Below are positions 1 through 64,000 of a DNA stretch of 64,000 bases, one piece after another. The notes under the pieces are model-generated. The model had not been told where the DNA came from. It ran no database searches and saw nothing but the letters and a program-made list of their open reading frames with translations. The number at the start of each line of letters is the position of its first letter. The stretch's first letter is position 1. The stretch spans positions 1-64,000 of the forward strand of contig JAVZLK010000003.1 of assembly GCA_038883795.1 (NCBI GenBank), in the 5' to 3' direction. This DNA is from Candidatus Bathyarchaeia archaeon. GTDB taxonomy: Archaea > Thermoproteota > Bathyarchaeia > Bathyarchaeales > Bathycorpusculaceae. Both the position numbers and the translations under genes were made by a program.

Positions 1-635
1 GTAACCGGTATGCCATCCCTCTTAAGCTCATAAGTCGTTAACCTTGCCCCCTGCAATTTTGGACGAGTTTCCGTGGCGATAACCCTAATCTTTTTCCCTT
101 GCTCCCAAGCAGCCCTTATAACTCCAAGAGCCGTGCCATACTCGACGGTTGCCAAAGCACCAGCATTACAGTGGGTTAAAACAACGTCCCCCTCATGAAT
201 GAGTTCTGCACCATATTTTCCAATCATGCGGTTTGCTTCGGCGTCCTCATCAGCTATTCTTTTCGCTTCTTCAACAACAAGAGCAGCTAAAGCCTCTGCG
301 CTTCCTAGAAAATCCCTTGCCTTAACTAAAATTCTGTCTAAAGCCCAGAAAAGATTAACACCAGTTGGTCTTGTACTCCTTAAAACTTCAGCAGCCTTCT
401 CCAATTCTTGAAGAATTTCCTCTTTACCTTTGCCTTTCGAATGGTAAGCTGTTAAAGCCAACGCAAAGGCCGCAGCAGCACCAAGAAGCGGAGCGCCCCT
501 AATTTTCATTGTTTTTATGGCTTCAGCCACATCATTGTAGCTTTTCATCTCAAGTATCACGGTTTCCCATGGAAGCCTTGACTGGTCTAGTGTAAGTACT
601 GTTCCATCATGCCACTCAATTGTTCGAACCAGCAT
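1..635 (-). CDS. mtnA: S-methyl-5-thioribose-1-phosphate isomerase (eIF-2B alpha family), 3' end beyond the window edge
   Basis: Not in the ORF track; translated by hand from ATG at 635: MLVRTIEWHDGTVLTLDQSRLP...IRGAPLLG...TRPTGVNL...LTHCNAGALATVEYGTALG...ETRPKLQGARLT, which are MtnA family motifs. Confidence 0.9.
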   Translation of the reverse strand, partial: MLVRTIEWHDGTVLTLDQSRLPWETVILEMKSYNDVAEAIKTMKIRGAPLLGAAAAFALALTAYHSKGKGKEEILQELEKAAEVLRSTRPTGVNLFWALDRILVKARDFLGSAEALAALVVEEAKRIADEDAEANRMIGKYGAELIHEGDVVLTHCNAGALATVEYGTALGVIRAAWEQGKKIRVIATETRPKLQGARLTTYELKRDGIPV

Positions 636-697
636 CTTATTAGCCTCAGTAAATGGTTTATGCTGGAAGGAGTATAAAATATATTAGAAATTAGAAA

Positions 698-1417
698 GTG
701 GATGCTATAATGCGAAAGGAAAGCCTTAGGACTTTTGTGGAAAATTTTGGAAAAAGATACTCCGAAACATTAGGCATAAACCTAAAAAACGGCAAAGATG
801 AAGAAATTTTCAAGTGGTTTTTCGCCTCAATCCTTTTCGGCGCTCCAATAACAGAAACATCAGCCATTAAAACCTACAAGTGCTTCCAAGAATATGATGT
901 GTTAACGCCTAAACGGATACTCGAAACTGGATGGGATGGGCTCGTTAGAATATTGGATGAAGGAAGCTACACGCGCTACGACTTCAAAACCGCAGACAAA
1001 CTCCTTGAAGTTATGCAAAATCTCATCAAAAAATACAATGGAAGCCTAACAGTCCTTTACAACCAAGCTTTAGACACGCAAGACTTGAAAAATCGCCTAA
1101 AAGATTTGGGGAAGGGCGTTGGAGAAGTGACAGTGAACATATTCTTAAGAGAACTCCGTGATACTTGGGATAAAGCCAAACCAGAACCCACAAGCCTCGT
1201 TTTGCTTGCAGCCAAAAACCTTGGAATAATCAAGAAAGAAAAACATGAAACTGCCCTACAACAACTAGAGAATTTTTGGCTCGAAAACAAGGTTGAGGGA
1301 AAATCTTTCATAAATTTCGAAACATCGCTGCTAAGACTTGGCAAGGATTTTTGTAGGAAGGGTAAATGCGCCTCTTGTCCAGTTAAAAGTGAGTGCTCTG
1401 CTCCGAAGGCGCCTTAA
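698..1417 (+). CDS. HhH-GPD superfamily (endonuclease III-like) DNA repair protein with C-terminal 4Fe-4S motif
   Basis: Helix-hairpin-helix LGKGVGEVT and C-terminal C-x4-C-x2-C-x5-C (CRKGKCASCPVKSEC). Confidence 0.7.
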   Translation: MDAIMRKESLRTFVENFGKRYSETLGINLKNGKDEEIFKWFFASILFGAPITETSAIKTYKCFQEYDVLTPKRILETGWDGLVRILDEGSYTRYDFKTADKLLEVMQNLIKKYNGSLTVLYNQALDTQDLKNRLKDLGKGVGEVTVNIFLRELRDTWDKAKPEPTSLVLLAAKNLGIIKKEKHETALQQLENFWLENKVEGKSFINFETSLLRLGKDFCRKGKCASCPVKSECSAPKAP

Positions 1418-2162
1418 CATAAGTGATAACTTCTATTGGGCATTCTCCAGAAAGTTTAAGCTTCTTCTTCCACTCTTCACCCACCGCTATAAGCGAGAAA
1501 AATCCTGAAATCTCAGCCTTCGCTTTCCTAACAAGATTCACCAAAGCCGCTTGGGTTTCTCCAGTCTTAATCATGTCATCCACGATTAAAACGCTGTCCC
1601 GCTTTTTAATGGCATCCTTAGGAATGTAAAGCGTCATAGTTACACCAGAATCTCTAAGCGCGTAAGTTTCTTCCAAAAAAGCCTTAACCCCAACTTCCTT
1701 GCTTCTCTTCGCAATTATGAGGTTCACTCCCAAAGCGCTTGCAACCATAGTCGCTAATGGAATACCATCCACAGCAGCAGTCAAAACTTTTGTAACCCGT
1801 TTTCCAGCAAAATTTGCAAGGGCATGATTAGCCGCTTGTTGTAGAATGTTAAAATCCCCAACAATGTCAGTATTATCAAAATAACCATCCTCATCAAACC
1901 TTATCCTATTACGCAATTCAGCCTCCAAACCAACAAGCTTATTTAAAACTTTCCAAAGCTGCCTCGCCCTCGCAGTATTAGGCAAAACATGCCCCTTAGC
2001 ATATCTGCTCAAAACAGTAACGGGCAAACCAGTTTTGGAAGCTAACTCACGATAGGTTATATTCCGCTTATACTTTGCAGTCCTAAGCATCTCAATAGTC
2101 ATCAAACGAAGCTTCAACTCATCCACATGCGTGCTCATAGCAACCCCCTTATACACTGACAC
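1383..2162 (-). CDS. HTH + phosphoribosyltransferase domain protein (PurR/Apt-like regulator)
   Basis: N-terminal HTH (TYRELASKTGLPVTVLSRY) and PRPP-binding motif VLIVDDMIKTGET. Confidence 0.8.
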   Translation of the reverse strand: MSVYKGVAMSTHVDELKLRLMTIEMLRTAKYKRNITYRELASKTGLPVTVLSRYAKGHVLPNTARARQLWKVLNKLVGLEAELRNRIRFDEDGYFDNTDIVGDFNILQQAANHALANFAGKRVTKVLTAAVDGIPLATMVASALGVNLIIAKRSKEVGVKAFLEETYALRDSGVTMTLYIPKDAIKKRDSVLIVDDMIKTGETQAALVNLVRKAKAEISGFFSLIAVGEEWKKKLKLSGECPIEVITYVKAPSEQSTHF

Positions 2163-2231
2163 GTCAATCTTAAAGCGTTTACCATTTATTATTGCAATAC
2201 TAATTTAAAATTTCCGTTCCAAAACGAACAA

Positions 2232-2326
2232 TGGCGGGTCCGCTGGGATTTGAACCCAGGATCTCCGGCTTAGAAGGCCGACGCGCTTTTTGGAATTTTG
2301 GCTTATCCAAGCTGCGCCACGGACCC
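2232..2326 (-). tRNA. tRNA-Arg(TCT) with ~17-nt non-canonical D-loop intron; CCA encoded
   Basis: Acceptor stem GGGTCCG/CGGACCC+GCCA; anticodon arm TCGGC-CTTCTAA-GCCGG; T-arm CTGGG-TTCAAAT-CCCAG; extra sequence between the D-stem halves GCGC...GCGC. Confidence 0.9.
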
Positions 2327-2445
2327 ACAAGATGTGATAGTGGGAAGCATAGATAATAATTTTGTCTGTTTTGGTTAATGGACTTTATAGAAAAATGTTA
2401 CTTAAAGCTTTTAAATAAGCGCTAAATCATTTTTACTAGGGAGGG

Positions 2446-2832
2446 GTGAAGGTGTCGGAGATTCAACGGTTTGATATCCCCATCCCTTTGGTAAATTATC
2501 TATTCCTAATTAGGAACCGTAAGTCTCCGTATTACGATATAGTCCAATTTCTTTTGAAAGAGATGGAGATGCACTACGAAAAAGTGGGACAAGGCTCCGA
2601 TGTTATTTATACTATAAATCCAAGAGTTTTACAGGAGGAAATTGAAAAGAGGGTTAGAAGTGAAAAATTGACTACGGTGAATGTTTGTCGTACTATTTTG
2701 GCTCTCTTGTACGGAAGTAAACTTCGGGAGGAGAGGGACTTTTACGTTACAACAACTAGCAGCGGGCGAAGAAATTATCACATTAGGGTTAATGAACGCA
2801 CTTTAACTTCTATTTCCAGATTACTGCTATGA
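2446..2832 (+). CDS. Hypothetical protein, possibly winged-helix DNA-binding
   Basis: 128-aa ORF with SD-like GGGAGGGG and upstream TATA-like TTTAAATA; helical segment followed by a beta-hairpin (FYVTTTSSGRRNYHIRV). Confidence 0.6.
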   Translation: MKVSEIQRFDIPIPLVNYLFLIRNRKSPYYDIVQFLLKEMEMHYEKVGQGSDVIYTINPRVLQEEIEKRVRSEKLTTVNVCRTILALLYGSKLREERDFYVTTTSSGRRNYHIRVNERTLTSISRLLL

Positions 2833-2839
2833 CCGTGAA

Positions 2840-5722
2840 TTATTCGATGTAAATTGCTGGTCGAAGCGGCATAGCTATCATTGCTCTTTGTCGAGGGTCA
2901 TAAATTTCTCCGTCATCTTCGTTGTAGACTATGATTTGTGCTTTGAATCTTTCACTTAAAAATTCCTTTGCCTCTTCAATTATCCTTTTTTCGTCAAGTT
3001 CTCCTATTCGCAAAATGCTTTCTCTTCTATTTTCTGATATCAAGTTTATCTCTTTTAGAATTCTTGGAGTGAATTTTGCGATTTCTTGAATGTTTTCCTT
3101 TAAGTCCTTTTGCGTGCTGAATTCTTTCATAAGTTCGCTTATTTTTACTTCTCCATGTTTTGATTTCTCTAAAATTTTCTGGTAGACTTTCCATTTCCAT
3201 GGGCTGGCTGTGTAATAGAATATTTTTTGGGGAGTAATTTTTGTTGCTTTTAAGACGTTTAACGTGTCCTCAATCAACTCTTCTATGAATTTCTCTTTCT
3301 CCTCCGCTATTATATCTATTTGCTTTTCATCTATTTTTGGCCATTCTGCGAGTGAGATGAAGCCTTCTTCTTTCATTTCGCTCCACAATTCTTCACATAT
3401 GTGCGGTGCGAATGGTGCGAGCATTTTTAGCCATGTTTTTAGGGCTTCTTTTAGGGTTTTTGATTTCATTGTCTTTTTTCTTTGTATGTACCAGCGGAAG
3501 TCGTTCCATGTTTCGAAGAAAGCGATTTCTAGGGCTGTTCTTGTTTTCATTTCTTCCAAATTTTTTGTAACTTCTTTTATGCGGTGTTGTAGGGTGCTTA
3601 TAAGCCATTTTTCCAAGTGTCCAGTCTCCGTGGTTTTTGCTTGTTCTATTATGTTTTTTGCAAAGTTGTAGAATGTTTCGAGTTTACTTTGTATTTCCTT
3701 AACGTTTTCGCTTCTCCAGTCTGGGTCGTCCATTCCTTCAGCGGCTAATAGTAATGCGCATCTTGTGGCGTCTGCTCCATATTTTTCTATGGCTTTTTTT
3801 AGGGGTATGAAGTTTCCTAGATGCCTATGCATTTGTTTGCCTTCTATCATTAGCATGCCGTTTACTCCTATTCCTTTTGGCCAATGTTGTGGTGGGAAGA
3901 GTGCTGTGTGGTGGAATATGAAGAATGTTAGGTGGTTTGGAACGAGTTCTTTTGCTGATACCCTTAAGTCGACTGGGTACCAGTATGAGAATTCTTTTCG
4001 CATTTCTTCCAAGATTTCAGTTTCTATTCCCGCTTGTGTGGCTATTTTTTCTGCGCTTCCTTCTCCATAGAAAATGTAGTCAAAAACTTCTTTTGTCAAG
4101 TTTTGTGGTTTTATGTCCTTTTCCTTTATGTGTTTGTTTATTGTGTAGAAAGCCATGTAGATTGTTGAGTCGCTTAGGGTTTCTATAATCCATCCTTCTC
4201 CCCATGGTAATGGCGTGCCAAATCCGGTTCTTCTTGCGCAAGCCCATTCTTTTAGCCAGTCAATTACTGTTAGGAACCATTGGGTTGCTGTTTCTGGGTA
4301 AATTTTCATCTGGCTTAGGGCTTCTTTTGCTTTTTCTTTCCATTCCGGGTCTGAATAGTTTAGAAACCATTGATCCTGTAAGACTTTGACGATGCATGGC
4401 GTTAGACAGCGGCAAACCACTGGTTGTGGCAAGTCATACATGGAGTCTACGATTCCGCGGTTTTTGAAATCTTTTATTAGGGTTTCTTTTACTTCTCTAA
4501 CCATTTTTCCAGAATATTCCATACAATTTTCTTTTAGGATTCCACCATGAAATTCTTTTTTATAGAGTATTTTTGTTGCTTCTTCAGCCTTGGGGTCGTG
4601 CTGATCTTTAGCGCCTAGTTGCTCCACTATTTCTATGGCTGGATATTCGCCGAATCCTTCAACTTTGATGAGGGAGATCGGTTTTATTTTCTTAACAGTT
4701 TCTGGGTCTATGCCAAATTCTCGCAATACTTCTGGTTTTTCTTGTAAGTCTTTTAACGCTAGCCAATCGTAGGGAGCATGCGCTGGGACGCTATAAACAA
4801 CGCCTGTTGCCTGTTTAGGGTTGACAAACCATCCCGGCAATATGGGAAATCTTTCTTTTGTGACCGGGTTTTCGAAGGTTTTTCCTATAAGCTCTCTCCC
4901 TTTTAGTGTTCGCTTTATTTTCACGTTTTTTCCTTGTTCTTTCAACTTTTGGGCTGCTTCTTCGCTTATTATCCAAGTTTCATTGTCCACATGGGCTTCT
5001 ACGTAGGTTGCGATTGGGTTTATCCACATGTTTGTTACGCCGTAAATTGTTTCTGGGCGGAAGGTAGCTGCTGGCAAAATCGTCTCATGGTTTAGTTTGA
5101 ACTTTATTAGCGTGTATTCTTCTGGGGTTACGCCTTCTCCCACTTGGCGGTCATGGTCTCCTGTTGGGCTTTGGCATTTTGGACACCAAACCACCGGATG
5201 TGTTCCCATGGAAACGTAGCCTTTTGCTCTGAGGTTTTCGTATTGCCATTCTATGAATTTTTGGTATGTTGGCATTATGGTGTTGAATTCTCTTCTCCAA
5301 TCAATTGAGAAGCCAGCCTTCCTCGCGGCTGTTCGTCCGTCGTTTGTGTAATATGTTGCCATACAAATTGGGTCAACAAATTTTTTGAGCTCTTCTTCTG
5401 GAACACCGTCCACTTCTCTTAAAACTTTTATGAATTCTTCATCGCCCTTTGCCACACGTTCGCTTGCGCCTAACAGTGGTTGGCCTGTCCAGTGCCATGC
5501 CCATGGCCAAAGCACGTTATAGCCTTGCATTCTTTTGAAGCGAGCATACGCGTCTACGCGGGAGGCTGTGAAGCCGTGGCCCACGTGAAGCGGGCCGTTC
5601 ATGTATGGGTATGGGAAGGTTATGAAGAATTTCTTTTTGTTTGGGTCTGGGTTTGCCTCGAAGATTTTTGCTGTTTCCCAGCGTTTTTGCCATTTTTCCT
5701 CGATTTTCTTTAAAAATTCCAT
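2840..5722 (-). CDS. leuS: Leucine--tRNA ligase (archaeal/eukaryal type)
   Basis: PYPYMNGPLHVGH (HIGH motif), editing domain ATFRPETIYG, ETLSDSTIYMA, C-terminal AMPLRPAIYIE. Confidence 0.97.
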   Translation of the reverse strand: MEFLKKIEEKWQKRWETAKIFEANPDPNKKKFFITFPYPYMNGPLHVGHGFTASRVDAYARFKRMQGYNVLWPWAWHWTGQPLLGASERVAKGDEEFIKVLREVDGVPEEELKKFVDPICMATYYTNDGRTAARKAGFSIDWRREFNTIMPTYQKFIEWQYENLRAKGYVSMGTHPVVWCPKCQSPTGDHDRQVGEGVTPEEYTLIKFKLNHETILPAATFRPETIYGVTNMWINPIATYVEAHVDNETWIISEEAAQKLKEQGKNVKIKRTLKGRELIGKTFENPVTKERFPILPGWFVNPKQATGVVYSVPAHAPYDWLALKDLQEKPEVLREFGIDPETVKKIKPISLIKVEGFGEYPAIEIVEQLGAKDQHDPKAEEATKILYKKEFHGGILKENCMEYSGKMVREVKETLIKDFKNRGIVDSMYDLPQPVVCRCLTPCIVKVLQDQWFLNYSDPEWKEKAKEALSQMKIYPETATQWFLTVIDWLKEWACARRTGFGTPLPWGEGWIIETLSDSTIYMAFYTINKHIKEKDIKPQNLTKEVFDYIFYGEGSAEKIATQAGIETEILEEMRKEFSYWYPVDLRVSAKELVPNHLTFFIFHHTALFPPQHWPKGIGVNGMLMIEGKQMHRHLGNFIPLKKAIEKYGADATRCALLLAAEGMDDPDWRSENVKEIQSKLETFYNFAKNIIEQAKTTETGHLEKWLISTLQHRIKEVTKNLEEMKTRTALEIAFFETWNDFRWYIQRKKTMKSKTLKEALKTWLKMLAPFAPHICEELWSEMKEEGFISLAEWPKIDEKQIDIIAEEKEKFIEELIEDTLNVLKATKITPQKIFYYTASPWKWKVYQKILEKSKHGEVKISELMKEFSTQKDLKENIQEIAKFTPRILKEINLISENRRESILRIGELDEKRIIEEAKEFLSERFKAQIIVYNEDDGEIYDPRQRAMIAMPLRPAIYIE

Positions 5723-5852
5723 AAAACTTTCTGAATTGGTTTGTGGGATATTAAAGGTTTTGTTTTCACTGACAGAGAACGCTATTCCTCACGTTAAACA
5801 CCAACATTAAGCATGGCAAAACTCACATTAATCCTTTACTCTCTTTTCCTAA

Positions 5853-8654
5853 TTATTTGGGTTTTAATTGTTTCTTCAAGATTTCTTCAGCTTTCTTAAC
5901 TGCCTCTTGTAACTTTTCGATTTTTGTTCCTCCGCCTTGGGCGAAGTTTGGTTTTCCACCACCTCCGCCGCCTATAATTGCCGCTGCTTCTTTTACGATT
6001 TCGTTTGCGTTTACACCCTTTTCGAGGGCAGCCTTACCAACCATAACCATAATCCTCGCATTTTTCCCATCATTTCCATAAAATATTGTAACCGTTGCAT
6101 CGTCTTTTTTGATTGTTTCGTTGGCTGTTTGAACCATGCGGTCAACATCAATAAAATCTCGAAAATCACGGATTACCACTTTGACGCCGTTTACTTCTTT
6201 AATTTTCTCGGCTGGTTTTGCTCCTAAACCTGCGCTTTCGCGTTCTGCTAATTCCTTTATTAGCCTTCTTCTTTCTGCTAAGGCTTCCTTATAGTCTTTC
6301 ACAAGTTTCTCAGCTGTTTTGTCTAATTTTTCTATTGGAGCGTTCAAAATTTCCGACAATTTCCATAGCAGTCTTTCATTTTCCTGTACCGTCTTTAAGG
6401 CTGGAATTCCAACAGAATAAACAAGTCTTTCAACACCATCTTGAATCCTTTCCGTGTGAATTATTTTTATAAAACCAATCTCGCCTGTACTCTTCAAGTG
6501 AGTTCCAGCACACGCTTCAACATCCCAATCCCCAGTTTTTACCACACGAATTTCTTTGCCCGGAACCGCACCGCCTTGATATAGCCTAAAGCCATAGCGG
6601 TTTTCTGCTTCGCTTCTCGGCATCCAAAGGGTTTCCACAGGCATATTTTTTAGAATTGCTTCATTTGCCAAAGTTTCTATTTTGTGGATTTCTTCTGGCG
6701 TTAATCGACGGTAATGGGATATGTCCAGTCTCGAGGTTTCGATGCCCTTTTGTGTTCCAAACTGCCAAACATGCTGTCCCAAAACTCGTCTTGCAGCGCC
6801 ATTGACGAGGTGCGTCGCCGTATGCGCCTTCATTAAGCTGTACCGCTTCTCCCAGTCAATAACACCCTTTACTATGCTGCCCTCTTTCGGAACAGTTTCG
6901 CCTTTAATTTTGTGGACTATTATTTTGCCAACTTTTTTGACGTCAACAACCTCAACCCTTTTTCCATCGAATAGAAGATAACCCGTGTCCGCTGGTTGTC
7001 CCCCACCCTCTGGATAAAAGCATGTCTCATCAAGAACCACATATTCATCGTCTATTACTTTGATAACTGTTGCATCAAACTCTTTCATGTACTGGTCCTG
7101 ATAATACAATGGTATTGTTTGAGGGAGTTCCGAAACTTCTTTTTCAAGCCATTCTTCGGGCTTAACCTCTTCCTCCACGGGTTTGGTTGCTTGCATGTGC
7201 CTTTCTGCGATTAGGGCATAGAAGTTTTCTGGGATGTTCACTTTTAACCCCTCTTCTTCTGCGATTTGCTTTACAATTTCTGGTGGAAGCCCATGAGAAT
7301 CATAAAGCTCCGTTAAAGTTTCCACAGGAATTTCATGCGCCTTTTTGGTTTTCAATTCGCTGGATATTCGCTTAACAAGTCCCTCGCCCCTCTTTATTGT
7401 TTCTTGGAATTTTTCGTTTTCAACTGAAAGCATTTCCATTATTTCGTCTCGCATCTCCTTAAGGTGGGGATAATCCTTAGACCAATAGCTAATTTGCATG
7501 TCCATAATGTCTGGCAATTTTTCTGGGGCTCCAAGCATCTTTAGCAGTCGGTAGATTCTGCGGAAAAGCAGTCTTGCCAAATAGCCTTCTTGAATGTTTG
7601 ATGGAACAACGCCCTCAGAAAGTATGAAACTTAAACATTTCGTGTGGTCAGCCACAGCGAAAGCATTTTCTATGGGCGTAAGAAAAGCGTCTAATTCCTC
7701 AACTTTCACCCCAACAATTTCCGCCACTTTCCTCCTAACTTCCCACAGGCTTGCTGTTTTATCTAAACTCACCAAGCCAGAAACTCTTGCTATTTTCGCC
7801 AACAAATCCTTGTCGATGCTGGTCATTCCAACCATTTCAAAAATCTTGTCAAGCAAATCTCCATAAACTGCATGGAAACCGCTGAGGGCACCTTGAGAAA
7901 GCCATGTGAAACGGTCAATACCATAACCAGTGTCAACAGTTCTTATAGGCAACTTAACAAATTCGTTATCGACAACCTTGTATTGCATAAAAACAAGAGT
8001 TGCAAGCTCCAATCCTCGAACAATAGTCTCTAAACATGGACCAGCGTTTCCGCCACCAGACCAAACTTCTTCCTTGTAAACAATTTCCTCAGATTTAATA
8101 CCCAATTCCTTTGTAGCAAACTCATGGTGATACCTTACGGTTTGGTCTTTCCAATAAACCTCCTTGTCTGGATAATTAAATGCGTGATGTCCACCCATTT
8201 CAAAAACGGTTTCATACTTCCCAAAGGTTGGACCAGTGTTGGCAATGTCCACCAAACGAATGCAAGGCTGAACAATCACAAGGGGGTTTGCCGGTGGCGG
8301 CGCAATTCCCTCTGTTACGTAGGGCTGAAAATCGATTATGCTTGCATGTGTTAGGTAAATGTCTTCTCTCCATCGGGCTACGACAGGATAAGGCTTTATG
8401 CGGGTATGTTTATGCCTTTCAAAAAAGGATAGGAAAGCCTCTCGCATTTCGCTAAAAGTGTAGCTTTTCTTTGTCGGTGGGTTCCCTATAAAAGTGTAAA
8501 CGGCGCAACCTTCTCTTCTTGCTTCTCCACAAGTTTCCTGCTCTGGATTTTGCGTCCAAAAATAATCTCCACATTTTGGACAAAGCTTCCTAACATAACC
8601 CATTTCCTTAAAGAATGGAAGGCTGTACTCCTCTGCTGGAAACTTTTTCTCCAA
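5853..8654 (-). CDS. alaS: Alanine--tRNA ligase (archaeal type)
   Basis: N-terminal Zn finger, YPVVARWR, ASIIDFQP, DTGYGIDR, editing motifs HTATH and CAGTH, C-Ala GGGGGG. Confidence 0.97.
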   Translation of the reverse strand: MEKKFPAEEYSLPFFKEMGYVRKLCPKCGDYFWTQNPEQETCGEARREGCAVYTFIGNPPTKKSYTFSEMREAFLSFFERHKHTRIKPYPVVARWREDIYLTHASIIDFQPYVTEGIAPPPANPLVIVQPCIRLVDIANTGPTFGKYETVFEMGGHHAFNYPDKEVYWKDQTVRYHHEFATKELGIKSEEIVYKEEVWSGGGNAGPCLETIVRGLELATLVFMQYKVVDNEFVKLPIRTVDTGYGIDRFTWLSQGALSGFHAVYGDLLDKIFEMVGMTSIDKDLLAKIARVSGLVSLDKTASLWEVRRKVAEIVGVKVEELDAFLTPIENAFAVADHTKCLSFILSEGVVPSNIQEGYLARLLFRRIYRLLKMLGAPEKLPDIMDMQISYWSKDYPHLKEMRDEIMEMLSVENEKFQETIKRGEGLVKRISSELKTKKAHEIPVETLTELYDSHGLPPEIVKQIAEEEGLKVNIPENFYALIAERHMQATKPVEEEVKPEEWLEKEVSELPQTIPLYYQDQYMKEFDATVIKVIDDEYVVLDETCFYPEGGGQPADTGYLLFDGKRVEVVDVKKVGKIIVHKIKGETVPKEGSIVKGVIDWEKRYSLMKAHTATHLVNGAARRVLGQHVWQFGTQKGIETSRLDISHYRRLTPEEIHKIETLANEAILKNMPVETLWMPRSEAENRYGFRLYQGGAVPGKEIRVVKTGDWDVEACAGTHLKSTGEIGFIKIIHTERIQDGVERLVYSVGIPALKTVQENERLLWKLSEILNAPIEKLDKTAEKLVKDYKEALAERRRLIKELAERESAGLGAKPAEKIKEVNGVKVVIRDFRDFIDVDRMVQTANETIKKDDATVTIFYGNDGKNARIMVMVGKAALEKGVNANEIVKEAAAIIGGGGGGKPNFAQGGGTKIEKLQEAVKKAEEILKKQLKPK

Positions 8655-8731
8655 ATTTTAAGACACTCCGATAAACTCTATAATTTTAAGTTCCAATGGA
8701 TTAAATGACTTCACAAATTTAAACTATTTCA

Positions 8732-9040
8732 CTATCCAAGCTTAAAGCCCAATAGAAAACCAACCACAAAACTTCCAATGAAGGGAAGTAGAGATATTAA
8801 GCCAATAAACCATTCTGCTGCTTGACCCAACAATCCCAAAGCATTTTTTAAAGAATCAAAAAGCCTTTCATAATTTATGCTTAATATTCCTTGGGTGCTC
8901 AGATAGATTAGCGCTATTATGAACAAGCCTATTAAAATGGCTATGAGCTTGCTTAGCTTTTTTACAGCATATCCAACTATGAAACCACCAATGCCGCCTA
9001 ACCCCAACTGATATGCAAGCGGTGAAATTATTTCGCTCAT
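8732..9040 (-). CDS. FUN14 family membrane protein
   Basis: QLGLGGIGGFIVGYAVKK...GILSINYE...GSFVVGFLLG pattern; start moved to ATG at 9040. Confidence 0.85.
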   Translation of the reverse strand: MSEIISPLAYQLGLGGIGGFIVGYAVKKLSKLIAILIGLFIIALIYLSTQGILSINYERLFDSLKNALGLLGQAAEWFIGLISLLPFIGSFVVGFLLGFKLG

Positions 9041-9139
9041 AGGATATCTCTCTTTTGAAGTGCTATCGTAAGTTTGATTTAAATGTATTTTGCTACTAAA
9101 ATGGAAAGGGGGCATCAGCATAAAGGAGGTGAAAAGGAT

Positions 9140-9388
9140 TTGCTGGATCTTTACATATTAAATCTTATAGTGACGTTAGGCATGTTTGCCGTCTTAATTT
9201 TTAGGGCATGGATTGAACAGAAACATTACCGCATGATGTGGCAAGAACTGGAATGGAGAAGAATCTATCAAACCATGGGACGACTGCTAAAAGCCGAAAA
9301 AGACCTGTTTTCAAGAGTGGAGGGCGGCGATGAGCTTTACCAAATGCTGTGCGAAATCTTCAAAGCGAATGAGGAGAGAAAAAATTAA
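9140..9388 (+). CDS. Small hypothetical membrane-anchored protein
   Basis: SD GGAGGTG at 9125-9131, TTG start, one N-terminal hydrophobic helix. Confidence 0.65.
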   Translation: MLDLYILNLIVTLGMFAVLIFRAWIEQKHYRMMWQELEWRRIYQTMGRLLKAEKDLFSRVEGGDELYQMLCEIFKANEERKN

Positions 9389-10722
9389 GGAAAATGCCAA
9401 CCATCAATTAGCTTTCCATTCATTTTGCGTTTTTCCATTCCATAACGCCTAAAAGGCTTTGTTAAATGCCTCTGGGACCTAGTTGATGTTATGTAAAGTC
9501 CCTTTCTTATTTCCCGTTTCATTTCAACCTCAACTTTTCCAATACTAGTATATCTAGAACCGCACTTTTCACATTTAAAACCCTTATCCTTCCCCATGGA
9601 TTTCAATCGTTTTCCACATTTAGTACACAACGGATTCCGATAAACAATTTTTGGCGCCAACTTTAACAGCCGAATTTTTTCAAGGTTTATAGTCAACGGA
9701 TTCTTCTTTGATGGTGCCCTTACACCGCCGTAAACTTCAACGTAATCCCCAACCAACAACTTCATTGCAACATGGCGAAGAGCACCCGTTGGTTCGTAGG
9801 CTGCGCAATCCACTTGAGCGGTATCGTCCTTAATTGAGAAAATCACGTGTCTTCGGGGAATCATTTTTGGATTCGTTGCCACGGTTCCTCTGGCTATGAC
9901 TGGATGGTAAGGCTTAACTTCGCTTAATTTTGCAACCCTTTTTAAATGTGCGTCTGTTCCTTGATTTGTACGGAAGATAACCCATCGCTCAACGGGCTCG
10001 AGAGGTTTAACCATAGTGAAAGCTTTCTTCACAATTTCTGGAGTTTCTCCTCTAATCCCAAAAAGAATGGGGTCTGGTCCCCTTGGCGTAATGATTACTC
10101 TGCGCTTTTCTTGGTCAACATTGTTAAACGTGTACGGCGCTGTAGCCTCATCCATTTCAAAAATTGAAGCCTCATCCACCTTCCTTTTTGAGCCATAATT
10201 TTCTGGAACACGATATGCAAGTATCTCATAAGTGTGGTCTCGGTTAAGGGTTTCGCCAACAGCTGCTAAACCGCCAATTATGCCTCTACCTTTTTTGAAG
10301 CCAACAGCTTCCGCCCCAAACTTTTTCAGAGTTTTTATGGCCTCTTTTAGGCTTACAATTCCAGTGATTGTATTCTTAGCAAAAATTTTGACCTCTTTTG
10401 GTATTCGAGCCCCTTTAAAGAAGACTATGCCTGGGTCTGTGCCTTTAAACTCTAAATCTGCATTCTCTTCCACCATGCTTATCGTTAATTCCTTAATTTC
10501 TTCCTCAAAATTTTCATCATATTGTATTCTTAAGCAGAGGGCTCCGTTTCCCCTTGTTTTCCATGGAACATTGGGATTTAACCTAATCAAGTTTGGGTAA
10601 TCAATAAAAGTGATATTCAATTTTTGTAGTTTTTCCACTAAGAGGGCGACAATGTAGGTTGTGCATCCTTTTCTTATGGAGTCTGTATCGTCCAATCCTA
10701 TGTGCATGGTTTGTTTTGTCAT
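9385..10722 (-). CDS. tiaS: tRNA(Ile2) 2-agmatinylcytidine synthetase
   Basis: HIGLDDTDS..GCTTY, RLNPNVPWKTRGN, PDPILFGIRG, TNQGTDAH, OB fold, Zn ribbon, RHLTKP. Confidence 0.95.
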   Translation of the reverse strand: MTKQTMHIGLDDTDSIRKGCTTYIVALLVEKLQKLNITFIDYPNLIRLNPNVPWKTRGNGALCLRIQYDENFEEEIKELTISMVEENADLEFKGTDPGIVFFKGARIPKEVKIFAKNTITGIVSLKEAIKTLKKFGAEAVGFKKGRGIIGGLAAVGETLNRDHTYEILAYRVPENYGSKRKVDEASIFEMDEATAPYTFNNVDQEKRRVIITPRGPDPILFGIRGETPEIVKKAFTMVKPLEPVERWVIFRTNQGTDAHLKRVAKLSEVKPYHPVIARGTVATNPKMIPRRHVIFSIKDDTAQVDCAAYEPTGALRHVAMKLLVGDYVEVYGGVRAPSKKNPLTINLEKIRLLKLAPKIVYRNPLCTKCGKRLKSMGKDKGFKCEKCGSRYTSIGKVEVEMKREIRKGLYITSTRSQRHLTKPFRRYGMEKRKMNGKLIDGWHFP

Positions 10723-10784
10723 TTATGGTGTCCCGTTCTTGATGAATAAAGAGGTTTATGTAAATAAAAAAGAGGAATTTTTTG

Positions 10785-11024
10785 TTATTTTGACTCTTCC
10801 ACAACAATCATTGTTAAAGTTGACCTAACCTTATCAAGTCTTCTTATCCGCCAAGTTACAATTTCCTTAAGTTTGTCCATGGTTTCTGCCCTAACCCTTG
10901 CAATGATGTCGTATACGCCATAAACAGCGAAAGCCTCGTCCACTCCCTCCACTTTCTTCAGGTCTTTTAGCACATCTGCTTCTGAGCCTATCTCAGTATT
11001 TATCAACACGAAGGCTGTTGGCAT
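10785..11024 (-). CDS. Lrp/AsnC ligand-binding domain protein (no HTH)
   Basis: AFVLINTEIG...VYGVYDIIARV...IRRLDKVRSTLTMIV; SD GAGGAGG upstream of ATG 11024. Confidence 0.9.
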   Translation of the reverse strand: MPTAFVLINTEIGSEADVLKDLKKVEGVDEAFAVYGVYDIIARVRAETMDKLKEIVTWRIRRLDKVRSTLTMIVVEESK

Positions 11025-11137
11025 GAAATCCTCCTCACTTAATGTTTTGTCTTTATGCATTAAAATATTTTGCTAAAATCGGAATAGCATGGATAGGCTT
11101 ATCTTCTATTTTAAGCATTAAACTATTAGGTTTTGGT

Positions 11138-12682
11138 ATGATGGAAAAAAGCGAAAATGCCATAACAAGCCGAGAGATGCGGGCATTAGAATTAAATAGT
11201 GAATATTTCGGTGTTTCCAGACTTCAGTTGATGGAAAATGCTGGGCATGACGTGGCTTTGGAGATTGCTTCACGATTTCAACCAGAAAAAAGCGTCGTAA
11301 TTTTTTGTGGATTAGGCGGAAATGGCGGCGACGGTTTTGTTGCCGCTAGACATCTTTCTTCGCTTGGCTTCAAAGTCACAGTAATTCTCGCTGGAAAAGC
11401 CAAAGAAATAACAGATCAAGCAGCCTTAAAAAACTGGGAAGCCCTACAATTTTTGAAGGAGACAATTCCAATTTACGAAGTTTATGATAGTGTGCTCATA
11501 CCAGAAGTAACTGCGGACATAGTGGTTGATGCCTTACTTGGAATAGGCACCAAGGGAAAACTGAGACCACCCATTTTGCAACTAGTCCAAAAAATTAATA
11601 CTATGAACGCCTTTAAAGTTGCAGTTGACGTGCCAACAGGAATCGACGCGGACACCGGAGAAGTTTTAGGAGAAACCGTCAAAGCCAACCTAACAATAAC
11701 CTTTCACAAAACAAAGAAGGGACTTGAAAAAGCAAAAGAGTACGTTGGAGAATTAAAAGTGAAAGAAATAGGGATACCAAAGGATTTTGAAAACTTTGCA
11801 GGACCAGGAGACGTTTCATTGGTCATCAAACCCCGCCCTTCAGAATCTCACAAAGGAGATTTTGGGCGCCTCCTCGTGATTGGTGGAAGCGAAAGCTTTT
11901 CAGGAGCTCCCGCATTCGTGGCTTTGGCTGCTCTACGGACTGGTGTAGATTTAGCTTATATTGCTGCGCCGGAGAAAACTGCTTATAACATTTCTTCCAT
12001 TTCACCAGATTTAATCACCATAAAGCTTGAGGGAAAGCACCTAAACATAAGCAATATACCCGTGTTGAAAACTTACATAGAAATATCCAACGCAGTCGTT
12101 TTGGGGCCGGGTCTTGGGTTGCATGTGGAAACGAGAGAAGCGGTAAAAGCTGTGGTCGAGGCTGTGGAAATGGCTGGGAAACCTTTGCTTTTGGATGCAG
12201 ATGGGCTTAAGGCTTTTTCAGAATTTAAGAGAAAGTTAAATGTGCCTTTAGTTTTAACGCCCCACGCTGGCGAATATGCCACACTCACAAGGAAGAAGCT
12301 TCCAGAAAGTTTGAAGGAAAGGGTTTATGAAGTGCAGAAAACAGCGGAAGAATTGGGCGCAGTAATACTATTGAAAGGACCGGTGGACATAATCTGCGAC
12401 GAAAAACGCTTCAAACTCAACTTTACTGGAAATCCGGGCATGACTGTTGGCGGAACAGGAGATGTGCTTTCAGGAATTGTTGGCGCCTTCTTATCCCAGC
12501 AGTGCGATCCGTTTGAAGCTGCTGTTGCCGGAGCCTTTGTTAATGGTGCTGCTGGAGACTTTGTTTATGAAAAGAAAGGCTATCATATGGTTTCTACTGA
12601 TTTGCTGCGGTGGATTCCAAAAGTTTTAGATGATCCCATGAGCCATTTGAAGGTGCGCCAAAAAAGTGCAAGAAAGAGTTAG
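11138..12682 (+). CDS. nnr: Bifunctional NAD(P)H-hydrate epimerase/dehydratase (YjeF/Nnr)
   Basis: LMENAG, GNGGDG, VDVPTG, HKGDFG, LDADGL, TPHAGE, GGTGDVLSG. Confidence 0.95.
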   Translation: MMEKSENAITSREMRALELNSEYFGVSRLQLMENAGHDVALEIASRFQPEKSVVIFCGLGGNGGDGFVAARHLSSLGFKVTVILAGKAKEITDQAALKNWEALQFLKETIPIYEVYDSVLIPEVTADIVVDALLGIGTKGKLRPPILQLVQKINTMNAFKVAVDVPTGIDADTGEVLGETVKANLTITFHKTKKGLEKAKEYVGELKVKEIGIPKDFENFAGPGDVSLVIKPRPSESHKGDFGRLLVIGGSESFSGAPAFVALAALRTGVDLAYIAAPEKTAYNISSISPDLITIKLEGKHLNISNIPVLKTYIEISNAVVLGPGLGLHVETREAVKAVVEAVEMAGKPLLLDADGLKAFSEFKRKLNVPLVLTPHAGEYATLTRKKLPESLKERVYEVQKTAEELGAVILLKGPVDIICDEKRFKLNFTGNPGMTVGGTGDVLSGIVGAFLSQQCDPFEAAVAGAFVNGAAGDFVYEKKGYHMVSTDLLRWIPKVLDDPMSHLKVRQKSARKS

Positions 12683-13178
12683 AATTGTTGTCTATCACGC
12701 TGGACAATGCGACCCCAAAAAGTGTACAGCCTTAAAACTTAAACGTCACGGGCTAATTCGCATTGTGAATCACATAAAGTTCTTGCCGAAAAGGGCTGTT
12801 GTTCTTAATCCCTTTTCTGAAATAGCCTTTTCTCCAGCAGATAGACAACGCATAGAAAAATTTGGATTAGCCGCCTTAGATTGCAGCTGGGAACACGCCC
12901 AAAAAGTTTTGTCAAAACATGTGAGGGGAACCGCCCGTTGCCTACCAGTTTTGGTTGCTGGCAACCCAGTCAACTTTGGCAAGCCAACTCAACTGAGTAC
13001 TGTTGAGGCTTTGGCTGGAGCCTTATACATAGCTGGGTTCAAAGAGGAAGCCGTTAAGCTTTTATCCATATTTAAGTGGGGACACACGTTCATCGAAATA
13101 AACAGGGATAAGCTTGAAAGCTACGCAAAGGCAAAAGAGAGGGGTGACATTATAAAATTGCAGGAGAGATTCATTTAG
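12666..13178 (+). CDS. tsr3: 16S rRNA aminocarboxypropyltransferase Tsr3
   Basis: QCDPKKCTA, LDCSW, LVAGNPVNFGKP, LSTVEALA, FKWGHTF. Confidence 0.93.
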   Translation: MQERVRIVVYHAGQCDPKKCTALKLKRHGLIRIVNHIKFLPKRAVVLNPFSEIAFSPADRQRIEKFGLAALDCSWEHAQKVLSKHVRGTARCLPVLVAGNPVNFGKPTQLSTVEALAGALYIAGFKEEAVKLLSIFKWGHTFIEINRDKLESYAKAKERGDIIKLQERFI

Positions 13179-13179
13179 T

Positions 13180-13752
13180 ATGAATGATGTTGAGAACGGG
13201 GAAGGGTGCGAAGCTGTTTTGGCTGCTGCTAATCCACTTCTTGGTCGTGGAGTATTTGTTTTTCTCAAATTACCAGAATCTTGGAGTCTCCTTAAGACGT
13301 CTATGTCGCCTGAATGTAATGCTTTGGGAAGGGAAATTGTTGGAAATGGATTTAGGTGGATAACTTCGGGCTTTATTCACGCTATCCTAGTTGATGAGCA
13401 AAAAAATCATGCGTATCCCCTCTTTCTAGAAGTTAAAGAACTCTTTGACCATGAGAAGGCTTTGGAAATCATCCGGAAAAGATTTGATAAACTTGTTAGG
13501 GAAAGCGAACATGTTGAAATGAAAAAATTACATACTAACGGTCATGAAGCGCAATATGCTACCTGGGTTAGTCAAAAAAAGATGTTTTTGAAACGAGAAA
13601 AAGTGGTTCTCGCCCATTTGGAGTATGCAACTTACTGTGATGCTACAAAAAGGCTTATGCTTTTCAGAATTTCAAGCAGTCATATTGGAAATTTCATGGA
13701 AGACAAGGAGAAAATGCTCTCTATATTATCCTCCCTTACATGCCACTTCTAA
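13180..13752 (+). CDS. Hypothetical protein (possibly PsbP/Mog1-like fold)
   Basis: 190-aa ORF directly after tsr3; LKLPESW start, NGHEA strand and ILSSLTCH end resemble the PsbP-fold pattern (by eye only). Confidence 0.55.
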   Translation: MNDVENGEGCEAVLAAANPLLGRGVFVFLKLPESWSLLKTSMSPECNALGREIVGNGFRWITSGFIHAILVDEQKNHAYPLFLEVKELFDHEKALEIIRKRFDKLVRESEHVEMKKLHTNGHEAQYATWVSQKKMFLKREKVVLAHLEYATYCDATKRLMLFRISSSHIGNFMEDKEKMLSILSSLTCHF

Positions 13753-14395
13753 TTTGCTCCAGAGCATTTCCACATGCAGAAGCGAGACTAAGGAGTTGAT
13801 GAATAACATTTTCTTTCATAGAGCAAGATAAGAGCAAGTGTGGTTCTTCGCCTGTTATGGATAATCTATCTATTTCGCTGTCAAGCTTGACAATCTCTCG
13901 GACAAAATTTCTGTCGGATAGAAACTCTAATGCTCTATCCGGATTTGAACCAGCTAGAAAGAAGTGTTCTGAAAGCTTCTCGTGCTGAAGCTCCTTATAA
14001 TTTGATTTTTGAACTAATTCTCTATGTATTTTTGTTCCCTTTTTAACAATTTCTAGTGAAAAATTTGGGACAATTTCAAAATTTGACTTTATCACGATGG
14101 TGTCGTGTTTTCCCATGTATTTTGAGATTAAATAATAGAGAGGTATTTCTCTGCTCATTAAAATTATCGAGATTTCAAGTTTTTTAAGCTGGTTTTTTGC
14201 TGGTTTACAAGCGATTTTGAAACCGCTAGATCCTAATCCTTGGAAAGCAACTTTTTTAGAATATGGCTTTATCTCTTCTGAAAGTGTCTTCCATATTTTC
14301 TTCTGAATTTTGTAGTTGTATCTGCTTCCAATAGAATAAGCGGCTGTAAATGCTAAAGCTAAGATTATTATTATGTATATTTCCAATTCTGGCAT
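13736..14395 (-). CDS. Single-pass membrane protein, possible DUF1682/CCDC47-like
   Basis: SD GGAGGA upstream of ATG 14395; N-terminal TM helix then IGSRYN...LMSREIPL...DTIVIK. Product assignment is tentative. Confidence 0.6.
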   Translation of the reverse strand: MPELEIYIIIILALAFTAAYSIGSRYNYKIQKKIWKTLSEEIKPYSKKVAFQGLGSSGFKIACKPAKNQLKKLEISIILMSREIPLYYLISKYMGKHDTIVIKSNFEIVPNFSLEIVKKGTKIHRELVQKSNYKELQHEKLSEHFFLAGSNPDRALEFLSDRNFVREIVKLDSEIDRLSITGEEPHLLLSCSMKENVIHQLLSLASACGNALEQIRSGM

Positions 14396-14509
14396 TTTAC
14401 TTTTTATCCTCCCATTTAAGGAGAAACATAACTTGAGAGTCCGAATATTATTAATCACCGCAAGTTTTAAGTTTAAAGCGAATAAATAAAAAACTTTTGA
14501 GGTATAAAA

Positions 14510-16240
14510 ATGGAAATCTATCCAGCGTACTTTGTGTTATTAGGGCTAATAGTCTACCTCATTGCTTACTTCTTCTATGCCAAGCGTTACGACAAAAAAA
14601 TATGGAATCCAGACCCAAAAGCTACAACACCAGCGCACATGTATATGGACGGAGTAGAGTTTTTCCCATCGAGCAAATACGTCCTATATGGCTTTCAGTT
14701 TAAGGGCATCGCTGGAGCTGCTCCCATTGTGGGTCCTTGGGTTGCTTTGGTCTTCGGTTGGCTTCCAGCATTGTTATGGATTCTCTTTGGCAATTTCTTC
14801 ATAGGCTGGATACATGATTATGGCTCTTTATTTACATCTGTGAGGAATGAGGGTAAAACATTAGGACCATTAACCTATGAGTTGATCAGTCCAAGGGCCA
14901 GGTCATGCCTAATGGGCTTCCTTCTATTCTACCTAATCACGATAGTCTCAGCCTTTGATTATGTGATTGGCATGCACTTTAACGTACATATGGGGGCTTT
15001 ACTGTTTACGCTGTTCGTATTCATAGCCGGAGTCATAAGCGGTCTTCTGTTATACAAATTGAAAGTTCATATTATAGCATCAACTATCATTGGAATTATA
15101 ATTATGATAATCGGACTATACGTGTCCGCTTATGTGGCCCCATTCAAAGTCGGCTTCGAACTAGGAATTTTCATAGCAAGCATTATATGCTTTATATCGG
15201 CTATCCTACCGTTAATTTGGTTCGCACAGCCAACAAACTATATGGCGTTCTATCCATGCTTTATAGGCATAGTATTGCTTCTGATAGGCGAACTTGCATC
15301 TCCAATAACTGGTATAAGTGTCGGGCCTCCGCCGTTGACGGAAAATTGGTATTACCCCGGATTTACCACCGGACCCATATGGCCCATATTATTTGTTAGC
15401 ATCGCATGCGGCGCAATTTCCGGTTGGCACAGCTTGGTGAGCACATCGGGCAGCGCTAGACAACTTGACGTTGAAACAGATGCGTTACCTATAGGTGCTG
15501 GAGCAATGTTGACGGAGGGAGTTCTAGCCCTTACAGCGTTAGGAGCTTATATGTCAATAACTAGATCGGAAGTGGTAGCTGCAGGGTATGCATGGGGAGC
15601 GCACACCGCATTCGCCTATGGAGCAAGTAAGGCTGTGTCACCACTCTTTATGACAACATGGGATCATCCATTGTTAATAACATTTTACGGATCATTTATA
15701 GTGTTATATGCCATCACCATAAACCAATTAGCTATTCGATTTTTCAGACTTGCGATAACTGAAATAACAGCACCAAGTCCATCACTAAGACTCATTATAG
15801 GAAATAAATACGTAGCCTCCATAATAGGGCTCGCAATAAGCTTCGGACTAGCTTGGTCTGGGGCTTGGGCAAACTTGTGGACAATATTTGGAGGAGCGAA
15901 CCAATTAATGGCTGGCTTAGCGTTACTTCTGGTATCCGTTTACTTAGCAAATATAAAGAAGCCAACAAAATATAATCTTGGCCCAGCCATATTTATGACT
16001 GCAACATGCCTTACCGCATTGGTTTGGGAAGCAGCAATATTCTTTGATGCAATAAGCAGAGGAAAATACATATGGACAGTGTATCCCGGTATCACCGCAC
16101 CAGGCCCAGAAGTTCAACTGGCATTTAATGCTATATTCGGAATTATAGCAATAGTATTATTCATATTAGGAATAATAGTAGCACATGATAGTTTTAGGGC
16201 CCTGTCCAAAGCTTGGAAAGCCAGAAAAGAATCCCAATAA
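14510..16240 (+). CDS. cstA: Carbon starvation protein A (CstA) family transporter
   Basis: TPAH..DGVEF, IAGAAPIVGP, GWLPALLW, IGWIHDYG, PILFVSIACGAISGWHSLVSTSGS, FGGANQLMAGLAL. Confidence 0.95.
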   Translation: MEIYPAYFVLLGLIVYLIAYFFYAKRYDKKIWNPDPKATTPAHMYMDGVEFFPSSKYVLYGFQFKGIAGAAPIVGPWVALVFGWLPALLWILFGNFFIGWIHDYGSLFTSVRNEGKTLGPLTYELISPRARSCLMGFLLFYLITIVSAFDYVIGMHFNVHMGALLFTLFVFIAGVISGLLLYKLKVHIIASTIIGIIIMIIGLYVSAYVAPFKVGFELGIFIASIICFISAILPLIWFAQPTNYMAFYPCFIGIVLLLIGELASPITGISVGPPPLTENWYYPGFTTGPIWPILFVSIACGAISGWHSLVSTSGSARQLDVETDALPIGAGAMLTEGVLALTALGAYMSITRSEVVAAGYAWGAHTAFAYGASKAVSPLFMTTWDHPLLITFYGSFIVLYAITINQLAIRFFRLAITEITAPSPSLRLIIGNKYVASIIGLAISFGLAWSGAWANLWTIFGGANQLMAGLALLLVSVYLANIKKPTKYNLGPAIFMTATCLTALVWEAAIFFDAISRGKYIWTVYPGITAPGPEVQLAFNAIFGIIAIVLFILGIIVAHDSFRALSKAWKARKESQ

Positions 16241-16242
16241 TC

Positions 16243-16262
16243 CCCTTCTTTTCTTTTCTTTT
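16243..16262 (+). terminator. Pyrimidine/oligo-T tract between convergent cstA and ArsA-family genes
   Basis: CCCTTCTTTTCTTTTCTTTT immediately after the cstA stop codon; resembles an archaeal U-rich terminator. Confidence 0.4.
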
Positions 16263-17283
16263 AAACTGGTAATTCTCCTGAAACCAGCGCATCAGACACC
16301 TTTTTAATCATGTCAAGTCCAGTTACTTCTGTTGGAAACATCGGTATGTAGGCTCTAACAAGTTCGCCTAAATCCTTATGGATAATCCGCATGTATCCTT
16401 GCTGTTCCTTAAACTTGTTTGTTAGGTAGTCCGTTACTCCCGAACCCTTAACAACGCTTTCTGGCATAACCATGTTAACAAATACTCCGCCAACAGGGAT
16501 GTCAAATGCTTCAACCATATTAATGAATCTCTTAACAACAGCTATAGGTAAGGCTAATGGAATTGTAACGAAGAAAAAGGCTGTCTTTTCACTATCGCTT
16601 AGCAGAATTCTGGCACTTTTCATCCTCTGATTCATGCTTAACAAATCGGCCAGCATAGGGTCTTTCTTGACTTCCTCCATGATCTTATCCTTTCTGAAGG
16701 AAAGCTTCACCCTAAGCGATAGAGCCTCCTCTCTGCTCTTGATCATTCTACTAAGCCATAAACCATAGATTTTGCTTAGTCCTAAAAGCCTAACAGCGTT
16801 GGCTACTGCAGCGCAGTCAAAAACTATTCTGTCATATTCTTCGCCCTGCTTAATCATAATGTCAACCATGTCATCAAACATTGCTGATTCTTCAAAGGCT
16901 GGATTTGTTGTGGCAACCTCTATAAACGGGTCTGGGTTGATGGGTATGTCGGCCCACTTCATAAATTCTCTAAGCCTACGGGCAATTTGCTCCCTATACT
17001 TATTCACGGTTTCCGAGATGTCCACTTCGCAAGCCCATAGATTATTAATGCCTTTAACTGGTTTTATTTGACCGCCCCAGAGTTCTTGGCCGAAAACGCT
17101 TGATAAGGAGTGGACAGGATTCAATGATACAAGAAGGGTTTTTTCACCCTTCTCTGCGAAATGATAGGCGATGCCAGCAGCGCAGATGGTTTTGCCAACT
17201 CCTCCTTTGCCGCCGGTAAACATGAACTTTAAGTTTGGCTTTGACTGGATAAAGTCGATAAAGTTTTCACCCATGAATGTCAC
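16261..17283 (-). CDS. ArsA/Get3 family ATPase, degenerate switch motifs
   Basis: P-loop GGKGGVGKT; switch I SLNPVHSL; switch II FDCAAVAN; single nucleotide-binding domain. Confidence 0.9.
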   Translation of the reverse strand: MTFMGENFIDFIQSKPNLKFMFTGGKGGVGKTICAAGIAYHFAEKGEKTLLVSLNPVHSLSSVFGQELWGGQIKPVKGINNLWACEVDISETVNKYREQIARRLREFMKWADIPINPDPFIEVATTNPAFEESAMFDDMVDIMIKQGEEYDRIVFDCAAVANAVRLLGLSKIYGLWLSRMIKSREEALSLRVKLSFRKDKIMEEVKKDPMLADLLSMNQRMKSARILLSDSEKTAFFFVTIPLALPIAVVKRFINMVEAFDIPVGGVFVNMVMPESVVKGSGVTDYLTNKFKEQQGYMRIIHKDLGELVRAYIPMFPTEVTGLDMIKKVSDALVSGELPV

Positions 17284-18278
17284 CTCTCATGCTTCCAACC
17301 AAATAAATCTTCAGCAACCTTAGCTATCATCTTTAAGCCTTTAGGCTCCCTATCGTACATTGGAACAACCGCTCTAATATATGGCTCAAATTTTTCCCAA
17401 ATAACCTTCATGTACCTCTGCTGCATCTCAATCCTATTTTTTAAAAATTCGCTTAAATCCTTCTTTTTAAGAAGTTCCGGAGGATAAACTTGATTTACAA
17501 TTATTCCACTTAAGTTCAGCTTCATAGCCTCAAACATTTTAAGCGCCCTTTCAGTATCTAAAATCGCCATATTCTCAGGAATTAGAACCATAAAGAAAGC
17601 TGTTCTTTTAGAGTCTGTTAAGACACTGCTGAAAAAGTCGAGTTTTTCTCTTATTTCCGTCAAATCCTTAAGTATAACATCTTCCCTTTCCGCCTCTGTC
17701 CGCCCTCTAAGCGCAGCCATTGCCTCATCATATTCCTTAGCTTTCATTCGTGCTTCGGTAATTTTGTCTATCCAAGCATCCAGTATAAGCGCCATACTAA
17801 CCATACGAATACCGTGACCAAATGGAGGCATGTCAAAAATGTAATAGTCATATTCCCTTTTCGCCATTAACTCAGCCATAGCATCATATGTTGCAGATTC
17901 GTGCATGGCTGGTTCAGAGGCAGCAGACTTAATATACTCATCAATTTCTTTTGGGAGTTCTTCCAGATTATACATATCCATTATTTTCTTTCTGACACTT
18001 TCTAAATAGTCATTAACCCTTTTGTCAGCATCTATCTCAAGCACGTGGAGATTTGGAGCAAAAGCTTGTATACCTTTTCCGTAAATGTCACGTTCAAATA
18101 TGTCGCTAAGAGAGGCTTGAGGGTCTGTGCTAAAGCATAAGGCTCTTTTGCCATGTTCAGCCAACCAGTAGGAAGTTGCAGCACTAAAAGTTGTCTTGCC
18201 AAGTCCCCCTTTCCCAGCAAAAATAACACAGTTCAGTTCGGGTCTCCTCTCAAAAAATTCTTTCATTGTTTCAGGCAT
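17280..18278 (-). CDS. ArsA/Get3 family ATPase
   Basis: P-loop GKGGLGKTT; switch I STDPQASL; switch II FDMPPFGH; IIVNQV. Confidence 0.92.
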   Translation of the reverse strand: MPETMKEFFERRPELNCVIFAGKGGLGKTTFSAATSYWLAEHGKRALCFSTDPQASLSDIFERDIYGKGIQAFAPNLHVLEIDADKRVNDYLESVRKKIMDMYNLEELPKEIDEYIKSAASEPAMHESATYDAMAELMAKREYDYYIFDMPPFGHGIRMVSMALILDAWIDKITEARMKAKEYDEAMAALRGRTEAEREDVILKDLTEIREKLDFFSSVLTDSKRTAFFMVLIPENMAILDTERALKMFEAMKLNLSGIIVNQVYPPELLKKKDLSEFLKNRIEMQQRYMKVIWEKFEPYIRAVVPMYDREPKGLKMIAKVAEDLFGWKHER

Positions 18279-18301
18279 CGTAGCTCTCCTCTTTTAACGT
18301 T

Positions 18302-18574
18302 TTAATAAAGTGAGTCTGTAAAGTCCCTTTCCTTAAAAAGCCTTCTCTGCCAAGATTTTATGTTTGGAACAGCATAGGGAAGAAGTTTCAAAGAATAATA
18401 GGGTGGAAGCAGTGGAATGCCAAGCATATCCCCCAATGTGATTAGCATAAAAAGATGCTCTAAGTACATCCTAGTTTTTAGGGCATATCTTACCATATCA
18501 TGCATAGCCATGCCATAAACAAGCTCTTTAACAGCTTTCTTTGCCTCTGATTCGCCCTTCTTTTCTTTGCTCAT
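18302..18574 (-). CDS. Small CstA/ArsA-associated protein (cory-CC-star-like), paralog 1
   Basis: LFMLITLGDMLGIPLLPPYYSLKLLPY...W motif and gene context. Confidence 0.75.
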   Translation of the reverse strand: MSKEKKGESEAKKAVKELVYGMAMHDMVRYALKTRMYLEHLFMLITLGDMLGIPLLPPYYSLKLLPYAVPNIKSWQRRLFKERDFTDSLY

Positions 18575-18622
18575 AGTTTCTCACATCAAAAGACTAATAC
18601 ATAACCTAAAATAAAGCTTACC

Positions 18623-18895
18623 CTAATGTTCTTTTAATTTTTCCGTAATATCAACTTCCTGAAGCATATACCTAGTCCAATTTGAAAGTTTAAGAAACCA
18701 AAAAGGGAGCAGTTTGAAACGATAGTAGCCTCCCACTGGATATCCAAACAAGTCTCCTAACACAGCCAACATTAACCCATACTCAGCAAGTAACTTCCTC
18801 TCTTCAAGTTCTTTGATGGCATCATACACTGTTGCTCCAATGATGAAGTCTTTGATTTTCCGCCAAAATCCTAATCCTTCAGCCTTAGCAGACAA
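18623..18895 (-). CDS. Small CstA/ArsA-associated protein (cory-CC-star-like), paralog 2
   Basis: TTG start at 18895 with upstream GGAAGGA; LMLAVLGDLFGYPVGGYYRFKLLPFW aligns by eye with paralog 1. Confidence 0.7.
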   Translation of the reverse strand: MSAKAEGLGFWRKIKDFIIGATVYDAIKELEERKLLAEYGLMLAVLGDLFGYPVGGYYRFKLLPFWFLKLSNWTRYMLQEVDITEKLKEH

Positions 18896-18971
18896 GAAAA
18901 TCCTTCCGCACAATTTAAAAGTAAACATGAATATAGCTGTATTGGTTGCCATACGGGAGGTTAACCACAAA

Positions 18972-20129
18972 ATGGGTGAAAGAGAGCTTCTTATGATTCC
19001 TGGTCCAACAAACGTTGACCCAAAAGTTTTAAGAGCCCTAAGCAAACCACCCCTATCCCACACAAGCCCAGAATTTGTTGAAATCTTCAAAGAAACCCTC
19101 AACAACCTAAAAAGGGTTTTCATGACGAAAAACGAGGTTTTCGTAATTGCTGGTTCTGGAACCTTAGCCTTAGAGATGGCCATAGCCAACTTGATAGAGT
19201 CTGGAGACAAAATCTTAAATTTGGTTGCTGGTTATTTTGGCGAGTATTTCGTTAAAATTTCAAGGGCTTATGGAGCGGAGGCAAAAGTTTTGGAAGTGCC
19301 ATGGGGTGAGGCGATAAAGCCAGAGATTGTTAGGAATGCTTTAAAAGAGGACACTTACAAGGCGGTTACTGTTACTCACGTGGAAACATCTACTGGTGTT
19401 GTAAACCCAATTATGGAAATAGGCGAAATTGTTAGAGAAAACAGTGATGCCTTCTATATAGTGGATACTGTCTGTTCTTTAGGCGGAATGGAGGTTCGGG
19501 TTGACGAGTGGAACATAGACGTTTGCGCCTCTGGTTCGCAGAAATGCATAGGGGTTCCGCCAGGCTTAGCCCTGCTTTCAGTAAGCGACAAAGCTTTGGC
19601 ATATGTCGAAAAGCGGAAAAATCCAGCAAGCGTTTGTTATGGAAGCTTCCTAAACTGGCTTCCAGTTATGCGGGACCCATCGCAATATTTTGCAACACCA
19701 CCAGTTAACATGATTTATGCCCTTTCTGAAGCATTAAAAATTTTGCTTGATGAAGGGTTAAGTGAGCGGTTTAGAAGGCATCATGTTTTGGCTGAGGCTT
19801 TTAGGGCTGCAATGGACGCCTTAAACCTGAAATTGGTGGCAGATAGGAGACACACGGCTGACACCGTTACCGCTGTCTACTATCCAGAAAATATTGATGA
19901 TGTAAAATTTAGAAGCGAAATGAAAAAGCGCGGAATTGTTGTTGCTTCCACCTTGGGACCCTTAAAGGGGAAAGGCTTCAGAGTAGGGCACATGGGAAAT
20001 GTAAGTCAAAACGATATATTCTCTACAATAGCAGCTATCGAAGTGTCTTTGAAAAGTTTAGGGTACAATTTCAAACTTGGAGCTGGATTGGCAGCTGCTG
20101 AGGATAAACTTCTTTCCCTAAAACGGTAA
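18972..20129 (+). CDS. Class V PLP aminotransferase (alanine-glyoxylate/serine-pyruvate family)
   Basis: LMIPGPT, HVETSTG, VDTVCSLGG, SGSQKC (PLP lysine), FRVGHMG; SD GGGAGG upstream of ATG 18972. Confidence 0.92.
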   Translation: MGERELLMIPGPTNVDPKVLRALSKPPLSHTSPEFVEIFKETLNNLKRVFMTKNEVFVIAGSGTLALEMAIANLIESGDKILNLVAGYFGEYFVKISRAYGAEAKVLEVPWGEAIKPEIVRNALKEDTYKAVTVTHVETSTGVVNPIMEIGEIVRENSDAFYIVDTVCSLGGMEVRVDEWNIDVCASGSQKCIGVPPGLALLSVSDKALAYVEKRKNPASVCYGSFLNWLPVMRDPSQYFATPPVNMIYALSEALKILLDEGLSERFRRHHVLAEAFRAAMDALNLKLVADRRHTADTVTAVYYPENIDDVKFRSEMKKRGIVVASTLGPLKGKGFRVGHMGNVSQNDIFSTIAAIEVSLKSLGYNFKLGAGLAAAEDKLLSLKR

Positions 20130-20157
20130 ATAAGGCATATGCGCTTAGTGAAGTTTT

Positions 20158-20778
20158 ATGGAAATGATTACGGATTTCTACCTTTTTCTAATTTCAGTAA
20201 TTTTAGTCTCCTTATCTGGAGTTATGTCGCCTGGTCCCTTGTTTGCTGTAACTATTGCAAAGGCTAGCAAAGAAAAGAATGCTGGATTTCTCATATCCAT
20301 TGGTCATGGAGTTGTGGAATTCCCCATAATGTTTCTCATTTACTTCGGTTTTGCTTGGGTTTTCGCTTCACCGCCTGCGCAGAAAGTTATAGGTCTTGTG
20401 GGTGGAGCGTTAATGGTTTACTTGGGGTTGAATATGCTGAAAACTCGAAAAGAAATGGAAAAGGAATCTTCTTATTTCAAGTATGGCTCCATTGTTTCTG
20501 GGATTCTTGCCACAGCTGGTAATCCCTATTTCCTTTTTTGGTGGGCTACTATTGGAGCTTTTTTAATTATGAACGCTTCGTTCTTTGGGTTTGTTGGCTT
20601 TTTACTATTCGCTATAATCCATTGGTTCTGTGACCTCGTCTGGAACATTTTTGTTTCGCTTACAGTTTTTAAATCGAGACGTTTTTGGACAAGAAGGGTA
20701 CATGAAATTGTTTTTGGTTTTTGTTTTCTAGTTTTGATGGGGTTTGGAGTATGGTTTATTATTTCAGCGTTACTTTAG
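20158..20778 (+). CDS. LysE family translocator
   Basis: SLSGVMSPGPLF, GHGVVE, NPYFLFWWATIG; multiple TM helices. Confidence 0.88.
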   Translation: MEMITDFYLFLISVILVSLSGVMSPGPLFAVTIAKASKEKNAGFLISIGHGVVEFPIMFLIYFGFAWVFASPPAQKVIGLVGGALMVYLGLNMLKTRKEMEKESSYFKYGSIVSGILATAGNPYFLFWWATIGAFLIMNASFFGFVGFLLFAIIHWFCDLVWNIFVSLTVFKSRRFWTRRVHEIVFGFCFLVLMGFGVWFIISALL

Positions 20779-20802
20779 GGATGTGTGAGGTGAAAAAGGG
20801 AG

Positions 20803-21378
20803 ATGAGTGGTATGGAATTTAAGGTTGGTAAGGCAAAAATCGTTTTAGTTCAAGGCGACATAACAGAAATGGACACTGATGCAATAGTGAACGCTGCCAA
20901 TCCATCTCTCATGGGCGGCGGAGGCGTAGACGGAGCAATCCACCGCAAAGGCGGACCAAAAATCCTTGAAGAATGCAAGCGCATAAGAGCCACAGAATAT
21001 CCAAATGGATTACCAACAGGAAAGGCTGTCATCACTTCAGGCGGAAACTTAAAGGCTAAATACGTTATCCACACTGTTGGGCCCATATGGCGTGGAGGCT
21101 CAAGTGGTGAGCCACAACTTTTAGCTGAAGCCTACAGCAACTCGCTAAAATTAGCTGTCTCCAAGGGACTGAAAACTATTGCATTTCCAGCCATAAGCAC
21201 AGGCGCCTATGGCTATCCTATTGAAGAAGCGAGCGAAATAGCCATATCAACGGTTAAGGAATTTTTGGAAAAGGAGGATAATCTCGACAGGGTAGTGTTT
21301 GTTTTGTTTTCAAGTCGTGACTTCGAAATTTACAGAAAAACAGCAAGAAAAATTTTTAATTACCCAAGTTCAGCTTAA
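20803..21378 (+). CDS. Macro domain protein (O-acetyl-ADP-ribose deacetylase-like)
   Basis: GDIT..DAIVNAAN..LMGGGGVDGAIH, VIHTVGP, AFPAISTGAYGYP. Confidence 0.93.
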   Translation: MSGMEFKVGKAKIVLVQGDITEMDTDAIVNAANPSLMGGGGVDGAIHRKGGPKILEECKRIRATEYPNGLPTGKAVITSGGNLKAKYVIHTVGPIWRGGSSGEPQLLAEAYSNSLKLAVSKGLKTIAFPAISTGAYGYPIEEASEIAISTVKEFLEKEDNLDRVVFVLFSSRDFEIYRKTARKIFNYPSSA

Positions 21379-21963
21379 ATCAAGGATTAAGCATGGAACA
21401 AGGCTCATTCGGGTTTCATTTTGCAAGCTTTCTTTGAGTAGAAGTGGGTCTGCATACGCAATCAATGTTTTTCCGTCTGTGTTGGCTTTAATTCTCCAGA
21501 ATCTTTTCATATCCTTTTCCGCAAGCTTCCTTCTTCCTTCCATATCAGACTGTAATGCGAGTTCTATAGATTTTAAATAAAAATCCGTTATAGAATAATT
21601 CACCAACCTTAAATTAAATTTCAATTCTTTGTCGCTAAGTTTCTCTTTAGTTTTGAGGCTAGCGATTATGACATTTCCCAAATCTTTTAGACTTTCTTCC
21701 TTCAAAACTATTAAGGGACAAATGAATTTTGAAGCTTGAAGAAGCGAATCCAGCGCTGGGTTTTCCTCGATTTTTGGTAAGGTCAAAAGTTTCTTCCATG
21801 TCTGCTTAAGTCCTAAACTTTCGGAAATTCCAAGTTCTCTGTATTTAAATTTTCTTTTAAGCCAATCAAACTCTTCTTTTACAGAAACAGTTATTGAAAA
21901 GTAAACTATTCCTCTAAGATTTTTCACTAAATATAAATGTAAAGGCTCTGAAATTTCGTACAC
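21370..21963 (-). CDS. Hypothetical protein
   Basis: 197-aa ORF filling the gap, with TATA-like TTTTAAGG upstream; no motif recognised. Confidence 0.6.
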   Translation of the reverse strand: MYEISEPLHLYLVKNLRGIVYFSITVSVKEEFDWLKRKFKYRELGISESLGLKQTWKKLLTLPKIEENPALDSLLQASKFICPLIVLKEESLKDLGNVIIASLKTKEKLSDKELKFNLRLVNYSITDFYLKSIELALQSDMEGRRKLAEKDMKRFWRIKANTDGKTLIAYADPLLLKESLQNETRMSLVPCLILDLS

Positions 21964-22015
21964 AATAAAATTTGTAATTCATTAAAACCTTAAAACTTTA
22001 TCCATTTCTCTATAT

Positions 22016-22054
22016 GGCTGGCGATGTTGGCCGTAACCCGTCTTTAGTTTTTGG
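22016..22054 (-). repeat. Degenerate copy of the RNase P RNA 3' end (att-like direct repeat)
   Basis: GGCTGGCGATGTTGGCCGTAACCCGTCTTTAGTTTTTGG matches 24589-24627 at 35 of 39 nt. Confidence 0.85.
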
Positions 22055-22111
22055 GATGTGACTTTGAAGTTTACAGAAAAGCGGCAAAGGAGATTTTATG
22101 TTTTGTTTATA

Positions 22112-22720
22112 TCAAATTCTCATGTTGCGGAGAATACCCTTTCTTCCAATTCTTAATTGTTTCTCACCTCTAAAGGCGGATGTGTTTGCATTCTCAATTT
22201 GAACAGTGTCTCCTATGGATATGGAGTCTATCTGTTCGTTCCACAAGCATAGTTTAATTTCTCCCGTCTCATCTGCTATCAAAGCGTTGGCTACACTAGC
22301 ATAGTTTCCAAATCTTGTAAAAACAAGGATGGGTTTCGCGATTTCAAGAACCTTCGCCTTCACATTAACTTTTTTCATTCCTATCCTTAAATCTCCTATC
22401 TGAAAAGAATGCGGCTTAGCGTCTTTTATGATAGCGTATCCGCGGAACAGGTTTGTTTTTCTTACGTCTTTTATTGGGTTTTTCTTTTCCATTACAAATT
22501 CTTGAGGAATCGGGAACTGAGCCACAACTTTTTCGCCTTTTGTTATTAAAAGGATAATCCTGTTCTTTTGTTTACCACGGCATTCAACTAAGAGGTTTCC
22601 GCACGCGGATTTTCCAGTTTCGCTTGTTGAGACTATTGCATGGAAAAGCTTGTCAGGGTCAACCTCATATTTTATGGAAAGAAAAGCGAGGTATTCGCTG
22701 GGTGATGTTTTGTTTCGCAT
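22112..22720 (-). CDS. OB-fold ssDNA-binding (RPA/SSB-like) protein with an N-terminal extra domain
   Basis: C-terminal IGDLRIGMKKVNVKAKV...IADETGEIKLCLWNEQ...GDTVQIEN...FRGEKQL. Confidence 0.85.
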   Translation of the reverse strand: MRNKTSPSEYLAFLSIKYEVDPDKLFHAIVSTSETGKSACGNLLVECRGKQKNRIILLITKGEKVVAQFPIPQEFVMEKKNPIKDVRKTNLFRGYAIIKDAKPHSFQIGDLRIGMKKVNVKAKVLEIAKPILVFTRFGNYASVANALIADETGEIKLCLWNEQIDSISIGDTVQIENANTSAFRGEKQLRIGRKGILRNMRI

Positions 22721-22725
22721 TTTTC

Positions 22726-23013
22726 CTACTCTTTTTTAAGCGTTATCTCCATTGTCGAAACCATCCTTGACCTATTTTCACCCTCTCTCGGTGGCATTTC
22801 CTCTGTGCCTATGGATACCTTGCTTATTTGCAAATCTTTCATGAAGCGTCTTCTTGCTATTTCAGCTGCATCAACTGCCGTAGTAATTGCTTGTCCACGG
22901 GCTTTCAGTGTTATTTCTTTGGCGTTGCTTGCGGAAAGGCTTGTGATAATGGCTAAGACATAGGCCATGGGGGGTTTGTTTCCAATGAAGATAACATCCC
23001 TATTTTCCGTCAT
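22726..23013 (-). CDS. albA: DNA/RNA-binding protein Alba
   Basis: IFIGNKPPMAYVLA, LKARGQAITTAVDAAE, VSTMEI. Confidence 0.93.
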   Translation of the reverse strand: MTENRDVIFIGNKPPMAYVLAIITSLSASNAKEITLKARGQAITTAVDAAEIARRRFMKDLQISKVSIGTEEMPPREGENRSRMVSTMEITLKKE

Positions 23014-23135
23014 CTTTTTCACTCCTTTTTATGTTATTTGTTGCATGTAACGTTGCCTTATTTACGCGCATGTTCAATGGTAGAACGTTACTGATACATA
23101 ATCTTCAACCTTGCTTATAAAGACGATTGAAAAGG

Positions 23136-23279
23136 TTACTTAACAAACTTGGTTGGGTGTCTTTTGAATTTTTTCTTGCATGTTAACGAGCAAAAATAGT
23201 AAGTTTCACCTTCATAAGTAATTTTGAATTTAGCTGTCCTTTCGTCAAGAATTATTCCGCAGACAGGGTCTTTAGGCAT
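23136..23279 (-). CDS. YHS/TRASH domain small metal-binding protein (47 aa, below ORF-track cutoff)
   Basis: Translated by hand: MPKDPVCGIILDERTAKFKITYEGETYYFCSLTCKKKFKRHPTKFVK. Confidence 0.85.
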   Translation of the reverse strand: MPKDPVCGIILDERTAKFKITYEGETYYFCSLTCKKKFKRHPTKFVK

Positions 23280-23340
23280 TGGCTCTTAACCTCATGTAAG
23301 AATGTATGTTCTGCCTATTATGGTTATGGGAAGAAGCATT

Positions 23341-24450
23341 TCATGTTATTTCTTCTATTGTTGTTTTTGTGAGGGCTTTTATGTTGTTAAAGTTTATGAG
23401 TTCACCGTAGCCTACGAGGGTTATGGCTGTCCCCCCATGTCCCTTTCTAGCGGTTCTGCCTATCCTATGAAAATAGACGAGGGCATCTAATGGAACATCG
23501 TAGTTAATTATGTGTGTTATTCCTTGAATGTCTAAACCTCTCGCGGCAACATCCGTTGCAACAAGTAATTTTAGCTTTCCCTTTCTGAAAGAGTTTGTAA
23601 CAAAATCTCTTTGGGGTTGAGTGAAACCAGCGTGCAGTGGTTTTGCGTCATACCCCCTTTTTCTCAGCTTATCTGCGAGCATGCTTGTTCCCACTCGAGT
23701 CTTACAGAATATTATGGCTCTTTCTATATGGTTCTCGTCCAGAATGTTGCATAGAATTTCGAATTTGTTGTGGGGGTTTACAACCATGTAATATTGGGTT
23801 ATTTGTGAAAGGGCGATTTCGTCTTTGCTTACAAGTATCTTTTCAGGATTCCTAAGGTATCTACTGCATATTTTCATTACTGTCTGGTCTATTGTCGCTG
23901 AGAAAAGGCTTGTCTGCCTGTTTGACGGCACTTTTGAAAGTATGCGTGTAATATCGTCTATGAAACCCATGTCCAACATCCTATCCGCTTCGTCGAGAAC
24001 AACAACTTTTACCCACGCCAAATTTAGGACACGCCTTTCAAGCAAGTCAATGATGCGGCCTGGCGTACCAACGACAATTTGGGCTCCACTTTTAAGCGCA
24101 CGTATTTGTTTTCCAATGGGTTCTCCTCCGTAAACTGGTAAGACTTTCAGTTTTGTGTATTTTCCAAATTGGCTAATGTGTTCTGCAACTTGGACTGCAA
24201 GTTCACGGGTTGGCACTAAAACTAAACCTTGAACATCATTGACTTCTGGGTTTAATCTTTCAATCATTGGAATACCAAAGGCAGCGGTTTTTCCCGTTCC
24301 AGTCTGTGCTTGTCCAATAACGTCTTTGCCTTCCAATAATGGGATTATGGCTTGGGCTTGAATTGGGAAGAGATTACTAAAGCCAAGCTCTTCGATTCCT
24401 TTCATGACTTCCATACTTAACGGTAACTCTCTAAAGTATTGTTTTTGCAT
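23341..24450 (-). CDS. DEAD-box RNA helicase (core domains only)
   Basis: Q motif, AQTGTGKT, PTRELA, TPGR, DEAD, SAT, ARGLD, HRIGRTAR. Confidence 0.95.
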   Translation of the reverse strand: MQKQYFRELPLSMEVMKGIEELGFSNLFPIQAQAIIPLLEGKDVIGQAQTGTGKTAAFGIPMIERLNPEVNDVQGLVLVPTRELAVQVAEHISQFGKYTKLKVLPVYGGEPIGKQIRALKSGAQIVVGTPGRIIDLLERRVLNLAWVKVVVLDEADRMLDMGFIDDITRILSKVPSNRQTSLFSATIDQTVMKICSRYLRNPEKILVSKDEIALSQITQYYMVVNPHNKFEILCNILDENHIERAIIFCKTRVGTSMLADKLRKRGYDAKPLHAGFTQPQRDFVTNSFRKGKLKLLVATDVAARGLDIQGITHIINYDVPLDALVYFHRIGRTARKGHGGTAITLVGYGELINFNNIKALTKTTIEEIT

Positions 24451-24588
24451 GTTTTTCATCTCCTGCCACAAAATTTTTCATGCATTTTCCAAAAGCTTTC
24501 AGAAGCCTCGTTAATTACATGAATTAATGTGACAGTGACACCAAACGTAACACGCTTATAAAAAGGTTTAGCAAGCAAATGAGGAAAA

Positions 24589-24905
24589 GGCTGGCGATGT
24601 TGGCTGTAACCCGCCTTTCGTTTTAGGTGGCATTCGACTAATCGGGCTACCCGCGCCTCTGGGTAGATTCCTCACAGGCGTCTGTTTGCCCTTTCCACTT
24701 GCAGGGCGGCCGTTTCACCGCTTCGCATCCAGCATTCTCAACAACTTAGCATGTATCATTGGCAACTGCTGGATGGACGTTTCGTTTCTGCTCCGTTGCC
24801 AAGGCTCTCGCCTTACACCCTTGCGGGTGTTGCAATTCTACTTGTGGGCGGAGTTTCCTCAAGCCTCCTTTGAGGCTCGAAAGCCACCCGCCAACTTCGC
24901 CAGCC
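24589..24905 (-). ncRNA. rnpB: RNase P RNA
   Basis: P1 terminal pairing GGCTGGCGA-GTTGGC / GCCAAC-TCGCCAGCC; conserved regions GAGGAAACTCC, GCAGAAACG, GGTGAAACGGCC, AACGAAAGGCGGGTTA. Confidence 0.93.
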
Positions 24906-25000
24906 CAAAATATATTTGATGTAAGCGTTAGCAATAAGAATTTTGGAAACCTTATTTTGCTGTAAGGCTTTTACTATAAATGTTGGTGGATGTCGGTTTA

Positions 25001-25588
25001 ATGTTTAAACGGGTTATTCTGTTGACTGGGACACCATGTGTTGGAAAATCTTCTGTGGCGCAGCTTTTATGCCTCAAGCTTGATGCTTTTTACGTAAATT
25101 TAACTGAATTAGCCTTACGGGAAAATCTTGTTTCTGGCAAAGACATGGAGAGAAACTCTATCATTGTTGATGAAAGGCGAATGATGCACAAAATCAGAGA
25201 AATCATAACAAAATGCGATAAGGAGGATGTGATTATTGATGGACATTATGCTGTAAGTGTTGTTCCCAAAAAACTTGTGACTTATGTTTTTGTTTTAAGA
25301 CGTGACCCTGTAGAATTAAAGGGGTTTATGGAAAAGGCTGGTTTTTCTGGGCGTAAGTTGTGGGAGAATTTGGCTTCCGAAATTCTTGATGTTTGTTTGG
25401 TTGACGCCTTAAAGGTTCACGGGAAAGGGAAGGTTTGCGAGTTAAACGTTAGCGGAAAGAGTGTAGAAGAAGTTGTTAACGAAATTTTAAACATTCTAAT
25501 TGGTCATGGAAAATGTCGTGTGGGTGTTGTGGATTGGCTTGGCAAGCTAGAAAGGGAAGGTTTGTTGGGTGAATTTTTAAAAATTTAA
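25001..25588 (+). CDS. Adenylate kinase, AK6/Fap7 family
   Basis: LTGTPCVGKS, IIDGH, VFVLR, ENLASEIL, C-terminal VDWL. Confidence 0.88.
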   Translation: MFKRVILLTGTPCVGKSSVAQLLCLKLDAFYVNLTELALRENLVSGKDMERNSIIVDERRMMHKIREIITKCDKEDVIIDGHYAVSVVPKKLVTYVFVLRRDPVELKGFMEKAGFSGRKLWENLASEILDVCLVDALKVHGKGKVCELNVSGKSVEEVVNEILNILIGHGKCRVGVVDWLGKLEREGLLGEFLKI

Positions 25589-25591
25589 ATT

Positions 25592-25960
25592 TTACCTAAT
25601 TTTTGGAGACACTTGCCTTCTTGTTAGTAAAATGATTTTTCTTCTGTTTGCGTAAGCTTTTGCGTGATCGCTGAATTGTTCTCCTATTATTATTGGATTA
25701 GAAAGCCCCACATCTTCTGAAGCCTTATCCAAATTGATTATGACGTTTATTCCTATTGTTCTTTTCCAATCTTTTACCCAAACTCCCTGGGTTGTGCGCC
25801 CTTTCTGAACTATTAAATCAAATTTTCTCAAAATTCCACTGTAACCCTCAAGCGTGGTGTTTTCTTGTTCCACTTTGTAACCGTCTTTTTTAAAATATTG
25901 TATGGCTAATTCCATTAATGGAGATATTGGCTTTTTCTCTTCGCCTTCTTCTGTGCTCAT
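25592..25960 (-). CDS. Mrr-like PD-(D/E)XK fold protein
   Basis: YFKKDGYKV...GYSG...FDLIV...VWVKDW...FSDHAKAYA...IILL. Confidence 0.7.
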   Translation of the reverse strand: MSTEEGEEKKPISPLMELAIQYFKKDGYKVEQENTTLEGYSGILRKFDLIVQKGRTTQGVWVKDWKRTIGINVIINLDKASEDVGLSNPIIIGEQFSDHAKAYANRRKIILLTRRQVSPKIR

Positions 25961-26026
25961 TTCTCCTCCTCTAGTATTAAGGGTTATTTAGTTGTGTATG
26001 GAAAAGGTTTTCGGATAGGAGAAACC

Positions 26027-26245
26027 ATGAAATCTTTCCTAATAGTTGTCTGCCACAAGTGTGGTGGTTTTTTGTTGGCTAAGGCTGAACAGAAAACAAG
26101 GACATGTCCATACTGTGACGCCACAATTTTCTTAGAAAAGGCGAAGAAAGTAGCCTCAGCAAGCGATGCTGATGAAGCGTCTACGATTCTGCGTAAATTG
26201 AAAAGGGATGCCATGCTAAAACAGAAGAGTGCTAAGCTCCAGTAA
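26027..26245 (+). CDS. Zinc-ribbon protein (DUF1922-like)
   Basis: CHKCG...KTRTCPYC; SD GGAGA upstream of ATG 26027. Confidence 0.75.
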   Translation: MKSFLIVVCHKCGGFLLAKAEQKTRTCPYCDATIFLEKAKKVASASDADEASTILRKLKRDAMLKQKSAKLQ

Positions 26246-26987
26246 TGGTTTTTAGGTAAGCCATAAGCCCAATTCCCAAAATTATTGTTAGAAACTGGGT
26301 AATCGCGGTGCCCGCACGAGTTCTTTTGTGAAGTTCTGGCATGAGGTCTGTTGCTGCAATGTATATGAAACCGCCAGCGGCGAAAGCCACGAGAAAGGTT
26401 GTCATGCTTTCTATGTATGTGAGGATGTATGTTGTGATGGCGCCCAGAATTGCAGTTATTGCGGAAATGAAATTGTAGGTTAAAGCCTTCTTCTTTGTGA
26501 GACCGCCATAGATTAGAACTCCAAAGTCTCCAATTTCTTGCGGGATTTCATGGAAAATTACTGCTAGCGTAGTTGCGAAACCTAAGTGGTAATTGCCGCT
26601 TGCGAAGGAAAGGATGTAGGTTGCTGCGATTATCATTCCATCAATGAAATTGTGAATTCCATCACCAACTAAGTTCAGGTATACAAACATGTGGACTGGG
26701 CATTCTTCTTCGTGGCAGTGGCGCCAATAAAGAAACTTTTCTAAGGCGAAAAAGGAAACTATCCCTATTATAACGTAATAGAAAGCTGCTTCTCCAAATT
26801 CTGAATTTATGGCTTCCGGCAACAAATCCAAAAATGCGCTTCCTAAAAGGGTTCCCGAAGAGAAGCCTACAAAAACCATTAAGACACGTTTTAACAAGTT
26901 TTCCTTTAAGCCTATGAAAACAATTCCTGTCAATGACATGAGGCTGACTGTTGTAACTGAAACCAATGTGGCAATTAAATCATTCAT
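26232..26987 (-). CDS. ZIP family zinc transporter
   Basis: GDGIHNFIDG, HEIPQEIGDFG, AGGFIYIAATDLMPEL. Confidence 0.93.
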   Translation of the reverse strand: MNDLIATLVSVTTVSLMSLTGIVFIGLKENLLKRVLMVFVGFSSGTLLGSAFLDLLPEAINSEFGEAAFYYVIIGIVSFFALEKFLYWRHCHEEECPVHMFVYLNLVGDGIHNFIDGMIIAATYILSFASGNYHLGFATTLAVIFHEIPQEIGDFGVLIYGGLTKKKALTYNFISAITAILGAITTYILTYIESMTTFLVAFAAGGFIYIAATDLMPELHKRTRAGTAITQFLTIILGIGLMAYLKTITGA

Positions 26988-27039
26988 ATGCTTTTGTGTT
27001 CAAATCTTCTTCTTTATATGAATATCGGTTAGGCTATGC

Positions 27040-28014
27040 TTAGCCGATTTCCTTAAGCATTTGACAAGTTTTGCATAACCTTCCTGTAGTTGGTTCTCCA
27101 CATTCGCTGCACTCCTTCAAGCCTTCCCTTTTAGCAATTTTTCCTAGTGCTGGACGAATTCTGTCTATGGATTTGAAAATTGTGAATTTTATTCCAGTAT
27201 GCCTTTCCTCCATGCGGTTTAGCATTGTGCGAATGTCGTTTCTCAAGGCTTCTGAAGCGTATGGGCACGGCATACTTTGAAACTTTATTTTTTTGACATA
27301 AGCATAAAGGGCTGTTTCCTTTTCTGGAATTTCGCAGAAGGGCTTCACCTTCTGCACAAGTTTTGGATGAGCCTCATCTGTTACAGGTTTTTCTCTTGCT
27401 ATGCGTAAAACATCGCCATGAAAAATGTTTAGGAGAATTGTTTGGGTTTCATCGTCTAATGTGTGGGCTGTTGCAATTTTGTCTGCTTCCAGTTTTCTTG
27501 CGGCTATGTTTAATGCCTTTCTCCTCATTACGCCGCAGTATGCGCACGGTGTCAGCCTTGAATTGCCTTTCTCTTTCAACTTCTTGACAATCTCGTCAAG
27601 CCTATACCCATAAAGTTCTTTGAATGAAACTATGTGATGTTCTATTCCGAGTTTTTTGCAGTTTTCCCTTGCTATTTTTAATGCTTCGTCACGGTAGCCA
27701 CTAATTCCTTCATCCACGGTAACCGCCATAAGCGAAGCTTTTGGGTAATCCCGCTCTATTTTTGCCAAGATGTGGAGGAGACTGACGCTGTCTTTTCCTC
27801 CAGAAACAGCAACAACTATCCTATCATCAAACTCAAGCATTTCATACTTGGCGATGGTTGCCTTAACCTTCGCCTCAATGGATTCTATGAAACATTTTTT
27901 GCATAGTTTTTCTCCAGAGTATTGCCTATAAAAAAACGCTTCTCTACGCTTGCAAATGCTGCATTGCATGGCATTTTGGCTCATTTGCGCTTCACATTTT
28001 CTTATCTGCACCAA
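27040..28014 (-). CDS. tRNA 2-thiolation protein (TtuA/Ncs6, TIGR00269 family)
   Basis: Terminal Zn fingers, SGGKDS PP-loop, CAYCGVMRR, TAHTLDDE, CPY. Confidence 0.9.
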   Translation of the reverse strand: MVQIRKCEAQMSQNAMQCSICKRREAFFYRQYSGEKLCKKCFIESIEAKVKATIAKYEMLEFDDRIVVAVSGGKDSVSLLHILAKIERDYPKASLMAVTVDEGISGYRDEALKIARENCKKLGIEHHIVSFKELYGYRLDEIVKKLKEKGNSRLTPCAYCGVMRRKALNIAARKLEADKIATAHTLDDETQTILLNIFHGDVLRIAREKPVTDEAHPKLVQKVKPFCEIPEKETALYAYVKKIKFQSMPCPYASEALRNDIRTMLNRMEERHTGIKFTIFKSIDRIRPALGKIAKREGLKECSECGEPTTGRLCKTCQMLKEIG

Positions 28015-28063
28015 TTACTAAAAATAAATCAAATACAATAGTCTTTTGAAAAGGAGCAAAACC

Positions 28064-28771
28064 ATGGCTACAAAGCCCGAAAGACGCTTGGAATACCGAG
28101 AGGTTGTATATGACGCTAAGCGTTGGAGTTTACTCGAAAATTTTAGGCGCAAAGCCTTGCATATAATGGAGGCTTTAGCAGTTTTTCATTTAGAATCCAT
28201 TGTTCACGGGAGCATTGCAAGGGGCGACGTGAACGAAAAAAGCGACATAGACGTTTTCATACCCTATCCAGTTTCCTCTTTCAGTGTAGAGTCTGCTTTG
28301 GAAAAGGCTGGAATAAATGCTAATAGGCGTTTGGTTGTGCAGGCAACACCAGCATACACCATGAAAGCCTACATTGAAATAGACGAGAATACCAGCGTTT
28401 CTTTTCCTCTTATGAAAATGCGTAAAGTAGAAAGAGAGTTCTACCGTTTCGGCGGCGAAGCCACAATCAAAAATTTGAATGATGGCGTGCGAGTTTGTGG
28501 AGTGGATAAGCGGTTAATGCTGATTGAACCTACAAAAGAAGGACATAAGGAAAGCACGATAGTGGGTTGTGAAGAGCATGTTGCTAAACTTTTAGGGATA
28601 TCTGTTGAAACCGTTTTGGATCGTGTCCATGCCCTTTTAAGAAGGGATGAAGTTGGTAGAACCGGGGTCTTCATTGAAAAAGAGGTTTTAAATGGCGAAA
28701 CTTTTGAGATGGTTTTAAAGAGGCTTGCGGAGCAAAATCCAGCGGTTCGCAGAAGGTTAAAAATCGTATAA
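28064..28771 (+). CDS. Nucleotidyltransferase domain protein (archaeal COG2413-like)
   Basis: HGSIARGDV..SDIDVF, VQATP, GVDKRL, GRTGVF. Confidence 0.85.
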   Translation: MATKPERRLEYREVVYDAKRWSLLENFRRKALHIMEALAVFHLESIVHGSIARGDVNEKSDIDVFIPYPVSSFSVESALEKAGINANRRLVVQATPAYTMKAYIEIDENTSVSFPLMKMRKVEREFYRFGGEATIKNLNDGVRVCGVDKRLMLIEPTKEGHKESTIVGCEEHVAKLLGISVETVLDRVHALLRRDEVGRTGVFIEKEVLNGETFEMVLKRLAEQNPAVRRRLKIV

Positions 28772-28773
28772 GC

Positions 28774-29859
28774 TTAATGCTGGTGTAATGCAAAGCGTAG
28801 TAAGGCTGCTATTCCACCCAAAGCTGTAAGCTTTATGCCAGCCTCATGTTCCGTGCTTATAACGGTTATGTTTCCGCCTTTCCTTTCAACTTTCTTCATT
28901 AAATCTTCTATGATTAGCCTTTTTTCGTCTGAAGCTTCACGCAACATGACATCCGTTAAGACAAGTTTTTCGACAGCGCCTAACTCGGCGGCTTTCTTAA
29001 CTTCATCAAACCCATAAGCAACATTTGCTTCGCCTTTTCCAATTCTTTTCAGAATTTCCTCCACCAGTTCTGTTTCTTTGATGATTCGCTGTTGCTTCAT
29101 AGCCTTTAATAGCACGCCCGAACGTAAGGCTTCATATATTCCAGCCACACCACCGTTGTTGACGCTTTTGACATCCACAACCTTTTTGGCTATGTCTGGA
29201 GCTTCGTTTTCTACAAATTTTGCAAAATCGTTTTTTACAAAGCCAACTCCAATAATTGCTATTGGGCCTTGAGTTGCAGCCCAAATTTGGCGTAGACTGT
29301 TTAGTGCTTTTGTGAGGTATTCTTTTGTTGCGTTGGCTCTTTTCTCTGCTTCAAGCTTTCCCGGAAGCCTTATGCTTTCTTCTGCTTTTACTTCTACGCC
29401 GTATTGGGCTGTTGTGGCTATGGCATACCCATCATCATCTATGGCAATGATTATCACCGGTTTTTCTAGGGTTTCGCATGCCCACTCCAACCTCTCAAGA
29501 TGATGTTTAGCCCACTCTTTCTTCACAATGGTTACTGGTGTGTCTAAGGCAATGTTGAGCGTGTGGCTGGCGCCTGTTGGCACTATTTCTGGGGCTTCGC
29601 AAATTTTTCCGTGAACCCTAAGTCTGCCAAGAAGCTTATCCCATTTAACGCTTTCAACCCTAACTCCTAAAAAAACGGGTACCCTTTTGCCGCTTTTTGG
29701 TCTGGCGTATCCGCCTTCTTCTGGCTTTATTTCCCTTGATGTGCGAGCGTAAACCTCGTCTTTTTCGTAGATTATGTTGTATAAGTGCCATAAGTCATCA
29801 AACGTTTCTGGAATCACTTTCACAATGCCCTTTTTCAAGTTCATCTCCAAGATTTTCAA
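28774..29859 (-). CDS. pelA: mRNA surveillance protein Pelota
   Basis: DDLWHLYNII, RLRVHG, HTLNI, EHEAGIKLTALGGIAALLRF. Confidence 0.95.
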   Translation of the reverse strand: MKILEMNLKKGIVKVIPETFDDLWHLYNIIYEKDEVYARTSREIKPEEGGYARPKSGKRVPVFLGVRVESVKWDKLLGRLRVHGKICEAPEIVPTGASHTLNIALDTPVTIVKKEWAKHHLERLEWACETLEKPVIIIAIDDDGYAIATTAQYGVEVKAEESIRLPGKLEAEKRANATKEYLTKALNSLRQIWAATQGPIAIIGVGFVKNDFAKFVENEAPDIAKKVVDVKSVNNGGVAGIYEALRSGVLLKAMKQQRIIKETELVEEILKRIGKGEANVAYGFDEVKKAAELGAVEKLVLTDVMLREASDEKRLIIEDLMKKVERKGGNITVISTEHEAGIKLTALGGIAALLRFALHQH

Positions 29860-29965
29860 ATCCTTTTAGCCTCTTTCACGCTCATTTATACAATCGCATT
29901 GGTGACTATTAAAAAGTGTTAAAAGAAACTTTTCTTCAAATATTCATTTTGAAGGGCGAGATGCC

Positions 29966-32350
29966 ATGAAAACTCGGTTTTGGCTTTTAGACGTGAATTA
30001 TGAAGTGAAGAATGATGTGCCTGAAATTTGGCTTTGGGGCATAGACGAATCTGGAAAGCGCATTCTCGTTATTGACAGAAATTTTCTTGACTACTTTTAC
30101 ATTGTTATCGAAGAAAGTGTAGATGTGGATAAAGTTGTTAAGGAAGTTGAGAAGGCGCATTATCCTCTTGTGGAGAGGCTTGAGGTTGTTGAACGCAAGT
30201 TTTTTGGAAAACCCGTGAAAGCCGTAAAGGTTTATTGTAGAAATCCGGATGTGATGTCAAAATATGCTAAGGCTTTTCGAAAAATCGAAGGCGTTAAAGA
30301 GTGCCTCGAAGATGACATTCGATATTCCATGCGCTACCTAATAGACAATGATGTGGCTCCTTGTGGATGGCACGAGATAGAAGTGGCTGAAGAAAAAGGC
30401 GCATTAGCTGTTCAAGTTGACAAAGTTTACACAGCAAAATCCATTCCAAAACTTATTGAAAAAACAGAAGTTCCACCACTGCGCATTTTGGGCTTCTCAA
30501 CAATCTGCTACAGTCGTGAAGGTTCGCCAAAACCAGGCAGAAACCCGGTGATAATAATTTCTGTGGCAACAAATAATGGCGAAGAAAAACAATTTGTTGC
30601 AGATGAAAACAAAAATGACAAGCCAATTTTAGAAGCTTTCATGGATTATGTTCGAAAGTTTGACCCAGACATTATTGTTGGCTTTGGCATAAACGGGCAA
30701 GATTGGCCATACCTCAACGAAAGATGCAAGAAGGTTGGGTTGCGGTTGCATGTGGATAGGGCTAGAACTGAACCGCATACAAGCGTTTATGGGCACGTTT
30801 CGATAACTGGGAGGGCTAACATTGACTTGTTGGATTATGCTGATGAGTTTCCAGAAATTAAGGTTAAAACTTTGGAGAATATGGCTGATTATTTGGGGGT
30901 TATGAAAATTGAGGAGCGAACATTAATTGAGGATGTGGATTTTGCCGATTACTGGGACGACAAAACGAAAAGGGAAATACTGAAAAAGTTTTCCGTGGAA
31001 AACACAAGATGCATAATGGGTATAACCCAAGCCATATTAGATTTTGCCATGCAACTCTCAAACATTGTAGGCTTACCAATAGACCATGTTGGCACGGCAG
31101 CCGTCGGCTTCCGTGTGGAATGGTTCCTAATAAAGCATGCACAAAAAATCGGCGAGCTTGTACCAAAAAGAATCGAACAACCCTACAGACCTTATGTGGG
31201 TGCTATTGTGCTTAAGCCAGAGCCTGGGTTGCATGAAAACATTGCTGTTTTAGATTTTAAAGCCATGTATCCAAACCTGATGATAACCTACAATCTATCC
31301 CCAGACACATATTTATCGCCTAAGGAGCCTCCGCCAAAGAGCGGGTTTTACGAAGCTCCAGAAGTTAGGCATAGATTCCGAAAAGAACCCGTAGGCTTCT
31401 ACAAAGAAGTTTTATCCTACCTCATTAAAGTGCGGGATGAAATCCGCTCAAAAATGAAGAAGGTTGCTGCGGGAAGCGTTGAATATCGTGTTTTGGATGC
31501 TCGTCAAAAGGCTGTGAAGGTTATCACTAATGCTTCTTATGGTTATGCTGGTTGGATAGGCGCAAGATGGTACATAAAACCCGTGGCGGAGGCAGCCACA
31601 GCCTGGGGAAGACACACGATAATAAACGCCATTGAAATGGCTGAGAAGGCTGGGTTGAAGGTTGTTTATGGCGACACTGACAGCATCTTCGTAAAGCACG
31701 AGCCAGAAAAAATTGACAAATTGTCAAAGGAAATTGAAGAAAAGTTAGGCTTGGAGGTTAAGCCGGACAAGGTTTACGTGCGAATTTTCTTTACAGAAGC
31801 CAAAAAGCGTTATGCGGGGCTTTTGCCTGATGGACAGCTTGACATTGTTGGTTTAGAAGTTATTCGTGGAGATTGGGCGTTTATAGCCAAAAAGGTGCAG
31901 GAGCGAGTTTTAGAAATAGTTTTGAAGGAGCAGTCTCCCAGAAAAGCCGCAAAATACGTGCAGGAAACCATTTACGAGCTGAGGCAGAAGCGCATTCCAT
32001 ACAGAGATCTAATAGTATGGAAAACATTGACAAAAACTCCCGACGAATACGAGGTTAAGGCTTCCCATGTAGAGGCTGCCAAAATGTTGATGGAGAAGGG
32101 CTGGAAACTTTCCGTAGGCGACAAAATTGGCTATGTGGTTGTTGTTGGCTCCGGACGCTTGTATGAGCGTGTTAAGCCCTACATGTTTGCTTCTTATGAT
32201 GAGGTGGATATGGAATATTACGTGTCAAAGCAGATTGTCCCCGCAGCAGCCAGAGTACTCGAAAGCTTCGGCATAACAGAAGAAGAACTGCTAAGCTCAA
32301 AAATGGAAGAAAAAGAAAATAGAAAGCTAACAGACTTCTTCGGAGCTTAA
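29966..32350 (+). CDS. polB: Family B DNA polymerase (PolB3-like) with degenerate 3'-5' exonuclease motifs
   Basis: VLDFKAMYP, KVITNASYGY, YGDTDS, KKRY, C-terminal PIP-box-like RKLTDFF. Confidence 0.95.
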   Translation: MKTRFWLLDVNYEVKNDVPEIWLWGIDESGKRILVIDRNFLDYFYIVIEESVDVDKVVKEVEKAHYPLVERLEVVERKFFGKPVKAVKVYCRNPDVMSKYAKAFRKIEGVKECLEDDIRYSMRYLIDNDVAPCGWHEIEVAEEKGALAVQVDKVYTAKSIPKLIEKTEVPPLRILGFSTICYSREGSPKPGRNPVIIISVATNNGEEKQFVADENKNDKPILEAFMDYVRKFDPDIIVGFGINGQDWPYLNERCKKVGLRLHVDRARTEPHTSVYGHVSITGRANIDLLDYADEFPEIKVKTLENMADYLGVMKIEERTLIEDVDFADYWDDKTKREILKKFSVENTRCIMGITQAILDFAMQLSNIVGLPIDHVGTAAVGFRVEWFLIKHAQKIGELVPKRIEQPYRPYVGAIVLKPEPGLHENIAVLDFKAMYPNLMITYNLSPDTYLSPKEPPPKSGFYEAPEVRHRFRKEPVGFYKEVLSYLIKVRDEIRSKMKKVAAGSVEYRVLDARQKAVKVITNASYGYAGWIGARWYIKPVAEAATAWGRHTIINAIEMAEKAGLKVVYGDTDSIFVKHEPEKIDKLSKEIEEKLGLEVKPDKVYVRIFFTEAKKRYAGLLPDGQLDIVGLEVIRGDWAFIAKKVQERVLEIVLKEQSPRKAAKYVQETIYELRQKRIPYRDLIVWKTLTKTPDEYEVKASHVEAAKMLMEKGWKLSVGDKIGYVVVVGSGRLYERVKPYMFASYDEVDMEYYVSKQIVPAAARVLESFGITEEELLSSKMEEKENRKLTDFFGA

Positions 32351-32357
32351 CTTGCCT

Positions 32358-33524
32358 TTATTCCTTTGGTGTTTCGATGTCTGAAAATGTTAGTAGTTGA
32401 ACGTTTAACGGAGGCTTAACAGCGTCTGATATGCGTGAGGCAATGATGTTTTTTATGTTTTTCTCGCTTGCCACGTCAACAATTCTTTGGGTTATAATTC
32501 CATCGAATATGACCGTGTTTACGCCTTCTGTTTGCTGAAGTTTTTCGGCGAGTTGGCTTACTGGCAATCGCTCTATCTGCTCCAACTTCTCATTTAACAA
32601 GATAGCCTCTAATGTTCCCTCCAAGCCCTTCGCTAATTGGGCGATTTCCTTCGGAACCTCAATTTTGTGTTTCTCTCTTCTTGGTAGTTTTAGCGCTTCT
32701 TCTATTGGAACCTTTGCTTCTAAAGCCTCAAAAATTTCCTTACAGTTTAACTCTTCAACCTCTTTTCCCCTTGGGGCTCTGGCAACATACTTGACGTTTG
32801 TTACTTGCATTAGCTCTTTAAGGATTAGGTCTCCGCCTCTATCACCGTCAAGAAGAGCAGTTGCCTCCTTCTCTTTTGAGAGTCTCTTTATTGTTTCTGG
32901 AACCTTTGCTCCTTCAAGGGCTATTACGTTGAGCATTCCGCAGCGCATGAGGTTTATTACGTCTGCCCTTCCCTCAACAATAATTATCTCCTTAGAACTG
33001 TCAACTTCTGGTCCAGCGGACAACTCTTCCGGCCCATATTTTTCAACCTTCACAGCTTTCAGAGTTTCTGCAACTTCTTTGAAGACTTCGTCCACTGATG
33101 GCATGGTTTCGATGGTCCATTTGTGGAGAATCTCCTTTGCTCTGTCGATTATCACTTTTCTTCTGGCTTCTCTTACGTCTTCAATTTTTTCTAGGGTTAC
33201 TTTTGAGGCGCAGGGTCCAACGCGGTTTATGCTTTCTATGCTTGCTGCAATTAGGGCTGTGGAAACCCTATCTAGGCTTGTGGGTATGGTTATTGTGCCA
33301 GTAGTCCTATCATTTTTAGAATGAAGTTCAATTTCTATTCTTCCGATTCTGCCGGATTTTTGCAGTTCTCTTAAGTCGAGTTCTGGTCCGAATAAGCCTT
33401 CTGTTTGTCCGAAAACTGCTCCTATAACGTCTGGTTTTTCAACTACGCCTTCTATTTCGAATTTTGCGTGGATGACATACTTTATGGTAAACGTTTGTGA
33501 TGAACCCGTAAGCGTCACCTCCAA
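32358..33524 (-). CDS. dnaG: Archaeal DnaG-type primase (exosome-associated)
   Basis: VEKPDVIGAVFGQTEGL, ELQKSGRIGRI, VEGRADV, LDGDRGG, FDGIITQR. Confidence 0.95.
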   Translation of the reverse strand: MEVTLTGSSQTFTIKYVIHAKFEIEGVVEKPDVIGAVFGQTEGLFGPELDLRELQKSGRIGRIEIELHSKNDRTTGTITIPTSLDRVSTALIAASIESINRVGPCASKVTLEKIEDVREARRKVIIDRAKEILHKWTIETMPSVDEVFKEVAETLKAVKVEKYGPEELSAGPEVDSSKEIIIVEGRADVINLMRCGMLNVIALEGAKVPETIKRLSKEKEATALLDGDRGGDLILKELMQVTNVKYVARAPRGKEVEELNCKEIFEALEAKVPIEEALKLPRREKHKIEVPKEIAQLAKGLEGTLEAILLNEKLEQIERLPVSQLAEKLQQTEGVNTVIFDGIITQRIVDVASEKNIKNIIASRISDAVKPPLNVQLLTFSDIETPKE

Positions 33525-33614
33525 CTGATTTGTAAAGGGTTAGTTTAATCACGTGATGAGAGTGATTTTCGCTCTCAATTTCACATGATTGTTAACTTGG
33601 GCTCTTTATTACTT

Positions 33615-34031
33615 TTATGAATTATTAATCTTCTTCTTTAAGGTTTCTATGTATGTGGCTAAACCTTCAACATCCTTCAACTCTTTGCCCGCAAGCCCCA
33701 AAAGTTCACTCCAAAACCGTAGATTAACCTCTACTCCCATTTTTTCTATATGTTTTACTAGATTTTTTGTTAGTTCTTTTCCTCTCCTGTCAAAATCCAA
33801 CAATAAGATGACTTTTTGCGTTTTAGTTTTTTCTAATTCTGAAATGATGTCTAAAAGGCGTTTGCCGCCTGTTTTTGCTGATATTATCTTGCCTTCCACA
33901 TTAAGCGCTTTTAGGGCTTCTATGTCCTTTTTTCCTTCCACGATTATTGGTGTTCCTTTTTGGTTTTCTTGGGCTAATTGTTCCAGAATTTGCAGAATTT
34001 TCTCCTCTTTTTCTTTAAGATGGGCTAACAA
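33615..34031 (-). CDS. Small Toprim domain protein
   Basis: IIVEGKKD, LLDFDRRG, KDVEGL. Confidence 0.88.
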   Translation of the reverse strand: MLAHLKEKEEKILQILEQLAQENQKGTPIIVEGKKDIEALKALNVEGKIISAKTGGKRLLDIISELEKTKTQKVILLLDFDRRGKELTKNLVKHIEKMGVEVNLRFWSELLGLAGKELKDVEGLATYIETLKKKINNS

Positions 34032-34036
34032 AATTT

Positions 34037-35113
34037 TTACCTTGTCACTTCAGCCTTTTTCACGATTTCTAGGCATTCTTTTGCTTCTTTGTCTGTTTCA
34101 AAGTATTTTCTGATTGGTTCTAGGAGTTTTGCTATTTCCTTTGCCACCGCATTTTTAAGGTCTTGGGGGTGCACTTCGCCATTTCTGTAAGCCCTTTCTA
34201 ACGCTTCGTAGCTTTCGAATTGGGTTGTTCCTCCGAATTTTGCTGGTCTTTCTATTTGGAAGGCTTCTTTTTCGTGGAATATTATGTATTTCACTATTTC
34301 CAGAATCGGGTTTGCCTCAATTTGTTTTTCTGGGCACCATGCCTTCTGCAGTTTCGCTCTTATCTGTTCTTCTGTGTCGTGGATGAATATGGCTGTCCAA
34401 GGTTTTGACTTGCTCATTTTGCTTGCTATAACCTGTTCCAGTTTGTCCTTTGACTTTAGTTCCACTGGTTTTGCAATTCCCATTAGGAGGTGGTGGTGGA
34501 CCGCCACGGGTTTTTTCCATCCCATTTTTGGGAAAATTTCTCTCGCTAAGACGTGGGCTTTTCTTTGGTCCATTCCGCCGTGGGGTATGTCTGCGCCTAT
34601 TTCTTTTATGTCTACGGCTTGCATGGGCGGATAAAAGTATTGCGAGAGGTCAAGTTTTTCGTGTTCGCTTCTTCCCATTATCGTCATACATCTTAGGCTT
34701 CTTGCAATTGTCATGTGCTTAGAGAATTTGATGACGTTTCTCCAATACTCAAGATTTTTGCTATATAATTCTGAACCTAAAACAGTCTTTACTCCTGGAC
34801 AGAAAAATTTGAACGCTTTCTCATAATATTTTGCTGCTTTCAGAATCTTATCCCAGTCTCCGCCGAACTTGTCGTTGATGAAGCTGTGCCAATCCGCAAG
34901 ATAGGCTTGGCATTTTATTCCAGCTTTTATGAAATCGTTTATTTTGAAACCAGAAATGACAAGGTTTCCCAGATGGAGTAAGCCTGAAATTTCAAAGCCT
35001 ATGTAATGTCCGGGATGCTCGTTTGTTTCTAAAAGTTCCCTTAACTCTTCTTCTACGAGGATTTCTTCTGTGGGTGGCTTTTTGATTAGGTCAATTTTTG
35101 TTTCTATATCCAA
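34037..35113 (-). CDS. tyrS: Tyrosine--tRNA ligase
   Basis: YIGFEISGLLHLG, YPPMQAVD, GGMDQRKAH, KMSKS, HPQDLK. Confidence 0.96.
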   Translation of the reverse strand: MDIETKIDLIKKPPTEEILVEEELRELLETNEHPGHYIGFEISGLLHLGNLVISGFKINDFIKAGIKCQAYLADWHSFINDKFGGDWDKILKAAKYYEKAFKFFCPGVKTVLGSELYSKNLEYWRNVIKFSKHMTIARSLRCMTIMGRSEHEKLDLSQYFYPPMQAVDIKEIGADIPHGGMDQRKAHVLAREIFPKMGWKKPVAVHHHLLMGIAKPVELKSKDKLEQVIASKMSKSKPWTAIFIHDTEEQIRAKLQKAWCPEKQIEANPILEIVKYIIFHEKEAFQIERPAKFGGTTQFESYEALERAYRNGEVHPQDLKNAVAKEIAKLLEPIRKYFETDKEAKECLEIVKKAEVTR

Positions 35114-35159
35114 GTCTTACCAAGCCTTCTACATTTTATGCAAAGTGAAACTTAAAAGT

Positions 35160-35380
35160 TGTTTCGCGGGCGTTTGTTTCCCACCTAACCTATCACTTAA
35201 CTTCACCGTGGAGCCTTGCGCTCCTCTTGGTTAAGCTCTCTCCAGTGTGGGATTTTTGCGCCCGCGCCCACCGTGTCTCATGCTTGGGTAAACCCGCCTT
35301 CAATGGCTTTTCGCCTTTGTTGGGTCCGTCTGCATGAATTTTCCGGTGGGATTGCATTAGGCTCGTTAAGGGTCATCGCC
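35160..35380 (-). ncRNA. Unannotated structured RNA (K-loop plus two long hairpins; H/ACA-like candidate)
   Basis: GC-rich intergenic block with nested stems CCCACCG/CGGTGGG, TCATGC/GCATGA, CGCGGGCG/CGCCCGCG, TCCCAC/GTGGGA, GCTTAAC/GTTAAGT, GGAGC/GCTCC. Strand inferred from the K-loop and ACA motifs. Confidence 0.6.
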
Positions 35381-35454
35381 AAAAGTATACAAGTTGTAGG
35401 CGAAAGAAAAGTTTTTCCTTCATTTTCCATATTTAATTGTAGGCTGTTTCCAGC

Positions 35455-36555
35455 ATGAATGAAAACATCAAATTATTAAATTTTCTCCGTCTTTTGCCTA
35501 AGATTGAGTTGCACCGTCATCTCATTGGGTCTATTAAGGTGGAGACACTTTTTGATATCGCAATTAAAAAAGGCATTCCGCTGCCAACTAATGATTTTCA
35601 AAAATTGAAAAATTCAATAGAAATGAGCAAGCCCTGTTCAAATCTACGACAATTTTTGAACCCGTTAAAAATACTCGGACTTTGCTTTTTTGATAAAGAA
35701 ACTGTTGCACGAGTTGCTTGTGAGGTTGTAGAAGACGCTGCAAAAGATAACATAAGATACTTGGAACTTGCAACTGGTCCTGCTTTCGAAGCCTCCTTCC
35801 ATCGTTTATCACTTGAAGAGGTTCTTGAGGGCGTTATAGAAGGGGTGATGAGGGCTGAGGGAAAATATGATATTAAGGTGAATCTGATTGTTGGTCCAAC
35901 CTTTAAGTGGATGGAACGAAAAGCTCATTCACCAGAAGAAGTGTTAGAAGCAGCTTTGAAATATCGGAATAAAGTTGTTGGTTTTGGCTTAGTAGCTGAA
36001 ACTAAGGAAGGCTTACCTTTCTCAAAGTGGGGACAAAAATTACGAAAGAGATACATTGAATTGGCTGGTAAAGCCAAAGATGGCGGTTTAGCCATGGCGG
36101 TTCATGCTGGAGAGGTAGGCGATGCTCAGAGCGTCATGGACGCTGTTAAGCATTTGAAAGCGGACAGGATTGGTCATGGAATAAAGCTTGTTGAGAACTT
36201 GGCTATCTTAGAAAATATTGTTAAGATGAAAATGCCTCTTGAGATTTGTGTATCCAGTAACATCAAAAGTGGAGTTGTTAAAAGTCTTAGGCAACATCCA
36301 GTCAGACGGCTTTGGGAACATGGGGCGCTCATTACGGTTAACACAGACGACCCAACATTATGTAGGACCACATTAACCAAAGAATACAACATTATAATCA
36401 AGAATCTAGGGTTTTCTTACTTCGAACTTAAATTAATTTTTAATGCAATAAACTCTGCATTTTTAATGGAGGATGAAAAAGCCCAACTATGTGAAACGTT
36501 TAAAAGAAGTTTTGCAAAGCTCGAGGAATGCGTCAATTACCAAAGGATATTTTAG
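35455..36555 (+). CDS. add: Adenosine deaminase family protein
   Basis: LPKIELHRHL, HAGE, RIGHG, EICVSSN, NTDDP. Confidence 0.88.
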   Translation: MNENIKLLNFLRLLPKIELHRHLIGSIKVETLFDIAIKKGIPLPTNDFQKLKNSIEMSKPCSNLRQFLNPLKILGLCFFDKETVARVACEVVEDAAKDNIRYLELATGPAFEASFHRLSLEEVLEGVIEGVMRAEGKYDIKVNLIVGPTFKWMERKAHSPEEVLEAALKYRNKVVGFGLVAETKEGLPFSKWGQKLRKRYIELAGKAKDGGLAMAVHAGEVGDAQSVMDAVKHLKADRIGHGIKLVENLAILENIVKMKMPLEICVSSNIKSGVVKSLRQHPVRRLWEHGALITVNTDDPTLCRTTLTKEYNIIIKNLGFSYFELKLIFNAINSAFLMEDEKAQLCETFKRSFAKLEECVNYQRIF

Positions 36556-36649
36556 CTTCTAGCTATTTTTCTGTTCAATGTCTAAAAATCGAGAATTGGA
36601 TTTTCCATGAATTTTTGGTTTATTTTCACGCCAATAGGGACCCTATCCT

Positions 36650-38338
36650 CTAGGTTTTTGCAAAAATTAGGGTTTCCATGTTTATTTCGAAGGCTGCCAC
36701 TGGATTTTCAAGTTTCCACGCTTCCAAAACTTTTGGGTGAATTTCGCCTAAGACGCCAACATTTTTGCCATTCACTATTGCAGCACCCACTCGCCCTTCA
36801 ATGAAGCTTGGATGTTTAGTTTCCCTTATTTGCCATTCAAAACCAAAATTCATGAGAAAAGCATCCAAAACTGATTTTATTTCGCTGAAACTAGCATTTG
36901 CGTGAGAAATAGCCGCTGCAAGCCTTTCTTCATCCCTTGTTTTTGTTTCCCTTTTCTCGTCCAAAAGTGTAACAGTGCCTAACTCGAAGATTTTTTGTGG
37001 ATATTCCACGTGGAGGTTGTTGCTTAGGAATTCCATGAGGCTTGGGAGTAGCCAGTTTCTTAGGCAGGTGAAGGTTTGAACCTTTGGGTTTGCAACTTCA
37101 ACTATCCGAGTTTTCTTGCAGTTCATCCTTGTGAATAGGTTTTCTGGATTCGTCATAGTGTAGGTTAGGACTTCTTGGAATCCTAAGCCAATCATCAACT
37201 CTCTTGCAATATTTAGTAAGCCTTGTTTTGGGTTTGCGCCGCCTGTTGTTGGGAGTTTGCGCCATAGAGGCTTGATTTTATTATAACCGTAGGCTATTGC
37301 TATGTCTTCGACCAAATCTATTGGATGCATCACATCAATTCTGTAACATGGAATTTGCACGATCACCTTACGACTTTCAATCTTTTCTATGCCGAATCGT
37401 GCTTTTGAAAGAAGCTGGGCGATTTGTTTAGCCTTTAACTGTAAACCCAAAACCTTGTTTACATAATCAATATTCAATTCCATAAGCCATGTGTCAAGGT
37501 TAGGCGTAACAACTTTCATGTTTTCATGTGGATAGTGGATAGTGGTTGAGTAGGCTTCTCCTCCACGGTCAATAAGGGATAACGTAACAATTTTCAAAGT
37601 GTTAAGAACAGTTTCATGCATCGTCCCCGTCACTTCGACAAGCACATGCCGTGTTCGCTCCGTTACTCTTCCCAAATCGTTTGAGTTTATTATTGGCGGG
37701 AAGGATAACACGTTCTTTTTTGAGTCTTGGAGTATGGGATAAACTGAATGCTTTTTCACTATATGCCCATATTCTATGCCCTTCGGATGCCGCTCCAAAA
37801 TCTCCTCCAAATTCATCGTTTCTTCAAACCCGAGGGGGACAAAGCTAACCTCAGTTGGTTTGGCAACTCCATAATGAAGCGGCGGCGTTATGAGGCTGAA
37901 GTCGTATAATCCAATGGATGTTCGTTGCCTATTCCTTCCATAAGTCTGGTCCAGTTTGTCTTGCAAATGCATTAATCCACGGATTATTGTGTCTGTTAGT
38001 TTGACGCCTTTAACTATTGAGCAGCCTATGAATGGCCTAATATCCTTCAGCCTTGGATCTACATAAACCTCAATTATTGACTTGTCCACAGCATACGCTT
38101 TTAATCCCTCTTCCAATCCCAGAAAGCCTCGCAAGGTGCGGGTTAAGCCCTCAATGTTCCATATGTCTGGACGGTTCGTATCCTTAATTTCAATGCTCAT
38201 TACGCCTTCTTTTTCGTCGAAAAGTTTCACTTCGCCCTTCACGTAGGCTAGGATTTCATTAAGCCTTTCCATGTCTTTATGGAGTTCTATGCCGAGCATT
38301 CTTTCAAAATCTGCATAATCAATGTCTATTGTTGGCAT
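36650..38338 (-). CDS. pheT: Phenylalanine--tRNA ligase beta subunit
   Basis: NRPD, LQDKL..YGRNR, SFPPIINS, RIDVMHPIDLVEDIAIAYGY, HPSFIEGR. Confidence 0.96.
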   Translation of the reverse strand: MPTIDIDYADFERMLGIELHKDMERLNEILAYVKGEVKLFDEKEGVMSIEIKDTNRPDIWNIEGLTRTLRGFLGLEEGLKAYAVDKSIIEVYVDPRLKDIRPFIGCSIVKGVKLTDTIIRGLMHLQDKLDQTYGRNRQRTSIGLYDFSLITPPLHYGVAKPTEVSFVPLGFEETMNLEEILERHPKGIEYGHIVKKHSVYPILQDSKKNVLSFPPIINSNDLGRVTERTRHVLVEVTGTMHETVLNTLKIVTLSLIDRGGEAYSTTIHYPHENMKVVTPNLDTWLMELNIDYVNKVLGLQLKAKQIAQLLSKARFGIEKIESRKVIVQIPCYRIDVMHPIDLVEDIAIAYGYNKIKPLWRKLPTTGGANPKQGLLNIARELMIGLGFQEVLTYTMTNPENLFTRMNCKKTRIVEVANPKVQTFTCLRNWLLPSLMEFLSNNLHVEYPQKIFELGTVTLLDEKRETKTRDEERLAAAISHANASFSEIKSVLDAFLMNFGFEWQIRETKHPSFIEGRVGAAIVNGKNVGVLGEIHPKVLEAWKLENPVAAFEINMETLIFAKT

Positions 38339-38339
38339 C

Positions 38340-39851
38340 CTAAACCACCTTTTTCCTCCTTATCCAGTCCAAATCGTAAGTGAAAATTTGGCGGATGTCA
38401 TCTATCCCCGCCTTCATCATGAATAAGCGGTCAATGCCTAAACCCCAAGCGATGACTGGCACATCAACACCTAATGGCAAAGTAACCTCTGGTCTAAAAA
38501 TGCCAGAACCCCCAAACTCAATCCACCCATAACCCTTCTTGTAGGCGCTCAATTCAACACTTGGCTCTGTGAAGGGGAAATAGTCAGGTCTAAATTTGAC
38601 CTCATCAGCCCCAGCAATTTCAATGGCAAATTTTTCTAAAACGCCCAAGAGGTCTCTAAGGGTTAAATCCTTATCCACAACTATGCCCTCCACTTGGTTG
38701 AATTCTGTAAGATGCGTCTTATCCACAACCTCTGGTCTATAACAGCGCACAATCGAGAAATAGCGCCCCGGAATCTCCAAATCCTTGCTTAAGAGAGTTC
38801 TGGCGCTTAGGCATGTTCCATGACCCCGAAGGATTAGGCGCCTAGCCTCCTTCAAAGAGTAGCGGTATCCCCATCCCTTGGAACCAGTTTTCCAACCGTT
38901 TTCATGGGTTTCCTTAACATTTTTTAAAACATGCCTACTGGCGTTTATGCTGCCATATTTTGGCGATTTCACAAAGTATATGCCGAAAATTTCTCGGGCT
39001 GGATGGTCTTGCGGCGTATACAAGGCGTCGAAATTGAAGAAGGACGTTTCCACCGTTGGGCCTGTCATCTCCTTAAATCCCAAAGTGACAAGCTTTTCTT
39101 TCACTTCGTCCAAAAATTGCAGATAAGGATGCTTCTTGCCAGGCCAAGTTTTTGCCACCGGAGCTTCTATATTGTATTTTTGAAGCTTTATTTTTCGCCA
39201 TTTTCCGCTGATGATAAGCTCTGGCGTTAGTTGGGTTATTTCCGCAGCAACTTTCACCCCTTTCTTTACTGCTTTCCATCCAGCTTCCTCCAAAACTATA
39301 ATTCTTTTCGCCTTTTCTTCTGTTTCGAGAAGCTTTCGCCTTTTCAGAATTTGAATAGTTTTTTGAAGTTCTGGACTTAAATTCTCGATCACTTCTTGTC
39401 CTTTTCTATCCAAAATTTTCAAAAGTCTTTCGTCATCCCCTTCTTTTGGTTTTTCCAGCATCTGTAAAGTATTCGCCTTTGTATCTAGCACCGCCCAATG
39501 TTTTTTCTGAATCCAGCCTAAGGCTATAGGTATGAAATGCCTTTCTAAATTGGCTTTTTCAACAACTTTTTCTATAGGAGCTTTCTTGCCAAGCTCTTCT
39601 AAAGCATTTGTTAAGCGTCTTTCTGGCAAGCCCTTTTTCGCGTGAAATTTTCCTTCTTCATTAAGCTTGACTATTGTTTGTTTTTCTTCGTGAATTTTCA
39701 AAAGTTTCCTTTCTTGCAATGCCAAAGCCGCCCGCATAACAGCCGCATCTGAAAGCCCACTCTTAGCCATTATTTGTTCTATTGAAGCTTTTCCATCAAG
39801 CTTTTTTAGGCTTAAAAGCAGTTTATACTCTTGTTCTCTAAGCTTAACCAT
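38340..39851 (-). CDS. pheS: Phenylalanine--tRNA ligase alpha subunit
   Basis: NFDALYTPQDHPARE, THLTEFNQVEG, YFPFTEPS, AWGLGIDRL. Confidence 0.96.
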   Translation of the reverse strand: MVKLREQEYKLLLSLKKLDGKASIEQIMAKSGLSDAAVMRAALALQERKLLKIHEEKQTIVKLNEEGKFHAKKGLPERRLTNALEELGKKAPIEKVVEKANLERHFIPIALGWIQKKHWAVLDTKANTLQMLEKPKEGDDERLLKILDRKGQEVIENLSPELQKTIQILKRRKLLETEEKAKRIIVLEEAGWKAVKKGVKVAAEITQLTPELIISGKWRKIKLQKYNIEAPVAKTWPGKKHPYLQFLDEVKEKLVTLGFKEMTGPTVETSFFNFDALYTPQDHPAREIFGIYFVKSPKYGSINASRHVLKNVKETHENGWKTGSKGWGYRYSLKEARRLILRGHGTCLSARTLLSKDLEIPGRYFSIVRCYRPEVVDKTHLTEFNQVEGIVVDKDLTLRDLLGVLEKFAIEIAGADEVKFRPDYFPFTEPSVELSAYKKGYGWIEFGGSGIFRPEVTLPLGVDVPVIAWGLGIDRLFMMKAGIDDIRQIFTYDLDWIRRKKVV

Positions 39852-40125
39852 GATTTTTCCCCTCGTGAGTTTGAGCGGTTATGCTTCGTATTGTAGTTGT
39901 TTCAGTTTTAATAAAACTATGCATGAGCCACGCTATATTATCCACAGAAAAAGCATGGTGCCTTAAGTAAATTGGCGAGGCATCCCTTCACCAACAGCAC
40001 AATAACCAAACGAAGAAATCATATTTATAGCTTATTCCCCGACAGCATTTTAACTGCAGAATCACACAAAACTTAATACGTTTTTCATGAATTTTATAAA
40101 GAGCTAAAACGCAGGCGGCATCGAA

Positions 40126-41256
40126 TTGGCTGAAAAAAACAAGAATGAAATGATTGTTACTCCCTGGGAAGTTAGAGGCAAAGTGGACTATGAACGTTTA
40201 ATAAGGGACTTCGGCACCCAACCCCTAACAGAAGAACTGCTCCAAAGACTACAAAAACACACCGGCGAACTTCACCTCCAGTTGCGAAGAGGTCTATTCT
40301 TTTCCCATAGGGATTTAGATGTTGTTTTAGACTTGTATGAGAAGGGAACAAAATTTATCTTATATACGGGCAGGGGCCCTTCTGGTCCAGTTCATATTGG
40401 GCATCTTATTCCATGGATTTTTACGAAATACTTGCAGGACAAGTTTAAGACTAGGCTTTATTTTCAGATGACTGATGACGAAAAATTCTTGGTAGAAGAT
40501 GAATTGAAGCTTAAGGATACTAGAAATTTTGCTTACGAAAACGCTCTAGATTTAATTGCTTTAGGCTTTGAACCAGAAGATACGTATATAATCTTTGATG
40601 TTGAAGACATCGGCTTACTTTATGATATTGCCTTAGAAGTGGCGAAACGCATAACCTACTCCACAGCCAGAGCCACCTTCGGATTCCAAGAAAGCACAAA
40701 CATTGGTTGGATATTCTGGCCAGCCATCCAGGCGGTTCCATGCTTCATACATGTAAAGTTGACTGGCGAAAATGTTCCAGCCTTAATTCCAGCAGCCATA
40801 GACCAAGACCCATATTGGAGGGTAACCCGAGACATAGCCCAAAAACTTGGCTACTACAAACCAGCTCAAATTCACTGTCGCTTTTTGCCCGGGTTAGGTG
40901 TTGGCGGAAAAATGAGCGCTTCAGAACCCGAAACATCCATATTCGTTGTAGACCCGCCAGATGTTGTGAAAAGGAAAATTTGGAATGCCTTCACTGGTGG
41001 TAAAGCAACGGTTGAAGAACAGCGAAAGCTTGGCGGCGAACCAGAAATCTGCACCGTTTTCCAATACTTCACCTTCCTATTTGAGGAAAATGACAAAAAA
41101 TTGGCTGAAAGAAGGGAGAAATGCAAGAAAGGCGAAATTTTGTGTGGCGAATGCAAAACAGAATTGACGGAAAGGGTTAACAAATTCTTAATTGAGCACA
41201 GAAAGAAAAGGGAGAAAGCAAGAAATATTATAGATAAATTTCATCTTAAACGCTAA
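40126..41256 (+). CDS. trpS: Tryptophan--tRNA ligase
   Basis: VTPW, YTGRGPS..HIGH, TDDEK, AIDQDPY, KMSAS. Confidence 0.96.
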   Translation: MAEKNKNEMIVTPWEVRGKVDYERLIRDFGTQPLTEELLQRLQKHTGELHLQLRRGLFFSHRDLDVVLDLYEKGTKFILYTGRGPSGPVHIGHLIPWIFTKYLQDKFKTRLYFQMTDDEKFLVEDELKLKDTRNFAYENALDLIALGFEPEDTYIIFDVEDIGLLYDIALEVAKRITYSTARATFGFQESTNIGWIFWPAIQAVPCFIHVKLTGENVPALIPAAIDQDPYWRVTRDIAQKLGYYKPAQIHCRFLPGLGVGGKMSASEPETSIFVVDPPDVVKRKIWNAFTGGKATVEEQRKLGGEPEICTVFQYFTFLFEENDKKLAERREKCKKGEILCGECKTELTERVNKFLIEHRKKREKARNIIDKFHLKR

Positions 41257-41269
41257 AAGGGTGTTGTAA

Positions 41270-41833
41270 ATGGCTGAAAAAGAAAAAGTTAACGTTAACC
41301 TTTCACACGCTTCAAAGCTTCTCCACCCCATGCACACAGTGCTCGTCTCTTGCGTCGGCAAGGCTGGAAAACCAAACATAATAACTTTGGCGTGGGCTAT
41401 GCCAACATCCATAAACCCGCCGCTGGTTGCCATAAGCATTGCTCCACGAAGATATTCGCATGCGCTCATCGAAGAGACAGAAGAGTTTGTAATCAACATT
41501 CCGACAATGGAAATATTGAGGGAAACCCTGTTTTGCGGAAGAAGAAGCGGTAGAAACCTTGACAAGTTTAAGGAAACTGGCTTAACGCCAGCACCAGCCA
41601 GAAAAGTGAAGCCTCCAATAATAAAGGAGTGCATAGCCCATCTAGAATGTAAACTTCACAGTCAATTTACGACCGGAGATCACACGATTTTTGTTGGTGA
41701 AATAGTTGAGGCGTATGCGGAAAAAGAAGTTTTCAAAGAATTATACAATTTAGAAAAAGCAAGGATGATATTTCATCTTGGCGGAGACGAATTCGCAACC
41801 CTCGAACCCAAAGTTTTCAAGCCAACAATTTAA
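41270..41833 (+). CDS. Flavin reductase-like (flavoredoxin family) protein
   Basis: PNIITLAW, NPPLVAISI, EFVINIP, SGRNLDKF, GDHTIFVGEI. Confidence 0.88.
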   Translation: MAEKEKVNVNLSHASKLLHPMHTVLVSCVGKAGKPNIITLAWAMPTSINPPLVAISIAPRRYSHALIEETEEFVINIPTMEILRETLFCGRRSGRNLDKFKETGLTPAPARKVKPPIIKECIAHLECKLHSQFTTGDHTIFVGEIVEAYAEKEVFKELYNLEKARMIFHLGGDEFATLEPKVFKPTI

Positions 41834-42510
41834 AACTGATAGCTTTCGCCAGGCTTCAGTACAACAACTTTTACTCTCTGCACTTTTTCTTTGGCAATTT
41901 TCACAAATTCGTCTGCTGACTGCGCCAGAACCGGGAAGGTTTTGTAATGCATTGGGATGACCACTTTTGGCTTAAGCAGTTTAACGGCTTCAACAGCCTC
42001 CTTCGCATTCATTGTGTAGTAGCCTCCGATTGGAATCAAAGCTAAATCTGGCTTGTGAAAATCGCCTATAAACTGCATGTCTCCGAAAAAGGCTGTGTCT
42101 CCAGCATGATAAACGGTTTTGCCTTCTCCTTGAATTATCACACCTGTTGGTGCGCCTCTGGAGCATGTGTGAACTGCTGGAACAATGGAAAGCTTTACTC
42201 CTTTGATTTCTATTGTTCCGCCAAAATTCAATCCAACAGCATTTTTCACGTTGTTTTCTTTTGCATGGTTGGCAAGTTCCACCACGCCAGCAAAAGTTGC
42301 ATCCGTCCTTTTGCAAATGGCGAAGGCTTCCCCTAAATGGTCTCCATGGTCATGGGTAACGAAAACTATGTCCGCCTTGCTTATTTCCGAAGCCTTCACT
42401 GGCGAGGTTGGGTTTCCATCAAGCCAAGGGTCGACCAAAACAATTTTGTCTGCAATTTCAATTTTGAAGGCTGCATGTCCAAACCATGTTATCTTAGCCA
42501 AATACACCAC
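41830..42510 (-). CDS. Metal-dependent hydrolase, metallo-beta-lactamase fold (UPF0173-like)
   Basis: WFGHAAF, VDPW, THDHGDH, YHAGDT, PIGGYYTM, PMHY. Confidence 0.92.
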   Translation of the reverse strand: MVYLAKITWFGHAAFKIEIADKIVLVDPWLDGNPTSPVKASEISKADIVFVTHDHGDHLGEAFAICKRTDATFAGVVELANHAKENNVKNAVGLNFGGTIEIKGVKLSIVPAVHTCSRGAPTGVIIQGEGKTVYHAGDTAFFGDMQFIGDFHKPDLALIPIGGYYTMNAKEAVEAVKLLKPKVVIPMHYKTFPVLAQSADEFVKIAKEKVQRVKVVVLKPGESYQF

Positions 42511-42571
42511 CCTTTAAATTAAACTTTTAAACTATAACATGGTTAGCATTAATAAAAATAGTGTGAAATCA

Positions 42572-43477
42572 ATGAGTGTTTATGACAAAGAAGCCCTAAA
42601 AAAACTTCGGTTGTCTGGAAAAATCCTCCGTGAAACAAGGGAGGAAATAAAAAATTTCGTGCAAGAAGACATGCCAATAATCCAAATATGCGAAAAAGCA
42701 GAAAACCTCATACGCAAGAAAGGCGGAAAACCAGCCTTCCCATGTAACGTTTCAATAAACGAAATAGCAGCACATTACACGTCACCTCCAAATGATGAAC
42801 GTAAAATTCCAAAAAACTCCCTTGTCAAAGTGGACATAGGCGTCCACGTAGACGGTTATGTAACAGACACGGCAGTTACATTATGTTTTAACCCAGAATA
42901 CGAAAGCCTCGTGGAAACGGCTGAACAAGCATTAAAAACAGCCATAGAAAACATCCGCCCAGAAATTTCCACATCAAAATTAGGCGCTATTATAGAGAAA
43001 ACCATAAAATCCCGCGGTTTCAAACCAATTTCAAACTTAACTGGGCATCAAGTTGGCAGATATCTTGTGCATGCTGGCACATCAATCCCAAACGTTTCCC
43101 AATTGTCATTCTCAAAAATTAAATTGGGCGAAGTTTACGCCATTGAACCCTTCGTAACTCTTTCAGAGGCTGCTGGTCGAGTAAAAGACGGCGAAGAAGT
43201 CACAATTTTCCGTTTTCTCAAATCAAGGTCGCTAAAAAATCCATATTCCAAAAAGCTTCTAAAGCATATCGAGAAAAACTTTAGAACATTGCCCTTTGCA
43301 GAACGCTGGTTAAAAAACGTGGTTCCACAAACCCATTATCCAGAAGCCTTCAAAGAATTAATAGTTTCCAAATCCATAATGGGCTATCCAGTATTCATCG
43401 AAGCCAGCAGAAAACCCGTGGCACAAGCCGAACACACAGTTTTGATAGTTGAAGACGGTTGTGTTGTCCTCACCTAA
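42572..43477 (+). CDS. map: Methionine aminopeptidase type II
   Basis: AFPCNVS, AAHYT, DIGVHVDG..DTA, NLTGH, AIEPF, QAEHT. Confidence 0.95.
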   Translation: MSVYDKEALKKLRLSGKILRETREEIKNFVQEDMPIIQICEKAENLIRKKGGKPAFPCNVSINEIAAHYTSPPNDERKIPKNSLVKVDIGVHVDGYVTDTAVTLCFNPEYESLVETAEQALKTAIENIRPEISTSKLGAIIEKTIKSRGFKPISNLTGHQVGRYLVHAGTSIPNVSQLSFSKIKLGEVYAIEPFVTLSEAAGRVKDGEEVTIFRFLKSRSLKNPYSKKLLKHIEKNFRTLPFAERWLKNVVPQTHYPEAFKELIVSKSIMGYPVFIEASRKPVAQAEHTVLIVEDGCVVLT

Positions 43478-43896
43478 AAGGGAAAGCGCTCCCTTTCCTT
43501 CTCTTTAACTTCTCTGTAAATTGCCGTTATCAGCATTTTTTCATTACATTTTTGGCATGGCTCAACTTCCTTGAATATGTAATCGCCCCGCTGAAACTCT
43601 CTGACGCTTTTGAAGCCGCATTTTCTACACTCAATCGTAGTCGTTATCTGGGGAAGTTCAATCCTCAAACTCAATATTCGCCTTCTTGTTTGAAACAGCA
43701 GGTATGTGGAAAAGGCTACGCCCAAGAAGCCTATCAATAAGAGGTATCCAGCAAAAACTTCTTGTTCAGCAATAAAGGCGTTTATTGCCACTATAAGAAC
43801 CGTTAAAGACAATGCTAAAGTTACAAAAATTATCATCAATATGAATGAAGAGATTCTTGCTGGTGCAGACGCTGAAGCCTTACTCATTTCAATCAT
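43474..43896 (-). CDS. Two-TM membrane protein with C-terminal zinc ribbon
   Basis: Two hydrophobic helices, then CRKC...REFQRGDYIFK...CQKC. Confidence 0.75.
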   Translation of the reverse strand: MIEMSKASASAPARISSFILMIIFVTLALSLTVLIVAINAFIAEQEVFAGYLLLIGFLGVAFSTYLLFQTRRRILSLRIELPQITTTIECRKCGFKSVREFQRGDYIFKEVEPCQKCNEKMLITAIYREVKEKERERFPF

Positions 43897-43898
43897 CT

Positions 43899-45023
43899 CT
43901 ACTGTCCAATACCGATAGTATTGCCAGCCCCAGCAATTATCACCTTGTCCCCTTCCTTAGTCCTTTCCAAAATAACATGCTTTATCCTCTCAATAGCATT
44001 ATCAACCGCGTCAAAAATCTCTTTACGCATTGGTGAAACTGCATCACCAATATCCTCTTTTATTATCACAGCGTTTATTGGAATACGATATTTGAGAATT
44101 GATTCTTCAATCTTGAATTGGTCAACTCCAGGTCCGCCTATGGCTGTTCCAACACCCTCAGCAACTTCGCCGACCTCTTCGCCTTCAAGCTTCAAGGCAG
44201 CATCCACCATAATTATCGTAGCAATTTTTCCCTCATTTTCCTCTATTATTGTTTTAATGGCGTCCCCAATTTTGCCAACATTTCCTCCGGGTCCCTCTGC
44301 TTTTATAACGTAGGCTGTGCGTCCCTCTATTGGAACTGTTGCAACAACACAGTCTTTAGGTAGTTTTCTTATTTCGTGCCCGTGCATAAGTTTTGCTGCC
44401 ACCATGGCGCCTGCCCCGTCACCTATTGGTTGACCGTAGGCGAAGGCTTTTAATGCGCTGGCGTAGGCTTCTGCTTCCCGCATAACCAGAGGCAATATCA
44501 TTTGCAATTGCATTATGACGTAGAGGCTTAATGTTTTCTTTCCAAGCAAATAATAATGCCTAATCACCTTGTAAATGTAGTTTAACGCCATAGCAGCTTC
44601 CAGAGTGTTCTCCAAATTGTTGGCTTGCGTTTCATCCGCCGCTGGAGCCATAAGCTTCACTTCATCCTTGAAGCGAGCATCCCTAACGTCAAGAATATGC
44701 TCAAGCTTCCAAACAACACCTGCGGGGTCAAGACTTTGCGGCGCAATTGTAAAGTATTCTAGAAATCTGTCAACTCTGCTGGCGGGTTCCGTCTGCGGTT
44801 TTCCAATTTCTTTAATGGTTTCTATGGCGATTTTTCTTCCTTCATCCTTTATATATTTGAGTTTGTAAAGGGAGCTTTCCACCTCTCTCAGCGTCACTTG
44901 CAGTTGGATTCTCTGTCCATAAAATATGAAAAATACGAAGAAGAGAATGTAGAGAATGCTTATAATCTGTGATAAATCAATCTGCAGCAACACTATTCCC
45001 AAGAGCATCATTAATTCAAACAC
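43899..45023 (-). CDS. DUF1512 family protein
   Basis: LDPAGVV, IRHYY, PIGDGAG, KAEGPGG, VDAALKLEGE, GAGNTIGIGQ. Confidence 0.85.
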   Translation of the reverse strand: MFELMMLLGIVLLQIDLSQIISILYILFFVFFIFYGQRIQLQVTLREVESSLYKLKYIKDEGRKIAIETIKEIGKPQTEPASRVDRFLEYFTIAPQSLDPAGVVWKLEHILDVRDARFKDEVKLMAPAADETQANNLENTLEAAMALNYIYKVIRHYYLLGKKTLSLYVIMQLQMILPLVMREAEAYASALKAFAYGQPIGDGAGAMVAAKLMHGHEIRKLPKDCVVATVPIEGRTAYVIKAEGPGGNVGKIGDAIKTIIEENEGKIATIIMVDAALKLEGEEVGEVAEGVGTAIGGPGVDQFKIEESILKYRIPINAVIIKEDIGDAVSPMRKEIFDAVDNAIERIKHVILERTKEGDKVIIAGAGNTIGIGQ

Positions 45024-45107
45024 TATTACCAGCTCACCTTTCGAAAAACTATCAAACGCTTAGTTATAAATTTTAGGTAATTTTCCTCCAAATTTAAACA
45101 CTATAAG

Positions 45108-45234
45108 TGGGGCTGCCAGCTTTCCCGGCTTCGCGTGGCCGAAGACCACACTACAACCGGGAACGGAGCACGGTTTAACTTCTGAGTTCGGAATGGGATC
45201 AGGTGGGTCCCGTGCCCTATGGCCGGCAAACCCC
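45108..45234 (-). rRNA. rrf: 5S rRNA (unlinked to 16S/23S)
   Basis: GGCCATAG...CCTGATCCCATTCCGAACTCAGAAGTTAAACC...; terminal helix GGGGTTTGCCGGC / GCTGGCAGCCCC. Confidence 0.95.
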
Positions 45235-45273
45235 AAAATACACGTTAAGCCTTTGCTCATTAACTTTTCGCTT

Positions 45274-46203
45274 TTAGCCTTTTTCTTTAATGATGGCTTC
45301 CCATATTCCGAAGCCGCCTACAGTTTCTGGGCGTTCTACCGGGTTATACCATCTTTTCTTTGTCCCAATTTTCGCCCGCATCTTCCACCCAAAAGATTTC
45401 GGCTCCTTCTCTATAATCTCTAATAAATTGTCTATTTTTTGGATTATCTCTTCTCGGTCTTCCTTTTTGATTTGTTTTGGGTCTATGTTGGCTTCGGAAC
45501 CAAATTTTTCGATTTCTGAAAGGAATATTTTGATTTTCTTGAGGTTTGATGTAGCTGTATACCAGAGTCCCCAGTCTTGAGCTAAAAGTTTTGCAATATA
45601 TAATGCGTCTATGCTTTCCTTTTCGCCTTTTTCTTTTATAGCGTGCGCTTTTAGCAGAAGTAAACAGTCTTTTAGGTCTTTTACGCTGAAGGCTTCCCAA
45701 ATCTGCAACTTCTCCAATAGCATGTCCGTCACGGTTATTGTGGGATAATCGAGTTCCAGTCTTCCCCTAAAATCAATGGGATGATTTGCCACCAACAACT
45801 TGTCAAAGAAAACATCCACGTAAAACCAGCCCTTCGGATGATAATATATCTGCCTTCCAGACGCCGCCGTGGAAAGCGTTATTTTCCTTTTAACATAGCC
45901 AATTTTGTCAAAGAAATCTTTCATTTTATCCCTATAACTGCCATAAGAGACAAAATCAATATCGCTATATTCTTGCCCCTCAATAACTCCGGTGCCAATC
46001 CTACCCAATTTCTGCGCAAAATCCCTATATTCTTGACAGTGAACTGCTATGCCCAACCCACCCAAAATCCTCAAAATTAACCCCTCCTGTCGGGTTTTCT
46101 CAACGATCTCTTGGGATTCACGCAAGAAAACCTCTGTGGGAACAATCCCCCTCCATTCTTCTGGCAGTTCCCGCTTAATTTCCTTTTTCAAAAGCCAAGC
46201 CAT
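45274..46203 (-). CDS. Nucleotidyltransferase-superfamily protein of unknown function
   Basis: LRILGGLG...YSDIDF...VDVF...DMLLEKLQI...KDLKD. Confidence 0.7.
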   Translation of the reverse strand: MAWLLKKEIKRELPEEWRGIVPTEVFLRESQEIVEKTRQEGLILRILGGLGIAVHCQEYRDFAQKLGRIGTGVIEGQEYSDIDFVSYGSYRDKMKDFFDKIGYVKRKITLSTAASGRQIYYHPKGWFYVDVFFDKLLVANHPIDFRGRLELDYPTITVTDMLLEKLQIWEAFSVKDLKDCLLLLKAHAIKEKGEKESIDALYIAKLLAQDWGLWYTATSNLKKIKIFLSEIEKFGSEANIDPKQIKKEDREEIIQKIDNLLEIIEKEPKSFGWKMRAKIGTKKRWYNPVERPETVGGFGIWEAIIKEKG

Positions 46204-46289
46204 TCCCTAATCCTCACCATTCCTATAAAAATAAGAATAACGCATATATTTTATCCTTCCAGTAAATCTAATGCCACAAAACAAAACAG

Positions 46290-46460
46290 GGGGCCGTAGT
46301 CTAGGAAGGTATGACGACGGGCTCCAGAATAGCCTAAAACGGGTTTGCGGACTGCACCATGCGGAATGAAGAAATTCTGGAGCGGTCATAGAGAAACCCG
46401 TAGGAACAGTCAAGCGCTGTTTCCGGGGAAAGGTCGTCGGTTCAAATCCGGCCGGCCCCA
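46290..46460 (+). tRNA. tRNA-Trp(CCA) with two introns (68 nt at 37/38, 46328-46395; ~29 nt at about 43/44, 46402-46430)
   Basis: Removing both introns gives a 74-nt cloverleaf: GGGGCCG...ACGGG-CTCCAGA-CCCGT-AGGTC-GTCGG-TTCAAAT-CCGGC-CGGCCCC-A. Both introns have BHB-like junctions. Confidence 0.9.
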
Positions 46461-46532
46461 CATTTTTAAGCAATTTCAAAGCAACGTTTAAGCGGCGGCT
46501 TCGCAAAAACAGAGCAAAAAACTTGCCTTTTT
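46446..46532 (+). repeat. attL-like: tRNA-Trp 3' core plus right arm (copy 1)
   Basis: 85 of 87 nt identical to 47886-47972; weaker similarity continues to about 46590 versus about 48030. Confidence 0.9.
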
Positions 46533-46617
46533 AGATTAACTACTTAGCATTAGAAATTAGATAACAGGTTAGCCGTTTAAATTTTACAAACAGCCCCCAT
46601 TTGTTAGCTGGCTACTA

Positions 46618-47016
46618 TCACCAAATACGTTTGACGCCCATCTTATCAAAAGCTGAATCAGTTGATATCACATCTGCATTGTACATTTTCGCAGCTGCGG
46701 CTATTAAAACATCAAATAGTCCTCCATGTGCCCTTCTATTTGCTGCCATATGCTCCGCTTCCGCTATAATAGAAGCTTCTGTGGGTATCAGCTTCTGTTT
46801 AGGAATTATTAACGCGATATTTCTAAAAATTCTCTCCCTCTGGGATGGTGGAAATTTACGTTTTCTTAGGACCAGATTGCATTCGTGCAGAGTTAAACAT
46901 AAGACAAAAATGTCATTAGCAGTACGGACCGAATAAAGATGTTGAACCGCTTTATTAAATAATGGATGCATTGGGTCAAGGGATGCTATTAAAACAACAG
47001 TATCAAGAATCTTCAA
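46618..47016 (-). CDS. vapC: PIN domain (VapC-like) toxin
   Basis: KILDTVVLIA, TLHEC, LFDVLIAAAA, ISTDSAFD: acidic PIN residues present. Confidence 0.88.
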   Translation of the reverse strand: MKILDTVVLIASLDPMHPLFNKAVQHLYSVRTANDIFVLCLTLHECNLVLRKRKFPPSQRERIFRNIALIIPKQKLIPTEASIIAEAEHMAANRRAHGGLFDVLIAAAAKMYNADVISTDSAFDKMGVKRIW

Positions 47017-47287
47017 GATTATCTTCCTTGCCGAATATTAAAGATAAGTATTCCTCAGCTTCATGATCTTCTTCTTTCCAATCCTTTAGCCGACCTTTCA
47101 CAATGGAATGCGTGTCAAGAATCGCCAATAAGAATAATTTATCGGGTAACCTTGAAAGAAGTTTTATCATTGCCTTGTTAATCGATGCGTAGGATTCAGC
47201 AGTGCTTTTCACACTGATTTCTAGCAGAGAATTTTCTAAGCCGCGAACGCGTTCAAAGGGAGCTGGAAGTTTTTCAACGATCCACAT
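47003..47287 (-). CDS. Putative antitoxin / hypothetical protein overlapping vapC
   Basis: Overlaps the vapC start; acidic C-terminus DWKEEDHEAEEYL; no clear DNA-binding domain. Confidence 0.45.
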   Translation of the reverse strand: MWIVEKLPAPFERVRGLENSLLEISVKSTAESYASINKAMIKLLSRLPDKLFLLAILDTHSIVKGRLKDWKEEDHEAEEYLSLIFGKEDNLEDS

Positions 47288-47708
47288 CGCCCTTTCTTTC
47301 TCCTTTTTGCTCTGTCATTTCCTGCATTTTCTTAAGGTCCTCTGCAAGAGATTTTAAGTTTTCGCCTAACTCTATTTTTTCCTCCGCAGAAATATCCATA
47401 ATCTTGTTAATTTTGGGTAAATAAGTATTCAATTTCATTAGTACCTGAATGAAGAAACCTAAAATCTCCGGAGGAGTTTCTTGCGAAATTTTGCCTAAAA
47501 GTTCCATAGAGTATTTCATAGCCTTTGTGGACGTTAAAAAATCATAGGCGGCTCGCTGATCCCTTTGAATCTCACCTATCTTTCTTGCAAAATCTCCATA
47601 AGCTTCCAATAAGTTAGTTATCACTTGGAAGATGCTACGGAAATCAATTTGTGAGAGTAATTTTTCTAATTCCTCCCTTTCACTTTCAGTCATGATAATT
47701 TCCTCCAA
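47274..47708 (-). CDS. Hypothetical helical/coiled-coil protein
   Basis: 144-aa ORF, first gene of the cassette 1 operon. Confidence 0.6.
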   Translation of the reverse strand: MEEIIMTESEREELEKLLSQIDFRSIFQVITNLLEAYGDFARKIGEIQRDQRAAYDFLTSTKAMKYSMELLGKISQETPPEILGFFIQVLMKLNTYLPKINKIMDISAEEKIELGENLKSLAEDLKKMQEMTEQKGERKGDVDR

Positions 47709-47856
47709 ACTAAATTTGTTAAAACACCTTTTTTATGTTTTGTATTCTAAATTCATTTTGTAAAACCCCGCAACTATATTAAGTATTTGCCTTTCTAAAA
47801 GTATTGTTAGTTTAATAAAATCGAGGTTTTAATTGATTTTGGCATAAATTCAACAG

Positions 47857-47972
47857 TTGTAAATTTTAAACGTAGGTTTTCATCTATCCGGCCGGCCCCA
47901 CATTTTTAAGCAATTTCAAAACAACGTTTAAGCAGCGGCTTCGCAAAAACAGAGCAAAAAACTTGCCTTTTT
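47857..47972 (+). repeat. attP-like junction: left arm + tRNA-Trp 3' core + right arm
   Basis: TTGTAAATTTTAAACGTAGGTTTTCATCT-ATCCGGCCGGCCCCA-CATTTTTAAG...; inverted repeat TTAAACGT (47866-47873) / ACGTTTAA (47924-47931). Confidence 0.85.
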
Positions 47973-48034
47973 CAAGTTGGCATCCAATAGGCGAAACTAA
48001 GAAATAGTTTGGTCGTTTGAATTTTACAAAAAGG

Positions 48035-48598
48035 TTAGGCTGGATATCTCTTTTCTTCAATGATGTTTCCTGCGACAGTTATCAAGATGTTGTTTCCGTT
48101 TATGGATACTACGCTATGTTTTCTTTCCATGTTGTAGAATCGCCAAAACTTTTCTGGAATTTTCAGTAATATTTTGTTCTCAGCTTTTTGTATTGGAATT
48201 TTTTCCAGAAAACAAGAGATTTCCTTCCATTCTGGCATTTCGCTGCCAGAAATTCCTATCGTTGAACTGTCTAATGCGTAAACGTAAGCGTATTCATTCC
48301 AAGCAGGGTTGGCTGCTTCTAGTAGTTCGGCTGATACTTCTATTACGTCTTTAGGTTTTTTTTCCTCCTTTGGATAGACAAGGTTTACTCGTCGGCCGTT
48401 CCTTTCGAGAACTTTAATTACAATTTTCCCTTCGTTCAAAAGCCTCCTTATTGAACCATCAACGCGGCCAGTCTTCCACTTCAGCTTTTTCCCCAACTCG
48501 TATTGAGAAAGCCCTGGAAACTGCTTTATAGTTTTCAGTAGGATTTCGTCTGATTCTTCGCCTCTTCGGTTCTTTTTCATCTCCGTTATTTCAATCAT
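48035..48598 (-). CDS. Winged-helix protein with C-terminal AbrB-like region
   Basis: IKQFPGLSQYELGKKLKWKTGRVDGSIRRLLNEGKI (wHTH); LKIPEKFWRFYNM resembles AbrB. Confidence 0.7.
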   Translation of the reverse strand: MIEITEMKKNRRGEESDEILLKTIKQFPGLSQYELGKKLKWKTGRVDGSIRRLLNEGKIVIKVLERNGRRVNLVYPKEEKKPKDVIEVSAELLEAANPAWNEYAYVYALDSSTIGISGSEMPEWKEISCFLEKIPIQKAENKILLKIPEKFWRFYNMERKHSVVSINGNNILITVAGNIIEEKRYPA

Positions 48599-48792
48599 AA
48601 TTTACTCACAGTCTCTTTCTGTCTCTCACTCTTTATGTTGTTGTTGGGATATTTAAATTTTTGGAATATTCCAAAAAGCTATACCATTAAGCACAAATAT
48701 CATAAGCCTTGCTAAATAGTATCTATGTTCCGATTCCAGCCACGAAAACGATGCTACCTCGGTCCAATAAAGCTTGATTCCCAACCAATCAG

Positions 48793-49008
48793 ATGGATAA
48801 GGATCATAGAAGCTTCGCAAGCAGAGAATGGATTGAAGGCCAAGTAAGATATGGCGAATGGATAAGCGACCACGGCAAGCCAAACCACTTCCAGATATAC
48901 ACAATAGTTTATGAAGGGACAAAGCCTATAACAGTCTTAATTAAGATAAAATTGCAACCCCAACAAGTTCTTGTTTATCATGCGCATGTTGTGCGAAAGA
49001 GAAAATAG
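48793..49008 (+). CDS. Small hypothetical protein (possibly the frameshifted 3' part of a gene starting at 48725)
   Basis: 71-aa ORF divergent from the wHTH gene; an upstream ATG-initiated frame (48725, MFRFQPRKRCYLGP...) overlaps it out of frame. Confidence 0.45.
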   Translation: MDKDHRSFASREWIEGQVRYGEWISDHGKPNHFQIYTIVYEGTKPITVLIKIKLQPQQVLVYHAHVVRKRK

Positions 49009-49020
49009 GTTATCTTAAGA

Positions 49021-49063
49021 TTGTAAGATTTAAACGTAAGTTTTCATCTATCCGGCCCCACCA
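49021..49063 (+). repeat. attR-like: left arm + shortened core + CCA
   Basis: TTGTAAGATTTAAACGTAAGTTTTCATCTATCCGGCCCCACCA matches 47857-47900 apart from 3 substitutions and a 4-nt CCGG deletion, and ends in CCA. Confidence 0.85.
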
Positions 49064-49094
49064 AGGCATAAACAGTCCAAAAATTTAAAATTCT

Positions 49095-50303
49095 TTATTG
49101 GCTTTTGTTACGTAACAAAATTTTGATGGTTTCTAGTTCATATTTAGCTATGATCTCCCAACTGCGGTGTCTCGCAAGCTCTATACTTTCTCTGCTTAAT
49201 CTTTCTTGAATAAGCGTATTTTCCAATATTGTTAATATAGTTGTTGCGAGTTCTTTAATGTCTCCTTTTCTAACGTATATCATTTTTTCTCCGTAGTTTT
49301 CCTTGTAATATGGCAAGTCGTAAACAACTACTGGAAGCCCGCAAGCCATGGCTTCACATAACACTAGAGGGTTTCCTTCCAAGTAGCTTGGAAAAACGAA
49401 AACTCGACTTTGTGCTAAAAGTTTGTATTTTTCTTCTTCTGATACAAAGCCTGTAAAAACAATGTTTTTAAGCAAATTCATTTTCTTTGCGAGTTCCTTA
49501 ACCTTTCCTAAATATGGGCCCTTTCCACCTCCTATAATGATAACTCTCGCATTAGGCTTTTTCCTATTAACGATTTTCCATGCTTTAATTAAGTCAATTA
49601 CACCCTTTCGCGGTATGATGCTTCCAAGGAAGCATGCGTCAAATTTTTTGTCGTCCTTAAATTTTTGTGCAACAGCCTGTATGAAAGAGAAGTTTACACC
49701 TATATGAACTGGGTATATCCTTCTTTTTTCGATTCCCATTTTTATTAGAAGATCTTTAATGTAATGTGAAACTGAAAAAATGATGTCCATTTTTTTAACT
49801 AAAAAGTTTCTTACATGCTTTTTAAAGCAAAAAATGAGTCTTTCATGCACGGTTGTGAAGTACTTTATTCCTCTTCTTGCCTCCGAGTAGACAAGTGCTT
49901 GCCTAATTGATGTTAAAATGCTTGTATCTTCTGGATTTAGAAGGTTTACACTTCCTACTAGAGGAATTCTTAATCTATGTTTTGCCATGACGGAAGCGAG
50001 AACATATGGAAATGGTTCACCTGGGCAGTAAATAAAGTCGAATTTTTCTTTTGGAATGGTATCAACCATTCTTTTTACAGTTAAAAAATCTTCAAGCCCA
50101 GCAAGATTAATGCGCGCTAAATTAAAAATATGAAACTTGGCCTTTAACCCAAATTTTTCACAAAGTAATTTAGCTTTATTGTTAGCAACTAAGTGAATCT
50201 CATTTCCCATGTTTTTCCATATCTTAGATATTTCAATAAACTGCCTTTCCCCTCCGGAGTAAGACTCTCCATCGCCAACAGGGAAAAAACACAATATTTT
50301 CAT
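49095..50303 (-). CDS. Glycosyltransferase family 4
   Basis: SGGER, FLGSIIPRKG, FVFPSYLEGNPLVLCEAMACGLPVV. Confidence 0.92.
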   Translation of the reverse strand: MKILCFFPVGDGESYSGGERQFIEISKIWKNMGNEIHLVANNKAKLLCEKFGLKAKFHIFNLARINLAGLEDFLTVKRMVDTIPKEKFDFIYCPGEPFPYVLASVMAKHRLRIPLVGSVNLLNPEDTSILTSIRQALVYSEARRGIKYFTTVHERLIFCFKKHVRNFLVKKMDIIFSVSHYIKDLLIKMGIEKRRIYPVHIGVNFSFIQAVAQKFKDDKKFDACFLGSIIPRKGVIDLIKAWKIVNRKKPNARVIIIGGGKGPYLGKVKELAKKMNLLKNIVFTGFVSEEEKYKLLAQSRVFVFPSYLEGNPLVLCEAMACGLPVVVYDLPYYKENYGEKMIYVRKGDIKELATTILTILENTLIQERLSRESIELARHRSWEIIAKYELETIKILLRNKSQ

Positions 50304-50514
50304 GGCAGCGTTCTAACCCCCTCAAACGCAGAGAATTATCTGAAATCTTCTCCAACTACAAAAATAACTTCCTTCAATGGATTCAATTTTTCACATTTCA
50401 ATGAATTAATTAAGTAGGATGTCATATGAATCAACCGATTCAATAACTATATAAGAATAGCCCCCACATTTATTAATTTGTAGATAATAGTAAAAGAAAA
50501 GTGGAGAAGCAATT

Positions 50515-50709
50515 ATGCCGTCGGAAATCTTTGATGCTGAAAAGTTCGTCGAAATTAGTGGACGGGCAGACTACTGCCTTGTGAAAAGGTTGAGGGATGT
50601 TGTAAAGTTGAAGCTTCGCACTTCGAAGAGGCTTTACACGTTAAAGGTTGAGCCTGGGAAGGCCGAGGAGATTATTAAGAAGCTTCAATGTGAAATTCGA
50701 GAAATCTAA
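50515..50709 (+). CDS. rpl38e: 50S ribosomal protein L38e (eL38)
   Basis: MP.EI.D..KF...VKLKLRTSKRLYTLKV...KAEEI. Confidence 0.85.
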   Translation: MPSEIFDAEKFVEISGRADYCLVKRLRDVVKLKLRTSKRLYTLKVEPGKAEEIIKKLQCEIREI

Positions 50710-50765
50710 TCGCAAGAGTATTCTGTTGTTTTATAGGAAAGAAAAGATGTAGTGATTAAAGTCTG

Positions 50766-51491
50766 TTAGCTTCTGAACTTTTGGAGTTTTGTTAAAAGTT
50801 CTTTGTCGCCCTCATAGTCTCCAGCGCATGTCGCAATTACGCCATCAACCAAGCCTTCAAGTTTGCCTGCAACTTCTTCGACGCGGTCCATGGATGCTGT
50901 GACTGGCCACCCTATCATTTTTACCATCTCAGCGTTTTTTGGTGTTCCTACGAGGAAGTATGTGTATATGGGTTTGTTTAGGCGTTTGCATTCTTTTGCC
51001 AATTGCTCCAGTGTTGGGAAGGTTTTGTCTTCGAGGCGCATGAAGAAGACGAAGTCCCATGGTTCTTTTGCGCGGGCGATGGTTTCTTCGAGGGTTCGGC
51101 GTGCTGTGAGCAAGCATCCTAGTTTAACGTTTTTTAGGCGTATTGTAGTGCGTAGAAAGTCTCTGGCTTCTTCGGAGGATTTTAACATTTTTATGGGCTC
51201 TCCGTATTTGGGGATGTCACCCATTGTGAGCACAAGTCCGTCGAGAGCCACGGCATCTGCGGCTAAAGCCAAGCCTCCAACTTCGACGGGTCCCTTGTAA
51301 TGGAGTATGAATATTGGTATCACTATTTTCTCTGGGTATTTGGTTTTGAGAACGCAGCCGACGGCTGTGCCGCTTGGCGCGGGCATTCCAGCAGCGCTGT
51401 CAGTTATGTTCCATCCATCAACCAAATCCTTAACTTCTTCAGCAAGTTTTAGAAATTTGCGTGTTGGAACAAACTCATGCAGTATTTTCAT
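50766..51491 (-). CDS. MetF/MTHFR-like FAD-linked oxidoreductase
   Basis: HEFVP, NITDSAAG, LVLTMGD pattern of the MTHFR barrel; adjacent to methionine synthase genes. Confidence 0.65.
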   Translation of the reverse strand: MKILHEFVPTRKFLKLAEEVKDLVDGWNITDSAAGMPAPSGTAVGCVLKTKYPEKIVIPIFILHYKGPVEVGGLALAADAVALDGLVLTMGDIPKYGEPIKMLKSSEEARDFLRTTIRLKNVKLGCLLTARRTLEETIARAKEPWDFVFFMRLEDKTFPTLEQLAKECKRLNKPIYTYFLVGTPKNAEMVKMIGWPVTASMDRVEEVAGKLEGLVDGVIATCAGDYEGDKELLTKLQKFRS

Positions 51492-51627
51492 TTAGACATC
51501 ATCTACCCTTAACTTAAGAGAAAACTGTAATAACATAATTAAATTTTTGCATATCACCGCAGAAACTGTAAGGTTTAATACCCTTATTCCAGATTTTATT
51601 TTTTCACTGTGCGAAGTTGGTTATAAA

Positions 51628-52611
51628 ATGTTAGGCTGCTATGTTACTGGAATCCTTCCAAGACCAAAAGAGTTTATTGAAACAACCAGAGCCTACGACA
51701 GAAAAAGGATCGGTAAAGAAGAGCTGGAAAAAGTCTTCAAAGAAGCCACAATCAAAGTCGTAGAGGCTCAAACCGCTGCTGGGCTCACTTTCGTCACTGA
51801 TGGCATGCTCAAGTGGCAAGACCTTTTAAGACCTTTCGCTGAAAACTTGGAGGGCGTGAAAGTTGGAGCTCTTGCAAGGTGGTTTAACAACAACACATTC
51901 TATAGAAAACCAATAGTTTATGGGGAGATACTGCGCAAAAAAGACATTGCCTTAGAAATGGCGAACATGGAGTGTTTGCCAAGGAATGTTCCATGGAAAG
52001 CAGTTTTGCCAGCACCATATACGCTTACAAAGTTGTCTGAAAACAACTTTTACAAAAGCGAGACGGAATTATTGTTTAGATATGCTGAAGTTCTAAGAGA
52101 AGAAATTAGAAGTTTGACGGAAAAAGGTTTTAACTATGTTCAGTTAAGCGATCCGGTGCTTGTCTATAATCCCTTCAAAGACTCAATTTCGAAGGACATG
52201 CTGGCTGACGTTAAAAATGCATTAGAAACAGCCATAAAAGGCGTAGGGGTGAGGGTTTGTTTACAAACTTTTTTCGGAGATTTCTCTCAAATCCTCCCCG
52301 AAGCCTTGGATTTTCCGGTGGATGATCTTGGCATAGACCTCTACGAGACAAGTTTGGAAAAACTAAAAGAGTACCCTTTCAATAAAGGCGTGGCTTTGGG
52401 GCTTATTGACGCCCGCAGTTCCTTGTTAGAAGACGAAAAAGAGCTTACGGCGGTTGCTAAAGAGCTGATAGAATGCATCTATCCATCAAAAGCATGCGAC
52501 GTTTTCATTTGTCCAAACTGCGACTTAGAGTTCCTGCCTTGGGAAAGAGCAAAAGAGAAAATTAAGATAGTAGCCAAAGTGACGAAAAACCTCCAGAACG
52601 AGTTGAGCTGA
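51628..52611 (+). CDS. Split cobalamin-independent methionine synthase, N-terminal (folate-binding-like) half
   Basis: GILPRP, TDGMLKWQD, RWFNNNTFYRKP, VQLSDP; no H-x-C Zn motif. Confidence 0.8.
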   Translation: MLGCYVTGILPRPKEFIETTRAYDRKRIGKEELEKVFKEATIKVVEAQTAAGLTFVTDGMLKWQDLLRPFAENLEGVKVGALARWFNNNTFYRKPIVYGEILRKKDIALEMANMECLPRNVPWKAVLPAPYTLTKLSENNFYKSETELLFRYAEVLREEIRSLTEKGFNYVQLSDPVLVYNPFKDSISKDMLADVKNALETAIKGVGVRVCLQTFFGDFSQILPEALDFPVDDLGIDLYETSLEKLKEYPFNKGVALGLIDARSSLLEDEKELTAVAKELIECIYPSKACDVFICPNCDLEFLPWERAKEKIKIVAKVTKNLQNELS

Positions 52612-52612
52612 T

Positions 52613-53767
52613 ATGGATAAGCTTTTTCCAACACAAGAAATAGGAAGTCTCGCCAAACCAGTATGGAGGGTTAAAGGCTATAGGGGAGAAGCACTCTCAG
52701 AAGAGGAAATTGTAGAAGCGATAAATTGGGGGAAAAAGTTAGGCATAGAAAATTTAGAGGCACTTGTTAAAATTTTGAGGAGAAAGGAGCGGACCTCTGA
52801 AGATAAACGCGCTTTGCTTGAATGGTCGGCTAAGTTTGTCATCCGTTTTTTTGAGGTTGCCGGGCTGGATGTAGTTTTTGATGGGGAGCAGTGGCGTTCT
52901 GAAATGTATGAGCATGTCATGAGAAACGTTGAGGGCTTCGAGTTTATGGGTTATGTAAAATCCTTCGATTATAGATACTTTAACAAGGCTGCATGCATAG
53001 ACAAGCCAAAATATACAAAATCTTTCTATGTTGAAGAGTTCACTTTCACAAGAGAGAACACCAAGAAAATTGTAAAAGTGCCCTTCACAGGACCTTACAC
53101 GCTTGTAGATTGGACATTCAACGAATATTATGAACGAAAGGCTGGAAGCAAAATAAAAGACTTTAAGCAGAGGAAAACTGCAGCGAAAAGGGATTTCCTC
53201 TTCGACTTAATAAAGGAGGTTGTTAGACCAGAAATAAACCGTTTAATAGAGGCTGGAGCCGAGTGGATTCAGATAGACGAACCGGCAGCTACAACAAACC
53301 CTTCCGCCGAAGAAATGAAATTATTCGTTGAGGCTTTTAACGAAACTGTTAAGGGATTTAACTGCACCTTCAGTCTCCACAACTGCTACAGCAACTATAA
53401 GGTATTGGCGAAATATGCTAGTCAACTGCGAAACTGCAGCCAATTAGCCCTTGAATTCGCCAACAGAGACAGCAGACAAGCGGGAATAGGCGAAACGAGG
53501 GTAGGTTATAAAGAACTAAAATTTTTTGAGGATTATGGCTTTCGTGGGAAGTATGGGTTAGGTGTGGTAGATGTTCATACAGATTTTGTTGAACCGCCAG
53601 AACTGATACGAGATAGGATACTTCACGCCGTAGGCATTGTAAAAGACCCAAGCAGAATATTTGTGAGTACAGACTGTGGCTTGAGAACCCGAACGTGGGA
53701 AATAAGCTTTGCAAAACTTAAAAACATGGTTTTGGGAGCTGAACTGGCAAGAAAAGATTTGTCATAG
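52613..53767 (+). CDS. Split cobalamin-independent methionine synthase, catalytic Zn-binding half
   Basis: PTQEIGS, DGEQWR, FTGPYT, IQIDEPA, HNC, LEF, GVVDVH, TDCGLR. Confidence 0.88.
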   Translation: MDKLFPTQEIGSLAKPVWRVKGYRGEALSEEEIVEAINWGKKLGIENLEALVKILRRKERTSEDKRALLEWSAKFVIRFFEVAGLDVVFDGEQWRSEMYEHVMRNVEGFEFMGYVKSFDYRYFNKAACIDKPKYTKSFYVEEFTFTRENTKKIVKVPFTGPYTLVDWTFNEYYERKAGSKIKDFKQRKTAAKRDFLFDLIKEVVRPEINRLIEAGAEWIQIDEPAATTNPSAEEMKLFVEAFNETVKGFNCTFSLHNCYSNYKVLAKYASQLRNCSQLALEFANRDSRQAGIGETRVGYKELKFFEDYGFRGKYGLGVVDVHTDFVEPPELIRDRILHAVGIVKDPSRIFVSTDCGLRTRTWEISFAKLKNMVLGAELARKDLS

Positions 53768-53837
53768 GGATAATCTGCTAAATTGCAAAAGCAATTGAAG
53801 TTATAAGGTTGAGGAATAAAGACTTATTCCATAAACC

Positions 53838-55007
53838 TTGGATGCGCATCCTTTGCGAACTGAAAGAATTTACTATCTAGTTTCAATCCTAAACGAGTTT
53901 GCCTTAGAAGTTCCTTATCTAGCCTACTACATATTTCAAACTCTAGGGTTAGGATATGCATACCTTTACATGGCAATCTCCGCATTAGTATTCGGTCTTC
54001 TCGACTATCCAACTGGAGGAATCGCTGACAGAATTGGAAGGAAAAGCACATTCGCATTTGGAATATTTCTTGTAGGAATCAACTTTTTACTTTCAGCCTT
54101 CTTTGTTCACCCACTCACAATAGTTTTAGCGGCCCTATTCTTTGGGTTAGGAAGCGCCTTACAAAGCGGTTCCTTTGAGGCTTGGATAGCGGATGAAATG
54201 AAAAGGGCGGATAGGTTTGAGGAATTTGACAGAGTTTTTGGAAGAGCAGTTTCCCTAGGCCTCATAGCTGATGTTACGGCTGGAATTTTAGGAAGTCTAA
54301 TCACTTTTTTGGGTGGTTATTGGTGGACTATTCCTTTTGGAGGAACAGTTGCGCTAACAGCTGCAGTTTTAGCCATAACCGTAATGAGGGAAAATGTTGG
54401 AGAAGAAGAAAGACAGCCTTACAGTGAACTTTTGAAAAAGGGAGCGAAAATTCTTCTGGGAAAGAAGGCGCTGATGTTTTTGACTTTAAGTCAAACGTTA
54501 TTTATTGCTGGGGCCTATGCTTATTGGGAAACACTAACTCCAGTTTACAGTGAAAGAGGCATACCAGAAGAAATGTTTGGAATATTGGGCGCTGCAATGC
54601 ATTTGCCAGCAGTCTTTACAACCGCCTACGCCCATAAGCTTGGAAGAAAAGTGGGTGTTAAAAAATCTGTAATTGTTCTCTCTTTTGGTTGGGCTTTTTT
54701 CTGCTCTTTAATGATGTTTTTAGTTCATCCAAGCTTGACAATAATGCTCGTAATGATTTTAGAAAGCACTCTTGCCACACGCCATCCAATAATGGAATTT
54801 TGGCAAAACACCCTAATTCCAAGCGACGTTAGAGCGACGGTTTTAAGCGGAATAAGCACAATGACCCATGTGGGACAAAGCCTTGTCCTCTTCTTCTTAT
54901 CCCCTTTTGTCGAGGTTTATGGCATAATTTTCGGTTTGGCATCAGCTGCACTATTATCTGGAGTTTCTGTGATAACCTTGCTTTTGATTAGCCAAAACAA
55001 AAGTTAG
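53838..55007 (+). CDS. MFS transporter
   Basis: PTGGIADRIGRK motif A, SGSFEAWIAD, RATVLS; about 12 TM helices. Confidence 0.9.
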   Translation: MDAHPLRTERIYYLVSILNEFALEVPYLAYYIFQTLGLGYAYLYMAISALVFGLLDYPTGGIADRIGRKSTFAFGIFLVGINFLLSAFFVHPLTIVLAALFFGLGSALQSGSFEAWIADEMKRADRFEEFDRVFGRAVSLGLIADVTAGILGSLITFLGGYWWTIPFGGTVALTAAVLAITVMRENVGEEERQPYSELLKKGAKILLGKKALMFLTLSQTLFIAGAYAYWETLTPVYSERGIPEEMFGILGAAMHLPAVFTTAYAHKLGRKVGVKKSVIVLSFGWAFFCSLMMFLVHPSLTIMLVMILESTLATRHPIMEFWQNTLIPSDVRATVLSGISTMTHVGQSLVLFFLSPFVEVYGIIFGLASAALLSGVSVITLLLISQNKS

Positions 55008-55061
55008 ATTTTTGAGGAAATGTAAATAAGCTTGCAAAATTTAACCAAAGCGGGGAAAAGT

Positions 55062-55850
55062 GTGAAGGTTGCTGTTTCCGGCAAGGGCGGCGTTGGAAAA
55101 ACCCTAATCGCTGGCGGTCTTGCCTGTGCATTTTCTAAAAAAGGATTGAAGACTATAGCTATTGATGCCGACCCTTCGCCGAATCTTGCTTTAACTTTAG
55201 GCTTATCAGCGGAACAAGCAAGCAAAATATTGCCAATTTCAGAGAATAAAGCGTTAATTGAGTCTAAAACGGATACGGGATTTTCAGGTGTTTATCGGCT
55301 TTCCTTCACGGTGGATGATATTGTTCGGGATTTTTCTGTTAAAACTCCTTTTGGCGTTAACTTGATTGTTATGGGAACCGTAAAGTCTATGGGTTCGGGA
55401 TGCACTTGTCCAGCCAATGCTGTTGTGCGTAATTTGTTGCGCCATCTAATTTTGGAGCGGGATGAAGTTGTCATTTTGGATATGGAGGCTGGCGTTGAGC
55501 ACATGGGGAGAGCAACAGCAAAGCATGTGGATATTATGCTGGTCGTTGTGGATGCAAACATGAAGGCGCTTGAAACCGCTAAACGCATTCACGAATTAGC
55601 CTTTAACGCGGGAATGAAAAGGGTTTTTGTTGTTGGAAACAAAATTGCCGACAAGAGGCAAATGGAAGTTATAGAAAAATTTGCTAAGGGGAATGGTTTA
55701 GAAATTTTGGATTTTGTTCCTTTTGATTTGAGGGTTGTAAAGGCTGAGATGCGGGGAGAAACTCCGCTTAAATATTGGAAAGAGGCTAAGGCTATTGTTG
55801 CCATAGAAAAATTGAGCGAAAAATTATGGAAAAATGAGGTGCAAGCGTGA
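55062..55850 (+). CDS. cooC: CooC/AcsF-type nickel insertion ATPase
   Basis: GKGGVGKT, IDADP, GCTC, DMEAGVEHMGR. Confidence 0.92.
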   Translation: MKVAVSGKGGVGKTLIAGGLACAFSKKGLKTIAIDADPSPNLALTLGLSAEQASKILPISENKALIESKTDTGFSGVYRLSFTVDDIVRDFSVKTPFGVNLIVMGTVKSMGSGCTCPANAVVRNLLRHLILERDEVVILDMEAGVEHMGRATAKHVDIMLVVVDANMKALETAKRIHELAFNAGMKRVFVVGNKIADKRQMEVIEKFAKGNGLEILDFVPFDLRVVKAEMRGETPLKYWKEAKAIVAIEKLSEKLWKNEVQA

Positions 55851-56620
55851 TGAAGATAATTGTTACGATGGGTCGGGGTGGAACGGGAAAAACAAGTTTT
55901 GTGGCTTTAATGACAAAATACTTCATAGAAAACGGAGAAAAACCATTATTGTTGGTGGACGCCGACCCAGACCAAAACCTCGGCGAAATGCTGGGCGTAG
56001 ACTTAAAAGAAGAAGGCAAAAAAACAATTTCAGAACTCCTCGTAGAAACTTTTCTCGAGCAGGGCGGGACAACAGTAGGCGTTCCGCCAACAGAAAGGAT
56101 TGAAAGCAGGATTTGGGCTTACGGCATACATGAAGGCGAATTCTTTGATTTTATCGCCCTTGGAACAAAATGGGTTGAAGGGTGCTACTGTCTTCCAAAC
56201 GCAGCATTAAAAGGCGCTTTAGAGGCTTTAACAAAAAATTACAAATACATTCTTATAGATTCGCCTGCTGGTTTGGAGCATTTGAATCGGAGAATAACCT
56301 CACGCGTGGATGACATTTTCGATATTATTGATCCTTCCAAAAAATCCTTCGACCATGTGGAACGAGCCTATCGCATTGCCCAAGAAGTTAAAATTGAATT
56401 CAAAAATTTCTATATCGTTGGCGGTTTTAGATTTCCAGAAGAGCTGGGAAAGCAAGCTCAAGACAGTTTAAGGCTTAAATTTTTGGGCAAAATCGCCCGT
56501 GACGAACTGGTTGAAGAGTATGTTCTGGCTGGAAAATCTTTGTTGAATCTTCCTTCAGAGTCTTCGGCTTATGTTTCTGTTAAGAAGATAATGAGTGAAG
56601 CTGGTTATAGTAAACGGTGA
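55847..56620 (+). CDS. cooC: CooC-type nickel insertion ATPase, second paralog
   Basis: GRGGTGKT, VDADP, GCYC, DSPAGLEHLNR. Confidence 0.9.
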   Translation: MMKIIVTMGRGGTGKTSFVALMTKYFIENGEKPLLLVDADPDQNLGEMLGVDLKEEGKKTISELLVETFLEQGGTTVGVPPTERIESRIWAYGIHEGEFFDFIALGTKWVEGCYCLPNAALKGALEALTKNYKYILIDSPAGLEHLNRRITSRVDDIFDIIDPSKKSFDHVERAYRIAQEVKIEFKNFYIVGGFRFPEELGKQAQDSLRLKFLGKIARDELVEEYVLAGKSLLNLPSESSAYVSVKKIMSEAGYSKR

Positions 56621-56721
56621 TTTGGTTATCTGCCAATTTTGGTTCATGTTTAATGGAAGATAATTTCAGAAAAACTTAAAATAACACGTTAATAACCTTA
56701 CATCTTCAAAACCTTTCGGTT

Positions 56722-59079
56722 GTGTTATGGTTGAGTCGAAAAGGTTTACGTGTAAAGATAGACGAAATGAAAACCGATGTGGGCTTAATCAAAAACCTTG
56801 AACTTTCCATTGGCAAAATAATCGAAGAAGCATGGACCGAAACCATGGGACCAACACCGTTTCCATCACTAACAGCCCTAAGAGAATGGGACATGAGGCT
56901 TCTTCAACGTTATAAGCCATTTTACATGCCCTTCTGCGACGTTTGTTGTTTATGCACTTTTGGAAAATGCGACTTGACTGGAAACAAGCGTGGCGCCTGT
57001 GGAATAAACATGTCAGCCCAGCAGTCGCGAATTGTTCTTTTGGCTTGTTGTATAGGAGCAGCAACCCACATTGGGCATGCCCGCCACTTGGTTGAGCATT
57101 TAATTGAAAAGTATGGCAGCAACTATCCCTTAGACGTGGGCGGATTAAATGTTGAGGTTGAAGCCCCAGTAACCCGCCTTGTTTGTGGAATAAAACCCCA
57201 AACCCTCGGCGACCTAGAAGAAGTTTTAGACTACCTTGAAACGCAAGTTACCCATCTCTTGTCAGTAACGCACACGGGACAGGAAGGAAGCAACATTGAC
57301 TTTGAATCAAAAGTTTTTCACGCTGGAATGGTTGACCAAGTTGGAATGGAAGTTGCAGACATCGCCCAAATAGCAGTTTACGGCTTTCCAAAGGCAGACC
57401 CAAACGCTCCTCTTGTGGATTTGGGGTTTGGCACAGTAAACGTGCAGAAACCCGTAATCCTATGTATTGGACACAATGTTGTTCCCTCTGTTGGAATAAT
57501 TGATTATATGAAAGAGAGTGGGCTTGACGGCGAAATTGAGGTTTGCGGACTTTGCTGCACAGCCCACGACATAACAAGATATTATAAGCGTGGAAAAATT
57601 ATAGGCCCTATATCGTGGCAGCTGCGTTTTATAAGAAGCGGCGTTTCAGATGTTGTGGTTTTAGATGAGCAGTGTATTAGGGCTGATGCTCTTTACGAGT
57701 CTGAAAAGGTTAAAGCGCCAGTAATAGTTGCTTCAGAAAAGAATTGTATGGGTCTGCCAAACCGCACCAACGACCCAGCCGACGCTATAGTCGAAGACTT
57801 AGTTAGCGGAAAAACTCCAGGCGTACTAATCCTCGACCCAGAAAAGGTTGGGGAAGTTGCCGTTAAAGTGGCGTTAAAGGTTGCTCCATTAAGGAAGAAG
57901 TTTAAGGCAATCCCAGAAGCTGACGAAGTTATTCAAAGGGCGAAGGAATGCAGACAATGCAACGACTGCAGAAGAGCTTGTCCCCAAGACTTACACATTC
58001 CAGAAGCCATGAAAGCAGCTGCAGAAGGAAACCTAACACTTTTTGCGGATTTATATGAGTTTTGTGTTGGTTGTGGACGCTGCGAAGAAGCATGCCCAGT
58101 CGGATTACCAATTCACAGCTTTATCGTAAAGGCTGGAGAGAAAAAACTGAAAGAAGAAACCTACAAAATAAGGGCTGGCAGAGGCGCCATCCAAGACGTT
58201 GAAATAAGGAATGTTGGTAGCCCAATTGTCCTCGGCGAAATCCCAGGTGTTGTCGCCGTTGTGGGATGCGCCAACTATCCTAAAGGCGGTTTGGAAGTGG
58301 CTGAAATATGCCGTGAATTTGCCAACAGACGCTACATAGTTGTAACTTCTGGATGCGCTGCCATGTCAGCTGGCATGTATAAGGATGAGGAAGGAAAAAC
58401 ACCCTATGAGGCGTTTACTGGCGAATTTGCCGCTGGCGGAATCGTCAACGTAGGCTCTTGTGTTGCAAACTCGCATATTGCAGGAGCTGCAATAAAGATT
58501 GCAAATATATTCGCAAAACGCAATTTAAGAGCAAACTATGAAGAAATAGCCGACTACATACTTAACCGTGTGGGCGCCGTAGGCGTTGCTTGGGGAGCCT
58601 ACTCTCAAAAGGCAGCGTCAATCGCAAGCGGATGCTGGCGTTTAGGAATTCCAGTAATTGTTGGTCCTCACGGAACAAAATACAGGCGAATGCTTTTAGG
58701 AAGGGCAGACCGCGAAGAAGATTGGTATGTTTATGATGCCCGTTCTGGCGAACGAGTGTATGTTGGTCCAGCGCCAGAGCACCTTTTCTACGCTGCTGAA
58801 ACTAAGGAGGAAGCCATGGTTATGATTGCTAAGCTTTGTATGCGTCCCAATGACACTACTAAGGGAAGAGCAATAAAATTGACCCATTACATTGATCTGC
58901 ATAAAAGGTTGTTTGGAACCATGCCTAAGGACATACACTTGTTTGTTCGCAATTTAGGCGACATACCAATAACAATGAAGGATGAAATAATAAAGATTCT
59001 TGAGGAAAAGGGTTGGAAAGAAACCGTAATTCCAGACCCAACTCTACTGCCGAGACTAATTAGGAAGAGGAAGGAGTGA
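56722..59079 (+). CDS. cdhA: CO dehydrogenase/acetyl-CoA synthase alpha subunit (true start may be TTG at 56731)
   Basis: MGPTPFP, CCLCTFGKC, IGHN, GLCCTAHD, two ferredoxin motifs, GCANYP, GSCVANSH. Confidence 0.97.
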   Translation: MLWLSRKGLRVKIDEMKTDVGLIKNLELSIGKIIEEAWTETMGPTPFPSLTALREWDMRLLQRYKPFYMPFCDVCCLCTFGKCDLTGNKRGACGINMSAQQSRIVLLACCIGAATHIGHARHLVEHLIEKYGSNYPLDVGGLNVEVEAPVTRLVCGIKPQTLGDLEEVLDYLETQVTHLLSVTHTGQEGSNIDFESKVFHAGMVDQVGMEVADIAQIAVYGFPKADPNAPLVDLGFGTVNVQKPVILCIGHNVVPSVGIIDYMKESGLDGEIEVCGLCCTAHDITRYYKRGKIIGPISWQLRFIRSGVSDVVVLDEQCIRADALYESEKVKAPVIVASEKNCMGLPNRTNDPADAIVEDLVSGKTPGVLILDPEKVGEVAVKVALKVAPLRKKFKAIPEADEVIQRAKECRQCNDCRRACPQDLHIPEAMKAAAEGNLTLFADLYEFCVGCGRCEEACPVGLPIHSFIVKAGEKKLKEETYKIRAGRGAIQDVEIRNVGSPIVLGEIPGVVAVVGCANYPKGGLEVAEICREFANRRYIVVTSGCAAMSAGMYKDEEGKTPYEAFTGEFAAGGIVNVGSCVANSHIAGAAIKIANIFAKRNLRANYEEIADYILNRVGAVGVAWGAYSQKAASIASGCWRLGIPVIVGPHGTKYRRMLLGRADREEDWYVYDARSGERVYVGPAPEHLFYAAETKEEAMVMIAKLCMRPNDTTKGRAIKLTHYIDLHKRLFGTMPKDIHLFVRNLGDIPITMKDEIIKILEEKGWKETVIPDPTLLPRLIRKRKE

Positions 59080-59086
59080 AAAGCCT

Positions 59087-59629
59087 ATGGCGACAGCTGA
59101 ACCTTGGCAAACAGCAGAAATTCCAGGACCAAAAAAGGCTCTGGTAATCCCAAAAGCTGAGGTGGTGGCAGCAATGATAAAAAGGGCAAAACGCCCCATA
59201 CTAATTGTTGGACATAAGGCTGCAGAAATAGCCTTTGAAGACAAAAAACTCATAGATTATATGATTGAGATGGCAAAAAAGGCAAAAATTCCAGTAGTAG
59301 CCACAGCCCACATGGTAAACGAATTTTTAAAGAGGGGTTATCAACCAGCGGATTGGATGCCCGCCGTGGACATTGGAAATAGGTTAGCTGATGCCGCCTG
59401 GACCGGTCTTGATGGTAATGGACGGTATGATTTAGCCTTGTTTGTTGGGCTTCCATATTATATGGAGTGGACAATCCTTTCTGGACTGAAACATTTTGCT
59501 CCAAACCTAAAAACTATAACTTTAGATAATTATTATCAGCCTCATGCAAGCTGGTCATTCCCAAACATGTCAATTAAGGATTGGATGGAAAATCTTAAGG
59601 TAATAATTGAAAAGGTTGGAGGAGAATAA
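59087..59629 (+). CDS. cdhB: ACDS epsilon subunit
   Basis: IKRAKRPILIVG, WTGLDGNGRYDL, YYQPHASWSFPN. Confidence 0.95.
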   Translation: MATAEPWQTAEIPGPKKALVIPKAEVVAAMIKRAKRPILIVGHKAAEIAFEDKKLIDYMIEMAKKAKIPVVATAHMVNEFLKRGYQPADWMPAVDIGNRLADAAWTGLDGNGRYDLALFVGLPYYMEWTILSGLKHFAPNLKTITLDNYYQPHASWSFPNMSIKDWMENLKVIIEKVGGE

Positions 59630-59630
59630 A

Positions 59631-61040
59631 ATGTCAATGTTTAAGGACATACCAGTCGACGTAGGCGTTATCTATGAAGGCGAAAGAATCCGCAAAGAAG
59701 ATATGTACGTGGAACTCGGCGGACCAAAAGTTAAAGAAAAATTTGAACTTGCAAGGGTTAAAAAACCAGAAGAAGTTGAGGACGAAAAAGTAGTCATTCT
59801 CGGACCAGACTTGAAAGACATGGAGGAGGGAAAAACCTACCCCTTTGGCATCCTCATAGAAGTTGCTGGTCCCACCCTTGAGCCAGAATTGGAAGGTGTA
59901 ATAGAAAGGCGCATCCACGCATACTGCAACTACATTGAGGGCTTCATGCACCTAAACCAGCGCTATGATATTTGGCTTAGGCTTAACAAGAAATCCTTCC
60001 AGAAAGGCTTAAACTCCTTCCAATACATTGGAAAAGTTTTGCATAGGCTTTTCAAAAGCGAACTACCCATAATCGAGAAGATTCAAGTAACTTTCATAAC
60101 GGACCCAGAAAAAGTGAAAGAACTCTACAACGAAGCCATAAAAATTTACGAAGCGAGAGACGCCAGAGCTAGGGGGTTAAAAGACGAGGAGGTTGACAAA
60201 TTTTATGGATGCATTTTATGCCAGTCCTTCGCTCCAACCCATGTCTGCGTAATAACACCACAACGCTATTCAAACTGCGGAGCCATAAGCTGGTTTGACG
60301 GCAGGGCAGCAGCCAACATAGACCCTAAAGGACCAGTTTTCACCATTGAAAAGGGCGAACTGCAAGACCCGGTTAAGGGAGAGTTTTCAGGCGTTAACGA
60401 TGCCGTGAAAAAGAAGTCTTTGGGAGAAATCACGCGGGTTTGGCTTTACACAGCCTTCGGCTATCCGCATACATCTTGCGGTTGCTTTGAGGCTGTAGCC
60501 TTCTACATTCCAGAAGTCGACGGTTTCGGAATAATCCACAGAGGTTACAGAGACATAGCTGTGAATGGTTTAGGCTTTTCAACGCTGGCTGATTCAACGG
60601 CTGGGGGACGCCAAGTTGACGGATTCCATGGAATATCCATAGAATATATGCGCTCTCCAAAGTTTCTACAGGCTGACGGAGGATGGAACCGTGTGGTTTG
60701 GCTGCCAAAAGAAGTCAAGGAAAGGGTGAAAGACTTCATCCCCGCAGAACTTCTCGACAAGGTTGCCACAGAGGAAGAGGCAAAAACAATTGATGAGCTC
60801 AAAACTTTTCTTAAAGAGCATAATCACCCAGTTGTGGAAAGGTGGAAAGAAGAAATTGTAGCCGTTGAAGAAGCTGTCCCAGCTGAAGCCAAGGAAGAAG
60901 CTGCTCCAATGCCAGTTGTTACGGCATCCACTTTGCCAATAACTGCTGGAGGCTTCAAAATAATATTGAAAGATGCGAAAATCTACGCCAAAAAAGTCAT
61001 TGTTCGTTCCATGAAAAGTGAAAAAGCAGAGAAAAGGTGA
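59631..61040 (+). CDS. cdhC: ACDS beta subunit (acetyl-CoA synthase)
   Basis: YEGERIR, ELGGP, CILCQSFAP, HTSCGCFE, FLQADGGW. Confidence 0.97.
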   Translation: MSMFKDIPVDVGVIYEGERIRKEDMYVELGGPKVKEKFELARVKKPEEVEDEKVVILGPDLKDMEEGKTYPFGILIEVAGPTLEPELEGVIERRIHAYCNYIEGFMHLNQRYDIWLRLNKKSFQKGLNSFQYIGKVLHRLFKSELPIIEKIQVTFITDPEKVKELYNEAIKIYEARDARARGLKDEEVDKFYGCILCQSFAPTHVCVITPQRYSNCGAISWFDGRAAANIDPKGPVFTIEKGELQDPVKGEFSGVNDAVKKKSLGEITRVWLYTAFGYPHTSCGCFEAVAFYIPEVDGFGIIHRGYRDIAVNGLGFSTLADSTAGGRQVDGFHGISIEYMRSPKFLQADGGWNRVVWLPKEVKERVKDFIPAELLDKVATEEEAKTIDELKTFLKEHNHPVVERWKEEIVAVEEAVPAEAKEEAAPMPVVTASTLPITAGGFKIILKDAKIYAKKVIVRSMKSEKAEKR

Positions 61041-62263
61041 AAACCTTGGCGAAAAAAGAGAAAGAAGAAGTCTTAGGAATAAAACTGAGCCCACGCTTAA
61101 TAGAGCTTCTTGCAAAACTTCAAGAAATTGAGCTTGAAGATTTTGAAATGAGCGTTGGCGACTTAGAAATTTGGATACAACCAGGCGCTGTGGCAGCCCC
61201 AGCCATCACAGTGCCAAAAATTGTTCCACCAGCCAAAGCCAAGCCAACAGCCATAATCGAAACGGAGTTCATACCACCAGTTGAAACTTATCCGGGCAGG
61301 GTTGTTGAAGTTAAACTTGGAGCCACAAAAAGCGAAGGCGGCACCCGTGGAAAATCAATAATTATTGGCGGCGAAACAACCCCAGCCTTCTACACTTTTG
61401 AAAGGGCAATGCCGCATCCGCCGGTCATAGCCGTGGACGTTTTCGACATGAAGGTTCCATTGCCAAAGGCTGTGAAAATGCATGTGAAAGATGTTATGGA
61501 AGACCCAGCGGCTTGGGCTAAACTGGCTGTTGAAAAGTTTGCGGCAGACCTCTTAACTGTGCATTTGATAAGCGTAGACCCCCTCATTAAAGATGCCCCA
61601 CCAAAAGAGGCTGTGAAAACCATAGAAGAGGTTGCTCAAGCCGTGGATGTGCCCCTCATAATTGGCGGTTGCGGAGACCCGGTTAAGGATGCAGATGTTT
61701 TTGAGGCTGTGGCTGAAACTTTTGCTGGAGAAAGATTCCTAATAAGCTCTATAACAAGGGACATGGATGTGGAGAGATGCGCAAAGTTCGTGAAAAAATA
61801 TGGGCATGTGGCACTATCCTTTACGCCAATGGATTTGAACCTTGCAAGAGAACTCAACCGCCGCCTTTACGATTTTCTGCCAAAAGAGGACATAGTTATG
61901 GATTTGACAACAGCAGCCCTTGGCTATGGTCTGGATTATGCATTTACCAATATGGAGAGGGCTAGGCTTGCAGCTTTAATGGGAGACCCAGAATTAGCCC
62001 ACCCCATGTCTTCTGGAACCACAAACGCTTGGGCAGCAAGAGAGGCGTGGTTGGAAATGGCTCCGCAATGGGAACCAAGAGAGTTGAGAGGTCCCTTATG
62101 GGAGGTTATTACGGCTTTGACGTTATTGCTTACTGGTGTTGACTTATTTATGATGATGCATCCAGCCGCCGTCAAAACCATAAAAGACGTAATTAACCAG
62201 TTGCTGGGAAGTGGTTCTGGTAATGCTGAACGGCTTATGGAATGGGTTTCCATGAAAATTTAA
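61037..62263 (+). CDS. cdhD: ACDS delta subunit (corrinoid Fe-S protein, small)
   Basis: LGATKSEGGTR, VDVFD, ALGYGLDY, NAWAAREAW, MMHP. Confidence 0.95.
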   Translation: MKTLAKKEKEEVLGIKLSPRLIELLAKLQEIELEDFEMSVGDLEIWIQPGAVAAPAITVPKIVPPAKAKPTAIIETEFIPPVETYPGRVVEVKLGATKSEGGTRGKSIIIGGETTPAFYTFERAMPHPPVIAVDVFDMKVPLPKAVKMHVKDVMEDPAAWAKLAVEKFAADLLTVHLISVDPLIKDAPPKEAVKTIEEVAQAVDVPLIIGGCGDPVKDADVFEAVAETFAGERFLISSITRDMDVERCAKFVKKYGHVALSFTPMDLNLARELNRRLYDFLPKEDIVMDLTTAALGYGLDYAFTNMERARLAALMGDPELAHPMSSGTTNAWAAREAWLEMAPQWEPRELRGPLWEVITALTLLLTGVDLFMMMHPAAVKTIKDVINQLLGSGSGNAERLMEWVSMKI

Positions 62264-62281
62264 ACTGGAGCGTATAAGCAT

Positions 62282-63715
62282 ATGAGCGAAAGGGAAGTTA
62301 AGGGGAAGGTTGGCGTAAAAGAGTTAAGTCCAATAGACGTTTACAAGCTTCTTCCAAAAACCAACTGCAAAGAATGCGGCGAAGAAAACTGCATGGCTTT
62401 CGCCACAAAGGTTGTCAACCGTGAAATAACCATCGAAAAGTGCCCGCCACTTTTAACAAAGGATTATGAAAAGGCTTACCGACAGCTGAAGGAGATGCTG
62501 AAGCCAGCCATAAAAGAAGTTGTCATAGGCGCCGGAGACAAAGCCGTAAAAATCGGCGGAAAACTTGTCATGTACCGCCACGAATTTACCTATTTTAACC
62601 CAACAGCCATAGCCATAGACGTAACCGACGAAATGCCCGAAGAAGAAATTTTGGACAGAATAAAGAAGACTGAGGATTTTAGCTTCGAATACATTGGACA
62701 AACATTAAAACTTGACATGATAGCCATACGCTCCACATCAAACAACCCAGAAAAATTTAAGGCAACTGTCAAGAAGGTGGCTGAAAACACACGCCTACCA
62801 CTAATATTATGCTCATTAAACCCAAAAGTTCTCGAAGCGGGATTGGCGGCTATGCCAAAATCGAAACCGCTCTTGTATGCCGCCACAAAAGAGAACTGGA
62901 AGGATATGGCTGAAATAGCACTTACATACCAATGTCCGCTAACAGTTTTTGCGCCTGGCGATTTGAAAATGCTCAAATCATTAACAAAAACCCTGCTTGA
63001 GTATGGAGTTGAAGACTTGGTTTTGGATCCCGGAACTTTTCAAGGCGAGGGCTTAGCGGACACGCTTAACAATTTTGTTATGATTCGGAGGGCGGCATGC
63101 AAGAGGGGCGATGAGCTTTTGGGTTTTCCGTTGATGGGTGTTCCTATGGTTGCTTGGATGGAGAAGGGCGAGGCTCCAGAGGAAATTGCCAAGTGGAGAG
63201 AAGCCTATTTGGCGGCTATGCTCATTGTCCGATTTGCAGATGTTCTCATAATGCATAATGTGGATGGTTGGGCGCTTCTTCCGCCAGTCATACTGCGCCA
63301 AAACATTTACACAGACCCAAGAAAACCGGTGGCTGTCGAGCCAGGCTTAAAAGTTTTTGGAACCCCAGACGAAAACTCGCCAGTGATGTTCACAACAAAC
63401 TTCGCCCTAACATACTACACAGTAGCCTCAGACATTGAAAATGCAAAAATAAACACTTATTTGCTGGTGGTGGACACGGAGGGAATAGCCGTAGACAGCG
63501 CCGTAGCCGGAAGAAAACTAACAGCAGAGAAAGTCGCCGAAGCCATAAAAACGTCAGGAATAGAAGGCAAGGTTAAACATAGAAAACTAATAATTCCAGG
63601 AAAGGCAGCTCGCCTAAGCGGAGAAATCGAAGAACTAAGCGGATGGCAAGTGCTTGTTGGACCCCGCGACTCATCAGACATACCAAAATTCCTCCAAGAA
63701 AAATGGCAAACCTAG
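62282..63715 (+). CDS. cdhE: ACDS gamma subunit (corrinoid Fe-S protein, large)
   Basis: LPKTNCKECGEENCMAFA, YRHE, RQNIYTDP, TTNFALTY, VGPRDSS. Confidence 0.97.
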   Translation: MSEREVKGKVGVKELSPIDVYKLLPKTNCKECGEENCMAFATKVVNREITIEKCPPLLTKDYEKAYRQLKEMLKPAIKEVVIGAGDKAVKIGGKLVMYRHEFTYFNPTAIAIDVTDEMPEEEILDRIKKTEDFSFEYIGQTLKLDMIAIRSTSNNPEKFKATVKKVAENTRLPLILCSLNPKVLEAGLAAMPKSKPLLYAATKENWKDMAEIALTYQCPLTVFAPGDLKMLKSLTKTLLEYGVEDLVLDPGTFQGEGLADTLNNFVMIRRAACKRGDELLGFPLMGVPMVAWMEKGEAPEEIAKWREAYLAAMLIVRFADVLIMHNVDGWALLPPVILRQNIYTDPRKPVAVEPGLKVFGTPDENSPVMFTTNFALTYYTVASDIENAKINTYLLVVDTEGIAVDSAVAGRKLTAEKVAEAIKTSGIEGKVKHRKLIIPGKAARLSGEIEELSGWQVLVGPRDSSDIPKFLQEKWQT

Positions 63716-63736
63716 CAATATTTTGCTTCTTATATT

Positions 63737-64000
63737 TTAGAGGATTAGTTGAGTTATTATTAGAGCTGCGATGAGTATTGGCAGTATTTTGAGTGCTTTC
63801 TTGTTGAATTTTTGGGCTTCTTCTGTTTTCTTTGCATCTACGAGTTTCATGATGTAAACAGACGCTGAGAGGTTGTAGAGGAAAATCGCGTATATGGCGA
63901 GCATCATTCTGTCAGCTAAAGTAAGATAGCCTACTGGAGGTATACCGCTGAGTAATGCCAAATGAAAAGCTGTAGCAGACATGAGGGTTGTGACGCCTAA
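63737..64000 (-). CDS. C-terminal TM region of a pentameric ligand-gated ion channel-like protein (5' end beyond the window)
   Basis: The frame is open to the window edge: LGVTTLMSATAFH (M2), IPPVGYLTLADRMM (M2-M3 loop and M3), final M4 helix. Confidence 0.65.
   Translation of the reverse strand, partial: LGVTTLMSATAFHLALLSGIPPVGYLTLADRMMLAIYAIFLYNLSASVYIMKLVDAKKTEEAQKFNKKALKILPILIAALIITQLIL

Follow-up and report, generated by a model that had tools for sequence, protein, structure and literature searches.

The region downstream of the tRNA-Trp gene in the window (the whole stretch of 64,000 nucleotides that was analysed, from a Bathyarchaeia archaeon of a hot spring) probably represents a two-member array of non-autonomous, site-specific cassettes that sit at the 3' end of the tRNA gene and are moved in trans. 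In our best reading, the cassettes would be CIME-like and integron-like in function only. Because the same arms carry different toxin-antitoxin-type genes at tRNA-Trp and tRNA-Tyr genes in related genera, they form a shared, horizontally moving cassette family. Downstream of the tRNA gene, an attL site, an attP-like junction and an attR site bound two units of 1440 bp and 1160–1164 bp, with the following features.

46290–46460, plus strand: tRNA-Trp(CCA) gene, serving as attB (Rfam RF00005, 39 bits)
46452–46461, plus strand: core copy 1 (CCGGCCCCAC) in attL, the last 9 nt of the tRNA and one C (exact 10-mer)
46462–46593, plus strand: right arm (P') of cassette 1 (repeat comparison; 21-arm alignment)
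46618–47016, minus strand: cassette 1, PIN-domain (VapC-like) protein, 132 aa (Pfam PIN, E 3.4e-10, above cut-off)
47003–47287, minus strand: cassette 1, 94-aa ORF overlapping the start of the PIN gene (ORF list)
47274–47708, minus strand: cassette 1, 144-aa ORF, first of a three-gene minus-strand set (ORF list)
47857–47891, plus strand: left arm (P) of cassette 1, holding TTGTAAATTTTAAACG (repeat comparison; 14-arm alignment)
47886–47901, plus strand: core of the middle junction (P-O-P'), long form with an extra GGCC (15-mer; public contigs; relatives)
47902–48033, plus strand: right arm (P') of cassette 2 (repeat comparison; arm alignment)
48035–48598, minus strand: cassette 2 ('type A'), 187-aa protein, winged-helix domain plus beta-rich C-terminal domain (weak HTH_24/MarR matches)
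48725–49008, plus strand: small gene of cassette 2, 94 aa in relatives (alignment with 7 relatives)
49021–49051, plus strand: left arm (P) of cassette 2 (direct repeat with the cassette 1 left arm)
49052–49063, plus strand: attR, made up of core copy 3 and a CA that re-creates the ...ACCA of the displaced tRNA 3' end; the host flank begins here (exact 10-mer; flank likeness to relative G004)

The tRNA gene exceeds the RF00005 gathering score of 29 bits and, according to Rfam, has its anticodon loop interrupted by a 72-nt intron and its variable region by a 30-nt insertion. Its anticodon loop is CTCCAGA, giving the anticodon CCA and hence Trp. Plain ARAGORN missed the gene and, when introns were allowed, miscalled it as Pro(agg); the genome otherwise contains three ordinary tRNA-Pro genes and no second tRNA-Trp gene, and this gene is its sole tRNA-Trp candidate. 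It is 85–95% identical to the counterpart tRNA in 161 of the 200 family genomes and is intact next to the cassettes, as it is in the relatives. The upstream neighbour encodes a conserved 309-aa protein without a recombinase signature.

The canonical order in the window is tRNA-core-P' (attL), P-core-P' and P-core-CCA flank (attR). There are exactly two copies of the 15-mer ATCCGGCCGGCCCCA, one at 46446 and one at 47886 (0.07 expected by chance; none of 100 shuffles gave two copies), and the core common to all three sites is the 10-nt sequence CCGGCCCCAC (at 46452, 47892 and 49052), of which only one additional exact copy exists elsewhere in the 2.18-Mb genome. An earlier note on this DNA had reported three core copies, at 46446, 47886 and about 49050, and these are present; it had also described the third as shortened, but this copy is a normal attR, because the common core is only 10 nt long. 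Copy 3 reads ATCCGGCCCCACCA, lacks GGCC and is the sole copy with CCA directly after it. The flank that follows, CCAAGGCATAAAC, resembles the empty-site flank of G004; copy 3 is the displaced tRNA end, as the note had proposed.

The arms around the core are unequal, with approximately 133 nt on the right and 30 nt on the left. The right arms at copies 1 and 2 are 98% identical over 87 nt (85/87) and 81% identical over 148 nt, and the left arms at copies 2 and 3 are 92% identical over 37 nt (47857–47893 versus 49021–49057). The right arm opens with a T-run straight after the tRNA, contains a small hairpin with another T-run behind it (GCAAAAAACTTGCCTTTTT) and is built from a conserved block of ~72 nt, a variable linker that depends on the cargo, and a distal motif, CGTTTAAATTTTACAA (46574–46589). 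The middle core is bracketed by the inverted repeat TTAAACGT (47866–47873)/ACGTTTAA (47924–47931), and a longer inverted repeat is formed by TTGTAAATTTTAAACG in the left arm and CGTTTRAATTTTACAA at the far end of the right arm. Alignments of 21 right arms and 14 left arms (15 rows were collected, one of them blank) revealed two 16-nt motifs in inverted orientation, each at a constant distance from the core, which look more like protein-binding sites than terminators. Re-analysis thus confirmed what had been stated about the right arm, the left arm, the inverted repeat, the CCA at copy 3 and the unit sizes. A DDE transposon or MITE and an IS200-IS605 element were also considered and rejected: the terminal sequences, ATTTTTAAGC... 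and ...TTTTCATCTAT, do not form an inverted repeat, the motifs that are inverted sit 13, 23 and 113 nt inside the ends, significant hairpins are absent, and the 'duplication' is in every case the tRNA end.

The tandem link between units 1 and 2 rests on the MAG assembly, and public contigs end within the repeat at 47909. Cassette 1 is present in public contigs of three studies. In the contigs of runs X1, X2 and X8, one of which covers 46503–47909, the left arm of cassette 1 is joined to the core and the start of a right arm and not to the CCA flank; therefore, another arm-bearing unit follows cassette 1 in nature. This finding makes it very unlikely that two single-cassette strain variants collapsed into a tandem by an assembly artefact or local duplication, as do the separately assembled arrays in three relatives (G127, G125 and G063) and the attR-attL identity of 8–10 nt, which is too short to permit a k-mer join. 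Such a collapse would fit a MAG that appears strain-mixed (2.18 Mb versus 1.2–1.7 Mb in congeners, 60 tRNAs and integrase pairs with 97–98% identity), and no public contig with cassette 1 at its left bridges 47909 to 48100. It would also fit the atypical 15-nt middle core of the window: the four nucleotides GGCC are absent in the public metagenome contigs over 47888 in three of four runs (X1, X2 and X8), and all five internal junctions of relatives have the short core (four read directly, and the fifth, the second junction of G127, only via its match).

The right arm was matched in 20 of the 200 sampled family genomes at E≤1e-13 and in 27 at E≤1e-3, the latter spanning 16 of the 70 genera with the genus of the window counted. 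The layout recurs at 21 oriented loci, and the ~28 units examined are 0.13–2.4 kb long. Three units are present in G127, and G125 and G063 contain internal junctions; in several genomes, the tandem P-core-P' junctions show single-base precision. The constant arms enclose at least eight cargo sets (among them VapBC-like, PBECR2/DUF2283, HepT-like, HicB/PLD, a wHTH protein and a methyltransferase), plus one arms-only unit without cargo. The test proposed in the earlier note, namely that other Bathyarchaeia genomes should show the same arms around different cargo with a variable number of units, was thus borne out.

Insertion itself is demonstrated by an empty site in the congener G122, where the tRNA end ...CCCCA is followed directly by CCATTTGTTGGTTATTTTATTATGAAGTG; in G049 of the same genus, which has the same flank, an 890-bp cassette (MazE-type antitoxin and PIN) precedes it. 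Of 20 further loci, 17 have CCA and no arm directly after the tRNA-Trp 3' end; three of these are 3' fragments at contig ends, and four read CCG, CTA or TCA. Cassette 2 shows 96.3% identity over ~1.17 kb to that of G119, a member of another genus, versus 90.1% to that of the congener G096, whereas the MetAP genes show 73 and 85% identity, respectively. The cassettes are therefore far more similar across genera than the housekeeping gene is, which, together with the empty site, supports the cassette family postulated before. In G025 and G113, the arms are located at tRNA-Tyr(GTA), and the core at attL is CCCGCCCGAC, which differs from the Trp core at 2 of 10 positions. This core is also present at attR in G113, and the attR core of G025 is degenerate. 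The DUF2283 cargo linked to tRNA-Tyr is identical at 63 of 66 amino acids to the cargo of tRNA-Trp-linked cassettes.

Several units are decayed. Those of G063, G096, G199 and G043:C13 are degenerate or coreless, and the small gene of cassette 2 in the window is frameshifted. The G127 array contains a 28-aa C-terminal relic of an integrase (E 7e-9) between a decayed left arm and a distal right-arm motif. The cassette family could thus be largely fossil. Taken further, the units might be vertically inherited, immobile, CIME-like remnants of full-size tRNA-Trp elements that have lost their integrase and most of their genes, and loss of the integrase after integration has been reported for archaeal elements (PMC8371274). 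We consider this origin rather unlikely, because none of the ~28 units exceeds 2.4 kb or carries an integrase, whereas independent decay would give a spread of sizes, and because the non-coding arms are conserved in 16 genera although the cargo differs. The cross-genus similarity of cassette 2, the empty site in a congener and the sharing of cargo with the tRNA-Tyr-core lineage also argue against it. Even a fossil locus would remain a useful marker of strain variation.

Under the preferred reading of cassettes moved in trans, the enzyme must come from outside the cassettes, because they encode no recombinase. No integrase was found in the cargo of the window or of the relatives by Pfam, or by tblastn with the 26 integrase ORFs of the genome, and the 139-kb contig of the window contains no PF00589 match and no integrase. 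At the 21 loci, the G127 relic was the only integrase sequence within approximately −3/+7 kb. The earlier note had proposed a search for an integrase gene associated with the same arms; none adjoins them in the genome itself or in the 200 family genomes, and pattern scans likewise found none in species-representative genomes, in viral contigs (four scans) or in metagenome contigs. The relic is the sole lead to the helper enzyme. Its integrase family lies 23–96 bp from tRNA genes in the genome of the window and is present in 149 of the 200 family genomes; it was not detected at E≤1e-40 in the arm-bearing G032 and G069, and its presence does not discriminate arm-bearing genomes. The assembled contigs of public runs, which cannot reveal rare forms, yielded no circular junction or excision product.

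The failure to find a helper enzyme would be expected if no dedicated recombinase existed and the cassettes entered by homologous recombination after DNA uptake, with the conserved tRNA plus right arm pairing at one end and the left arm at the opposite end; the arms provide 30–150 nt of homology. The arms would then be kept as terminators or promoters; with its initial T-run and its hairpin/T-run, the right arm might be retained to end transcription between the tRNA gene and the cargo genes that converge on it. This route is quite improbable, because the empty site has merely 10–14 nt of identity on the right side and the tandem junctions are exact to the base in several genomes. It also does not account for the inverted 16-nt motifs, binding-site-like and at a fixed distance from the core, or for the core adapted to tRNA-Tyr at both att sites of G113, an adaptation that strand exchange in an overlap region calls for.

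From these features, we infer a site-specific cycle. A circularised cassette would present an attP of ~175 bp, consisting of the left arm, the 10-bp core CCGGCCCCAC and the right arm. The cassette would be inserted when this core recombines with the identical end of the tRNA gene (...CCGGCCCCA plus the C of CCA), leaving the tRNA intact, with loss of the encoded CCA and gain of the T-run of the cassette, and would displace the former ...ACCA end downstream as attR. A further cassette entering at the core would create a P-O-P' junction. The recombinase would be supplied from elsewhere in the cell or by a passing element; it most probably belongs to the tRNA-targeting tyrosine recombinases, a family abundant in these genomes. 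Cargo of the toxin-antitoxin or nuclease type would additionally stabilise the array, which may still be active at present. More speculatively, Bathyarchaeia of this family may run a dedicated gene-capture system that is integron-like in its working and assembled from attP-type parts: obligately non-autonomous cassettes, each with a portable arm pair of ~175 bp and a 10-bp core adaptable to Trp or Tyr tRNA ends, which would be inserted and excised by a recombinase whose gene lies elsewhere in the genome and is never cassette-borne. In hot-spring communities, such a system would let genera trade small toxin-antitoxin and nuclease modules, but we regard this extension as doubtful.

A true integron or CALIN-type array, with attC-bounded cassettes and an IntI-type integrase acting on folded single strands, is extremely unlikely. 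Small units, cargo rich in toxin-antitoxin genes and a recombinase outside the cassettes would suit it, and archaeal integrons and CALINs are reported with many toxin-antitoxin cassettes and contents that vary between relatives (PMC9668308). When folded as single-stranded DNA, however, the junction at 47850–48040 gave z = 0.10, with 105 of 200 shuffles folding equally well, and RNAalifold analysis of 19 right arms yielded −2.4 kcal/mol, a single 4-bp hairpin and no conserved structure. When empty sites are set against filled ones, the ends of the insert fall within the tRNA core CCGGCCCCAC and do not coincide with the outer inverted repeats, and no crossover at an attC R' box (G/TT) was found. 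In contrast to attC, the site is conserved in sequence and attP-like; the anchor is a tRNA gene instead of an attI beside intI, an adjacent integrase gene is absent, and the cargo is mostly directed toward the tRNA. The term 'integron-like', used in the earlier note, therefore stands as a functional analogy but not for the fold, the integrase or the crossover site.

The description as an undescribed system was too strong, because integrase-less, att-flanked accreted elements are known in bacteria as CIMEs. In streptococci, CIMEs lack integration genes, retain attL and attR and accrete site-specifically at the att sites of ICEs or IMEs (PMC5704250). The present units likewise retain attL and attR, lack integration and transfer genes, and stand in tandem at the 3' end of a tRNA gene, as CIMEs do at tRNA or other genes. 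CIMEs can be mobilised by the integrase of a related element, and the same source describes them as one-off decay products of large conjugative elements with a known partner ICE or IME. Unlike them, the units described here are 0.13–2.4 kb long, occur in 16 genera of archaeal hosts and combine constant arms with exchangeable cargo, and no autonomous partner with these arms was found in the genome itself or in the family, species-representative, viral and metagenome collections. Archaeal SSV-type and pNOB8-type elements similarly target the 3' end of a tRNA gene, with direct repeats of the tRNA end flanking the insert, and their tandem integration at one locus has been reported (PMC8371274). 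They differ from the present units, which contain no integrase and no split integrase gene over the att site, have a core of only 10 bp and are much smaller than plasmids or viruses. The tycheposons of Prochlorococcus also integrate serially at tRNA genes, moving older elements outward so that remnants accumulate, with cargo that adapts the host, but differ from the present units in their reported length of several kb to >10 kb (bioRxiv 10.1101/2020.12.28.424599).

If active, the array would offer uncultured, streamlined archaea a cheap means of swapping modules of one to three genes, mostly of the toxin-antitoxin and nuclease types, across genera. The occurrence of the same arms with two cores at two tRNAs also provides a natural experiment on retargeting. 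To our knowledge, no genetic system exists for Bathyarchaeia. The arms are short, well defined and conserved, and could therefore serve directly as bait for the missing recombinase and, at a later stage, for integrating DNA in this group.

As the earlier note had stated, Pfam and ORF analyses indicated that the cargo of the two units in the window is unrelated and contains no recombinase domain. The suggestion of toxin-antitoxin or defence-like cargo also proved apt, as the cargo is mostly toxin-antitoxin or nuclease-like. The genes seem to have upstream regions of their own. In cassette 1, the PIN protein matched the NCBIfam VapC models only weakly; the overlapping 94-aa ORF had no family match in Pfam, NCBIfam or PADLOC and is a possible antitoxin by position alone, and all family matches of the 144-aa ORF were below threshold. 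In cassette 2, the small gene is split in the window by the loss of a G from a GGG run near 48800, and the contigs of X1, X7 and X8 carry the extra G after 48800. The 187-aa protein, which was found at 8 of the 21 loci, gave an AlphaFold model with a pLDDT of 78.9, in which only residues ~8–81 match solved wHTH domains (Z ~10).

The cassettes are stacked downstream of a tRNA gene with two insertions:

46290-46460, plus strand: tRNA-Trp gene, scoring 39 bits against an Rfam gathering score of 29

Rfam places 72 nt of insertion in the anticodon loop and 30 nt in the variable region, and the anticodon loop itself reads CTCCAGA, giving the tryptophan anticodon CCA. ARAGORN called no tRNA here without introns and a tRNA-Pro(agg) when introns were allowed; the genome contains three ordinary tRNA-Pro genes and no other tRNA-Trp gene. 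The repeats reported in the earlier note were recovered at this site. The 15-mer ATCCGGCCGGCCCCA is present at 46446 and 47886 (chance expectation 0.07; two matches were reached in 0 of 100 shuffles), and these two copies extend into an 87-nt repeat with 98% identity (81% over 148 nt). Copies 2 and 3 have 37 nt in common with 92% identity, and CCA follows the core only in copy 3, as had also been claimed. The 10-mer CCGGCCCCAC, found at 46452, 47892 and 49052, has one further copy in the 2.18-Mb genome. The order of the parts is tRNA-core-right arm, left arm-core-right arm and left arm-core-CCA flank. These three are attL, an attP-like junction and attR.

The tRNA-Trp locus is immediately preceded by a 5S rRNA gene (45111-45230, minus strand, 78 bits), a linkage that recurs in the family genome G068, and an archaeal RNase P RNA gene (24595-24899, minus strand, 191 bits) lies farther upstream. 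A partial tRNA match at 2243-2287 (minus strand), covering Rfam model positions 9-63 at 29 bits, exactly the gathering score, may represent either a fragment of a tRNA or a tRNA split by an intron.

The cassette feature is genuine, and its interest goes beyond this one locus. Within its own genome, BLAST with the 201-nt junction returned only the three window sites, the next match (E 0.0013) being an unrelated 40-nt stretch; a 16-nt arm motif allowing up to three mismatches gave 82 matches, good only at four cassette sites. Among 200 genomes of the same family, the junction was matched in 27 at E<=1e-3, corresponding to 16 of 70 genera when the window's own genome is counted, although three of the weak matches consist of an unrelated 40-nt stretch only. 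The right arm was found in 20 of these 27 genomes at E<=1e-13, and in none of the 200 were arms located away from a tRNA-Trp or tRNA-Tyr locus. We fetched 20 arm-bearing loci and oriented them on the tRNA, making 21 with the window. Both ends are uniform in the oriented loci: on the attL side, the tRNA ends ...TCCGGCCGGCCCCA/CATTTTTAAGCAATT... and passes through the right arm into cargo, and on the attR side, the cargo is followed by ...TTGTAAAATTTAAACGTAAGTTTTCATCTA/TCCGGCCCCA/CCA and host flank. The earlier expectation that the same arms would surround different cargo in Bathyarchaeia genomes, in varying unit numbers, was borne out, with internal junctions in G127, G125 and G063.

All five internal junctions in the relatives (two in G127, the others in G125 and G063) have a short core, read directly in four and by junction match only in the second junction of G127; the long middle core of the window is therefore an exception. 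The extra 4 nt at 47888 are missing from public metagenome contigs in three of the four runs covering that position, including a 1403-nt contig otherwise identical to cassette 1, which makes the long core either a minor variant or a product of the assembly.

Unit 1 of the window (1440 bp) contains three overlapping minus-strand ORFs, encoding a 132-aa PIN-domain protein (Pfam E 3.4e-10) and proteins of 144 and 94 aa without assigned function. Unit 2 (about 1160 bp) contains two divergent genes, the smaller of which encodes 94 aa in relatives and is frameshifted in the window. The larger is:

48035-48598, minus strand: 187-aa protein of unit 2 with an N-terminal winged helix

The model of this protein has a pLDDT of 78.9, and its match to solved structures has a VIA Z of about 10 over residues 8-81. 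Regarding a possible recombinase, a whole-protein search against solved structures gave matches limited to the wHTH domain, and a Pfam scan of the cargo detected no recombinase domain in either unit. The protein belongs to a well-conserved accessory family, with 287 homologues (the best 120 at 62-93% identity) and presence in 26 of 401 genomes of the class, its own included; 25 more distant copies that were fetched are neither at tRNA-Trp nor adjoining arms.

ORF clustering of the 21 loci combined with Pfam scans defined the cargo sets listed below. The examination covered about 28 units from 24 genomes; the largest of them measures 2.4 kb, and none contains an intact integrase.

Cargo sets of the cassette family
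Type A, wHTH protein and small gene: 8 loci, window unit 2 included
Type B, PBECR2-like nuclease and DUF2283 protein, sometimes DUF2283 alone: 7 loci by clustering, plus G086 by inspection
PIN set: window unit 1
MazE-type antitoxin and PIN: G049
147-aa ORF and 378-aa HepT-like protein: G127 unit 1
HicB-like protein and PLD-like nuclease: G113
SAM methyltransferase, with diverged arms: G056
325-aa HTH membrane protein; 115-aa protein: G063
Arms only, about 130 bp: G043, contig C13
Right-arm remnant: G199

Empty and filled sites are both found in the window's genus, which is evidence that the cassettes are insertions. In G122, the tRNA ends ...CCCCA/CCA and continues into TTTGTTGGTTATTTTATTATGAAGTG; in G049, an 890-bp VapBC-like cassette is present, and the sequence after its left arm is the same flank as in G122. 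tRNA-Trp was detectable in 161 of the 200 family genomes. In 17 of 20 further fetched loci, the tRNA end is followed by CCA without an arm, a count that includes three 3' fragments at contig ends and four loci with CCG, CTA or TCA in place of CCA. The armless flank of G004 resembles the attR flank of the window.

Nucleotide identities to the window point to horizontal spread: cassette 2 is much better conserved than a housekeeping gene, and the ranking of genomes by cassette contradicts their ranking by the marker.

Nucleotide identity to the window of cassette 2 (over about 1.17 kb) and of the MetAP gene (42539-43477)
G119, another genus: cassette 2, 96.3%; MetAP, 73%
G103: cassette 2, 91.9%; MetAP, 77%
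G127: cassette 2, 91.9%; MetAP, 76%
G096, a congener: cassette 2, 90.1%; MetAP, 85%
G043: cassette 2, 89.1%; MetAP, no match

Summed contig depth in public runs, which is only a rough guide, is several-fold higher for cassette 2 than for cassette 1 or the flanks; this excess fits a cassette common to several populations. Circular junctions were absent from the public contigs, which, like any gap in contig cover, weighs neither for nor against.

A second target was identified in G025 and G113, two genomes of one genus, where the same arms follow a tRNA-Tyr(GTA) gene. The attL of both reads ...CCTGCCCGCCCGA/CATTTTTAAGC, and the attR of G113 reads left arm...TCTAT/CCCGCCCGAC/CA, that of G025 being degenerate. 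At 2 of 10 positions the Tyr core departs from its Trp counterpart, and it agrees with the tRNA at which it lies. The DUF2283 cargo of G025 is identical to tRNA-Trp-linked copies at 63 of 66 amino acids. Constant arms with a target-matched core would be the product expected of a site-specific recombinase that needs identity in the overlap region, and retargeting between tRNAs has happened at least once.

The arm architecture was derived from an alignment of 21 right and 14 left arms (motifs TTTAAACG). Directly after the core, the right arm has a conserved block of about 72 nt (CATTTTtAAGCAATT.CAAAGCAAc.TTTA.GC....TTcGCAAAAAc...TGCcTTTTt), followed by a linker of about 35 nt whose sequence changes together with cargo type and by the distal motif TTTAAATTTTACAA. 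The inverted partner of this motif, TTGTAAAATTTAAACG, lies in the left arm 13 nt from the core, and the right arm itself has a shorter third copy, also inverted (ACGTTTAA), 23 nt from its start. Folded as DNA, the junction was not better than chance (z = 0.10), and the right arm as a structured RNA was rejected because its RNA fold was likewise no better than chance. The inverted motifs are therefore more likely to bind a protein than to be hairpins of the attC kind or part of an RNA gene. The T-run after the tRNA, and the small hairpin with its T-run, may in addition terminate transcription between the tRNA and convergent cargo. In the arms-only unit (locus L054, oriented positions 3155-3316), the distal right-arm motif runs directly into the left-arm motif, the two being fused at their common TTTAAA (…CCGTTTAAACGTAAG…), as if a deletion from one inverted motif to the other had removed all cargo.

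The cassettes form a family whose arms are constant and whose cargo is exchangeable, with two tRNA targets and a spread across genera, and the window array, tandem as assembled in the MAG, is probably best filed as non-autonomous site-specific integrative cassettes. The closest known system is that of CIMEs, described in PMC5704250 as elements with att flanks but no integrase that pile up by accretion where tRNA or other genes have their 3' end and that can be moved by the integrase of a related element. Integrons, including archaeal ones as described in PMC9668308, have array logic and toxin-antitoxin-rich cargo in common with the window cassettes, whereas tests for the attC fold, an adjacent IntI and crossover at R', which define integrons, found none of them here; the integron-like reading of the earlier note is narrowed accordingly. 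Archaeal tRNA-integrating plasmids and viruses have the same att anatomy, and cases of tandem integration and of integrase loss are on record for them (PMC8371274). Tycheposons also form stacks at tRNAs, but almost every one carries an integrase of its own (bioRxiv 2020.12.28.424599). No title or abstract in our literature search concerned tRNA-Trp/tRNA-Tyr cassette arrays in Bathyarchaeia, and looking up the terms in the main texts of PMC9668308 and PMC10848311 located none.

An integrase gene associated with the same arms, which the earlier note had proposed as a check, did not emerge from the genome, viral or metagenome scans. The window's 139-kb contig has no integrase. The whole genome has 22 PF00589 matches above the cut-off, and 11 of these belong to a single family, related to one another at 42-72% identity and including two near-identical pairs. 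In ten of the 11, a distance of 23-96 bp separates the 3' end from a tRNA gene (Pro, Asn, Leu, Ser or Cys); the eleventh (contig C45) has no tRNA nearby, and none is at tRNA-Trp. Outside the window, the family occupies contigs C63, C35, C41, C59, C4, C19, C5 and C45, and on two contigs tRNA-Pro(GGG) sits between integrase genes. Near-identical pairs (C4/C19, 98%; C33/C10, 97%; C58/C25, 87%), 60 tRNAs and the 2.18-Mb size suggest that the MAG mixes strains.

A tblastn search with 26 integrase ORFs of this genome against the 21 loci detected a 28-aa relic only. It lies in the composite unit 1 of G127, where the final 28 codons of a tRNA-adjacent-family integrase (E 7e-9, 79% identity) come after a decayed left arm, with the distal right-arm motif 60 nt beyond; the arms are physically connected to an enzyme family by this relic alone. 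The pattern of an integrase C-terminus, 20-120 nt and GTTTAAATTTTAC occurred in 1 of 201 genomes, namely at the relic itself. A pattern scan of species-representative genomes returned 12 loci, of which 11 are Bathyarchaeia cassette ends and the other, from Patescibacteria, is without arms. Four patterns run on viral contigs returned 19, 0, 2 and 2 loci; the 21 loci of the first three are without arms, and the two of the fourth were judged chance matches from their source alone. Metagenome contigs returned 12 loci, one a plain attR, and no arm-flanked integrase. Co-occurrence of the arms with the tRNA-adjacent family is uninformative, because that family is present in 149 of 200 genomes. Since the searches for an arm-flanked integrase failed, we can only infer a helper enzyme for the integrase-less cassettes.

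A 309-aa protein gene (45274-46203, minus strand) between the 5S rRNA and tRNA-Trp genes was considered as an IntI analogue and rejected: its 1497 homologues, the best 120 of them at 77-90% identity, mark it as a gene conserved in Bathyarchaeia independently of whether cassettes are present. The protein has no Pfam, NCBIfam or PDB match, and by eye shows a GG...H...DxD motif reminiscent of nucleotidyltransferases.

An integrase of the tRNA-adjacent family in G068 belongs to a different element of about 6.6 kb (locus L118, G068:C6:80000-90000, about 889-7735). Judging from this locus, the family does target tRNA-Trp, but at another core. The element splits tRNA-Trp in its 5' half, with the common core AGGCAGGTATGACGAC, and its 318-aa tyrosine integrase (911-1867) has its start codon within tRNA-derived sequence. 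It brings its own complete, differently spliced tRNA-Trp copy (1922-2087), and a diverged mini-cassette is present at the 3' end of the L118 tRNA-Trp (7736-8061).
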